A DNA stretch of 64,000 nucleotides from Podarcis cretensis (Eukaryota), in contig OX638150.1 of assembly GCA_951804945.1 (NCBI GenBank), forward strand, positions 49,290,001 through 49,354,000. Direction: 5' to 3'. The notes beneath the pieces are model-generated. The model made no database searches, had not been told where the DNA came from, and was given only the letters and a program-made list of their open reading frames with translations. Below, piece by piece: positions 1 to 64,000 of this stretch (position 1 is the first letter of the stretch; each line of letters begins with the position of its first letter). A program made the position numbers and the translations under genes.

Positions 1-3000
1 TTTTTCCTTCGCCAACTATCTTCTGCTGTCATGGGGCTGCCCCCATTAAGGCAAAGCGGAACTGGAAGCCAGGTGCGAGTCAAGAAAGGCCCTTTTTAGT
101 GCTATTCCATTGTGGATTCATTTGTTTTAATGGATGCATACTCGGCTTGCTAATAGGTTTGTCGAAATCTTAGTTCAGCATGCTCCACGCTAAAGGCAAA
201 GCCCAAAGGCATATTCAGCATTGTTTCCTTAAGCATGTAGAAATGATCTGCAATACCTTGTACAGGTAACTGAGCTGGGGAAATCTTTTTGCCTATAAAT
301 GCACGCTAGCTTGTATAGAACAGGTACCATGCTCTTTGCACTAGAAACTACTTTGATATAAGTCTTAATGCTAAATACACATGCTAAATACAGATATACA
401 GAATCAACAATGCCAAGATTTGGATGGGGCTGTTTGCAAGTGGGATGCCAAGCAAAAGTTGCAGTGTTTATAAATTTGTTGTTAATTCTGAACTGGGAAG
501 AAAAGAGAATTACTAATTTTTTTTTATCGACATATTAAATTTAATCCGACCCTTTGTCCCAAAGGAGCCCTGTAGCCATACTCTGTTCATCCATTTTTGA
601 AGCAGCGAACAGAACTCACTTATGATCCTCTCAATTGGTCAGTGATGGAAGTGCTATGTGAAAATGGAAGCAACCTTTATATTTACTAGGCGAAAGTGAA
701 TAGAGCTGTCAAAAGAACTTATGAGCTTAAAGATTAAAATTCTGTGAAGTCTGCTCCATTAGCTCGTGCATGCACGAGCCTGCTTAGCATCAGGGAAGTA
801 GATGAGAGCGTTCAGGAATCCTGGCTTGCAGAAGAATACAAGTTGCGCTGGCAGAGCTTCACATAGCATTGCATAAAAGTGTGAAAAAATTGGATCAGGC
901 TTTTGGCTCAAAAGCACAATGAAGCAACCCACAGTGATAAGAATGTGCTGCAGCATCCTGTTCCAATAACTTGCATGGATGTCTTCCAAGATCCTGTGCT
1001 TTTGATCAGAAAGTGATTTACGGAAAAGATACCCAAGTTTTTAAAAAGAGGGAGGGGAAGATGATCTGGGAAAGATGCAAATAGCTGCAATGCTCTCTTG
1101 TGGCTTAGGATTGTGAAGGCCTACACCACATGCTGAACAGAATGAGTACAATTCTCAGTTTAGCCATTGATTCTGAGTAGCTTGGTCGCAAGTGAAAGAG
1201 CCACAAAATATCAAGCATAATTAATGGTCATAATGTTCAGCCTTACCACTGAAGTGCAACTTGGTGCGAAAAGAATTCAAGAAAAAAGCTGATGAATCTA
1301 TATTGATGAATCTATCCAACACATTACAAGACTACGGCTATCAAATGTTGACACACACTTGAAAATGATTGTGTCCTTTCTCTTCTAACAGGACAAGTGA
1401 ATTCAGAAGTAAAGCCATTTTCATTTGAGTTGGACATACTCCCTAGGTAAGTGGAGATCTTAGGGATCAGGAACTGGCTACATAACAAAGACAGTTCTCC
1501 CATGTAGAAAGTAGTTTCCCCCAAGGATTGCTATTGGTACCCGTGTTTTTTTAATTGGTTCATAAACTATATTGAGTTAGGGACGAGCAGTGAGGGTCAT
1601 TAAAACAAAAAGGATTGCAAAGAGCTCCAAAAGGGCCTCTCCAAACTAAGTTAATGGGTAGCAAAATGCATAAAGGGCAGGATTCAAACACGTTGTTGTG
1701 TATGTGGAACAAGGTCTGCTCATGTAATGAGTCTTCCTCTGCACCCTCTAAATCTTCTCTGGAGAGTAGGTGGGGCACCCATAGACCACATTTAGGAGGT
1801 GCATAGGGGGAGGAGAGGAAGGAAAGTTCTACTGCATGAGCAGACCTCATCCCCTGCACACATACCTGACTCAGCGCTATGTTGGATTCCACATAATATG
1901 CATCTATCCCTTATGGAGTAGTTGCTAGACGTTATGCATTTCTTAAATGGATCCGGTAAGGAATTATAAGGATAATGAACGTAGCTCCTACAAGAGGGTT
2001 GTATCTTTAATTGGTTGCCAACATTGAGTAATACTTTGGTAATCAGAAGGCTTAGGAAACATTTGCCCTGAAAAATATTGGAAGGGCTTTATTTGCTTTT
2101 AAATGTCTTCAAAAAATGAAAGCTTCAGCATTGTTGACTGAATAAACAAAAGGGTTGCAAAGACAGGCGAAACAGACCCATATGATCCTATCTGAAATAA
2201 ATATATGGATGTATTTGCTGAATTTTTCACACTTAACTAATGTTCAGGTCATGTTGGCTAGCATAAAACCAGCCATAATTGCACTCTGTATGTAGAGGCC
2301 ACATGGAGTGGTAGTTTGAGCTTGTGGACTCCTGCTAAACCAAAATAAAGCTGCACTGGCCACCCTCAGCTATTTATATAAACTACTGTGCTTTCATATA
2401 GCTAGCTCTGCTATTGCTAATAATCTCACGATGGCTTAAAGATGGCATAATCTTTCAAATATGGAGAGGGGGGCTTCTCATGGGTGGAATGTATGAATAG
2501 AATGTCTTCAAAGAGTAATTTGTTTTTCACAGTCTGTGAGCTAAGTGATTCCAACCTTAAATTATCATACGTTAGCAATAGCTACTGCTGTCTTAGTAAT
2601 ACAAGTAAATGATGTATTAGACTAAACACTGTTAAGATGGAAGTTGCATATCAAGGTGGTAATTATCTACCTTCTGTTGGCACTAAAATCTTCAGTGAGA
2701 GCAGCGGTCTTTTCTGTTGGAGCTGTTGAGTGGTACTCAATCCTAATGTAGTGTTAGCATATATTAGCTCTTCCTCTGAGACACTCAGCTGCATGCACAG
2801 AGCGGGTCAGAACCACTCCGACTGCTGATGACATCCCTGCTAATGAAATTTGGCTGAATTAGTAAGTAAGGGTTGTAATTGTTACAAACCATCTGGGAAT
2901 ACATGTCCCTTTCCTTTGGCTAGCTGAGCACACAGATGTTGTGGGTGTGGCCAGCTGCCATGGTCCTGCCCCATGTGCAATGCAGAATATGTGAAGAAAA

Positions 3001-3913
3001 CAAGTGAAAGGGGCTGTTATATCCTCCATTCCCTTGGAGGCAGAATGGAAGATGTGCAGGTGAATGAACTTTAGGCAGGATAAGTGGGATCTGCAGCAAC
3101 ACATTGCAGTGTGCAGTGCTGCTGTCCAGTGTTCCAGTCCAGGGAGGGTGCAGGCTGGTGGGAAAGTGAGTGGGTGGGTGGGTGCCTATGCTTTTGTTCC
3201 TCTGCCATCCTTCTGCAGCCACTCTTCCCATTCTTTGTTTCAGTCTGTCCCTCCACCACTCAACAGTTGCTCAGCATTGTGTGGGCACTAAGCATTCTCA
3301 ATCCCTACTGGTATGTTTTTTGGGGGGAGGGTTCTCCTCTCCTCTTACATTTTCTTCTCCTATAGGTGTTTTTCCCCCACCCATACTTCTACATGTTGTG
3401 CAATTCACCAAAATATCCTGATACTTCACTCTTGCCCATTGCTGTTGGTCTTTTGGCTATGTAAGCAATGTAAGTGGAATGTTTGAATAATTAACAGGAA
3501 TATGTATAAACACCTTGTAAGCAAGTCAGGATGACTGCTGGATCAATGCTCATATAAGCACCCCATTAAAAAATCAGGAGAAATGCTCAATAAAGATCAG
3601 ACATAGTCCAATCACCGTGTTAACTTTGTGCAAGCAAATCAGGATGAATGCTGAATGCCATCTGCATGAGTCCAAATATAATTGGCATCATTCACCTAAA
3701 GAGCCCTATCAGAAGTCCTGCACAAGGAGTTGCGCTTGCATAACAGGACTCCGCCCCCTACCCCTGTGCACCCCCAAAATTGGCTGAGGGGTGTGTGTTG
3801 AACAGCAAACTGGTGGGGGGGGCAGGGGGGAGTGACCACTCAGTCTGGCAGGCTGAAAAGCTTGAGCAGACAGAATGTTCATCAAAGTGTGATGTTTAAT
3901 TCCATCGCATATA

Positions 3914-4146
3914 CAGTGGTGCCTCGGGTTAAGTACTTAATTCGTTCCAGAGGTCCGTACTTAACCTGAAACTATTCTTAACCTGAAGCACCACTTTAGC
4001 TAATGGGGCCTCCTGCTGCCGCCGTGCCCGATTTCTGTTCTCATCCTGAAGCAAAGTTCTTAACCTGAAGCACTATTTCTGGGTTAGCGGAGTCTATAAC
4101 CTGAAGCATATGTAACCTGAAGCGTATGTAACCTGAGGTACCACTG
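3914..4146. mobile_element. Tigger/pogo-like MITE, family A
   Basis: TIRs CAGTGGTGCCTC...GAGGTACCACTG, TA on both sides, core CCACTTTAGCTAATGGGGCCTCC shared with five other copies. Confidence 0.9.
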
Positions 4147-5403
4147 TATAAGCTTTCACAATGTCTTCCTTTATCTTTTAATCTCACCTTGCAAAGGAGT
4201 TTTCCTCTGTGCGTATTTAATGTATTTCCAACACCTTCACTGTCTGAGGAAGTAATCTTCATTTTATGAAAGCTCATACTGCAATAAATTACTAGGTCTT
4301 TAAAGTGTCATACGACTCTTTTCCTTACGGGAATTAATAATTTTCTGAAAACACTGTTTTCTTTTTCTTTTTTTATTAGAAAATGTATCAAGCAATTTGT
4401 CACTAGCCATTACAATAAATCTTAAATAAATCATATACAGTCCCATTTCCATGAATCATGGCTCCAAATACAATTTAAGAATAAAAAACAAACCATACAT
4501 CTAAAACCAGGAAATTTCACACTTGGAAAAATCTATTAAAAATAAACAAATCTTACATTTCATCACCGTCTGGTCTGTGATCTACTTCCACTGTAAATAA
4601 TAGGAAAGTTGCTCATTGTTACTACTCACATTTTAGTAATCTATTGCTTTCATGTCTTGATGGACTTTCCAACTTCCATTCTTTTACAGACTTGGCTAGT
4701 TCTAGGAATGTGGGCCTTGTGTTTGTCACAGCTCCAGCACTGTCTCACATGCCTGTAGGCAAATTTAAAATAAATATTGTCTGGTGTCCACTGTCAACCC
4801 AAAGTGCAGCCACTAAGTGCTTTGGAGGTCCCTACGTGGTTTCTGTAGGGTTGAACAAGCCCAGAATCCTTCTGAACCATCTGCTTCAAGATTCAGGATT
4901 CATTCAAATCTGCTGCACACCCCTAATATTAACAGAACCTTTAGTTTAGTTATAACTGCTGATATACTTAGTAGTATACAGCTACTAATAAGTGTTTGAA
5001 ATAAGGCTTGTGACTTCATATTAAATGTTTCTTAAAATGTTACTGGAAATAGTATATTTATTTGCAGTTTATTTCATATTTGCAAATGATTGTCTTAGAT
5101 ACTTTTTTCTTTTTGCTACACAACCGCCATGGGTCCAAATCATATTCCTTGGTTGTCCGCTAGCTGGGACTGGATAGTCAGTTTAAAGTAACCTACACAC
5201 CAGTCACACTAGTCTTGCAGTGTTCATACTGGTGATCTTTCTAAAATTAATTCCCATCACTTAAATCAAAGGTATTACTATTACTTCAATATTTAACCAG
5301 CATAAATGCTTGTGTCAGGAACTGCAAAGGCTGGAACAGAGATTGTCTTGGCTGAGTTTACTGTCACTGGAATACACCTAGATTGGCCTGGTGAAAAGAA
5401 GAG

Positions 5404-5637
5404 TTTGGATTTGATATCCTGCTTTATCACTACCCTAAGGACTCTCAAAGCGGCTCACATTCTCCTTTCCCCTCCTCCTCCACAACAAACTCTCTGTGAG
5501 GTGAGTGAGGCTGAGAGACTTCAGAGAAGTGTGACTGGCCCAAGGTCACCTAGCAGCTGCATGTGGAGGAGCGGAGATACGAACCCAGTTTCCCAGATTA
5601 CAAGTCTACTGCTCTTAACCACTACACCACACTGGCT
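5404..5637 (-). mobile_element. Squam3-like tRNA-derived SINE
   Basis: Reverse-complemented head TTAACCACTACACCACACTGGCTC and core TGACTGGCCCAAGGTCACC. Confidence 0.75.
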
Positions 5638-8600
5638 CCTCCGTGTGGGGAGGGGAGGGTTCTTTCACATTTAATAGTTGTGTAAAATAGGAAGCCCTGT
5701 TGTTTTTCACACTGACTGTGTCCAAGGTGTACCAGAAAACAGACTGGAGGAAATTCAGGCCATATGGCAGCCCTACCTTTCCTTCATAATAAATATATTA
5801 AGAAATAGATTAAACAAATGAAAGAGAAATGGGAAAAGCAACCCTAAACTCACAGAACAGCAAAGCTCAAATCTTGCTCCCCATTATTTTACGCACAAAA
5901 TTCAGTATAATGAAGAAATGTGTATAACTGCCACAAGAGGGAGCTAATGCATAATAATTGAACAGATATGCAGCATTCAAGTCAGATTTGTGCAGAAGAA
6001 CTCCATGGACTTTCAGACCGGATTTTGTAGATGTGCAAGTCAGTGTACTGTAACACATTTCTCCTTTTCTCTGCCCCCCCCCCCAGCTTTCCTGGCTGCT
6101 TATAAGTAAGAGTTTGTTACTTTTTGAATTAATAACAAAAAATAGAAATTATTTTAAGGGTGAGTTTTTACAGAAAATGAATATAAGAAAAGAGTAAGTA
6201 ATCATACAGTCAGGAAGCAGACGCCTGTTGGGTTAGTTTGAAATAATAATAAAACATTATTTGAAATAAAAAACACTATTTGCCTTTTATTTTTGTAATC
6301 TGTTTCTTATTACTTGCTAGAGATGTGTAGGGATAGGATGAGTAGGGGGAAGTATGTTGGGGTGGGAGGGCTCTGGCCCGTCATATCTCTAGCTGCTCCT
6401 AAGTATATGATGTAATTATTTAAACATATAATAGTCTGCAGATAAAATAAATAAATACAATACTGTATGCATTTCTTCATTTCCCCATTTTAAAACGCCT
6501 CAAACTTTTAAATTGCCAAGTACAAAAGAAGATGTCTGCATCAATTAGCCTCTTTTTAGCAGGGTTCATTTCAGAAGGGGATGCCTTCAAATTTTGCAAT
6601 TCTGGCAAATAATAATAATATACAAACATTAAGATTCCTAACATAGCCAGTGATGAAGGCTTTGGAAAATGAGACAAGTTGAGGCTCTGTCTCCTAAGCC
6701 ACAGCATGATGTCAGTCCAGGCCTACTTGCAAACAAGGCGGGTTCTGAGGAATATAAATATATATTGTTTTGAAGAGTGCTGCCAGATAATATGCTGAAG
6801 GCATTCCACTGTAGTTGCAAGCATGTGAAATCTCAACAAAGAAGACACCCCTTTCATGCCTCTAGGCTACCCAGTACTGATTGTTCTCAAAATTCTGACA
6901 TGTATAGAAATGAGAAAAATTCCTCTAAGCATGCAGTTGCAATTGGAGATCTGTGATGGAAGAAATTAAAACAAAACAAAATGTAAACTAAAATGTAAAA
7001 GGAAAAACACAGCATGCTGCCATGAAATGACACAATAATAGGCCTCAAGGCCTACAAGGAAAGATGTAGCTTTAAAGGCTATGAACACATTAGGGGCTGA
7101 AAACAGTTTGGTGTTGTCTTCCCGCTCCTCCTCCCCTCACCGCATCATTTCAAGTAGCATCAGGTTGCTGTACAGACCAGAGGGGGGATCTCTTCAGTCG
7201 ATGCACATCACCCAGTGCTGAACTCTTTATCACTGAAGCTGTCATCTGCACATGTTCAACGGCTGTCTCTAACGTACACACCTCAGGTTAACCGTGGTTT
7301 CCATTTTCTAATCAGTTGGAAGCTGGTTTTGGGGGAAATACATCAACAGCAGTATTTCTCAAGAAGCTACAGAACAGATATGGATTGCAGCTAATGCCAT
7401 GTATATTTAGCGTCAAACACCAACAGCGGAAGCATGCTGGAACATATAAGTGGTAATATATACACAGTCAAAATATGATTTCTTTTACAAGCTGAAAATA
7501 TTCTTCCATTTCCTTAGGAGGGAAAATGTGACCACACTTTTTACTGTATTTTTGATACACCTTCTAGCCAGGAGGCCAGATAAGATTGCTTTGGGTTCTT
7601 AAGGGATGATGGCTTAAAAACACATAATGAAGCAACTTTGCTGAAGTAGAGCAAGCTTGGGATGGTAAATGTACTTACATCGCCCTCAGTTTACGATGGT
7701 AGAAAGGCAGAATATTATTATTATATTTTTCTTAAAAAAAGACAGAATATAAAAAAAGAGAGAAAGCAAAGTATCTGCTCTGGAACAGGAAACTTTCACT
7801 TGAACATGGAATCCTTTTTGAAGTTCGTAAAACTAGACCACATACTTAAGGAAACTCGTAGAAATAAAAGTAATTAATAATGGTTCATTCATTAAAATGA
7901 AAGTAAACATAAACTTTCAGTTCCATTGGCAAAGTTCAAATTATTTTGAATGAGCTCTTGGTACAATTTTTTTTAAAAAAGCATACAATGGTACATTATA
8001 AAGAGGCTGTTTTTATTCTGAAGTGCAGAATGACTGAAGAAGTTGGCTCTTAATACACGTACAGTGTTTGTTTAGTTTCTGATTGAAGCAATAAGGATGG
8101 GCACTAGAGCAGTACTTAAGGGCTTGTGTAGTTAAATCATAATGCAGCTGCACGTTATTAAACTGCAAACTCTATGCTAGAAAAATAGTCTGTTTGTTAA
8201 GAAAGTTGGATCACTGCCTAAATAGCACTTGGTTCCTTCTGCTGCTGCCCTTTTTCAACTCCTGATTTTATTTTGAGAAAAGATAATGCTAGGTGTACCA
8301 GCCTTCCTTAACCACTGAATAAAATGTGACATATCTACTTTTTCATTGTGTAGCCAAATAAAACATGTGAATTCCATATCAGTACTGTATTATTATTTCC
8401 TACTCTAAGTTCATTCTCAACATAACAGAAAGCAGGTTAGGTTATTGCCAGTTTGAGTGGGGGAGGGGAGCAGCAGTTGTGGTCCACAGTTGTGTGTAGT
8501 TGCGGCACTGAGGTAATCTTCCATCTTTGATGCAGCCAGGGAAGGACATCATTTCCTCATTCACCAGCTGCACTGGCTGCTGGGGCTTGCCTGGTTGCAG

Positions 8601-8949
8601 TCAATCGTGGGTGAGCCTGGGGTGCTGTTTAGGGAGTGGTCTAGAAGGAAAGCTTCTTTCCTCTGGCCTGCTCCCTGGCTATAAAAGTCCGCTGTACCCA
8701 GGCTTCAGCCTCACCCAGTCAGCCCTGGATTCTTCACCTACCCATCCCATGCTTTATGTGTAGGACTGCCCAAGGGTGAGCAGGCAGGCGCTGCTGCGTA
8801 AGATCTTGCTATGGAAGCCTTCAGTCACTATGGAATTTACCTTCAGACAAATTAGGCTCATCTGGGGTTTTGCCTACCTCATATCATTTATCACAACTTG
8901 AGAGTAGGGCATGTCCCTACTCTCCCTCCCATACAGTTGTCAATCACAT

Positions 8950-9150
8950 GGAATACGGCTCCAGTGACAGGTAATTTGGGGCATTGTTCTCTTGGAAGTA
9001 GATGGAAGTGTTATAGACAACACATAACACCCATACTCAAAAATCTGGATTGGCTCTTAGGATCTGCACCAGCTGAAATGTCTGAATAGTCTTCCAAGGC
9101 AGTCCCAGGAGGACTGCGCTGCAGTAGTCCATGCCACAGTTACAAAATAA
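8950..9150. mobile_element. Rearranged L2 ORF2 remnant
   Basis: The - strand encodes MDYCSAVLLGLPWKTIQTFQLVQ and the + strand YRQHITPILKNLDWL; both are L2 ORF2 C-terminal motifs. Confidence 0.6.
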
Positions 9151-9273
9151 TGTATTACAGCTGGTTCCTGGGGAACAGGCACAGCTGGTGGTGAAGTAGC
9201 TGAAGCTTGCAAAAGATATCTCTACTTTAGGAGCAAACATACAATGTAATTGATGGCAACAGTGTTTAATGTA

Positions 9274-9511
9274 CAGTCACACCTTGGGTTGAAGTAGCTT
9301 CAGGTTAAGTATTTTCGGGTTGTGCTCCATGGTGACCCGGAAGTAAGAGCGCGTTACTTCCAGGTTTCACCGCTCGTGCATGCGCTCAAAATGACATCAC
9401 ACGCATGCGCAGAAGCAGCGAATTGCGGCCCGTGCACACATGGGTTGCGTTCCTTTCAGGGTGCTAAAGGGGTTCTGGAACGGATCCCGTTCGCATCCAG
9501 AGGTACCACTG
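9274..9511. mobile_element. Tigger/pogo-like MITE, family D
   Basis: TA|CAGTCACACCTTGGGTTG...CATCCAGAGGTACCACTG|TA; a related 27-bp left end sits at 11549-11575. Confidence 0.8.
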
Positions 9512-10472
9512 TATCGTTATTTTGTACGTTAGCAAGTGTATTTTGTTTCTTAGCATGAGTTTCTCCACTTCAGGTCTACTTGCTTCATAGATGTGAAGCA
9601 TGCTGAATGTGAGAAAGTAAACGGACAGATGTCTTTTGTGAAGAAAGAAGTGTTGGGGACTGAGCTACTTGAAAGAATAAAAATAGTGGAAACGGAGAGC
9701 CGATCTGATGCGCCTTTATTATTCTAACACTTGCGACGTACTTAGTAACAAAACAAGACAGAGCAGGCGTCGTCGCTCTATAGGAGAAAGCAGCAGCACT
9801 GTATCGCCAGCTGCTTACTCCCGCCAGTCTTTACGAAGGAAAAAGGGATGACGGGAAGTAAGGAAGGCAGGGAAAAGGGTGTCGTAAAATGAAGAACTTT
9901 AAAAATGGCGACTCCGCCCAGCCAGCTATGTATTTGCAGGGCTCTGGAAGCGCCTGTTCTTCCGTGCGGAGCTGCCGCCGGTGCCTATTTATCACGGCAG
10001 AAGCATTCAACCTGCCACAAGAAAAGGACGCCGGAGAGAACGGCTCCTTAATACACGGCTGGTAAAGTTAGCATTTGTAACCCTATCCCATTCCGTTCCC
10101 GACATTTCACCTACTTTTGCGCCCTGCCTATTGATCTCCTGCGCTTGCCCGCTTTTTTACGGAGAGATGTCTTTTAGGTAATGTATAGGGCAGCTGCCAC
10201 GGGCGAGCCCGCTCAACGGGACACTTCCCTGCTCTTAGCTGGGGAGTAGAGGGAGGGAAGCCCCTTCGTCGCGTCGCTTTTGGCTATAGCGGAGCCCGCG
10301 CGCCTCAAACGAGCTCTCGCTAGATGCTTAACGCAGAGAGGTTTCCGGACCTGCGCGCGCATCTGGAGCTGGGCTGCCCCGCCCCCCTGCCCCGACCAAC
10401 CCACAAAAGGGAAAGCAATAAAGTATCGTGAGATTTGGGCCGTCTCGCGCGGGGACGGAGGCTGGGCGGGGG

Positions 10473-10486
10473 GGCCGAAATTTAAA
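10473..10486 (+). promoter_or_regulatory. SPDL1: CDE/CHR-like cell-cycle element (GC-rich box followed by TTTAAA)
   Basis: GGCCGAAATTTAAA directly after a GC box and just ahead of exon 1. TTTAAA is a known CHR variant bound by MuvB/DREAM in G2/M genes. Confidence 0.6.
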
Positions 10487-10557
10487 CTGGAGACCTGGCG
10501 GATCTTTCTGTTGCTTCCCCAGCAGCCGGAACTGGGGACGTTTGCAAGGAGACGCAG
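10487..10557 (+). other. SPDL1: SPDL1 non-coding exon 1 (start approximate)
   Basis: Strong donor CAG|GTGAGC at 10557/10558 inside the CpG island; the ATG lies in the next exon. Confidence 0.7.
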
Positions 10558-11067
10558 GTGAGCGGCAATTGAGAGGGGGCGAGAGGAGTTTATTTTCTCT
10601 TTCTTTCCGTTTGGCTTTCCTGTTTCTCTGTTTGCTGAGGGAAATGCTTGGCGGGTGTGGGGGTTATAGAGAGGGGCTGCTGTGTGGAAGGATTATCAGA
10701 GGAAGGATTCTCCCACCACCCCCGCTCCTCCTCCTCCTCCTCTCTCTGCCTTTCTCTAGGAAACCCTTTTGCGATGGTCGCCAACTGCTTTTTAAAACGG
10801 TCCTGCTCTTGAGTTTTCAGTGGCGCGAGTTGAGGTGAAACACCCCGACCCAATTGTATCTCTGTTCTGGGGAGCGGGGAGATCCACCTGCTGAATTTAG
10901 TGCTAAGAGGCTTTCTTCACTTCTCCTCCCGTAGGCTGCTTCAAAGCAAATGAAACACAGGGATGCTCTTCCCTCTTGTCTTTTTCCACATCTCCGCTCG
11001 CTTATCCTTTCCTCCACTCGGTTTTCCTCAACTTGCTTTCTTGAGTGGCGCCTGAGCCACTTGCCTT

Positions 11068-11545
11068 TCTTTTTAATAACATTTTATTAATTTTCCAAAA
11101 ATAATAACAAAACAAAACAAATTGACTTCCCTCCCATCCTTAGTTAAATAGTTTATCAAGATACTGCATGTCCATTGTTAAGTTTTTAACATACTTAAAT
11201 AATGTATTATCCATTCATAATAACATTAGGTAAAGCTAAAGGGACCCCTGACCATTAGGTCCAATCGTGGCCGACTCTGGGGTTGCATTGCTCATCTCAC
11301 TTTATTGGCTGAGGGAGCCGGCGTACAGCTTCCGGGTCATGTGGCCAGCATGACTAAGTATCTGAAAACCCTGCTAATGTATTAACCTGTGTACGTTGCT
11401 TCTGTATATATACAATAAACATCTTCCATTCTTCCTTAAATTCATTATCATCTCTTCCTCTTAATTTCATCGTCAGTTTTGCCATTTCAGCATATTCCAT
11501 TAGTTTAACTTGCCAATCTTCTTTAGATGGGACACCTTCTTTCCA
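11068..11545 (-). mobile_element. L1-type LINE 3' end (ORF2 C-terminus, 3' UTR and A-rich tail), interrupted by a SINE
   Basis: The - strand from 11545 reads WKEGVPSKEDWQVKLMEYAEMAKLTMKLRGRDDNEFKEEWKMFIVYIQKQ, typical of a non-mammalian L1 ORF2 C-terminus; AATAAA and an A-run lie near 11068-11090 on the - strand. Confidence 0.75.
11229..11358 (-). mobile_element. Sauria SINE 3' fragment nested in an L1-like end
   Basis: Closely similar to about 28205-28330. Confidence 0.85.
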
Positions 11546-11829
11546 GTACAGTCATACCTCGGGTTGAAGTTGCTTAGCTGTCAGGCTAGCTTTCTTCCTC
11601 CCATCCCCTCTCCTCCAGCCTTTGTCACAAAGGGTGTGTTGGAGAGCCTGTGTAGTAGCTCCTAATGGCTTGCAAGCATTAGTAAGGAATATTTGCTCTC
11701 CTTGGTCTCCTGATGGAAGTGGTCAGAAAACGAAAGCTTCTGAAATATAGTGCAACTGAGGCGACAACCTCTTCCAGCAAGCATGGTTAGCTCTAGCTGG
11801 AGATGGGAAGGAGCCATCCCTGCAAATTA

Positions 11830-12137
11830 CAGTGGTGCCTCGCAAGACGAAAAGAATCCGTTCCGCGAGTCTCTTCGTCTTGCGGTTTTTTCATCTTGCG
11901 AAGCAACCCTCTTAGCGGATTAGCGCTATTAGCGGCTAAGCGGCTATTAGCGGCTAAGCGGCTATTAGCGGCTTAGTGGTTTAGAAAAAGGGAGAAAAAA
12001 GGGGGAAAAAAATCGCAAGACTCGCAAGACGTTTTCGTCTTGCGAAGCAAGCCCATAGGGAAATTCATCTTGCGAAGCACCTCAAAAACGGAAAACCCTT
12101 TCGTCTAGCGGGTTTTTCGTCTTGCGGGGCACCACTG
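11830..12137. mobile_element. Tigger/pogo-like MITE, family B (internal TAGCGG minisatellite)
   Basis: TIRs CAGTGGTGCCTCGCAAGACGAA...TTCGTCTTGCGGGGCACCACTG, TA TSD; CpG-rich, so probably young. Confidence 0.9.
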
Positions 12138-15100
12138 TACACTGGGCATCCAAACACTGATCTGTCATAACTGAGAATGATTCCCAGCCTCCTCTCAATC
12201 TCCTAGCTGAAAAAGAGGGCTATGGATATGTGTAATGCAATTACATTATTTTAAATTTTGTTGTTAATGCTGTAACCCTCACCCCAAACAATAGAGCAGG
12301 GGATGATCATGTATTTCAGAGGTTTAGCACATGAATAGGAATAAGGCTTTGGATGAGGGGCAGGATCTTGGCAACCACCAATACTTGGCTGACTAGGAAG
12401 CTGCCCAGAATTTGTGAACTACTAAGTGTTATGTCTTAGCTCTTCAATTTGTGCTTGCTAGCAGATTCTAAGGTGGCCCTTTGTGATATCTTCAAGAAAA
12501 TAGGATGGATATAATGTATATGCCTCAAATCAGAATTCAGTCCAAATTGTTGCATCATTGGCTTTTCTGGGCAGCTATCCCATGGTTTTTATATGTGGTC
12601 CTAATTATTACTTGTAGAGTAATTGCAACTTAGATTATATTTTGCCACCTAGTTTTATATGAGGAACTATAAAAACTACATATAATTATAGGGTGGCATC
12701 AACTTCTCTTCCATATAAATTGTAGATAAGAGGTTCTGGGTTGGAAGGAAAGGGATCTACCCAGTAGCAAGTGATCAGCTGTAATACCGTATTTACTCAA
12801 ATCTAATGCTCACCTTGGCCGAATTACATTGTGAAAATTAAGGCGCAACTGGATAGATTGTATCTCTGCTTTGTTATTAAAATAATAAACCATGCATAGT
12901 TGTAGAGAGAGCAAAAAGTTTACTTGCTCTTTATATAAGATTTCTTCTTGAAACATATCTGAGATAAAGAAAAAAAAAACCTGCACAGTTGTGCTGTGTC
13001 TCCCTTCTGGCCCTGAAATCATTAATCTGAAGTGGTACAATGAAGATGAGTCACAGCCTAGATTTCCCAAGTTCCTTTCCATTCTTGTTGCGATAACAGG
13101 TTCAGGTGAGTTTTGAATGTTTTACTGTGATAGACTGTATTATACTAAGTCCTCAATCCTAAACATTGGGTAAAGCAAATTGAGCATAACAGGGCTTACT
13201 TCTCTGTAAATGTTATTTGTTGAGTATTTATAGTCTTCTTCCCAGAGCGGTTTATCACTCCCTTAATAAGGGAAGTCATAACCTACAGCCCAACAAAACT
13301 TGATCGCTATTAATTTTACCCTTTTATTTTGAGTAGGCATCTATGTGCAAACAAGCAAAAGCATCTATCTCGTATGTCTTTATTCCTGTTTCCTCTTCGA
13401 AGTGTAAAATAGCAGGAGTGCTTTGCTGCCAAGTCATCAGCTGTAGAAGAGTGTGTACAGTAAGATACCAGTTGAAATGCCCTGATTGTATACTATACAT
13501 AGTTAGCATAGAATTTTTAAAATGTTAATTTTACATAATGGAATTGGGTGTAAACTTTCCAAGAATCTAATATGCTGAGCTCCAAAGTTCATTAAAGCTT
13601 AGTAAACAATGATGGGGGGGGGACCCTTGCTTAATTATTATTGTGGCTTGGCTTGTATTGGAACGCAAAGAGAGACAAGAACTATGTTGGCCTTGGTTAC
13701 AGAGAGCCACTGTTCTTTGACAGGCTTGTAGGCTTTGGCAGCCATGGAAATAGTGAACAGCTGCTCCAAGTAGATTGAAAAGGATTTGCATTTCAATTAT
13801 CTCACCATGTGATTTTTACCTATTCTGGGAGGCAACAGTGAGTGTGATAGAAAAAGCTGAAGATTTTTTGGAGCAGAAAGAAGTAGATTATTTGCTAATT
13901 AAAAGTCACTGAATTTTAGTTTACTATATCTTAAGATGGAATACACTTAAAGGTGAGTTACTAGTCTTTTATCTACAAGATAGAATAACACTGAAAACAT
14001 TTCTTTTTGTTTTGTTTTTTTGTTTTCAGGGCTGTATTCTTAAGTTTGTTGTTAATGTATAGTGGATGTCTAAAAGTGGGATTTTGTGTTCCTGCTCCAG
14101 TCCTCCCCGCCTCCAAACAACAACAACAAAATGCAATTCAAGCTGTTAATTGAGTTTTAAAAATCCATCACAAAGCTTTTGGTTTTGTATTGATACTATA
14201 TTTCTTCTTTAGTGACACTTCATGATTATCAAGCAAAAATATCACTCAGTTTCTACTTTGAAAATGCACAGGAGTTGCTGAAAGCCCAAAATGGAGATTA
14301 TCATGGAGATTACAATGCAGACGGAAGCTACCTAGCCTAATCAAGTTGAAGTGGATAAAGACGCTTATGGTCACTGTGACTGTGTAAGTAACAGCTAATG
14401 TTAGAAAACATCTTTTACAATTCACAGAAACTGAAATTGCAAGCTAGATGCACTTTGCGTGTGCATCACCATTTGTTAGTAATGAGAGCCGTGTATAAGG
14501 GCCGTGCACAGCGCCCCCCCCCCCCCGCCCCTGATCAGGCCAGTCTGCCCAGGAACCACCCCCAACCACCACATTACTTAGACAGTATAGTTTGGAAAAA
14601 GAGCTTTTGTTTTTCTTCTTTCCATGTCCCATTATTAAAGATACTCTTGTGGTTAGCAGCTATATCTGGTTGAGTTTAAAAACTAAATACTAGGGATGGG
14701 GAAGATGTGAGCAGAGGGGGCAACAGACAGCTGTTGTTGCTAACAAGTAAAAGTAACAGCTAGTTTGGCCCTGTCTGGAAACTTAGCTTTGCAGTTTCTG
14801 TTGTACTCATCCCTGAGAGGAACCTTCTGTTTTAAAGTTACAAACAGTGCCACCTGAAAAGCGTTAAAAAGTGCAAATTAGTTAGTGCTACAGCATTGTG
14901 CTTCTAGCTTGGACAAAGATTTTCCCCATTATATTGTCTTGTTTTATATGCAGTTAGGTGCAGTTTTGCTGGAAAAATACTCAGGGGCAGTTGCCCACCT
15001 ACCTGGTAATCATGTATTTGTGCTTATCCTGTCATTCCACTGCCTTGCCCCTGCTCTTTGGGATTAAAGGTCCCTTGATGTTTTAACTACAGTAGATAAA

Positions 15101-15478
15101 TGTCCTTCCCATTTTCTCACTTTGTTAAAGGGCTAGTCAGTATCTGATCTGGTGTCAAGATATGAGTGCCAAACACATGGCTGTTTCTCCGCTGTCCCCA
15201 ATCATTAAAAGACTTCTGGCTCTGGATTAAAAACTCCTGTGCATGTGTCCCTAAATCTAGAGACAGTTTCCCTTTAATGCTGAGCATGTATGACTGATGA
15301 AGTCTGTTGTCTATTCTTTAAAGAGCTAGGCACGTGTAGCCTCCATGGCATGGCCCTCTTGTTTAAAACCACAAGTTTATCAGAGCTCTTATGTGTAAAA
15401 GCTGAATTAACAAAATAGGCTTAATATTGTTAATTGTTTCCTTCATTTACATACAGTACAGTGTGAGTTTTAAGGAAA

Positions 15479-15643
15479 ATGGAGCCGGATCAAGAAACAA
15501 TTTCACGTCTCCGACGTCAGCTCAAAGAAGCTGAGGAGGAAAGAAGAAAGGCAGCACAATATGGTTTAGATCTGGTGGAGAGCGAGAGCTTGTTACAGAA
15601 TCAGCTAGATAAATTGCAGAATGAAATAGTCACCATAACGGAG
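15479..15643 (+). CDS. SPDL1: SPDL1 coding exon 1 (MEPDQETISRLRRQLKEAEEERRKAAQYG...ITE), CC1 box
   Basis: ATG in AAAATGG context; acceptor CAG ending at 15456 or 15461; donor GAG|GTGAGC; 165 nt. Confidence 0.95.
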
Positions 15644-18600
15644 GTGAGCTTTTAAACAATCAACAGAAAGTTGCTCTCCCTAGATTGATTCCACTCTACC
15701 TACTGATGGAAGCATGAATGCCAAAGCTGTTAGTCATTAAATTTAAAATATTTAACATGTAAGAAGAGTATCTAGCAAACTGTGCCAGAGCTTGATAGCG
15801 AACCATAAAATCCAATCTTCTCATAGTGCTACTGTACCTATAAGATAATTGAAAGAGCAGCCAACATGTTGCTAGAGTGGAAGCCTCATTAAACCCAGAC
15901 TTCTCAGACCTATTTCTGGATCAATGTGTACAGAATACCTATTGCAAAAACTTCCAGGTTTACCAAAGCCTTTTAGTAGTACCTCAACAACAAACGTGAC
16001 TTCAGGTTGTTGTTTTTTTAAAGAAAAACAAGCTGTACCCTATCCTGCTATTTAGCATGAAGTGGACAAAACATGGCACTGCATGAGAAGCATTAGCAGC
16101 CTGGTACTATTGAGAGCTGCTTGGGACCCCCAATGATATGTGCAGGGTAGTTCACAAGGTCATCTGGCTCTGCCTAAATTGTTTTAAGAGGATTCACAGG
16201 ATACAGCACTATCTGTACTAACAGATAACATGGAAGTTTATGAAATCAGATACTGTACAAATTATCAACTGCTACAAAAGATTCTTGCTCTTAAAAGAGT
16301 TTGGCTGCAGGTCGATGCACTTTGGGAGGAAGTAAATGGGACTTGCTTCTGGGTAAATATGCATGGGAAACGTGCTGCTGGGGTGGGGGGAGAAAGATGG
16401 AAGCCAAGTAATGGAAATATCTCTCCTCACCTGGATTTTACTCACTACCTCAATGTCATGTATAGGATAAAGCAAATCTGTTAATGACACAGTAGCTATG
16501 AGACATGCTCTGACAATTTTCTGCCTGCTAAAGCTAAAGGCAGCACATATTGCCTGTGGTGAGGCATGCTTGTGAAGAGGTAGGCAGCATAAGATGTGTA
16601 CAGCAACAAAGTTTAGTTTTTGAAGTCCCTCTCTGCTGTTGGGAGAAAGGAGCACAAGCTTCCCATAAGCCTAGTTCCTGATGTTTGGTTGGGGTAGCTG
16701 GGTGTGCATGGGTGGGTGGACAAGAAGGAAGACCAGTCTTCCATGTTTGCATGTCTCATAGGCCATCACAGGGGCCTATGAAACTCCTTCATTATTTAAT
16801 ACCTTGTCTCACATAAAATAAGGCTGATTTTTTAAAAAAGCAATCCCTGCCACATGATGAAAACTGTACCTCTGCCTGCATCTGGGTGCACTGTGTTTGT
16901 GGTGCTTTGTGCATACTCTTGGACCTCAGGTGATCTCTTTTGGTGGGTGAAATAGAAAAGAAGGCTTGGGAAACCCAAGTGTGTACGGGGACCTTTCCAT
17001 CCTTGCTAAGGCCTATACTTTTGACCACACACTTAATGGAAGGTCCTTTAAAAACAGTTTTCTATCTGCACTGTAAATGTGAAATTTATTTTTCAGAATT
17101 TTGAACAAGAAAAATATACTCTCCAGAGAGAAGTAGAACTAAAGAACAGAATGCTAGAAAGTATGAACCTTGAATGTGAAACACTTAAGCAACACCAAAA
17201 TATACAATTAGATACACTACGTGAACAACTAGTAAGAATGCATGGACAAGAAACAAATGAACTTAAGAATAAGGTTGGTGATAGAATACATATTACTTGC
17301 AGCAGGTGATACCTTAAAGCAATTATTAATGCCTATCTTGAAAGTGTTATAAACATAATTTGGTTGCTGACAAAGCTGTTTTGAATAGATGAGTGATAAA
17401 GAGCCATTTATTAAGAGTGGTAATTAGACACTTATAGGTGTATGATTACATAGTGTATGATAGAATTATGGTATTTTTGTTTGGGATTCTGAACAATGTT
17501 TTTCTAATGACAGCATATATCATAATCTTAAAATCCTATTTAGTTCAGATGTGCTTGAGTTGGGCAAATACTAAGGAAGCGATGGCTTCCTTATCGTATA
17601 TTGATAGGATATTGATGGGAATGGGAGACCTCCTGGGAACAGTATGCATGCTGCCTTCAGTTCCATGATGGAAGAGAGTGGATATAAATGTAATAAATAA
17701 TGAATTGCTTAAGCTATTTGGAAAAATCAGCTCACAAGTGGGTAGAGGGACATGCTTAAAGGTCTCTGAACTCAAAAGGTGTTTTCTCTGGGTGCTGTTT
17801 TGAAGATGGAAAAACTGAAATCTGAACTAGAGGAAACGCTTCTTAGTGAGAAACAGTCGAAACACAAAGTGGAGCATCTGAAGGAGGTCCTTGCTTCTAA
17901 AACAGAAGAACTGCGCATGATGTCAGAGCGTGTACATGAAACCATGTCTTCAGAAGTGCTCAATCTTCAACTTGAGCTGGTGGCACTTGAACAGGCAAAG
18001 GTATGCAGCAAATTAGTGTGAATAAAGTATTTAATAATAATAATAAGCCACAGATAAAATCACCCTTCCTGCTATATAAATTTGATCATGGTCTAATATC
18101 CTTAAAAGCACTAGTACTAATATTCATCTCTGCTTCAGGTTGCAGTCCTTGCCTTGTACAAATAATTGAAAAGGCAAAATAGTATTCCATAATATACAAT
18201 TAGAAAGTAAATTACTCATGGTATCTAAATTTTGTGATAGGCAGACCTTGAGGACAGGTTACATGATCTTCAGTACAGCAAGGAGCAACTAGAACTTGGA
18301 AACAGCAATCTGACTAATCGACTGGCACGTCTCGAAGAGGAGAGAGAAGACAGAGAAAAAGATATTGTTTCATACTGTAACGCGTTAGAGGTGACGTATC
18401 ATGCTTCCTACCGATAGTGATGGTGAAAATAACACTACACATTTAATGCTGAAACAGCAAGCTTATTTTCTAACCAAGGCTGTTATAGCTGAAATACTGC
18501 CTGACACCAGGTTGAATATTTGACATTGTATGGGTGCAGTAACATTCAAATGCTGTTTGCAGTCATGAGAAGCCTCTTGTGGCTTTGCACTCATGAAGGT

Positions 18601-19696
18601 GGGGAAGTTGCATCAGTTTTTCTTTCATTTTCCTTAGATGTGACTTAAGAGCAGGCTCTCTGTGCTTTTGTAGTAGTAATGACAGATTTATTGCATTAAC
18701 TATTGAACAAAACAACAGTGATCCTGAAAGTGAACTCCACAAATCAATAAGAGCATGTGTTACACTACAACACAAATTTAGTTGTGAAAATGTAACGGAG
18801 ATCTAACGATTTTCCTTGACTCAATTTTAGAAAGCTCATGAAGTAAATAGAGACCTTCAGCTTCAGCTTGACCATGCACGGCAAGAAGCCCTGGATCCTT
18901 CCAGTAAAGGCAATTCCTTATTCGCTGAGGTACTCATCTTATTTTTGTTAACAGAAAATGTATATGTGGGCCATTCTTATGACACTTGGAATCAAAGGGT
19001 CTGTTGGCTGTGTGGGATGAGGGAGGGTATTTAGTTTTATTTCAGTTAGTTTATTTCTTATAGTGGTTCTGTGTATGTTAGTTTGCTGGGTGAGGGAAGT
19101 ATAATAGTGTAAAGCAACCGTATCAGCATACTTTATTCAATACAGTAATAACTTTCCCTGATTATATATTTACTTATTCTTGAAAACCTAATAAGATTAT
19201 TTTTTAAAAAAGACAGGAAAGTATATATGTCAAAGATTTTTAGAAAGTATGTTTCTGGTTGTACAGGCGTCTTGCATTTGCTCACTTCAAAAACTGACCA
19301 ATGTATTTGAATCTTTTGTACAGTTTAAAGTCAGAATAATACTTGGAACAAATATTTTAGTTCACTATACTTTACAGTTATTGAGCTTAATGCCTTTTCA
19401 TAGTAGAAATACTTCAAGACGGCCATGTCATTGCAAAAATCCTCTGGATTGGTTGAAGTAGTTCTGTTGAAGTGTTTCCACATGTTGAATTAGTGTGCCA
19501 GGTGCCTGCAGATTGGGCATGCTGATTTCTGTTAGTCTAAACAGTCCAGGACCATAAATACAGGTAGCACAACAGCAGTAATTCAGAACACCTAGTAAGG
19601 AAATAACTCTTTGAGTTGTGTCCTGTCCAACTCCCAAAGCTGGATCTGCAGGAACCACTATCTGAAAGAAAGAATTAGAACATCATGGGTGGATGC

Positions 19697-19738
<42 letters not shown>

Positions 19739-22700
19739 GTTATATGCTGAGTCAGTGTGTATTGCCCTAACAAATATTGGTGCTTAATTGAAGGGTTGAA
19801 CTTTTATGTCTGAGTGCATGAAATCTTTGTGGTGGTGGTAATATATAACTACTTAATGACTTTACATATATTAAATATAAAGTATTCCTTCAAATGCTTG
19901 TAGAAATGTTTCTGCCAGGTTTCATGGCAACGAATTATTTTGCTACTACAGTGGTACCTCGGGTTAAGTACTTAATTCGTTCCGGAGGTCCGTTCTTAAC
20001 CTGAAACTGTTCTTAACCTGAAGCACCACTTTAGCTAATGGGGCCTCCTGCTGCTGCCACGCCGCCGGAGCACAATTTCTGTTCTCATCCTGAAGCAAAG
20101 TTCTTATTTCTGGGTTAGTGGAGTCTGTAACCTGAAGTGCCTGTAACCCGAGGTACCACTGTAATCTGGCCAGTACTTCATGCAAATGGTACAGATGTTT
20201 CTATTGACATGGTGATTAATAAAGCAAAGATATCCAATGACACTAACATACAAGATAGTGTGAAAGACAAATTACTATGGTTTCATTACTAATAGTTTCT
20301 AAAGTATAAAATTTTAAATGATACCGGAACCAACTTTACAGTTTTTTTCCCTTAATGTGTTGTAGGTAGAGGACCGTAGAGCAGAAATGGAGCGTCAGTT
20401 GATCAGTATGAAAGTAAAATATCAGTTGCTACAAAATCAGTATTCTTTCACTAGAGAACAGCAGCAAAGACTGAAGGTATGATTAAGTCAACATTTCCTT
20501 TGTTAGAAATTGAAAGACTATAAGATAGGAATTAAAAGTATGTGTGCTAGAGTTCTTTACTCTCTGAGACATTTATTTTTCATATACGTAAATGATAGAA
20601 TTGGGTTTTTAAAAAAGTGATTTAAGATGTGGGGAATGTTCTAAAAACTCAGCTTGGAGAAATGAGCACTGTTTAAGAAGCTGAGCAATAAAGACCTTTA
20701 GTAGTTGTTGTGTAATTTGAGATCGTAAACAAGGCTTCTTTTGAGTTGCTGTTCGCATACTGCTTTTCTACAAATTTGCTCAGAGTGGCTGACAACAATG
20801 CTTCAAATGTCATTTTACTTAAAATTACTATAAACAAATCGCAGTGTTTGTACACTAGAAGACTCTTTCTTGTAGGGGTCTTCCAAATGCCATTGTCAGC
20901 TCACTATTAGTTTGATATGCCTCTCTGGGATAAACTTTGGTGAAATAAGCCTATGGAATGGAGGGGCAGTGGAGGAAATTTCAAGTGATAACATTGTGTT
21001 CTGGTAAATTAGCTAGCAGCTACTAGCAAGCAGCTCATGCATGGCTATTGTTGAATAGATGATGGAGGCTGGTAAAAATGCACGAATGAATTTTCATTAA
21101 CTTTAAGCAGCTGAGACCAATGATGTATTACACAGAGCTTTTCAGCCAACAATCAGTTTCAAAAGCAATTTGACATGTGGTATGGAGTACACAGGGAAAA
21201 CCAAGTTCAAAACTTCTTTGAGTTCAGATAACTAGTGTCTTGGTGTTCTGAATCTTGGTCATTCTGTTCTGGGACTTGAGTTGCATTAATGTGTACTGTA
21301 ACAGAATATTTGTAAAAGTGCCAACCTAATATTTGGTTTATCTTGTAGCTACAGATGGCTGCTCTTCTACGGATGAAAGGTTCGCAAGGGGAGCATGATC
21401 AGCTGGAACGTTTGCAAAGCATGCTTCAACAAAAGAATGGTGAAATAGAAGAACTTCTAATGAAAGTGAAGCAACTGGAAAAGCCCATGGTATATGCATG
21501 GAGAATAAAATTCTGGTTTTGTTTTTTTAAAGTATTAGTAATTGGGTAAGGAAGCACATACAACTGTGTTGGAAAACATTGCACAGTAAGCACAGAACCA
21601 GGTAATCTGGATCGCTGACTTGACAATGACCATGCATTGTGCATCTGATTGAAACAGAATGTTACTAATTGTATGACAAGTATTTATGCCAGGTAGTAAA
21701 TGGAAAAAACTACATTTACAGAATTACAGTGGTACCTCTGGTTCATTCCTGAGGTCCATTCTTAACCTGAGGTACCACTTTAGCTAATGGGGCCTCCTTC
21801 CTCTGCCGTGCTGCCGGTGCACAATTTCTCTTCTCATCCTGAGGTAAAGTTCTTAACCCAAGGTACTACTTCCGGGTTAGCGGAGTCTGTAACCCAAAGT
21901 GTTTGTAACCCAAGGTGTTTGTAACTTGAGGTACCACTGTATCTAAATATAACTGAAATAATCTGGATGTTGAGTTGATCCAGCTCCTTGGAGCATTATT
22001 TGGAGCCTCAAAACTATTTACCATGCACACTCGGGAGCCTGCAGTCACAACTGATGGTATGTGCCCATTTCTAACAAGATACATCTTCCATGTCCAAGTT
22101 CTGAGCCCTTCTCATTTCAGATATATTTCAATAAGTTCTAATTAGAGTTTAAAGATGTATATAATATTCTCTGGCATCCTCTTTTATTTGTGCTCCAGGG
22201 TTGAACACTTTCTGAAAAAGTACAAGGAATGAGTCCTGGTTTAAATGAAGTACAGTTGCCTGGAGTAAAACTGTACTCTTGTATGCTTGGTTATGCTCAG
22301 TGTCACATATTCCTGACTGGAGAGCAGAAGTCAACCTTATTTGTATAAGCAAGAAGAGATTGATCAAACTGTCCATTGTAAATTTTAACACCTGTGGTAT
22401 TATTTAACACCCGAAACATATTTTGGGACATGCTGAGGAATTGCTGAATGGTTGCCATTTATTACTTTAGTTTTGCCCTTGGTAGATAACACCTTCAGTA
22501 GTGATTCCAGAAAGTACTGAACAGAAAGGTGTGCTTCAGCTTTCCAGCAGGCGATACAAAGCCAGTCTGGCTTGGCTCTGAGGTAGACCAAATTGGGATG
22601 AGAATTTGGTATAGCAACTTCCTCTGCTGATATGCAGCGTAATTGATTATTACATTTGAATGATATACACTTCTGTCAGTGTTGTCTATGTGAAAAAGTT

Positions 22701-25700
22701 TCCTCTTTGCCATTAATATTCAAACCCAAATGACTGAAATGGCAAAAGGAAAAGAGCTCATTTTTTTTTTTTTTTAATAATTATCTTCCCAGAAGTCTGA
22801 AAATTCAAAAGCGCTGAAACTTTCAAGCACTTCAGAATATGCAGAATCTGAAGATGGATATTACACCGATTTGCTTCAGATGAAACTTGAGAATTCAGAG
22901 TAAGTCTTGTGAATTAGAAATGTAGTATTAAAACCTCACAGCTGGTTATAGAAACTGACAACCTGATTCTGAGTCTGGTCTAGTGGTTTGAGTGTGGAGT
23001 AGGAACTAGGAGCCCAGCGTTCAAATCTCTGCTTAGCCATGAAACTCACTGGGTGATCTTGGGTCAGTCAGTCTGTCGGCCTAACTTCCCTCACAGGGGT
23101 TTTGTGAGAATAAATTGTAGAGGAAGAGAACCATATACGAGACCTTGCGGTCCTTTGAGGAAAGATGGGAAATAAATGAGATACATAATAAATACAAATA
23201 AACCAAACCTATTTAGTTAAAGTTAAGTATTGTTTCATAATTCTGAGACAAATTTACTAGTCAGAACCCCATTCTCTCTTCCAGACAGGTAGTGAAAACA
23301 TAGGAGTAATGGTAGAAACATGGTAACACTGACAGCCTGTTCCACAGTGTCTTTCCAACTTTGTCACAACCATCATATTAAGTTGCACATTGATGTCCCC
23401 ACATCCATGCAAGGAAAACGCAAATCAAATAAGGCAGCAGCATGAACCTGTTCTTGTTTATCTTACCATATGTAACTCCTAAATGGATCTGCTAATTCTA
23501 TTGTATTCTGGCCCACTAGTAATCTATTTTACAAACGTTTGCTGCTAGTCAATCTGTAGTTTATCTTAATAATATGCACACATTATTGGAATAAATGGGA
23601 TAGGAGGATTTTTTTCCTGGTTCTGAAAGGTGGTGAGTTCAAGGCTGGAATGGTAAGAACGCTAGTAACGTAATGTTAATGCAACTATGTATTTCAGTAT
23701 TCATACAGATAATTTATTTTGCAGAAAAGAGATAGAAAATTTGAAAAGTGAATTGTCGCTACAGCGGATGAAGGCTCTGTTTGAGAGTCAACGCGTCTTG
23801 GAGATGGAAAGGAAGCTCTTTGCAAAGGAAAGACAACTTGAGGCCTCTCAAAGTGAGAGCATAAATTTGCGTGTGATGCTGGATGAATTGAGAATAAAGT
23901 ATCAACCTGAAGGTAACAATTTATGTTCCCTTATTTTGTATGTATAGTATGTGAATGGGGAGAGCCATATGATTTAATTTGCGCTTTGCAGGTATCCTGG
24001 AATAAGTTTGTTATGTGTTGGGTAGCTTCCCTGCCCCCATCCCTGGTGTGATGTTATGGCATAATGTGACCAGTGTCAGTTACGTACCGTATTTTTGCCT
24101 CCATCCAATAAAGCTGATCAATGCTGGTAGGAAAACAGAGAGGTTAGATAGCGTAGCGTTTTTTGGCCTTGACATATGCTCAGTTACCTTCTGTTCAAAG
24201 GTTTCTCTTCATCCTTATCCTCTTTCCTTGCTGTGAATCAGCTGTGTAGTGGTTATAAAGCAGTGTTATTAATGCAGTAAAGCCCACTGCTCATGAGGAG
24301 GTCTGTTGTATGTGTTTGCCCAAAAGTTTTTCAAGGACCTGCATCAATTAGTTACATGTCTGACTTTTATTCTGTTCTAATGTATGTAAAAAAGAAGAAC
24401 TTGCAATTTGATTAATTGCAAAGATTGAAGCGTTTGACATTTTTTAGAAAATGAGTTTATTTTGTGTAACATGATGCATCACAGGGTGTTTTTTGTTATT
24501 ACACGAGGTCAGCAGTTGTCAACTTTTTTGGGCTAGTGAGCACAAAATGGTAGCTGTGGAGTGGGTACGGCATAATAGAAAATGGCTGTTCCTGGGACTG
24601 GCATAATAGAAAATTAGAGAGACAACCACTACCAATAACCTTATGTTTACAATGAGATGTCAGCTATGTGCTGCTGATCCTTATTATGGACATTAGACAA
24701 ACTAATGCTATTGCTATCTAATACCAGGAAGCATTCCTCACCACCAGGAGAAGTATACAATGTAGCCACACCACTCTCATTTCACAGAAATTGCTTAAAT
24801 GCTACCTGCACATTTTGCTCCATAACTTTCTAGGAAGATGAGACACTTTTTTAAAAAGATGAAAGCTCAAATTTTGGGAAACCATTGGAAACCTTCGTGG
24901 TCAGCCCAGTGTTATATAGTATTTTAGAGATACTGGGTGGTATTCAACAGTTCATTATTTCCAATGGGTCTACTCAGAATAAAACTTAGTTGAATACGAC
25001 CTATCAAATATGTATTTTGCTAATAAAAGAATAAATGCACTACATCTGTACAATACTTGTATGGCTGCAAGAAATATTAGCCCTTTGACTCAATTATCAA
25101 CCTATATAATATAATCCAGCAGCCTCATCTATAAGTTGGATCCATCCACAAGCATGGGGAGGAATAATACTAGTTTATCAATAACTAAAATGTTATAGTA
25201 CAGTGGTGCCTCGCAAGACGAAATTAATCCGTTCCGTGAGGCTCTTCGTATAGCGGTTTTTTCGTCTTGCGAAGCAAGCCCATTGACAGCTTAGCGGATT
25301 AGCGCTATTAGCGGTTTAGCGGCTTTTAGCGGATCAGCTGGTAAGTGGCTTATCAGTGGATCAGCTGATAAGCGGCTTAGGGCTTAGGAAAAGGGGGGAA
25401 AAAGGGGAAAAACCCCTCAGGAACTCGCAAGACATTTTTGTCTTGCAAAGCAAGCCCATAGGGAAATTCGTTTTGCGAAGCGCCTCCAAAACGGAAAACC
25501 CTTTCGTCTAGCGGGTTTTCCGTCTTGCGAGGCGTTCGTCTTGCGGGGCACCACTGTAATGTACATTGAAATAATCTTCCAATTTATTCTGTCTCTTGAC
25601 TTTTAATTCCACTTAAGTTTGATACATTTGTACCATTTTAAAAAGTAAATATTCCTTTTACCTTTCTAGTTGTTTGCTTTGAGTTGGTGTGCAGCCACCA

Positions 25701-28700
25701 TAAAAAATGTTACCACATTGTGTGGTAAGTTCTTAATTTGATTCTCGGCTATAGACAAGAGGGCTTCCTGTGGCCTGCTATGAATACATTGCTTTGCTAT
25801 CTTGCAATGTATTGTATCTTGCAACATTCAGAGAACACTTTTGCTCAGAATGCTTGTATCCTTGGTCATGGCAAAATTAACCAATGAAAACAAGGCCTAT
25901 GTCATTACTCCAGAATCGGTGCCAGTTTGCTTGGGGTAATGCTTTACACAATTCTTTCTGATCCAATATTATGCTTTCCTTTTGCAAGCAGAACATTGAC
26001 TTAGGAATTGTAGATATATGAAAGTTACAAAAAATGTTTTTTGGATCTGGATGTTGAAATTTCTTGCAGTTGCTCTGAGTAAACAGAACAAATATGTAGT
26101 TAAACTGTGAAATCTTAAGATTTTGCAATGGTGATCCAAAATGCATTTTCTTTTAATGAAAAAGGAATGAATATAGATAAGGGTGGAGGTCAATCAAACC
26201 TATTTGACCAAAACAATTGTGTGTTTTGTTTCATTTTTTTTACTCTAGAGTTAATGAGAGATTCGTTCAATCTCAAGAAGGCTCCAGGGGATGTAATTTC
26301 ATACAACTTAAGTAGCAGAGGGTCTTCTGAGTGTGAAACCTCTTGTATGCTATCTCAGAAAAAGGAAGAGACAAAACTAAGTGAGGATGCTCTGAAAACC
26401 ACACTTCAGGCCGTATCAGTGAACAAAGTTCCCCTTTCTGCAATTGAACAGAGAAGTGATCAACCTGAAAGGAAGAAGGTTAAAATCAAGGAGGAAGAAC
26501 TGGATAGGACAGCTATAAATATGAAAGATAAGAATGAAATTGGACCCTCCCTCTCTACCAGGTCAGTGTCTTCTAATATGTATGAGCAAGGCAATCAGCA
26601 CAGACCTGCATCACTTTTTTTCCGCTGCATGAACTTTGCTATCCATTTCTTCATTTACTTTCTCAGTGTTGCATGCAGTGTCGTCCCTCAGTTTCAGCTA
26701 CCTAGTTTGAAATTTTCAAAACTGTTTAAAAAGATCAAAATTACAGAGAATCGAAAGGACTCTTAAATCATGGACTGATTTAAAACTAAAATGTTCTTTC
26801 ACTTTGAAAAATCACTGCAATAATCTTGTGCTTGCACTATATTTTCCCTCTGCGTTGGCAGTTGTGTAATTCACACTATTGTACTTTCCAGCTTATTTTT
26901 CAATTTGCATACGATCTCTGCAAAAATTTGCAATATTAACTTCATGATGAAAATGCCTGAAAAACCATTGTTAGCTTTCAGAATAAATTTTAAACTTAAA
27001 GCCCCAAGGTTTTTAATAAGTGGATATAGAAATTTAGTGTTGAAATGGGTGGGGAAACTAGGTAACTAGGTGAGCTTTTCCTTATATGGAAGGCCATTAT
27101 ATGGCTATTAAACTCCCAGGAGTTTTTTATTTTTTGTGTTAATGTAATTACAGATTATATTTTGCTTTGATGTTTCTTCACCCCCACACCCAAGTTGTAT
27201 TTTCTAATTGATATATATTTCTGTTTTTATGCTCTTGGGAGAATTAGCAGTGAAGGTCTGACTTGTCCAGATACAGTACGTAACTTGTCTCAGACATTCA
27301 AGTTCAGTGGTACCTTGGTTGTTGAACGGCTTGGCTCCTGAACAAATCAGCTCCTGAACGCCGCAAACCCAGAAGTGTTCCGGTTTGCAAACTTTTTTTG
27401 GAAGCTGGACGTCCGACACGGCTTCCGCGGCTTCCGACTGAGTGCAGGAAGCTGCTGCAGCCAATTGGAAGCCACACCTTGGTTTTCGAATGGTTCTGGG
27501 AGTCGAATAGACTCCCGGAACGGATTAAGTTCGACAACCAAGGTACCACTGTACAAGATTGCTTAGACCAGGTGTGACAAACCTTTTATATCCAGAGAGC
27601 TGCATTGAGGATTGGCCAACCCTACAAGGGTTGTATGTCAGCCAGTGATAGGTCTGGCCAATGTACACTTACACTTGTGTGCATACAGCATGCATGCACA
27701 CACCACACCCAGTGCACCTTTCTATCCCAGTGCTCCAATGGGGGTGAAAGCCCAGAACGGAGCATCTTTTTTAATTTTTGAAAAGCGGCGTTTCTCCTTC
27801 TGGTTTGGTGCCATTGTAAGAAGGTCATAGGAGCCCGGGAAATCAGGAAGGAGCTCTCTTCCCACTTTACTTGCGCATCACTTCAAGCACCATGCCAGAA
27901 GGAGAAGACATTTTTCAAAGTTCAAAAGATGGATCCTGATTTTGGAGGATAGTGGCAGGCCAATAAAAATGGTTTCACAGTCTAGGACTGGCCTGCAGGC
28001 TATAGCTTTGCCATCCCTGGCATAGACAGTTTCAGGATTTTTTTAATTGCTAGGTAAAATTTGCTTGGATAGCTGTGATCAGTGGTTGTAGTAATCAGTG
28101 TTTTTTTGTTTTTTTAAATTGACTAACAGTATGATCTATGCATTTTTACTCAGAAGTAAGTCATACTGACTTCAGTGGGACTTATTCCCAAGTAAGTGTG
28201 AATAAAGGTAAAGGGACCCCTGACCATTAGGTCCAGTCGTAACTGACTCTGGGGTTGCGGCGTTCATCTCGCTTTATTGGCCGAGGGAGCCGGCGTATAG
28301 CTTCTGAGTCATGTGGCCAGCATGACTAAGCTGCTTCTGGCAAACCAGAGCAGCACACGGAAATGCCGTTTACCTTCCTGCCGGAGCGGTACCTATTTAT
28401 CTACTTGCACTTTGACGTGCTTTCGAACTGCTAGGTTGGCAGGAGCAGGGACCAAGCAACGGGAGCTCAGCCCATCGCGGGGATTCGAACCGCCAACCTT
28501 CTGAAAGGCAGGTCCTAGGCTCTATGGTTTAACCCACAGCGCCACCCGTGTCCCTAAGTAAGTGTGAATAGTATTGCACAAATCTTACGCAAGCAATCCT
28601 GTAAAACCAAGTTATTGCATGCTTATATTGTCCAGCATAGTAATTTAGGAAAAGGGAAAGAAACAGTTTGATATTAGTGACTTGATAAAAGTGTGTGTGT

Positions 28701-31414
28701 TTGTAGAAAGTGAGGTAGTTAGGTGGGAGCTAGAAATTGAGACTGCCTAATAGGATTAGTAGGAGAATATTAGGGCATTGGTGTTCTGTAGGTGGTTACA
28801 TTTACTACATAAGTGGCGGTGTAGGGGGGGGACACTGGTGAGGCTTTTTGTCTTGTGTATTTGACATGGTATGTGTTATTTGATCTCGTGCACTTGTAAT
28901 TATTATGCTCTCCTGGAGACTACATACACTACTTTAGAATTCTTTTCCAGGGGTAAGGAAAATGACTACCAACAAATCCAGATAAGGCAAAAAATGTCAA
29001 ACATATAGCCAGGCTTGGGGTGGAATAAAGAATTGCAGTGCTGAGGTTAATGCACATTTGGTCCCATTGCATGGGGCATTATTGCACTTGCAATACAGTC
29101 CGAAGCAAAAATTCCGTGACTTAAATTAATGTGCAAATAGCTGATTGACTTGGGCAGGTAGTACTAGAAAAATAATCCTTGTTGCATTTTTTGTGTTGTG
29201 TTGTGTTGGCCTTTTTTCAGATTTCTACCGCCTCCCTCCTCCCAAAAAAAACCTAGGGAAAGCCCTGGAAATACATGTGCGAGTATTTTCAAAATGAAAA
29301 CCTACTAATGGCAGGTCTATGTGAGGGGTTGCTTATACAGCCAGCCATGGGACTAAGTTATGAACCATCCTGAGACCTGCAGGTATAGGGTGGTGGTATA
29401 ATAATAAAAATACTAATTTAATAATAATAATAATTTTAAGGGCGTTCTATATTCAAAATGATCAGCTAAAAAGATGAAGCATGTAGACACAGGGTTGGGG
29501 TTAAGATGTTATGATATGCTTAAGATGTTGAATCTGATGGATATTAGTCATGTGAAGAAGGTAGTTGGGTGTGGAAGGTTTGGCACATTAAATAGAAGGG
29601 ATATTTGGTCAGAGGAGATAATAATTAGTGAGATTACAAAGGAGGGATTTAACTTTAAAGAGAAGGTGTTGAAAGGCATGTAGTTGTTTCTGAGAGATGG
29701 AAGTCTTGCATGTCAAGTTGGGGTAGAACTTGTGAAAATGTGGGGCCAAAAGACTTTATTTAGTTGTATGCAGGTACAAGTTTGTTTTATTCTTCTCTGT
29801 CTTTTGAATTGGCAATTTAAGGATTCAACACTACACTGCTATTTCTTTGCCTGTTTGTGCATTGTGGAGGTGGACGTCTGCACGAAAGACACAGATAGTT
29901 AAGAATTTGAAAGTTGATCCTACTGGAGAATTGGAAAGAACAAGAAGACAGTTAGCCAACAGTTTAAAAATTAACAATTTCCACTAAAGACAAAGTTCCT
30001 TCAGTAGCGTGAATAGATAAATTTTGCCAAGTGAAAAATTAGTAGATTGGCTTAACTAAAGTTCAGTATATTTAAATTATTGTAAGAAAGAGGGCAGGGT
30101 GGTGGGATTCCCACTCTTCACTTTCCAGCCAGCCCAGTACCCACCAAGGCTAAAAGAATATCTCTAAGTCTTCAATTAAAGAATAAAATAAAATCTGTAG
30201 GGACAATGGACATTGGCAAATGCCAGGTTGTTGTTTTTTTTTTTGGGGGGGGGGGGAGATTGTTGGTGCCATGCACCCACATCTGCCATCCTAGGGACCC
30301 CAGATGTATGCAAATCAGCCATACCCTAAATGAGCAGCATATCGCACCACATGGATGAGGTCCCCACAATGCTGACTGTAGATGTCAAGGGCATCTGAGA
30401 ACAAGTGTTCTTGTATTGCCAAGCACTACTTTTGACAGGATGATTTCAAGATCCTCACTTCATCCTACCACTCTGATGTGGGGGGAGGGTAAGCCACTGA
30501 ATTTTTCTTTCTTCATTCGTTCTCCTGTCACAGACAAGCGGAGGATACAAAGGCCCCAAAGTGCTAGAACTAAGACTCTTGGTATGTGCCATTTGCAGGT
30601 GGTGTTTGGGGCATGCTGTTGACAGTTGGCAATCTAAATTGGGGCTATTGTACATGTTTTCTATTTTGACACGATGTGCAAACACTCTATAGTGTTGTAT
30701 TCTGTCTATTATGAATGTTTTTTTAAGCCTAAAATGAGACCACCATTTTCCTTCCACTTTATGACAGCTTCCTTGTCTATTCACCTAGAAGCAATTCTTG
30801 TATGTCGAAGATGAATGGCTATTTTAACCTTTATGCTGCCTGAAGTCCCTGTGGTATTCTGACTTGAAACAGTTTAATTCCCAATTTTTGCACTAGTCAA
30901 GCTAGAAAAAGATTTCTTGCTTGTGTACCAAATGTACAAACAGTACTGCTTAATATGCTTATTCCAGCAGCTGGTAAACCTGGTGAGGAGATTAACACTA
31001 AACTTCTGATTGTACCTAACACATAATGTAATTTTGTTCTTTTTAGTAAACTTTTGTTGTCTCCATGGCTTCTTGTATGTCTGCTTTTTACATTTTTGGC
31101 ATGGCTTGATTTAAAAGTGTTCAGAAGCTAATAGTGCCTGTGAACAAGGAAACAATAACTTAATTATATGGTATTTAACATGTTTTGGGTAGTAGTTTGT
31201 TAACTTCAGTGTTCATTATTAAAATTTAGAGTGAAACGAGAGTGGTTGCTTTACCTATAGGTTAACATCTGACCCTGGAATAAAGACAGAAGAAAACTAC
31301 ACTGTTGCAGCTGAACAGACAAGAAAACATGAGAAGAGAAGCCACAAGAAAACATACCCCATAATGTTTATGGCTCCCAAACAAGATCCTGAAACTCAGT
31401 GTACTCAACAATAA
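15479..31414 (+). CDS. SPDL1: Spindly (spindle apparatus coiled-coil protein 1), complete spliced CDS, 11 coding exons, 599 aa
   Basis: Exons 15479-15643, 17097-17273, 17806-18000, 18241-18390, 18831-18929, 20366-20476, 21349-21489, 22793-22899, 23725-23912, 26249-26561 and 31261-31414 join in frame through GT-AG introns (1800 nt). The translation matches human Spindly as recalled: LKEAEEERRKAAQYG, EQEKYTLQREVELK, SKGNSLFAEVEDRR, YYTDLLQMKL, QRMKALFESQR, PETQCTQQ*. Confidence 0.97.
17097..17273 (+). CDS. SPDL1: SPDL1 coding exon 2 (NFEQEKYTLQREVELK...ELKNK)
   Basis: TTTTTCAG acceptor, AAG|GTTGGT donor, 177 nt. Confidence 0.95.
17806..18000 (+). CDS. SPDL1: SPDL1 coding exon 3 (MEKLKSELEE...LEQAK)
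   Basis: TTTTGAAG acceptor, AAG|GTATGC donor, 195 nt. Confidence 0.93.
18241..18390 (+). CDS. SPDL1: SPDL1 coding exon 4 (ADLEDRLHDLQY...SYCNALE)
   Basis: GATAG acceptor, GAG|GTGACG donor, 150 nt. Confidence 0.93.
18831..18929 (+). CDS. SPDL1: SPDL1 coding exon 5 (KAHEVN...SKGNSLFAE), Spindly motif
   Basis: TTTTAG acceptor, GAG|GTACTC donor, 99 nt; GNSLFAE motif. Confidence 0.96.
19698..19738. repeat. (TTA)n microsatellite
   Basis: Read directly, about 13 units. Confidence 0.95.
19949..20161. mobile_element. Tigger/pogo-like MITE, family A
   Basis: TIRs CAGTGGTACCTCGGGTTA...TAACCCGAGGTACCACTG, TA TSD. Confidence 0.9.
20366..20476 (+). CDS. SPDL1: SPDL1 coding exon 6 (VEDRRAEMERQLISMKVKYQ...QRLK)
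   Basis: TGTAG acceptor, AAG|GTATGA donor, 111 nt. Confidence 0.95.
21349..21489 (+). CDS. SPDL1: SPDL1 coding exon 7 (LQMAALLRMKGSQ...LEKPM)
   Basis: TTGTAG acceptor, ATG|GTATAT donor, 141 nt. Confidence 0.92.
21727..21939. mobile_element. Tigger/pogo-like MITE, family A
   Basis: Same TIRs and core, TA TSD. Confidence 0.9.
22793..22899 (+). CDS. SPDL1: SPDL1 coding exon 8 (KSENSK...YYTDLLQMKLENS)
   Basis: CTTCCCAG acceptor, GA|GTAAGT donor, 107 nt. Confidence 0.93.
22973..23202 (+). mobile_element. Squam3/MIR-like SINE
   Basis: TGGTCTAGTGGTT...GTTCAAATC...GGGTGATCTTGGGTCAGTCA...CTCACAGGG followed by an AATAAA-rich tail. Confidence 0.7.
23725..23912 (+). CDS. SPDL1: SPDL1 coding exon 9 (KEIENLKSELSLQRMKALFESQR...KYQPE)
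   Basis: TTTTGCAG acceptor, AAG|GTAACA donor, 188 nt. Confidence 0.95.
25201..25556. mobile_element. Tigger/pogo-like MITE, family B
   Basis: Same TIRs as 11830-12137, TA TSD. Confidence 0.9.
26249..26561 (+). CDS. SPDL1: SPDL1 coding exon 10 (poorly conserved, probably disordered C-terminal region)
   Basis: Polypyrimidine tract plus TAG acceptor, CAG|GTCAGT donor, 313 nt; phases match both neighbouring exons. Confidence 0.9.
27305..27551. mobile_element. Tigger/pogo-like MITE, family C
   Basis: TIRs CAGTGGTACCTTGGTTGT...ACAACCAAGGTACCACTG; right flank TA, left flank TT. Confidence 0.88.
27569..28019. mobile_element. hAT (Charlie-like) non-autonomous element
   Basis: Ends CAGGTGTGACAAA...TTTGCCATCCCTG; 8-bp flanks GCTTAGAC and GCATAGAC (7/8 match); internal inverted repeats. 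Confidence 0.6.
28205..28555 (-). mobile_element. Sauria SINE, full length
   Basis: Typical body and (ACCTTT)n tail on the - strand; perfect 15-bp TSD AAGTAAGTGTGAATA at 28190-28204 and 28556-28570. Confidence 0.92.
31261..31414 (+). CDS. SPDL1: SPDL1 last coding exon ending in CAAX box CTQQ*
   Basis: CTATAG acceptor; translation ...KKTYPIMFMAPKQDPETQCTQQ* versus human ...PETQCPQQ as recalled. Confidence 0.95.
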
Positions 31415-31888
31415 ATCGAATAGCCTTTTCTGTTACTGAGGTATTTAAGTGTACAGCAATCTACTAGAACATTTGGTTATCTTCTTCAGTGCCTTTTATT
31501 AAAAACTCAGACTTCATATAGGCAACTTTTATCATGTTGCCTTAGCTGAGTAGATATGCAAAACAGAAACTAAATTCTTCAGATTCTACTACAGGAGCTG
31601 TGTGATATACCCCAAAAGCTGTTGCTCTAGAAGAAGTAAAATAAGCACATCAACTGGATGGTTAATAAAGTGTAATAGTTTCAGGTACCTGTTAAAATGT
31701 GACATTAATTGCACACTGGGCTGGCAAGTTTATTCTTATGAGGCAAAATGTAGATTAGTGGTTCTCTTGCCTCCTTAACTACATTTCTGATCTTTTCGGA
31801 TGTACTAATGTTATGAAAGATTGACCATGTTTGACTTAAATAATTTTTTTGAGTTATTGTATTCAATTTGTAATCTTGATTCTTTATT

Positions 31889-31922
31889 AATAAATTCTAT
31901 ACCTTTAGGTGTGTGGTTTTTT
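31889..31922 (+). terminator. SPDL1: SPDL1 polyadenylation signal with GT-rich downstream element
   Basis: AATAAA at 31889-31894 followed by GGTGTGTGGTTTTTTT; further AATAAA at 31664-31669 and 31410-31415. Confidence 0.65.
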
Positions 31923-32600
31923 TAAAAAATGAAAGCTTAAAGGTGAAATGCAACCCATCTTTCTGATTCTTCTGTCAGTCAAATTGTTCTGTCATACTAA
32001 AACCAAGCTCCAGCCATAGCTCAGTTTTTAAAATACTGTATTGTATATCTCAGATTGAACCGTATGCTTAATTCATAGTCTCACTGTGGATACATTTTTC
32101 AGAGTGAGCTATATACAATGATACAAGTTTCAGTCTTCCTAATTAATACTAAGTAATACTAATTCGAGTATACCACTATTGTATCCGGTAAGCAAAAAGA
32201 CTTCTGCTTGTACAATGGGACTTTACCTCCTCTCCTCCCCCTGCATTTGCCCCTCATCTTCAAATCTGCTCCAGATGGTTGGGGGACACTCTGCAACTGA
32301 TTTAGTTGTGATGGGAGGTGGAGACCTTTACTGTGCAAGAGAAATCCTTGTGCTGATGGAAGAAGAGACATAAGGCTACATTGAATTTCACTCCTGGCAT
32401 CTATCCTTATGTAGCCATACCAGGCCACGCATGAAGAAGGGAGTTAGCAAAAAAAACCACCAAAGAATATTTAGGGGAAAACTCTAAAGGGCAGGAGGAG
32501 AAAACAGCTATGCAATAACCTAGTTGCCCAGAATGTTCAGAGAATGACAAAAAGAAGAAATTTGGCAACTGTGTGGGAGAATGACAGAATGACTAGAAGA

Positions 32601-32806
32601 AACAACAACAACAACAACAACAATTTATTATTTGTACCCCGCCTATCTGGCTGGGTTTCCCCAGCCACTCTGGGTGGCTTCCACAGAGACCAAAAATACA
32701 CTAAAATGTCACACATTAAAAACTTCCCTGAACAGGGCTGCCTTAAGATGTCTTCTGAATGTCAGGTAGTTGTTTATCGCTTTGACATCTGATGGGAGGG
32801 CGTTCC
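32601..32806 (-). mobile_element. L2-type LINE 3' fragment with a (TTG)n tail
   Basis: (CAA)n then TTTATTATTTGTACCCCGCC...CCCCAGCCACTCTGGG...GGGAGGGCGTTCCA, the reverse strand of an L2 3' end. Confidence 0.7.
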
Positions 32807-32901
32807 AAAGTAACGTTTTGGTGTGGATCAGAAAGGGACTTGTTGAAACAATCTCATTGTTTCAACAAGTCCCTTTCTGGACCACACCAAAACGTTACTT
32901 T
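32807..32901. repeat. Near-perfect inverted repeat (46-bp arms, 2 mismatches, 3-nt loop)
   Basis: AAAGTAACGTTTTGGTGTGGATCAGAAAGGGACTTGTTGAAACAAT-CTC-ATTGTTTCAACAAGTCCCTTTCTGGACCACACCAAAACGTTACTTT. Confidence 0.95.
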
Positions 32902-34051
32902 AATGTGTCCTGACAAACAGAAGGCAGCTGCCCATCTACTCCAGTGTTGAAATTAAATAAGACAGCAAGTGTATCCACACCGTGAAAACCTCCAAAATAA
33001 GAGAGGAGTAGTGACCTAAACGGTCAAATCAGATATAAGTTTGCTCTGTGAGCACAGAATGGCTCATTGCAGGCAGGGGAGAAGGAAGACTGGCAGTACA
33101 GCTGGAACTGAAGAGTAGTAGTCCATCCTGCAGCATGGGTGAAGCAGACTGCTGTGTAACAACACCAGGCTCTCTTAAGCACAGATACTACTGTTTGTTC
33201 ATGATGCTGTATCTTTAATACTGAATAAAGCTAAAGCATTCTATTGTTCAGACCCTCCTTGTTCAGATCCTGTAGTTCCCACTCTCTTTGATAGGGTCTT
33301 GGTTTTATCATGGCTGCAGTCCTCATTTTATCCTTTTCCCAGTGGTGTCTCAATGTTCCTCTGCCTCCACATTTCCGACCTGGTCAGGCTAATGGAATAA
33401 CAGCGAAACTGCTGCATGGCCTTTCCCCAACAATACATGTTTCTCGGTATAAAATGGAAAAATACAAATCCTGCCAGGCATGGGGAAAAGTATATTTTTG
33501 TCTTTTATGGCTGAAGAATGAACATTTGGGAAAGCATCACAACGGGAGAAGTAAGGCATCTCTTGTACATAACCTTTTCCCTAAAATCTTCAAGTCTTAT
33601 ACTGTAGAGTTAACCATGTGGTATGCAAAATAAGGCTAGTACAAAGCCCACAAGCTGTTTAAAAACAATAGAAGGACAACTAAACAGAATCTTGTTTAAA
33701 AGCAGGCCAACAATATAATGTAATATGTACCCGTTTTTCAGCTGGTGGCGACAGGGATGGGTAGGTGTTGCTCCTAAAACAGTGCTGTAATACATGTCGC
33801 CATTAAAAAGGATGGAACATGAAGCGGCACCTCATTAACTGATCTTACCATCTTGGGAGGAACACATGGTGTCTAGAAGCTGTGTGATTTGCTTAGCATG
33901 TAGTGGTGGTAGTAACCATAGTCCCCTTACGTTCCTATTTGCTTGTGTTTGCTGTCATTGCCCTGTCAGCAAGGCGCCCGGTGTTGTCCCTCCTCTACAT
34001 AGAAGCATCACTTTCATTTAGCGTAAGAGCCTCGTTGAGGACACTGCACAG

Positions 34052-34068
34052 AAAAAGAGGAAGGAAGC
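34052..34068 (+). promoter_or_regulatory. DOCK2: PU.1/ETS-like box in the DOCK2 proximal promoter
   Basis: AAAAAGAGGAAGGAAGC about 170 nt upstream of the ATG; resembles the PU.1 consensus AAAGAGGAAGTG. DOCK2 is haematopoietic. Confidence 0.5.
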
Positions 34069-34234
34069 TGAGGGATTGTGAGAAGAGCAAAGCTCCCTGC
34101 TGCAACTGCAGCAGTAGACAAACTTGCCTTGCAATTCACTTGACTCCATCCTTGAACATTACTGGGATTTTATCCGGTACCAAACAGCTGTTCTCCTGAA
34201 TCAAGGCTACCCTAGCCTGCTGGACTTGTTGGCT

Positions 34235-34274
34235 ATGACTCCTTGGCAAAAAACTGATAAGAAGATTGGAGTGG
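34235..34274 (+). CDS. DOCK2: DOCK2 exon 1 ([13 protein letters not shown])
   Basis: Resembles human MAPWRKADKERHGV; donor TGG|GTATGT, phase 1. Confidence 0.92.
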
Positions 34275-37200
34275 GTATGTATCATGCAAGCTCCTCTCTG
34301 GGGTTTTCCTCCTCTGCAGGATGTGGGGAGAAGTGCTGCAATGCATGAAGATAAATCAACTTGGTCAGCAAAAAACCCCAAAAATTGAAACAACAAAATA
34401 GCTGTTTTGTGCCTTGTCTGATGGGTCTGTGCTGAACACGCACATAAGAAGGTTTCATTGATACTTGCTTCCAATCAATCTTTGCCTAGTGCTGTTTCCC
34501 TATTCTTGTGGAAAGTCCTGTGGAACTAACTAAATTTAAAGCTGTAAACTATAAAAACAACCCTTTGTCTTGCGATAACCAAACTGGAATCTTAGACATT
34601 CGAGTTCTTCTTAGACATTGACTCAGTTATGCAAGTTGTCCTCTTATTGGCTCTGTTATAAACAGGAAATGGAAAGGGAGCAAGCACATTTTCAGAAACA
34701 TACTATATGTACTGTGCTCCTGAGACACTTGTTTTACTGGTTCTGGGTGTGATCTTTGGCCGCATCATGCAGTCACCTAGCTGGGTCTTGTCAGTGCTTA
34801 AAAATCCCCTGTTGATTACATGATGGAACAAAAGGCAGGAAATAAATGTGCTAAATAACTGAACTTGTACTTATGTGTTGTGTAGATTGTTTAGTCCACT
34901 GCTTTTAAAATCTTCTTGTTGAGATTGTTCATTCATTTTCCAGTGGTAATATAATTATAACCCACAGCAAACTACCAACTAATTACCATGAACTGTGCTG
35001 AGTTAGGAGACTTTCATGTGAGAAATCATTAAATGATTGAACATGGCCAAATCTTAAACATTCAACCCCATTTTGAAACTTAGGAAAGGCCGTAGCTCAG
35101 TACATGCAAAAGGTCCCAAGTTCAATCTTCTGGTAGGCTGGAGGAAACTCCCGTTTGAGCCATTGCCAATCTGTAGACAATACAAACCTAGCTGGATTGA
35201 TTGACTGTCTAAGTCAGCTGTGTATGTTCCTGTGCTGATGACAGGGCAATCTATACATTCTGATTTGCTTGATGTTGTATGAAATTATTTGGATTTCTGG
35301 AAGAAATGCCAGAAGCAAAATACAATTGAGTTTCAGTGCAATGATATAGTAACATTGCAAAATTATTCAAAACTCATACTAAGCTTGGTAGATAGCTCCT
35401 TTTGCAAAACTAAAGAACCAGGATACTGACTTCTCTCTTGTGAATGATCAGAAGCCTCTTGCTGCCTTCTGAAAAGATTCTTGGGCCCAGTGCTTGAATT
35501 ACTCTGGAAAAATACTACCACATACAAAATACATAGCACCTACCATTGTCTGTATATGTACTGAATATATTTTATAATTCTACTAGTACATAGTTCATAT
35601 CTCTAAAGAGCATATAATTTATGAGCAATCCTGCACTAACTATGGAAGATGAATCCTAATCATCTTAAGGTTTTACAATTGCAGTAAAACAAAGGTGGAG
35701 CCTTGAATGTGTTGATACAAATAATTTAATTGATGGTGCTCAAGAGAAATGAATAGAGCCAACAGTCACAAGAAATTTGATTTTTGTCAGGTAAAATCCA
35801 GTTATGTCTGCGTCTTACACAAATGGGGACTTCACCTCACTCTTCTCCCCACTGAGCCCCCAGAAGACCTGGAACTCTATTTGTGTGGCATATGTTTTTC
35901 CGCTTGGTCTTCCTTTAGACCTAGAGTAGACCCACAAATTGTGCTAGTTTCATCATTAAGACCAGATGCCAAGATTTGCTAAACCATACAATTTCGATAG
36001 TCAATAGGGGTAAATGTCAACAAGCACCAATTACAATTCTTGCAGCTGTTACAGCCCATAGAGGATTTAATGGTCAGGCTGAATTGCATTTTTAAATATA
36101 CACTTCAGATTTAGCTGTAAGGAATATTGATGGTTTTGCTTATAATGGCAATGATTTGGGAGTTTTAATCTTTTTTTTTTTTTTTTAAAAAGAACTTTTT
36201 TCACATTATCACCACATATGTTAATGGAGCATTCTTCCAAAAGAGATTTGACAGGCACCCTCACTTTTGACTTTCAAGAATCGCCTGAAGACCTTTCTAG
36301 CTGTTTCTTTTTTTATTATTTTTGCTAGCCAGTCACGTTAATTATTATCTATATTGTTTTTAATGGAGCTTCATACTGTACACCACCCTGCTTTCATAAA
36401 ATGTTGGTATAGATATTCTTTTATAAATGAATTAAAAATAAATAGGAAGTGAGCAGCACATTTCTCACACTACAGTGGTACCTCGGAAGTCGAATGGGAT
36501 CCGTTCTGGAAGTCTGCTTGACTTCCAAAATGTTTGGAAATCAAGGCGTGGCTTCTGATTGGCTGCAGGAAGCTCCAGAAGCCATGGAAGCCGCGTCGGA
36601 CATTCAGGTTCCAAAGAATGCAAAACGGAACACTCACTTCCGGGTTTGCAGCGTTCGGGAGCCAAAACGTTAGACTCGCAACGCGTTCGGGATCCAAGGT
36701 ACGACTGTATAGGTATCTTTTTGCTAAATGCTGTGGTGTTAGATAAATAAAGTATGGCACTTTAAAATGATTTTCATTTAAGTGGAGGCAAGTGTTGGAA
36801 AAGTTGGATTTTTTTAGGGCTGAGCAACTAAGGAGACTTCAAGAGTTTGAACTGGAATATAGGTGGCTAACCTATGATTCTCCAGCTGTTACTGGGAGTT
36901 GGCAATTAGCTGGAAGGCCACATGTTAGTCACCCCCAAATTAGAAAACGGCTGTCCTGACTGTATATACTTGATTTGTTTGTTAAGTCCATGGAAACATT
37001 CCAAAAGTTCACACTGAAACCAGGCCAGGACTCTGAAAGTTTAGTTGTTTTTCTTTTCCCTGTTAGCATCATTGATTCTCCTCCAGGAGCTTTAAAAAAC
37101 ATGATAATGAAGCAAGCATGGATCACAAGCAAGTGCCACAAAAGGAAGTTGTGAGACTTCAACTGTGGTTTATATATTCAATCCAGGACAGCGCTGAAAA

Positions 37201-40200
37201 AGTAATGTGAATCAGGTTTCATCTGCAGAGGTCCCATTCTTGTCTCTCTTCTATTTTTTTTGAGGGGTGGGGAGATAGTATTAATGGATTGTAATGCAGA
37301 GGGCGATGGTTGGATTTGCTTCCCCCAGACATGCAAATTAAAGAAAAGCCATTTCTTTCCGAGAAAATGTCTGAATTCCACCTCCCCCTGTACAAAATGG
37401 AAGAGCACTTTGAAGAAATTTCTACACATATTCTCTGCCGTTTTTGTTGTGGTGGAAGCTGTCCCCCCCCCTTCCTCCCCCGGTGAATGATGCTGTGTAA
37501 TGATGCTAGGCCCAGGACACTGTGGAGCATGAAAAATGGGGATCAAGCTGCCAATACATTTGTGGTTGTTATCACTTGGAGAGGCAGAAAAAGAAAAGGT
37601 GCTATACTCTGCATGCGAAAATTGGACAATATCTCACCACCCCTGGATAAATTTGAAGGACCCCACCCTCATTATCTTGTCTACAAATAGAGGAGAGAGT
37701 TTTGATAGGCTATCTGCTTCAATACAAATACAGTGGTACCTCGGGTTAAGTACCTGAAACTGTACCTCGGGTTAAGTGCCTGAAACTGTTCTTAACCTGA
37801 AGCACCACTTTAGCTAATGGGGCCTCCTGCTGCTGCCGCACCACCGGAGCACAATTGTTATGGGCTTGCTATCATATTTCTGTGAACAAGACTGTGACAA
37901 TACCTTGCCAAAATGTTGAACTTGACAAAGGTAGTTTTAACAGCCCTCAATAGGGGCTAATGGTTGGGAGATTGCTTAGTGATGGAGGACTACTCTAAAA
38001 TGGTCAGAGAAAGGGACATGGGCATACCTTCTCCCACAGCTCCCATAAAGTAGGTTTCTCTGTGTAAAGAACAACAGAAATTGCAGTTGTGAGTAGGAGA
38101 CTAAGGCAGACTGTGAGAGAAACAGAGTGGTCTGAGTTCAGTTTTGGGGGCTTTGTAAGCTAGCAGCACTGGGTGAGTGGGCAAGTGTTCCTTGCTACAG
38201 ATCTGATGTAGGGTTGCTGTTTAAGCTGTCCATGACCACCTCTGCTCAACCCACCTATCAACAAATTCTACAAATTTGTAAGTAAACTCTGTTACAAAGC
38301 AACTTATGTATCCAGTGATCCCTCCTTCCAAATGAAATCAAACCCAGGCAGTTCTCACTGCTCAGGGAAGTGGGACACACATAGCCACAACATGTTGTGC
38401 TAACCAATAGTAAAATCAGCTGTGGCATCTTAAGGATCAGTAAATACAGTGTGCCATGAGCTTTCATGGTCCGGAAAAGTGTTGTTTTCAGCTGGCAGAC
38501 ATACACACACGCACCTCTGCCAACTCAGGATGACACTTCCAAGTATTTGACAAGTGGCACTGGACTGCAGAAGCTTACGCCACAATGCATTTCTTTGACC
38601 TTCAGGTGCCAAACTACTTTTGCTTTTTACTACAATAGACATCCAGCTGGGAATTGTTAACTGATAGGAGTTTTAATGGGTCCTACCTCCTCTTTGGGAT
38701 TCAGGAATTTGTTTATAGTGCTCTGTATATCTTGGCTCCAACAAAACATGCATGTTCGTGCTTTATTCCCCCTTTCCCTTTTTTTAAGTAAAGAAAAGAA
38801 ACAGGACCTTTGTACTTTCAAATGACTTTAAGCTGTAAGTTTCCACTTACTCAGAAAACATCAAGCTTGCAAAACCACTTCCTTTGTCAGTTGGTTGATG
38901 TCACCATACTAACCCTTTGTAAAAAGAAAAAAGAAAAAAGAAAAAAAAGGTACCACTGGGAAGCAATGCAATATTATGTTAACACAACCATGCTCTGAAC
39001 ATTTAGGTTTTTTTTTCTTTAAATGAGCACGACGAGTAGTGATGGCTTAAAGGACAGAATGCACTCCCCCTCCCCTTCATCTGGTTTTTGAAAGCTTCTT
39101 TTAAATGCCAAAATCCATAGGAAATAGTTTAGTTGTTGGTATTTATTATTGTTGTTGTTTTGTTTCTTATACCCTCTCATTCAAATCCAGGACAGCTAAC
39201 AATAAAGGTATAGCTTTTTTTTTAAAAAAAAAGAAGTACAGTGTGACAAGTCAGTATTTGTTTGATTCTCATTTGTCTTAGATTGCTACCCAAATATTGG
39301 ATCATGGAAATACATTATCTGCATATTCTAGCAAATCCCTCAACTGTCCTGATTAAATCGGGAATCGTGTTATGGGGGCTGTGCTCTCACGTGGAAACAT
39401 GGCGCCATAAGGGGCACATTCTGGTTTCCGTGGCAACATGTTGGAGGGTATGGACTAGCAGTATGCAAGTACCTGTATACCTTTATAGGTGGTCAAAAGG
39501 CCATACCCAGAAGTCAGAAGTACTTTTAAAGTGTTTTTGAGAGGGAGAAAGAGAACCTTAAGGTAAACTTTCCTCAGCTACAGCCAGCTGCGAGGTTGGA
39601 GAAGGAATGGTGAGGAAGAACAGAACAAAAATGGAAGACGAAGTGATGTAAAAGCTAAAGTACTTAAATATTAAACACTTTTAGGTTGTTATTCATGAAA
39701 CTGACCATTTTGTGGAAGGGTCACTGTTTTAACTTAAGAAGAATGGAATACAATGTATCACAAGAACAGCTTAATAAAACATGGCTATAGAAATTGTATT
39801 GAGCTGGTACCATGATTAGAACTAAATTACATCAAATACTCTGGATATCTGAATCTGGGTCACAGGGTATGTTTAGAGTTCTAAAAGGGGCGGCCAAATG
39901 TGAGAACAAAATGCACTAAAGTTTTGTTTTTAATTGTTGCTGAGATGTACTGTTTTTGTTTTGTTTTGTGGCTGCTATAACTTGAAACAGCCTTCTGTAG
40001 CTTTTTCTGTATTTTGGCCAAAAGCACTGGAAAGAATGCCAAGATTGATTTCTGAATGGCAGCGAATTAGGGGGACAAGAGGAGAACTCAGAACAATTTG
40101 AAGCTATTAAGTGTGTTCAGGACTTCAGTAAATTGACGCTTTAAGGCTATTCTGCCCAAGCCAATTTATTTAAGATTGAAGGCCCAATTCTCACTTTGGA

Positions 40201-43200
40201 ACAAGTCTAATTCTCACTCCTATCTTCCAAGTTGATTTAATAAAAATTGCAGATTTGATTTACAAATGGTATTATGCTTTGGCTTAGACAAGCGTACTTG
40301 ACAGTACATTGGCTTGTATCCAAAAGTGCTGTTTCACAAGCAGAAAGCACATCACCTCAACCAGTGCAAGGTTAATACCGGCTTTGAGGCAGGCTGCCAA
40401 TAACTATGGATGCTGGATTATTTGGAGTTTATATGGTTTTATTCCTATAATTGTTTTATAATTGTTTATGAAGTATTTCATTACCCTTTGTTTACTGCTC
40501 TGGAGTTTTCAAAACAAAATGTTTTGAAAAATAAAAGCAGTTTTGAGAAATAAAACAGTAAACAAATTAAAAAGGTAGCTCTCTTATCCCTCCTCCTCAG
40601 GTGCAAGTCTCTCTTAGTGTGTGGTTAGAAAACAGTCTATAAAGATTGCCACACCCTTTAGTTGCTTTATTTTGGAGACATATTACTTCAGCTTGCTATC
40701 TGCATATATTTCTTATGATTTATATTTCAGGTGTGAATTTCCAATTTCCACATTTTATGGAGATGTCTTTTGCAAGTGAGGCAGAGAACTGAACCTTCAT
40801 ATTCAGCTTATTTAATATTTATTGCTGTGCTTCTATTTAAAATAATGTTGACTCTCAAAATAATCTTTATAATCCCATATTAAGTTGGATCACATGCAAT
40901 GCTAAGATATAGCAGGGCTGCCATACGTCCTGATTTTCCAGGACATTCTTGTAGCATTTACTAAAAAAACTCAACAACTTTCGGGTTGTCTTGGATCTTA
41001 CTTTTTGAAATATGGCAACTCTAAGCTATAGTTTGGTGTTACATGCATGAGCTTTAAAGGTTGGGCCTTCCTTTCTGATATGGCTGTTTTGAAGAAATCA
41101 GAAGATTTTGCTTTCGCTTTCAACTGTCATTACTTTATTATGTCCAAAGTCAGACAGACTGTAGCTAGTCTTAACTATGGTTTAGGAAAGCAAGGCAATT
41201 TCAGACTGGAGTTGGTGATTCTGGTTTGTCTTTTTAAAGCGTACTTTACACTAACCACAGTTCTTTGTTCGGATCTAGCAAGCTTCCAGATTTCTTGTAA
41301 CTGCACCAAAGGAGGAAAAGGGAGTGGGTAGCAAGCAAGCAAGTTCAAGGCTTGCCCCCATAGCACCAAATTGTGGTTTAGCATCTTGTCTGAAACACAG
41401 CTCTTGTGTTTAAAATGTTAATTTGATTGAATCCATAACAGCTCATTCTGTATTTTCACAGCTTTAGTTGAAGGAGTGTTATTTTTAATGTAAATAAGTA
41501 TATAGGTAATTTTTTATTTTGTCTACTGCGTCCACCCCTTGGTGCTGATGTAGTACATGTTGTTGATACTATTTCTGTTGTCTGTTTAACCGTAATAAAG
41601 ATTGATTGAGTGATTGTATTTTCACAGCAATATCCAATTTCAGAGCTGCAAGAGTACCACAGCTATCTCTGCATATTGGTGATGTAGTCCATATACTGGA
41701 AGACTGTGAAGGTGAGAAATAATTTTTGGTTTGTATCTTGCATCATCACATTGAGTTATGAGCTCATTGGAGAGAGAAAAATCCTGAGACAATGCTTATA
41801 TTACTGTTGTCTTGAAACATGCAGCCATCATGCCTGCATATTTAGAAGCATATTTGTTCACTGAGTGCATTTTTGGTGAATTAATGAGACATTAATGAGA
41901 TTTTACTCTTATCCAGATGTGACTTACCTCCTTACACTGAAACTGTGATGTCTGTATTATGAATACAATGATATTAATTATTAGGAGGTGAAACTTGTTT
42001 AACTTGCCTCTTTTTTTCCTGCTTGTGGGTTTTATGTGTGGGTTTTGTGGTAAAACCATCAGAACTAACATAAGCAGAACAACACTTCTTAATAAATAAA
42101 AACAGCCTTAATTCTGCTAGTGGTTTTGGTTAAATGATAACCAGAAATGTTTTATCCATAGCTGTAGCCATAAAACAGGCTTTGTAGTTTTTTGTAATGT
42201 GGCAGTATTACAAACAACTATGCTTGTGGAGAGAGATACCAACATATGAACTCAAATAAACATGATTTTTAAAAATACGATATATTAACTATGAAACAGA
42301 AGGAGACCTTCTGGTGCTCTTGTGGCCATGCAGCACGTGCACACTGAAATATTCAGTGTGACTGAGAGGCTGAGGAGCTGCAGTACTTGCTCCAATTGAT
42401 TCTCTAGTTTGACTGCAATTGCACATGTTTGTTTAGTTAATGAGTCTTTCACATTGCCTGTTTTTCCAAACTTAGTTTGCTTTCCAAATGATATTGCCCA
42501 ATGCCTCTGTAGCTTAGCAAGAGTCTAGGATAGGGTGGCCAAACAAAGTATGGTTAAGCAAGGTTGTTGGGTTCAGGCATGGCACCAAAATCATAGGTAA
42601 AGCAAGCTATGGCTGGTATGCTGGCAAGAAACCATGGCTTCTCATCATTGTTGCCAGAAAAGAAACCATGGTTAATCTGCTAGGCTAGGTTCGGACAAAT
42701 CATATTTAGGCTAAACAAACCAAGGTTTAGTTATATGTCTGAACCAAACCAATATTTAATTTGCTCTGGGCTTTTCTTAGTAGTGTTGTATAATTTTAAC
42801 CATCTGGGGGGTTTTTTAATTAAAAAGTTTTGTGTTGTAACCCACTCTGGGTTCAGTAGTAGGATAGTGAGAAACAAACAAACAATCTCCATGGAACGGC
42901 CATGTTCTCCATCTGTTTGAAAGGTGGATGAGAAGCAGGAGAGTGACCTCCTTCCTTGTCCTTCACTCTTCAACCAAGTAGCACCTGTGGTGGTAGTTCC
43001 ATGCAGCAGTAGGTTTCCCTTATTATCTTGAAACAAAAAAAATGTGATTTTGCTCTGTTCCTTTTTAATTCAGAGATTTTTTTTTCTTATTCATTCTCAA
43101 GGGATGGCATTCTTTCAGGGGTTATAAAGCTTGAGAAAATACAACTTTTGGATTTCATAAATGCACTGTTAACATGTGAAGGTTGTGTGCTCAAAAATGA

Positions 43201-46200
43201 AACACAAAACTGCTGGACTGAAAGCCAGTACTGGAAAAAAAATAATGAGATGGCACAGTTGATCTGAACAAAGGTCGACAGCCCCAGAGAGATGTTCTGT
43301 AGGTTTATGTCACAGATGAGATTAGCGCAGATATGAAAAAGTTACTCAATGTGTTTATAACATATTTCTTACCAGAAGAGGTCTCTCTTGAGCTACAAAC
43401 ATTGACCTGAGAGCCTTAAAAAGCATTTTCTTCAAAATATAGTTACAGTGGTACCTCTGGTTAAGAACTTAATTTGTTCCGGAGGTCCGTTTGTAACCTG
43501 AAACCGTTCTTAACCTGAGGTACCACTGTGGCTAATGGGGCCTCCCACTGCCGCCACATGATTTCTGTTCTCATCCTGAGGTAAAGTTCTTAACCTGAGG
43601 TACTACTTCTGGGTTAGCGGAGTCTGTAACCTGAAGTGTCTGTAACCCGAGGTGTCTGTAACCCGAGGTACCACTGTATTTCAGGGAGAGTTAACTGACA
43701 CCCCATAAGCAGCATTATGTCTGCAGGGTGTTTTCTTTTCTTTTCTTTTCTTTTTTGCCTTGGGTCCTGTGATTCACACATCATACCTTGATTGCCTCAT
43801 CCTGTGAAGGATGTACTCAGTGGTGCACTTAGAAAACTTTCGACTCTAGATTTAATTTTCTTGTGGAGGGACCATTTTTAGATGGTAATGTGTATTGCGC
43901 TGCTTGCTTCAAAATCTGATAAGGCAGCTCTAGTGTGTTTGGAAGCCCTGGAAATCCCACAGGGTGTGCTTCAAATATTTCCCCCTTGTGTATTGCCCTT
44001 CCCTATTCTCCAGAATTGCCTCAACTTCCACTTCTGACAGTTACCAAAGATGGATGAGTGTCTGGGTTCCTTATTTTGTTTTTTTGACCACTTGCCAGCG
44101 AGCTTCCAGGTTCAAAGAGGGACAAGCTAGGATGCCAAACAGGGGAAGTGAGGCACTTCTGATCATGCTGAACTGTCTCACAACAGTAAGAGTTCCTAGC
44201 AGCCGAAAGTTAACATCTAACGTTTGCCTTTTAGCAACTGTTCTCCAGGCCTGTGCAGAGCTTGTCTGAGGCCTGGGGTGGGAGTCTTGTTCTTGGCGTG
44301 ACAGTGTAAGTCCAGCAGGCCATGGATGAGGCCTCCTCGGCATGATTATAGCCCTCTGAGGCTTGGGGACAAGTATATCTGGCTGCCCCCACTCTGCACA
44401 GGCCTGACAATCTAAGTGATTAGCACTTTTAATGGCCTAACCCTATAGTGTTAAAGTCTGACTTTAAGGCTGACAAACATGGCCTTTTGGGGCTTTAAGT
44501 GTGCCTTGACACAATAATTAATACTGGTTGCTAAGGGAAATGCTTGAGCTTTTCCCCATAGCAGAGAAGATCTGGCTATGCTGCAACATGGCTGTACAGC
44601 AGAGCTTCCGCCGTGTCCTGGATGCTGTCGGTGAAGCTATGCTTAGGCTCAGGTGGCTTTTCCCTCTAGGAAATGACTGTCAAAGCAATTCTGGCTCCCA
44701 CTGGTAGATTATAGTCTAGTCCGACAGGCCTACAAGGCAAAGCAACCTCTGAAAAGGATGCTGTTGTGCCTCCTGACTGGAGGACTGAACAAGACATGAA
44801 AGCTATAATCAGAGCATGGGGGGGGGGGATCAGCTAGGAGAGAAGTAACATTGCTGCTCGCCCCTCAACCCAGATTACTTTGGCATATTGCCCTCTCCCC
44901 TTCACTATATATACAATGTGGTTACACGTGAAGGAGAGAAAATTTGGGGGAATTTTAGGTAAGAAAAAAGGTAAGCGGGAAGCATGAAAGAGTTGCATTA
45001 TATTATGCATACAGTGTGTGGAGAAAGTGGACACAGATAATTTTTTCTCCCTGTCATCATACTGAACCCCGGGGTTGCCCAATGAAACTGAGTATTGAGA
45101 GATTCAGGGCAGAAGTACCGGTACTTCATACAGGACACATAGTTAAACAGTGGTTTTTGCTTTCATAAGATGTAGTCATGGGCACCAACTCAGCCTTTTG
45201 AGGGGATTAGACAAATTCATGGAGGATAAGGTTATCCATGGCTCTGAGTCTGGATGGCTATATATTACTTCCGGGGCAAGATCAAACTACAGTGCTCTTC
45301 TAAAATCTTTAAAAAGGCAGATTTGGTTCATAAAAGGGATTTATGGCATGAACCCATCACTGGTGATTTTTAGAAGAACTCTTTAGATTTTTTAAAATTT
45401 GCACCCACTTCCTTTTTGTTATTTGGTGTGTCTTCATTAAGTTGTGTCCTGAGGATTTACTGCTCATCAAAGGGTGTAATGTGGATTTTAACTTTATTCT
45501 TTTTATATTGCTATGCTAATTGTGTAAATTTTGTGTGCCTCCTTGCTCTGGCAATTGCCCTGAAAGGCATTTATGAATACTTTATTATGAACAAAGAAAC
45601 AAACACAAATACATACATACATACATACATACATACATACATACATACATACATACCAGTGATCCTCTTTCAACACAATTTAATCTATGCATACCAGGAA
45701 GTAAACTGCACTGTGTTCAGTGGGACTTACTCTCATGTAATCATGCATAGGATTGCTACCCTAGTTTTGCAGAAATTGAACGAATTGGCTCAATTTGGAC
45801 ATTGAAAATCATATAATAAGTAACTATGGTTTTGCTTTGACTTTTAGGTTGGTACAAAGGATACATTGTAAGACATAAAGGGGTAGAGGTAAGATTATTC
45901 TTATTGACTTTATTCTTTTTTTGTTGTTGATTATCTGTTTGATTTTTTTTTTTTGTAATAGACTATTACTTTATTCTTTCTTTTTCAGTGTGTGGAGTTT
46001 AATCCTGAGAAGAGTCACTGAATCTATGTCAGTGGCCAATATTTCAATAAGGAAATGAATGTTTTTGTACTATGAGAAAGGTAGATTAAATAACAAATAA
46101 TGGATTGACCCGCGTCCAACTTGTCGTATACACTGAAGGGATCATGTGTATCACAAATTGCAGTGCCCTTTAGCTAATTGAAACTGATGTAGCTGTTAAA

Positions 46201-49200
46201 AGCAAATTATGATATAGCACAAGATAAAAGTTGAAGATCCTAATAGGTTGGCTGAAGCCTAGGGACATACCTGAAATCTTTGAGCCAAATCATTTATTTA
46301 TTTATTTGCACCAGGTTTTTTAACCACACTTTCATTTAAGCACCCATGAGGCATCTCACAACACCAGAGTATAAATCACAAAAGTAAAAATACAACCGTG
46401 ACAATAAAAACGTAGGCATAACAGCAACAGCAGTATGATAAGACATCTTTGTGCACAGGTAGAACACCACAGCCTCTAAGGAAAAAAATGCCTGCCTAAA
46501 ATGGAGTACATTAGAACCAGTACTTTGATTGGATCAAGTCATGCCCTTCTGCAAATGGAAGGTCTTCCTGTTTTCATAAGGGATTCTGATCTAGCTGTGC
46601 CTCTTTCAGAGCTATTTTGCAGCTCTATAGCTGTGTATCTTCTAGTTCAGCTTTACCCTATTACTAACCGGCATCCCTTTATTCCTGCAGTGCCTAAGTT
46701 CCAGCTGACATCTGACTGTGTGCCTTTGTTTTTTACATTTAACAACCACTTCTTAAGTTGCTTTGTTCCCTTTGGTTTTTCCCCATTGACTCTGCCCATT
46801 AGGCTTATCCCCACATGACATTGAATGTAGCTGTAAGTACAAATGATTGTGTGAAAGAGCGTAGACTTGATTTGTACAGCTCAGTTATTGTGTACACAGA
46901 CACTACATTTGTTGAATTTAACACATGAGCACCCCTTTTCATTTCCCGTTTTCTTCTTCTCTTATGTGCCGATTTAAATATTTCCCTTTCCCCTCCCTTC
47001 ACTGACTAGCATTGGCATGAACATCCTGGTTTGTTTAAACTTGGATTCCCCTCAGTTTAGATGAAACAGTGAGCTCAGGTTTAATGTCAGGATAATTTAG
47101 GATCTGAGTGACATTTCAGTTTTTCAGCTTGACTGCTGATCACAAGAGGATATGTGTACCATGTGTTGTATTAAAGAGAAGATTCACAAATGGATCTTAG
47201 GCTACATGTTCCATCAACATGATTAGCAATCACGTGGTTAGCAAAAAAAATTAAATATGAAGCAGGATATGATGGTCACTGCAACACTCTGGGAGAGAAG
47301 GTTTAAGACTCCTCTCTCCAGCTGCAATCTCAGCAAAACCACCCCACTACATGGTAATAAGCATTAGGAAAAAATGCTCAGTGGCACCAAGGCTTCAGCT
47401 ACCTATCCTCTCAGGCTGTGGTGCTGATCAGAATTGTGGTCTCCTTCACTGGCCTGGTATTTAATTTTTAAGAACCTAGCGTGTGACTGCTAATCCTCCT
47501 GTGTAACTGAATGTGTTGTTAGGCCACCAGACCCACAGGTTGTAGACAGAACCATGACAAAGATACTTTAATACATAAACTCCTCTTGAGCCTCGTAGGT
47601 ATTATAAAATATTATATGAATGGAGATGCTACCTTGAATGTTTGTACTTTGGTGAAGTCAATGGTTCCTTTAGATGGAGACTACTTCTCCATTTTCTCCA
47701 GTATTATCTCTTCCAGCTAGCAGTGGCTTTGAGGCCTCAGGCAGAGCTCTTTCAAATAACTGGCTTTTTGAAACATTTAGCAAGAGATGGCTCTGGCTGA
47801 ATCTGCATAGCTGTCAACTTTTCCCTTTTCTTGCGAGGAATCCTATTTGGAATAAGGGAATTTCCCTTTAAAAAAGGGAAACGTTGACAGCTATGTGAAT
47901 CTGGGACCTTCTGCTTGCAAAGCTTGTGCTCTACCACGCAGTCAAAGAAAAAGCTGGTGTATGGAACCAACACTTGAGTCAGGCATTAAGAAATAGTTGA
48001 GGATGAAGAAAATAGGTGGACGTTCATTTGCAGTGGACAGGACTCTATGAGCAACCCTGGTAATGTGTGAACTTGATCTGATGCCCTTCAGATGTTTTGG
48101 CTGGCTGGAGCTACTGGGAGTTGTAGTCTAAAACATCTGGAAGGCCCCAGGCTGGGAAAAGTGGCAAATGGTTAATAATTTAACTCCGTACATAGTAGTT
48201 GCAGCTACATGAGAATAAAACTCACTAGAGTTTTATTCCAGAACCTCTATATATCAACCTTCTTTCGGTCCTTTTAATTTGTCATAGAAGAAATGTTCGG
48301 TACAATATAACAAATGTGCTTTCCCCCTTCTTCTTCCATTAGGGAATATTTCCAAAATCTTTTATCCACATCAAAGAACTTTCTGTTGAGAAAAAAAGGT
48401 ATTTCATTGAGATAATTCTTTTGAGGTATATGTCAGCGGATGGGAGTATTATAGCTAAAATCCCCCATGTGATTGATGCTGAACAGCTTGGCGAAATAAT
48501 TTCTGTAACTAATGCTTGAAAGGGTCCTTTGCCAAGAGTGATCCTTATCGTCTGATGGGAAAAGCTAGAATGTGCACACCCAGTAGCTGATAGGCAAAAG
48601 ATTTGTAAAGTGCCCTTTCCTAATGACAAGGAGGGTGAGGGGTGCTTGTGGGTGGTGTTGTCAGTCAGGTAACAGTCTGGCATAGTAGGACCCTGGACTG
48701 TTCCAAGTTTGCAACTTGATTCAGTGTTATCTGCAACCAGGGCTGGCCCACCTATGAGGCAAGGTGAAGTAACTGCCTCAAGTGGCAGGATCCACAGGGG
48801 CAGCAGATCCAACCGCCAAGAAATGCCCGCTGTTGCTGCCACTACACTACCCCCTTGATCCCAATGTGGAACTTTACCCCCTCCCCCCATTCCCCCCTTC
48901 TTCTTTGAAAGGTTGGAGATGCCATTTTGTTGTTTATTTCAGGTGTCAAAATTATTATTATTTATTAAATGTGTATACCACCATTCATTTGTAGATCTCA
49001 GGGTGGTTCACGGCATAAAAATACAAGAAAGTGTCTCCGAGACTTATGTCCCTCTTAGCCGGACTAACCCCCTTTGCTTCTGCCTCCTTCCTGAAGAATG
49101 GAGAGCCTTAAAGGGGTAGTCTTTTGGTCTGGAGCCTAATACTCCACCTCCTTCCTGTCAGTTCCCTCTGGTGTGCTGTGCTGGCACGAGTGAGGTCCTT

Positions 49201-52200
49201 GGTGTAGAGGGACTTTCTCACAGAGGAAATCAGCCTGGCCTGAGTTTGTGTGTGGCTGTTTTCGGGGGCTTCTAGTTCAGGAATGTGAGGTTTAAGAGGC
49301 TCCAAGCTGATTGGCTCAGCCTTGGTGTTAGGCCTGGGTCCATCTGTGCCCATCTAGCACCCCCTGTGTATTTTACCATTGATCCTTCTGATCTGGCTGA
49401 CCGTTCCTTCTCTGGGCTGGATTCTGGGCTGCTGATCAGGGTGGGAATCATGCCATTAAACCACTGTTTATCCTTTTGTTCAGAAATGCAGAAAATGTAA
49501 TACCTGCTGAGATTCCTTTGGTGCAAGAGGTTACCTGCACACTTTGGGAATGGGGCAATATCTGGAAACAGCTTTATGTGGTAAGCAATCCCTCTCATAG
49601 GTCTATTACTTCAAGTATTTTAAACAAAAAGTACCTCAGATGAATAAAATTATTGATTGCAGGCAAAGAAGACGTTAACAGGGTTAGGTGCTATGTTAGC
49701 CATATTGTGTAGGCTTAATTATGGATATGCCAGGTGTTTAAGACAGTGTTTTGTCTTTCATTTCATGAAAAGAACACTCTTTTGAAAGAGACTATAAAGA
49801 ATCAATCCCTTCATTGAAGAGTTTGCTCTTTTGTTAAAAGCCTGCCAGTATAATTCCACTTTGAGTTTTATGCTCTTTCAGTCTCTGACTGACCTTTAAT
49901 ACGCAATGCAGGAATGTGCTCACAGTAGGAGGTTGAAGGCACCTGTAATTCAGAACCTACTACTTTTTGCTTATGGGGAAAAGCTGCTATTATATATTTC
50001 TAAACAACTTGTCTATTTTTAATGTGTTCCGACAGCCTACCTAATTCAAAGAAAGGGACTTTTGTGTGCCAAAGGACAGCACTACTGCACAGTGTATTTA
50101 AACCTTAACTGGAAGTGCCATTATTATAAATAGCCTCTCTATACTGCGGGTTTTAGTTGCCACAATTAGCACATCTGGTGAAAGCAGTGTGACTCAGTGG
50201 CTATAGCACTCTGTCAAAGGCACAAATAAGAAACCTAAAAGCTTTTTTCCCCTCTTCTAGCTGAATTTCACCAAATAAAAGATCCATCACACACAAAGCC
50301 AAATTTGGGGGGGGGGGGAATCATTGCAGTGGGTGTGGTACTGCAGGGGATCCCATGTTCCACTTAGGCCATGCAATACTATTTCTTCCCTTGGTGTGGT
50401 GAGGTGTGACCTAGCCCACCTTTTTCTGATTGGCAAGCTTGGCATGATGGGGTTTAAGCTGTGCTGAGTGTAAGGGCGGAATAGGAACCTAGGAAGTGGC
50501 CTTACAGTGAGTCAGGCCAAAAGCCCATCTAGCTTAGCATTGTCAGCACTGACTTGTAGTGACCATTCAGGGCTTCAGGCATGGAGTCCTTCCGAACCCC
50601 AGCTGGGGAAGCCAGGGATTCAGCTGGAGACCTGTGTATGCAAAGCAGATGCTCTACCAGTGAGCTGTGACCCTTCCCTGTGGGCTACACCCACAATCCT
50701 GGGGAAACAGGCTTGCCCTTGTTACCTCCAATTTTCGCTGTTGTATCCCATCTCTCTGTCACCCTGTAGCATGAATAATATGCACCAAGCCTTTGTAAAA
50801 ATGGTAACATTGGTTTTATATGCACTGATTGGTTTTGTAGCTTTCGAAAGTAGGATAGTTTTGCTTTAATACCAGAGCAAAGATCCTTATTTTTCTGCAG
50901 TCCAATAATTGTTTAATCCCTGGAATAAAAGAAAATAGTATTTGAAATTTCAGATAAGTTGACAACTGAAATGTGTTATGTGTTTCAGGCAAACAAGAAG
51001 GACCGGTTTCGACAAGTACAATCTATGATGTGCGAGTTAATGGAGTGGAGGTCTCAGCTTCTCTCAGGCACACTGCCCAAAGATGAGCTCAAAGAACTGA
51101 AGCAAAAAGTCACTTCCAAAATTGACTATGGCAACAAGTAAGTTCTCTAGTTCTGGCTTACGGCTACTGATACAGTTCAAGTCAGTGCTGCAAGCTGGGA
51201 TATTTCAGAAATGTTAACAATGATTGAGTTGGGTTTACTATTGCTTTCAAAAATGAACTCATAAAATCATAGTGATGTCATATTGTTCTAGGCAGGCATT
51301 TTTTTATTTAGATGTGTTTGTGTTTAATTTTAAAGTGTTTTCATTCTTAAGATTTTTCACAAGGCCCATCAACCAGTATATATAAATTTGAACACCTGAT
51401 GTGCTGTATTGTTTCATGGGGATGTAGACATTTTAAAAGTGATTCCTAAATGCATATTAAAGGATAACATATTTAAATATCTAAAGACAAGCATGAGCTT
51501 CAGATTATTTAAATGCTAAGTGACTTGGAAAGGTATGCTTCTATAAGGTGGTTGATATGAGCTCTAAAAAACAAATAAGGTTACTGATGTTATTTCCTCT
51601 TTATGCTTACAGGATACTAGAGCTAGATCTGATAGTTAGAGATGAAGATGGGAATATCTTGGATCCAGAGAAGACCAGTGTCATCAGCCTCTTTCATGCT
51701 CATGCTGAAGCTACTAACAAAATCACAGAACGGATTAAAGAGGAGATGGTATGAAGTTTACACACCCATTTCTGTGTTTTCAAGTAGAAGTTTCCTTTCT
51801 CATAGTAGGAAGGTTATTACATGAGAACCTTATCGTTTACTGGTTTTAGCCAGTGAAAGCTTTTTCATCACCAGATTGTGTACATTGAGAATGTTTTGTA
51901 TAAAGTGCCGTTACTATGTACTGTATTGTTAATCTTTTATTTAAGTTTTCAGCTGCAAAGGATACCCCAAGTAGCACAGAACACTGTTACAGAGACAAAA
52001 GAGAATTCAAAGTCTGATGTGGTGACAAATAAGATTTCAAAAAGTTAGGTGCTTATCTCTCGCTTCCTGCTCTCCAAGATCATTCCTTTTAGCCAGCCAA
52101 GTAGCCTTATTTTGCATTTGGAACTTACTTGATCATCTGTTGGTGTGTTAAAAAGCTTCAGTCCTCTTGAAGCAATAGCTTTCCAGGCTCATTATTACAG

Positions 52201-55200
52201 AAGCAGCAATTGCACCATCTAAACTTTGACACTTGGATAAGTAAGCAGTATATAAATAGCAGAAATAAAATAAACAATGACAAAGTCAGGTCTATTCTTG
52301 CAGCCTAGTTCCACAGTGACATGCTGTGCTACTTCTGTTCTTTATAACCCAGGATTAAGCTGCCAGTGCATCTCACTCTCCTTGAGAAGACAAACTTGGT
52401 GAGCTTATCTGTAGCTGGGTGGATAGAAGTCATTATCTACTGTAAGGTTTGATCCCACCCTTTGAATTAGTGCTTAACTTGTGTGGAAATACCTTTTAAT
52501 ACCCTCAGATAGTTATTTAATGTCATTAATAAGTAACAAAGACTGAGCATCATTTAAAAAATCAAGTGCACAATAAATGCCACATTGATAATCTGATAGT
52601 GCGTCATAAATTATTGTATAACCAGCAAATACAATGCAAAATATCTGTTCTATTGAAAATGCACTGCTGGTTATCTGTAAGTATTTGTAAGTATGTTGGA
52701 CTTGGAAATTATATGGTGCCCGGTGACCTGCTTCCACTGATGAAGACCTCTGTCAGAGGAACAGAAAGGGAGACCATCTCCAGTTTTTCATCACGTCCCC
52801 CCCTAGCAACCCCTCCAAATCTATTATGGAGGATTGAGGGGACCTTCTGGAGCAGGGAATTGCCACCCTCCTTGCTCCACTAATGGATGTTTTGCACTGG
52901 AGGAGGGACACCCATTGGGTGCCACCCATTGGATTCTCAAAATATTCACAAAAGCAGTGCATCAATTCTTGAATTTGAAAGCAAAGGTTAAATCTGCACC
53001 TAATAAATATAGTGGTTCAAGTTGTGTACTGTGGCCAAAATGATGCATTACTGTGAAACCTAACACAGAGGAGGAGGCAGGTTCTAGGTGTAGTTTGGAT
53101 AACGTTATCTTCTTATGATTTGCTCATATACAGTCAAAGGATGAATCTGATTATGGGACCTACTCCAGAAGCTCTTCATCACCCACTCACAGCCTTTACG
53201 TTTTCGTGAGGAATTTTGTCTGCAGAATAGGAGAAGATGCAGAACTTTTCATGTCACTCTATGATCCCCAGAAGCAGACAGTTATAAGGTATGCTGCTGT
53301 TTTGCTGGTGTGAGGTGTCAATCTTCCTTGCCAAGCTGACAAGTGTTTTTAGGATAAATGTGTGACGTCTAAGAATGATCTCTTGAAAATGAAAACACAC
53401 ACACATTTCCACAGCTTAAAGAGATTGCAAATTGTCAGGTACTTTAAATAGACTTTCACACTATCAATGAGAATCTTTGCAATTGTAATTTCAGTGTTCA
53501 TTAGGTGTTTTGGAACCCTAAGGGAGAGAACAGTAAAAGAATTGAAGACAGAATGAATATTCATACTATAAAAGAGAAGGGAAAAAGATAGAACAGAAAA
53601 GGAAAAAACCCAAAATGTCTACAATTAACCATTTTAAGTAGCTCTGGGAGGAAGAACAATATAAAATAAGCAATAAATAAATTATATTAGTATGGAATTC
53701 AATTGCATGATAAGCATGTTCCAAAATGTTAAGGAACGAGGTAATAGTTATTTATTACATATCTTTAAATGTGCAAAAATAAACTGAACAATGGAGCTTA
53801 GGTGAATGTACACTGAGTACATTGAGAAGCTTCAAATGACTCTGGTGGCTTGCAGCATTTGAACTTATCCATGCTAGTGAATTCTTTGACAGGAGATTTG
53901 GAAGGTTTAGTCGAAGTAGTATACCAACCTAAAATACAGAGCCAGTAAGACAGCATGATATCTTGGAAACCACCATTCTTTATTGCTTAGATCCAGACTT
54001 TGCTCCTGCTGACTGGAGCATCTCCTAAGTGGAGCTGTGCTTGGGGGAAACCAGGCTATGAATCCAGGAACTGACCAGGATTGTTTCCTCTGAACCCTTG
54101 TGCATTCTTCTTTGAATTTGATCTCATTTTTGCACCCTTATTACTTTGGAAGTATTTCCAAGAAAGTGGCCTTTGAACCCCTTCTTAGTCTAAGATCCTG
54201 TGAATACTTAGCTAGAAATAAACTCCACTGAAGTTAACAGTATTTATGTCTCAGCAGCCATGTGTAGGATAGGACTAGAAGGAAGATACTTTTATGTCTC
54301 AAAACCATTAATGGGGCCTTAGCTGCTTATCCATTATAGTGCAGACACAATATATTTTCCAACCTTATTTCTTGCTTAATTATCTAGACACCAGCCTTCA
54401 TGGCATGCCATTATTTTGTCTTTAGAATGTGCTTGTCAAAAGCAAAGAATGGGGTATATATCTGAATAAGAGTCAATTTGTAGAAGTGGCATTGTCAGGT
54501 GTTCAGATTTGTGCAGAGCAATGTGTATTATATAATGCTATTCGCCAATTATGTTTTGTGAAGCTATTAGATGACCCAGTCATAGAGAGTATAACATGAT
54601 GTGTTCTTTTTAAACAGTGAAAATTACTTGGTGAGATGGGGGAGCAAAGGTTTTGTGAAAGAAATCGACAATTTCAACAATCTGAAGGTGGTTTTCACTG
54701 TGAGTAGCTTGTATCTTCACTATAGTACTTAACTGCCAGTGGCATTTTTCTGGAAAGCTTATCGAATCAAGCATTTTTCAAATTTTGTCACATCTCCAGG
54801 ATGTTCTGCTCTATATTTTAAAAACTGTTAGATTTTCAGGAGACAGGATAGAGTTTAGTCCTGATAGGTGGTCTGACTTAATATACCTAATATATGCAGA
54901 ACTGTATGTGGCCCAGGTTGAGAGATGTCTTAGTCTGCAGCCCTATACAAATTTACCTGGAAGAAAATGAAAAATGTATAGGATCGTACTGTCAGTATGC
55001 TCATCAGCACAATGATAGACACATGACTATGTTTCTGAAAAATTCTTCAGTGTATTATCAGAAAACTAATGCTAAAATAATAAACAGCAACATTTCTTAG
55101 CCAGGATACATAGAGGAAACATTTCCATGCATCTGGAATATTAGTTCCAAGTCTAAATCCTTGGGGGTCTATGCTGTATTAAACTGCTTTGAATTCAACT

Positions 55201-58200
55201 TTGCTTTCAGCTCCATTTGCACTCTTCATCTCTTTCAGGATGAATAATATGCCATTGTATTTTGCTTACATTAGATACATGACCTAGTAGAATAGATGCT
55301 GGTCAGGACTCAGCAGTAATTGACCCGTATGATATTAGCTTGTTCGTAGCTATATTTGGCAGAAGTTAATACTGTAGTACAGGGAAAATACCTCTATTAA
55401 TCTTGTAGACAGATGTTACACTAAACAGAAGAGGTGATTGAAATCACTGAGACATACAATTCCTATTCTGATTACTCAAGGACATCAGTAAATTATTGCT
55501 TATGCATATCACCCAGGGAAGAAAAAAAACCCCTTATTTGTCACCAAGGGACCAATAATATTTTCCCCCCTCCAATACAAGCTTAATGAACTTGTGGCTG
55601 TTCAGTTTAATCATGTTTAATTTTAGAAAAAGCAGAATGCATAGAAAACTCAAGGCCAGTCAGCAAAACCTGTGAATACTCTTGTTCCAGGAAGCTTCTC
55701 TCTTAGAACCAGACACTCTGCAAGATTTCAAGACTACTTCTTGAATTCCCCACACCACCCTCCCCAGTTTAAAAAGCAGCTGGGGGATTGGGCTTGTGAA
55801 TTTTTGAAAGGGACATTTCTATTTATCTCCTTAGTTTTCTTATCAAACTCTTGAAACAAATCCTCAACTACAGTTTAACTTTGGATGAGTTTAAAAATCG
55901 GGGTGTTGTTGTTTTTTTTTTTTTTTTTTTTTTTTTGCAGGGGGCAGGGGTTGAGGGTGGCATGTAAAACCTCCAGCTCAGAGCAAATGAAAAGTTGAGT
56001 ATGAGGATTGCATCTGCAGTCTTTTAGGTTGCGACCCTAATATGCTTACAAAATAGTGTGTGAATGAATTGTATATAAAGACTTCTGAAAATTCACCTTC
56101 ATTTTCAGAACTCAGAGAGATCAATACATTCGGTTCCTTCTCTCTCACACACCCCACATGCCCTGTTAGAAAGGTCAAACTGATTCTGATGTAGCTCGTC
56201 ATTTGCTTCAGTGAACTTGAAAGTATTTTGAAAGTGTTGGATCAAATTGGGTGAAGGTCTGCTGATTGATTGATCATGCAGTGACTTATTTCTCAAGGTG
56301 CTTCACTGACTTCACTTAGCTTCTTGCTTTGAAGTTGATGCATACTTTGAATCCAGATTTCATGTCAGTCAAATCCAGTTTTATGAACTGATATTTTCCT
56401 TTAAATGAAAGAATTTCCTTTCCATTATGGACATATTCTTGCACCACTCTTTGTACCTATACATTATAAATCTCTACATGGTATGGAATTTCATTGTGAC
56501 TCTTGTAATTGGTCTTTGATTTCACAAATATCAGGATCTTGGAAACAAGGATCTCGGAAGAGAAAAAATTTATTTGATTTGCCAGATTGTACGGGTTGGA
56601 AGAATGGATCTTAAAGACAGTAATACAAGAAAATATACCCAGGGCATAAGACGACCTTTTGGAGTGGCAGGTAAGAAAATACTTGGACATGATCCAAAGA
56701 GGGTTGCATGGTCTTCCTCAGGTACACTGCGGCTTTTAAACTACTTTTTGTCTTTTAAAGCCCCGACCCCTAAAAAGCTGCCTCTGAAAGTTGTGGATCC
56801 TCTAAAGGGGCATTGTATTATGCATAAAGGGCTGCCAATGGATGTGAAAATTGGCAACATTGTTCCTCCCCACCCTGTATGTGGGAAGATACGTGGGGCT
56901 GTAACTGGCTGTCATATTCAGCATACACCCATTGAAATGTTTCAGTGGGTCTACTCTAAGTTTGTCATAGTTTGTCATAGGCATACAACCACTGGTGTAA
57001 GGTGTCTCTGGATCATGACTCTGCCCCCCCTTTAATGATGGTAGGTCAACATGAGTCAGTGTGATGCAGCAGCAAAAAACCCTAATGCTATTCTAGACTG
57101 CATCAACAGAAGTCTAGTCTCCAGCTCAAGGGAAGTAATAATACCACTCTGTTCTGCCTTGGTGTTAAATTGTGATGCCCAGAACTGGGCACAGTATTCC
57201 AGGTATGGTAACACCTGGAATACTGTGTCCAGTTCTGGGCATCACAATTTAACAAGCTGGAACTTGTGCAGAGGAGGGCAGCCTAGATGATCAGGGGCCT
57301 AGAAACTAAACCTTATAAGGAGCACTTGAAGGAACTGTGTATGTTTAGCATGGAAAATAGAAGAATGAGAGGAAATATGATAGCCATCTTCAGATATCTT
57401 AAGGGCTGTCACATGGAGAAGGGAGCATGCTTGTTTTCTCCTGCTCTGGAGGGCAGGATTAGAACCAATGGCTTCAAGTTGCAAGAAAGGAGATTCCTAC
57501 TGAACATCAGGAGGAACTTTCTAACAGTAAGAGCTATTCAGCTGTGGAACAGACTCCCATGAGACTCTCCTTCCCTTGGAGGTTTTTAAACGGCGGTTGG
57601 ATGGTCATCTGTCATGGATGCTCTAGCTGAGATTCCCGCATTGCAGGGGGTTGGACTAGATGAGCCGTGGGTCACTTCCAACTCTATGATTCTATGAAAG
57701 AGTCTAGAACTGAAGAAATAACTGAAGTTAATACTGGACATTAAACATGGAGTTATAACTGCTCTGCTCGTGGAATGCTCATAAGCGAAACTAAGAAAGT
57801 GGCTACCTAAATTTGATCAGGGTGGTGTTGTTAGGTGAATGTGTTCTTTGAAGCTCTTAAGTGAACATTCACTTCAAAAAAGTCCACAAAACTACAGTAG
57901 TATGGGCAGGATTGTGGCAGAGAAATGGAAATTTGTGCATGGCCTTTTGTTGGAGATATGTACGTGGCATGAGATCTCCTGGGTGTGGAAAAGTTGTACA
58001 GGATGAAATGCTTTAAACAATTTTTTGGGGGAATACCTCAGCATAGGATGCCACATTGGAGTTTCATAGGGTAACAAAAAGAAACTGTAGGGATGTAATG
58101 CACATAAGCAAAAGCTGAATGCTAATGTATTATTTAAGAATGCGCAACGAATTAGCTGTCTCAGCTTCCTTGAAGTCAAGTTAATTACCATCTACCTAGG

Positions 58201-61200
58201 GCTCTGGTATTTATTGGCTGTTCTTCATTGCTACATGATTAAATTAATTGATGAGGCAGGAATCGGAGGCAAATAATTTAATTATTTTTGTAAGTTCTGA
58301 ATAATTGAGAACACACAAAATGTTTTCCCTGGTTATAGATCAGCATCACAGTAGGAGGAACTTCCTTGGCAGCAAATTGGCCATACTGAAGACTATGTGT
58401 TTTGTTAGATTTGGACAACATTGCAGAGTTTGATATTGTTAGAATGATTAGACTTGGACTACACTAGAAAATGAAACTTGCATTAAAAAAAATATGTGGA
58501 AAAGTAATTACATTTGAAGCTGTTTAGAATGAATTTGCATAATAAGCTTGAGAGCATAATCTGCAGTATAATACTTGTCTACAGTCCAACTTGATGAAAT
58601 TGATGAGGTATTTGATCCTAACAAGAAGAGGAATTGTTTGTCCATTTCTTTCATGCACATTTGGATGGATTTTTTCTTCCCCACCCCCAGTTATGGATAT
58701 TACAGACATCGTAAAGGGAAAAGCAGAAAGCGATGAAGAGAAGCAACATTTCATTCCTTTTCACCCGTAAGAATTTTTTTATTAATTAATTACTTTATTT
58801 TTATTACATGTATATTCCACCTTTCTTCCAAGGAGCTCAAGGTGGCATGCATGCTTCTTCCTCTACATTTTTATCTGCACTACAACACTGTGAGGGAGGT
58901 TAGGTTAGGTTCTACAGGTGTATTTGGCTGGAGTCCCACCACAGAAGCCCTGTGCAAAGCATTCCTTGAGCATGCCCCCTAAGCCCCCAGCCCCAAATTG
59001 GCTAGAGAAAGAATTCCCAGAACAGTGCAGAGGGAGGGAGACCAGGGATCGCTCCTTCTGGCATAGCACAATTTTGAATTCCTCCCATTGTTGCAAATTC
59101 AAGCATTGGGTGGAGGAAATGGAACAAGCATTTGTGCAAACATCCTCCAATTGTGCTTCCTGTTCAGCTTACTGCATGCTTGTATTAATGGTTTGTTTTT
59201 ATAGATATATTTTCCTTCTTCTTTTTCCTCTAGAGTGTCGGAGAATGAGTTCTTGCATAACCTCTTAAGCAAGGTCACAACACTCAAAGGTGATGGACAA
59301 GGTAAAGCATATTGGTGTCTGCTCTTAACCCCCACTCACTTTAACCTAAATAGGATGGCATTATAGACAGACCTTAGGACCAGTTTGCACTTCACCTGGT
59401 GCCAAGTTGAATGCCTTAGCAGGCAAGAATTCTATGATAGGCACTCTTATGTGGGCAGGTATATGTACTTGAGGGACACAGGTGGCGCTAAAGGTTAAAG
59501 CCTCAGCGCCTAGGACTTGCCGATCGAAAGGTCGGCGGTTCGAATCCCTGCGGCGGGGTGCGCTCCCGCTGCTCGGTCCCAGCGCCTGCCAACCTAGCAG
59601 TTCGAAAGCACCTCCGGGTGCAAGTAGATAAATAGGGACCGCTTACTGGCGGGAAGGTAAACGGCGTTTCCGTGTGCGGCTCTGGCTCGCCAGAGCAGCG
59701 ATGTCACGCTGGCCACGTGACCCGGAAGTGTCTCCGGACAGCGCTGGCCCCCGGCCTCTTGAGTGAGATGGGCGCACAACCCCAGAGTCTGTCAAGACTG
59801 GCCCGTATGGGCAGGGGTACCTTTACCTTTTTTATATGTACTTAGATTATGATTTGCTTAGCCACAGCAGCTCACATAGAAGTGCTGGCTCTTACAAATA
59901 GCAGCAAGCTTAAGCTTCTAAGACAGATGTGCTGTCACCTGATGTAAGCGGTGGGGAACTAGATGGCCAGAGGGCTCCCCTTCCTAGTGGACCAAGCTTC
60001 ACAGGTGGGCAAGGTCACCCATCTGTCAGTCACCGGATGGCACAGTGACAGCAGGTCAGCCTTTTTTTGCACAGTGTTAGGGAAGCCCTGATGTCTAGTT
60101 TTCTGTGCACAGTGCTGTGCAAGCTTTGATGATCAGCTGATTGGTACCTGCAACTCCACTATCACCAAGCCAGATCTCTACCTGTTCCACACCTAACATC
60201 TTGTGTGGGGCCGATAGACATGGCTTAGCCAAAATGCCCTCACTGGTCAAATAGAGATGCCTAACAGGCCCTATGAGTTCCTTGCTGGAAAGATGTGGTT
60301 AATGTAACTATGCCCGTAGATTTGTGGCTTGTGAACTAAGGTGTCGTGGTCTCATTGCTGAGGAACAATGTGCAGAGCTCACTGGAGTGGGAGATCAGCC
60401 AAATAGAAGAATCTCTGACATGTACTTGCCTGGAAGCAGAGGCAGCATCCAAAATCAGGTCCAGTCCTAGGGGTGGATGAACAGCAATCCACATAGTCAC
60501 ACGGTCCAGGGGTCAGGGAAACTACAAGCATTGTTACCAGCATCTGAATGCTTCTGGAAGCTCTGCTTAAGAAGGCTGAAGCCAGCTGATTCTCATCAGT
60601 GTCTTCTCCTCTGTGTCCTTGAAGGCTGATCAGCAGCAGGTGGAGTCACTCCGCCTTCTGATTAGCAGGTTAAACTGACTCCTGGCCCATGGCACAAAGT
60701 ACCTCAGCAGGCTTTTCTTAAAATGATAGTCTGCATTGGACTATAAATATTGTCTTCTTTTCTTCTACAGGGCTATGGGTAACTATGAAAATGCTTGTTG
60801 GAGACACTACTCAGATTAGGAAGGACTACCCTCATCTTGTTGACAGAACAACAGTTGTTGCTAGGAAGCTTGGTTTTCCGGAAATAATCATGCCAGGTAT
60901 GAGGTTGTTTGCTTCTGCTTAGAAGCTGGCTATTTTCTTTTTACAAATGAAACCACCCAAAGAAAGTCTGTTCTGAGGTGCTGAAAGCAACAGTAATGTT
61001 TTTACTGGGACTTTTATTTCTCAATTTTCCTATAAATTAGTGGTAATGCCTTAATGGGATTTATGGAACTTCATGCCCTGACTTCCTCTTCTGTTGCAAT
61101 ACTCTGAGACCAGCTTCACCACCCATATTTTTCCTGCTGTGACGTTGCCTGAGGTGGTTCTGCAATTTGGGGTGGGAGGGTGGCACCACAAAGGTGATAA

Positions 61201-62327
61201 AGTGTGCTATGAAGTTGCGACTTACACCATCATGCTTCTTAGAGTCTCACTGGCTGGTGGTTCCAATCCCCTGCCACAAATGGCTCCTGAGTGAGATCAA
61301 AAGGCAATTGGCTTCATGATGACACAGTGACATCAGAGTGAAGGCAAAGCTTTCTGTCCTCATTCTGGATCCAGCTGGTAGTGGCGAGGGGGAGAGAGGG
61401 AAATGGTGCCTCACAATCACTGCAGCCACTGTATGAATACTGTTGCCCCCAGGACCATGAAGCAGGCAGTGGTGGTGAAAAGGGTGAGTCAGAGTGCTGG
61501 TTCATGAAACCCTTTGCCTGTGTGTATTTCCTTCATTTCAAGCCAAAAGAGTTTTGACAACTTTTCAATCAACCCTATTTTTAATTCCTTAAAAAAAATA
61601 CAACAGACAGTCATCCTGTATCAAAAACTGCCTTGTGCTTCTCTTCTGTTTCAAAATTAGTTTGGTGGTAAAATGGTCCCATTTGCAGCCGGTGACTTTT
61701 CCCCATCTTTTGCCCCCTCCCCTAAAATTTGAAGGGGAGTTTTGCTTTGTACTATTTCTTTTAGGTCTCTGCCTTGCAGAGTTGTGTTGTTTTTAAACCT
61801 ATATTTTGTCATTTTTACTGTTTGATTATAGACCACCTTGAAACTTACACAAAAAGTGATTCACAAATTAAATTTACAGCAACATGTTACTAATTGCATA
61901 GTTCTTTCAAATCTGCATGACACTCTTCCCTCTAGCTGGTGTGCCTTTGCTGTTCTTCACCAGGAGGTGTCATTGTAGGATGAGAATTACATATCGCTGT
62001 AGAAGCAATGCCAAGCTCTTTCCTGACAAGACTATAAAAGTTTGATAATAGACATCAAAGCCGAATTTCATTTTCTCCCTTGAACTTTCACACTTCAGTA
62101 TATCACTGAGTAGGGCAAGGAATGGATATTATGCATTCTGTTAACTTAGCTGCTTCAGTCCTTTCTGTCCTGGTATCTACCCTTTTTGCATTTCTTTCAT
62201 AGGCGATATAAGAAATGACATCTACATTACCTTGCTAAATGGAGACCTGGATAAGTCTAATAAAACTTCACAGAGAAACATAGAAGTCAACATGTGTGTC
62301 TGTGATGAAGATGGGAAAGTGATACCA
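34235..62327 (+). CDS. DOCK2: Dedicator of cytokinesis 2, 5' part (coding exons 1-14, 457 codons); continues beyond the window
   Basis: Exons 34235-34274, 41628-41711, 45848-45888, 48343-48398, 49484-49580, 50989-51137, 51613-51748, 53134-53288, 54618-54699, 56535-56670, 58691-58766, 59234-59301, 60771-60896 and 62203-62327 join in frame. The translation matches DOCK2 as recalled: [102 protein letters not shown]. Synteny with SPDL1 agrees. Confidence 0.97.
36473..36707. mobile_element. Tigger/pogo-like MITE, family C (opposite orientation to 27305-27551)
   Basis: TA TSD; the internal sequence resembles the reverse complement of 27305-27551. Confidence 0.85.
37731..37856. mobile_element. Truncated family A MITE (left half only, with a short internal duplication)
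   Basis: Left TIR and core present; GTACCTCGGGTTAAGTRCCTGAAACT occurs twice; right TIR absent. Confidence 0.85.
41463..41614 (+). mobile_element. 5'-truncated non-LTR retrotransposon tail inserted at the DOCK2 exon 2 acceptor
   Basis: Ends AATAAAGATTGATTGAGTGAT; flanked by the 14-bp direct repeat TGTATTTTCACAGC at 41449-41462 and 41615-41628. Family not determinable by eye. Confidence 0.75.
41628..41711 (+). CDS. DOCK2: DOCK2 exon 2 (SH3: [28 protein letters not shown])
   Basis: TTTTCACAG acceptor, AAG|GTGAGA donor, 84 nt. Confidence 0.94.
43446..43676. mobile_element. Tigger/pogo-like MITE, family A
   Basis: Same TIRs and core, TA TSD. Confidence 0.9.
45105..45285 (+). mobile_element. Old CR1-like 3' fragment
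   Basis: GGGATTAGACAAATTCATGGAGGATAAGG (GLDKFMEDK), typical of a CR1 ORF2 end. Confidence 0.55.
45609..45656. repeat. (ATAC)12 microsatellite
   Basis: Read directly. Confidence 0.95.
45848..45888 (+). CDS. DOCK2: DOCK2 exon 3 ([14 protein letters not shown])
   Basis: CTTTTAG acceptor, GAG|GTAAGA donor, 41 nt. Confidence 0.93.
48343..48398 (+). CDS. DOCK2: DOCK2 exon 4 ([18 protein letters not shown])
   Basis: CATTAG acceptor, AAG|GTATTT donor, 56 nt. Confidence 0.95.
49484..49580 (+). CDS. DOCK2: DOCK2 exon 5 ([32 protein letters not shown])
   Basis: TTCAG acceptor, GTG|GTAAGC donor, 97 nt. Confidence 0.95.
50481..50678 (-). mobile_element. Degenerate tRNA-derived SINE (Squam2-like)
   Basis: Reverse-complemented tRNA head ATGCAAAGCAGATGCTCTACCAGTGAGCT...CCCTTCCC; a related + strand copy lies at about 35082-35231. 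Confidence 0.55.
50989..51137 (+). CDS. DOCK2: DOCK2 exon 6 ([14 protein letters not shown]...IDYGN)
   Basis: TTTCAG acceptor, CAA|GTAAGT donor, 149 nt. Confidence 0.96.
51613..51748 (+). CDS. DOCK2: DOCK2 exon 7 ([18 protein letters not shown]...IKEEM)
   Basis: TTACAG acceptor, ATG|GTATGA donor, 136 nt. Confidence 0.96.
53134..53288 (+). CDS. DOCK2: DOCK2 exon 8 (SKDESDYG...YDPQKQTVI)
   Basis: TACAG acceptor, AAG|GTATGC donor, 155 nt. Confidence 0.96.
54618..54699 (+). CDS. DOCK2: DOCK2 exon 9 ([27 protein letters not shown])
   Basis: AAACAG acceptor, ACT|GTGAGT donor, 82 nt. Confidence 0.95.
56535..56670 (+). CDS. DOCK2: DOCK2 exon 10 ([22 protein letters not shown]...RRPFGVA)
   Basis: ATCAG acceptor, CAG|GTAAGA donor, 136 nt. 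Confidence 0.96.
57045..57697 (+). mobile_element. CR1 LINE 3' end (decayed ORF2 C-terminus and tail)
   Basis: ORFs read [21 protein letters not shown]...[12 protein letters not shown] and [17 protein letters not shown]...[12 protein letters not shown]...WNRLP; CR1 tail TTCCAACTCTATGATTCTATGA. Confidence 0.92.
58691..58766 (+). CDS. DOCK2: DOCK2 exon 11 ([25 protein letters not shown])
   Basis: CCCCCAG acceptor, CC|GTAAGA donor, 76 nt. Confidence 0.96.
58790..58908 (-). mobile_element. Squam3-like SINE 3' fragment
   Basis: TTCCAAGGAGCTCAAGGTGGC...CAACACTGTGAGG, the reverse of the 22973-type tail. Confidence 0.6.
59234..59301 (+). CDS. DOCK2: DOCK2 exon 12 ([22 protein letters not shown])
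   Basis: Long polypyrimidine tract plus TAG, AAG|GTAAAG donor, 68 nt. Confidence 0.93.
59471..59832 (+). mobile_element. Sauria SINE, full length, young subfamily
   Basis: tRNA-like head with B box GGTTCGAATCC, tail ACCTTTACCTTT, 11-bp TSD TATATGTACTT at 59460-59470 and 59833-59843. Confidence 0.92.
60342..60694. mobile_element. Possible solo LTR
   Basis: TGTCGTGG...CCATGGCA termini (6/8 inverted match); flanks match only 3/5. Confidence 0.3.
60771..60896 (+). CDS. DOCK2: DOCK2 exon 13 ([11 protein letters not shown]...FPEIIMP)
   Basis: TTCTACAG acceptor, CAG|GTATGA donor, 126 nt. Confidence 0.96.
62203..62327 (+). CDS. DOCK2: DOCK2 exon 14 ([17 protein letters not shown]...DGKVIP), start of the DHR-1/C2 domain
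   Basis: TTTCATAG acceptor, CCA|GTAAGT donor, 125 nt. Confidence 0.95.
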
Positions 62328-63290
62328 GTAAGTGTTGCTCTCTTGTGTGCATATTGAAGATGAACAAGCACAACTTTTCTGTAACCTCATTTCCTAAAGC
62401 TTGTGCTGCAGTTCAGATCTGTTGGTTTTGCTCTGTTAGCATTTATAAGCTGATGAAGAGTGCTTGATTCAGAAACTCAGCACACAGAATTCTTCAGCCA
62501 TAGGTGTATATTGGCAAGCCATCTTATCCCAGTCATGACATATTTTGAGAGATATGTTTGCACTTGATATATGAGTGGGTAAAAAAAGTCGTATAGATGC
62601 AAGTTGGCCTAAATAGATTGCCATATGTTTTAACTGTTGGAGTTTTAGTAAGATTTTAGTAAGAATTCTAAGAACCCTAGTATAATATATTGATATATAA
62701 TATACTGATAGCATTGGCACATTGTTTTTTTTATATATATAATTGTGCATTTTTAGTATAAAAAAGATTTTCCCCCACCCCACATTCTGCCCTTGAATTT
62801 TACAGGTGAAGCAGCTAGCTAATAAATCAAGGGCAACATGAATAGGTTTACTTCAGCAACTATTGTTTGTTGACCTCCATAACACTCCTTAAGAGCAAAA
62901 CTTAATTTTTTTAGAGTCCACAAATAATAGAATCATAGATGCCGCTTTAAAGTAATCCATTTTGGGCCCAAGCCCATTCGCTGATATATTCAATAGCTTC
63001 AGCTCCACAGTCCAACATGCAAAAGTCATGCAAGCTTGCTTGTTCCTGCAAGTTCCATGTGTACTCACAACAATGCAAATTGAAATGCCAGCTGCCAATG
63101 AAGCAGTAGTGAACAACAAATAATTTCCCTTTGGTGTTTGCCTCTGCGAGGCTTTTCTGGAGGTTCCAAAATAATGCGAAAAATCTGAGATAGGTCTGCG
63201 GAAAGATTATTGACAGTCTGTGGCAGAGAGTCTCAAGTCTTCGGGTCTGATCTAAGGCTGAAATTGCCTGTAAAAACAAAACCAAAACAC

Positions 63291-63456
63291 NNNNNNNNNN
63301 NNNNNNNNNNNNNNNNNNNNNNNNNNNNNNNNNNNNNNNNNNNNNNNNNNNNNNNNNNNNNNNNNNNNNNNNNNNNNNNNNNNNNNNNNNNNNNNNNNNN
63401 NNNNNNNNNNNNNNNNNNNNNNNNNNNNNNNNNNNNNNNNNNNNNNNNNNNNNNNN
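63291..63456. other. Assembly gap (166 N)
   Basis: Run of N in the DOCK2 intron after exon 14. Confidence 1.
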
Positions 63457-63496
63457 TTGTGTTATATATATTTTGTGTTATAATATATATAATATA

Positions 63497-63724
63497 CAGT
63501 GGTTCCTCTGGTTAAGAACTTACTTCGTTCTGAAGGTCCATTCTTAACCTGAAACTGTTCTTAACCTGAGGTATCACTTTAGCTAATGGGGCCTCCTGCT
63601 GCCACGCCATTTCTGTTCTCATCCTGGGGCAGAGTTCTTAACTCAAGGTACTACTTCTGGGTTAGCGGAGTCTGTAACCTGAAGCTTTTGTAACCCGAAG
63701 CATTTGTAACCCGAGGTGCCACTG
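63497..63724. mobile_element. Tigger/pogo-like MITE, family A
   Basis: Same TIRs and core, TA TSD inside an AT-rich tract. Confidence 0.88.
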
Positions 63725-63739
63725 TATATTATAATATAT

Positions 63740-63828
63740 GATGTTGTTGTTGTTAGTCATTTAGTCGTGTCCGACTCTTCATGACTCCATGGACCAGAGC
63801 ACGCCAGGCACTCCTGTCTTCCACTGCC
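63740..63828 (-). mobile_element. BovB/RTE-related 3' end
   Basis: (TTG)n then TTAGTCATTTAGTCGTGTCCGACTCTTC...CCATGGACCAGAGCACGCCAGGC, the reverse of the BovB tail. Confidence 0.75.
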
Positions 63829-63831
63829 TTA

Positions 63832-63838
<7 letters not shown>

Positions 63839-63883
<45 letters not shown>
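63839..63883. repeat. (AT)n microsatellite
   Basis: Read directly. Confidence 0.95.
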
Positions 63884-63887
<4 letters not shown>

Positions 63888-64000
63888 CTCTTCTCATGCT
63901 CCTTCTGACTAATAATTCAGATAAAAGCTCTATATACATTTTTGTCTGCTGTGTAGGTGTGCTTAAGTAGATGTGACCAACCTATTTCACATCTTAGCTT

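Follow-up and report, generated by a model that had tools for sequence, protein, structure and literature searches.

A LINE 3′ end inserted at the DOCK2 exon 2 splice acceptor of a Podarcis lizard, and the cassette exon that it predicts

The window (the whole stretch of Podarcis cretensis DNA that was analyzed, 64,000 nt) contains exons of DOCK2, which SPDL1 adjoins on the upstream side. DOCK2 was recognized by comparison with RefSeq proteins: exons 2 to 15 of Podarcis RefSeq DOCK2 map collinearly, the P. raffonei protein gives an unbroken match over residues 1 to 453, and an exon further downstream is a 100% match to Podarcis muralis DOCK2. A PDB search with exon 2 pointed, weakly, to the same gene. 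Two DOCK2 first exons are annotated, and the coding exons considered here are as follows.

26534..26561, + strand: coding part of alternative DOCK2 exon 1a, within the last SPDL1 coding exon but in another frame (XP_028573324.2, XP_053232488.1, XP_060127705.1)
34235..34274, + strand: coding part of DOCK2 exon 1b (RefSeq XP_028573322.2)
41628..41711, + strand: DOCK2 exon 2, 84 nt, SH3 domain, placed by protein mapping

Exon 1a encodes MKLDPPSLP, ends in the donor CAG/GTCAGT, and is annotated in P. muralis, P. raffonei, and Zootoca; its position inside an SPDL1 exon suggests either SPDL1-DOCK2 read-through or an exonic promoter. In exon 2, the SH3 motif at 41633-41635 reads ISNF in Podarcis and Zootoca versus IYNF in Rhineura, Anolis, snakes, turtles, and mammals, a difference that is, on this comparison of sequences, a lacertid substitution of Ser for Tyr, located six bases into the exon.

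Immediately before exon 2 lie the only two exact copies of the 14-mer TGTATTTTCACAGC in the window, one at 41449-41462 and the other at 41615-41628. A sequence-only reading of this DNA, which overlooked exon 1a, had proposed that a retrotransposon insertion duplicated the exon 2 acceptor AG together with the first exon base; both sets of coordinates proved exact, with no extension of the match on either flank and 152 bp enclosed. The duplication spans acceptor positions −13 to +1, covering the pyrimidine core and CAG and leaving the branch point outside. The features of the duplication and its insert are given below.

41449..41462, + strand: upstream copy of the target-site duplication (TSD), with pyrimidine core, CAG, and first exon base (AG at 41460-41461); now an orphan acceptor in ancestral intron context
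41463..41614, + strand: 5′-truncated LINE 3′ UTR, 152 bp, sense to DOCK2, recognized by family copies and their shared 3′ end
41594..41599, + strand: LINE AATAAA, 133 nt past the upstream acceptor and common to most family copies
41600..41614, + strand: (GATT)n-type tail, holding TTGAT (A at 41605, position −23) and a decoy AG at −18
41615..41628, + strand: downstream TSD copy, the acceptor of annotated transcripts (AG at 41626-41627)

At a fixed site, the 14-mer would recur by chance with a probability of 7.5e-9, and across the whole window only one other exact repeat of ≥14 bases was found at a spacing of 100 to 300. That the pair reflects chance or an old local duplication, independent of any insertion, would agree with the lack of an empty site in any genome; however, both ends of the family homology described below abut the 14-mer copies exactly, and the TSDs of sister copies fall in the same size range, so that we regard this explanation as extremely unlikely. 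The perfection of the upstream copy is no sign of selection, since an intact copy is expected without selection with a probability of about 0.36-0.49 at 5-7% divergence. Elsewhere in the window, at 11890-12079, an exact 16-bp direct repeat with its copies 174 bases apart surrounds short TAGCGGC-type tandem repeats and looks like the interior of another repeat.

The insert is not single-copy. Among 66 candidate matches in the genome, 40 were scored, and 39 of these were other matches, at 72-93% identity. The best 30 loci (29 others and the window copy) were taken for copy comparison. Family copies share a common 3′ end, AATAAA plus (GATT)n, and vary in their 5′ extent; in the window, the AATAAA at 41594-41599 is followed by GATTGATTGAGTGAT. 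At 13 of the 29 other loci, this 3′ UTR is preceded by remnants of ORF2. At one of them, L006, the upstream frame shares 43% and 36% identity with the ends of ORFs that contain an RT, and one of these ORFs encodes an intact endonuclease-RT protein of 1127 aa. Clear TSDs of 10-17 bp, judged by eye, flank 7 of 36 other distinct copies (L006, L007, L008, L013, L018, L020, and L068) and are absent or ambiguous in the rest. The flanks of the DOCK2 copy match no fetched family copy, which bears out the earlier view that the upstream 14-mer keeps the ancestral intron context. Because family copies, ORF2 remnants, sister TSDs, and unmatched flanks agree, the insert is a 5′-truncated LINE 3′ end with a true TSD, as had been proposed from its tail and flanking repeats. 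Many matches span positions 1-152, and the insert was also considered as a complete short element; this was rejected, as the copies continue 5′.

The motif ACAG lies inside four of the eight clear TSDs (L001, L006, L007, and L013), at the start in three and at the end in the window copy; with so small a number, an ACAG-type target preference favoring acceptors is possible.

When ORF2 was compared with those of three other lizard LINEs, the best score (167 bits) was to one that we take to be BovB/RTE, versus 77 and 44 bits for the others. The family is therefore likely an RTE group LINE and probably RTEX, a putative clade name drawn from such comparisons. RTEX elements carry an ORF1 with an esterase domain; no ORF1-like frame was found in the 3.2 kb upstream of one 1127-aa copy, which belongs to a sister family and is possibly truncated. 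A protein atlas search with the 1127-aa ORF returned endonuclease-RT clusters only and pointed to no clade.

Several observations concern the relatives and neighbors of these copies. In the sister family, the 1127-aa endonuclease-RT frame is open in at least five copies (L043:604-3984, − strand, and others on C4, C8, and C17), and this family is therefore likely young; L043 ends in (CTAA)n, which repeats the branch-point word CTAAC. A longer family copy (L046:628-4580, − strand) is split at 1054-2184 by another RT-bearing element, presumably Rex1-like, in a nested insertion. At L049:1-2802 (− strand), a retrovirus-like gag and protease/RT stretch stands beside a LINE copy, and about 460 bases upstream of the family match in L010 lies an exon that we take to resemble an armadillo-repeat catenin.

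Compared over 142 bases with the majority sequence of seven near copies, the insert has 9 differences, or ~6% divergence from its subfamily. A contig of run X15, from organism D, runs gapless from 41324 to 41498 over the 5′ junction, with 139 bases to its left and 36 to its right; organism D carries the insertion. The end of this contig at 41498 was rejected as a splice mark, since the 31-mer there becomes common to other family copies. Across 14 DNA-type runs from four organisms, the share of sampled words was 0.75-0.98, versus ~0.68 possible for an empty allele. Presence of the insertion is firm in four runs with a share of ≥0.88 and suggestive in the remaining DNA-type runs; runs X16 to X20, with small word shares, were left out of evidence. 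Run X2 of organism B held 0.98 of the words, equal to the likely source run, which fits presence of the T at 41507 discussed below. By the word shares of the 14 runs, no empty site was seen, and no look-alike of the window was found in other genomes. Its 9 differences in 142 bases and its presence in organism D show that the insertion is old and that DOCK2 can function with it in place.

Exon 2 is thus preceded by two acceptors. We scored them with splice matrices trained on the window's own 21 acceptors and 24 donors; the matrices are crude, with two or three training sites possibly off by a few bases. On this scale, the upstream acceptor scored 3.3 versus 2.8 for the downstream one (leave-one-out range of real acceptors, −2.7 to 11.7), and pyrimidines made up 13 of 17 positions versus 9 of 17. 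The upstream acceptor has CTCAT at −17 and TTGAT at −36; the downstream acceptor has TTGAT at −23 and TTAAC at −39 (position of the A in each case), with decoy AGs at −18 and −28. Both downstream candidates lie inside the insert, in keeping with the earlier statement that the real exon now draws its branch region from it. The TTGAT at −23, a candidate branch point supplied by the tail, likely keeps the downstream acceptor working. A hairpin hiding the upstream acceptor was considered and found unsupported, the upstream site being slightly more accessible in the fold (unpaired 0.57 versus 0.48 downstream).

Annotation and transcript data point to the downstream site. Among 15 of the 32 members of the RefSeq protein cluster, four lacertid proteins span the junction (two of P. 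muralis, X1 and X2, and one each of P. raffonei and Zootoca, the latter X2), and each of them uses the 41628 acceptor in frame. Such proteins weigh little against a minor isoform, because gene models favor open frames and would hide one that bears a stop. In run X15, guessed to be RNA from organism D, the contig depth estimated from exons 3 to 5 is 6.5-8.8, and the exon 1b bin has zero depth. With the intronic contig subtracted, the exon 2 bin of X15 corresponds to 59-80 nt, near the normal 84 and below 128 or 250; a single rounded figure underlies this estimate (36-120 nt if its "2" is coarse), and contigs drop rare forms. By this rough arithmetic, the X15 depth fits a normal 84-nt exon. Raw-read runs X22, X23, and X24 hold 218, 32, and 0 bases in the exon 2 bin, too thin for junction evidence. 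Among the 15 listed of 117 RNA joints over 33900-49800, a region whose intronic repeats swamped the tables, none is from DOCK2, and none of the runs listed as carrying the sampled words is an RNA run.

A 5′-truncated LINE end thus lies one base inside exon 2, and we think it probable that the downstream acceptor is the one used, likely with help from a branch point in the tail, and that the insertion is a tolerated passenger. Against this reading, the upstream acceptor is no weaker on paper, the insert carries a donor whose match to U1, described below, is unusual nearby, and the data examined yielded neither a read across any of the junctions nor an empty site.

A rival explanation is a natural gene trap, in which the upstream acceptor, an early stop, and the LINE AATAAA form a short last exon that ends some DOCK2 transcripts; with the stop inside a last exon, nonsense-mediated decay (NMD) would be dispensable. 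The anatomy is complete, comprising an acceptor at 41461, TAA at 41491, AATAAA at 41594, a U-rich stretch 7-26 nt past the AATAAA, and CA at +24 to +29, and among the folded signals the AATAAA has the highest accessibility (0.70). However, the AATAAA is simply the family's own 3′ signal, the hexamer is frequent locally (12 in 13.5 kb of intronic sequence), and the U-rich stretch is the pyrimidine tract of the downstream acceptor and falls before rather than after the CA sites. Transcript ends are not listed as piling up at the site, in raw reads whose numbers are too low to tell. We consider a gene trap unlikely.

The donor inside the insert, together with the upstream acceptor, delimits a candidate exon.

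41462..41505, + strand: predicted 44-nt cassette exon with an in-frame TAA at 41491-41493, known from sequence only
41503..41511, + strand: cryptic donor TAG/GTAATT, with the T at 41507 a post-insertion change

The sequence-only reading had placed the donor at 41505/41506, the 44-nt exon, its in-frame TAA, and a new 122-nt intron (41506-41627), and all of these coordinates are correct. The donor has a matrix score of 5.3, compared with 1.8-10.9 for the 24 real donors of the window, and donors of equal score occur at 0.47 per 152 intronic bases. By complementarity to U1, it is more exceptional: it matches at seven of nine positions, as do only 5 of 764 nearby intronic GT sites (0.06 per 152 bases). 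The T at 41507 is found in none of 27 aligned copies (21 have G and 6 have A). Genome-wide exact patterns had T in 2 of 17 cases and G in 15 of 17, and the second copy with T (L038/L056) belongs to a different subfamily. Because T is absent from the aligned copies and the other T copy lies in another subfamily, the donor is, as judged from these alignments, a later and recurrent G-to-T point change separate from the insertion event. The proposal that an exon and an intron were born by TSD is so far unsupported; neither the TSD nor the majority sequence of the element brought the donor.

Use of the upstream acceptor would yield either the cassette or a 250-nt extended exon, and both reach the stop at codon 24 (from exon 1b) or 20 (from exon 1a), in frame from both first exons. 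NMD is often weak near the start codon: one study puts the inactive zone at 21-25 codons for LMNA and HBB and at 50-100 codons for BRCA1 and VHL (PMC12776119). With its stop at the edge of such a start-proximal zone, NMD coupling of the upstream-acceptor product is doubtful; full-length protein would be lost regardless. Re-initiation to give a DOCK2 lacking the SH3 domain was considered and is unlikely, with the first in-frame ATG 326 nt past the stop and behind five out-of-frame ATGs.

These results bear on a regulated poison cassette, in which some transcripts would include the 44-nt exon, splice out the 122-nt intron, and so lower DOCK2 via NMD. Both of its sites score within the range of the window's real sites, its stop is in frame from either first exon, and the T that makes its donor is rare in the family. 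Nevertheless, equally good matrix donors are not scarce in intronic sequence, and the same G-to-T in a copy of another subfamily means that the donor T needs no selection. The X15 contigs and the thin raw reads gave the cassette no RNA support, and its stop sits at the 21-25-codon boundary given for LMNA and HBB (PMC12776119). We judge such a cassette very unlikely. NMD-coupled control of DOCK2 dosage, which the sequence-only reading had also put forward, is unsupported so far: annotated proteins use 41628, X15 fits the normal exon, and the stop is start-proximal.

In the history that we favor, that of a tolerated passenger, target-primed reverse transcription with nicks staggered by 14 bp would have duplicated positions −13 to +1 and moved the native branch region 166 nt upstream; TTGAT at −23 (or TTAAC at −39) likely now stands in for it. 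Exon definition, through the strong exon 2 donor and the intact exon sequence, would favor the adjacent acceptor, and the insert would thus be removed with the intron. The G-to-T change, unseen in the subfamily, produced a donor of fair quality at 41506. Splicing to the upstream acceptor, if it occurs, would be a leak, giving a 19- or 23-residue peptide and poorly coupled to NMD.

A broader proposal is that sense LINEs with (GATT)n or (CTAA)n tails may rescue the host acceptor, the tail being a run of branch-point motifs, and yet leave a full gene trap behind (a spare acceptor, an early stop, and a poly(A) signal), which in DOCK2 the later donor mutation would have made into a tunable cassette or last exon governing the dose of DOCK2 in wall-lizard leukocytes. 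We hold this to be improbable. The insertion itself is real, old, and likely tolerated, while the poison exon is a prediction made from the letters of the DNA.

With its two acceptors, which have an identical 14-base core, lie 166 nt apart, and differ only in branch region and downstream sequence, the locus is a natural experiment set in an essential immune gene. It suits minigene work on acceptor choice and on a LINE tail as a branch point. If regulated upstream use were true, the locus would capture an exon just as it emerges from a TSD and one point mutation. A literature search found no paper on the DOCK2 locus, most subscription papers being outside its reach.

Duplicated splice sites were reportedly treated by Reed and Maniatis in 1986. 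The inserted family resembles the RTE group in that its relatives in this genome encode an APE endonuclease, an RT, and a C-terminal Cys/His finger and possess a short 3′ UTR, AATAAA, and a short-repeat tail; RTEX is listed among vertebrate LINE clades in PMC5753468. Introners, as described in 10.1101/2022.06.06.494994 and PMC11282704, co-opt a 3′ splice site from the TSD, and the likeness is that an AG within the TSD serves as the acceptor behind the element, so that the element leaves the mRNA. Most introners, however, are DNA transposons inserted into exons; they bring or recruit a donor immediately and make introns in many copies, whereas at DOCK2 an old intron was merely lengthened, the donor came later, and a single locus is involved. 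The DOCK2 insert does not qualify as an introner: its donor is an internal one, 44 nt in, that none of the 27 aligned copies shares. In Alu exonization, a point mutation activates a cryptic site in a retroelement (PMC7349775), and here, too, one later substitution creates a donor inside the element; at DOCK2, in contrast, the acceptor is the host's own duplicated one and exon inclusion is only predicted. The closest known case is the merle allele of the dog, in which a SINE-Cf lies at the boundary of PMEL intron 10 and exon 11 with a 15-bp TSD that holds the original acceptor (PMC7349775). In both cases, a retroelement sits at an acceptor, the TSD includes the acceptor, and the adjoining tail comes to supply part of the 3′ splice signal. 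The merle element is antisense, its poly(T) acts as a pyrimidine tract, splicing goes to a cryptic acceptor within the SINE, and a phenotype results, whereas the DOCK2 element, known from sequence, is an old insertion of a sense LINE 3′ UTR whose tail is a candidate branch point.
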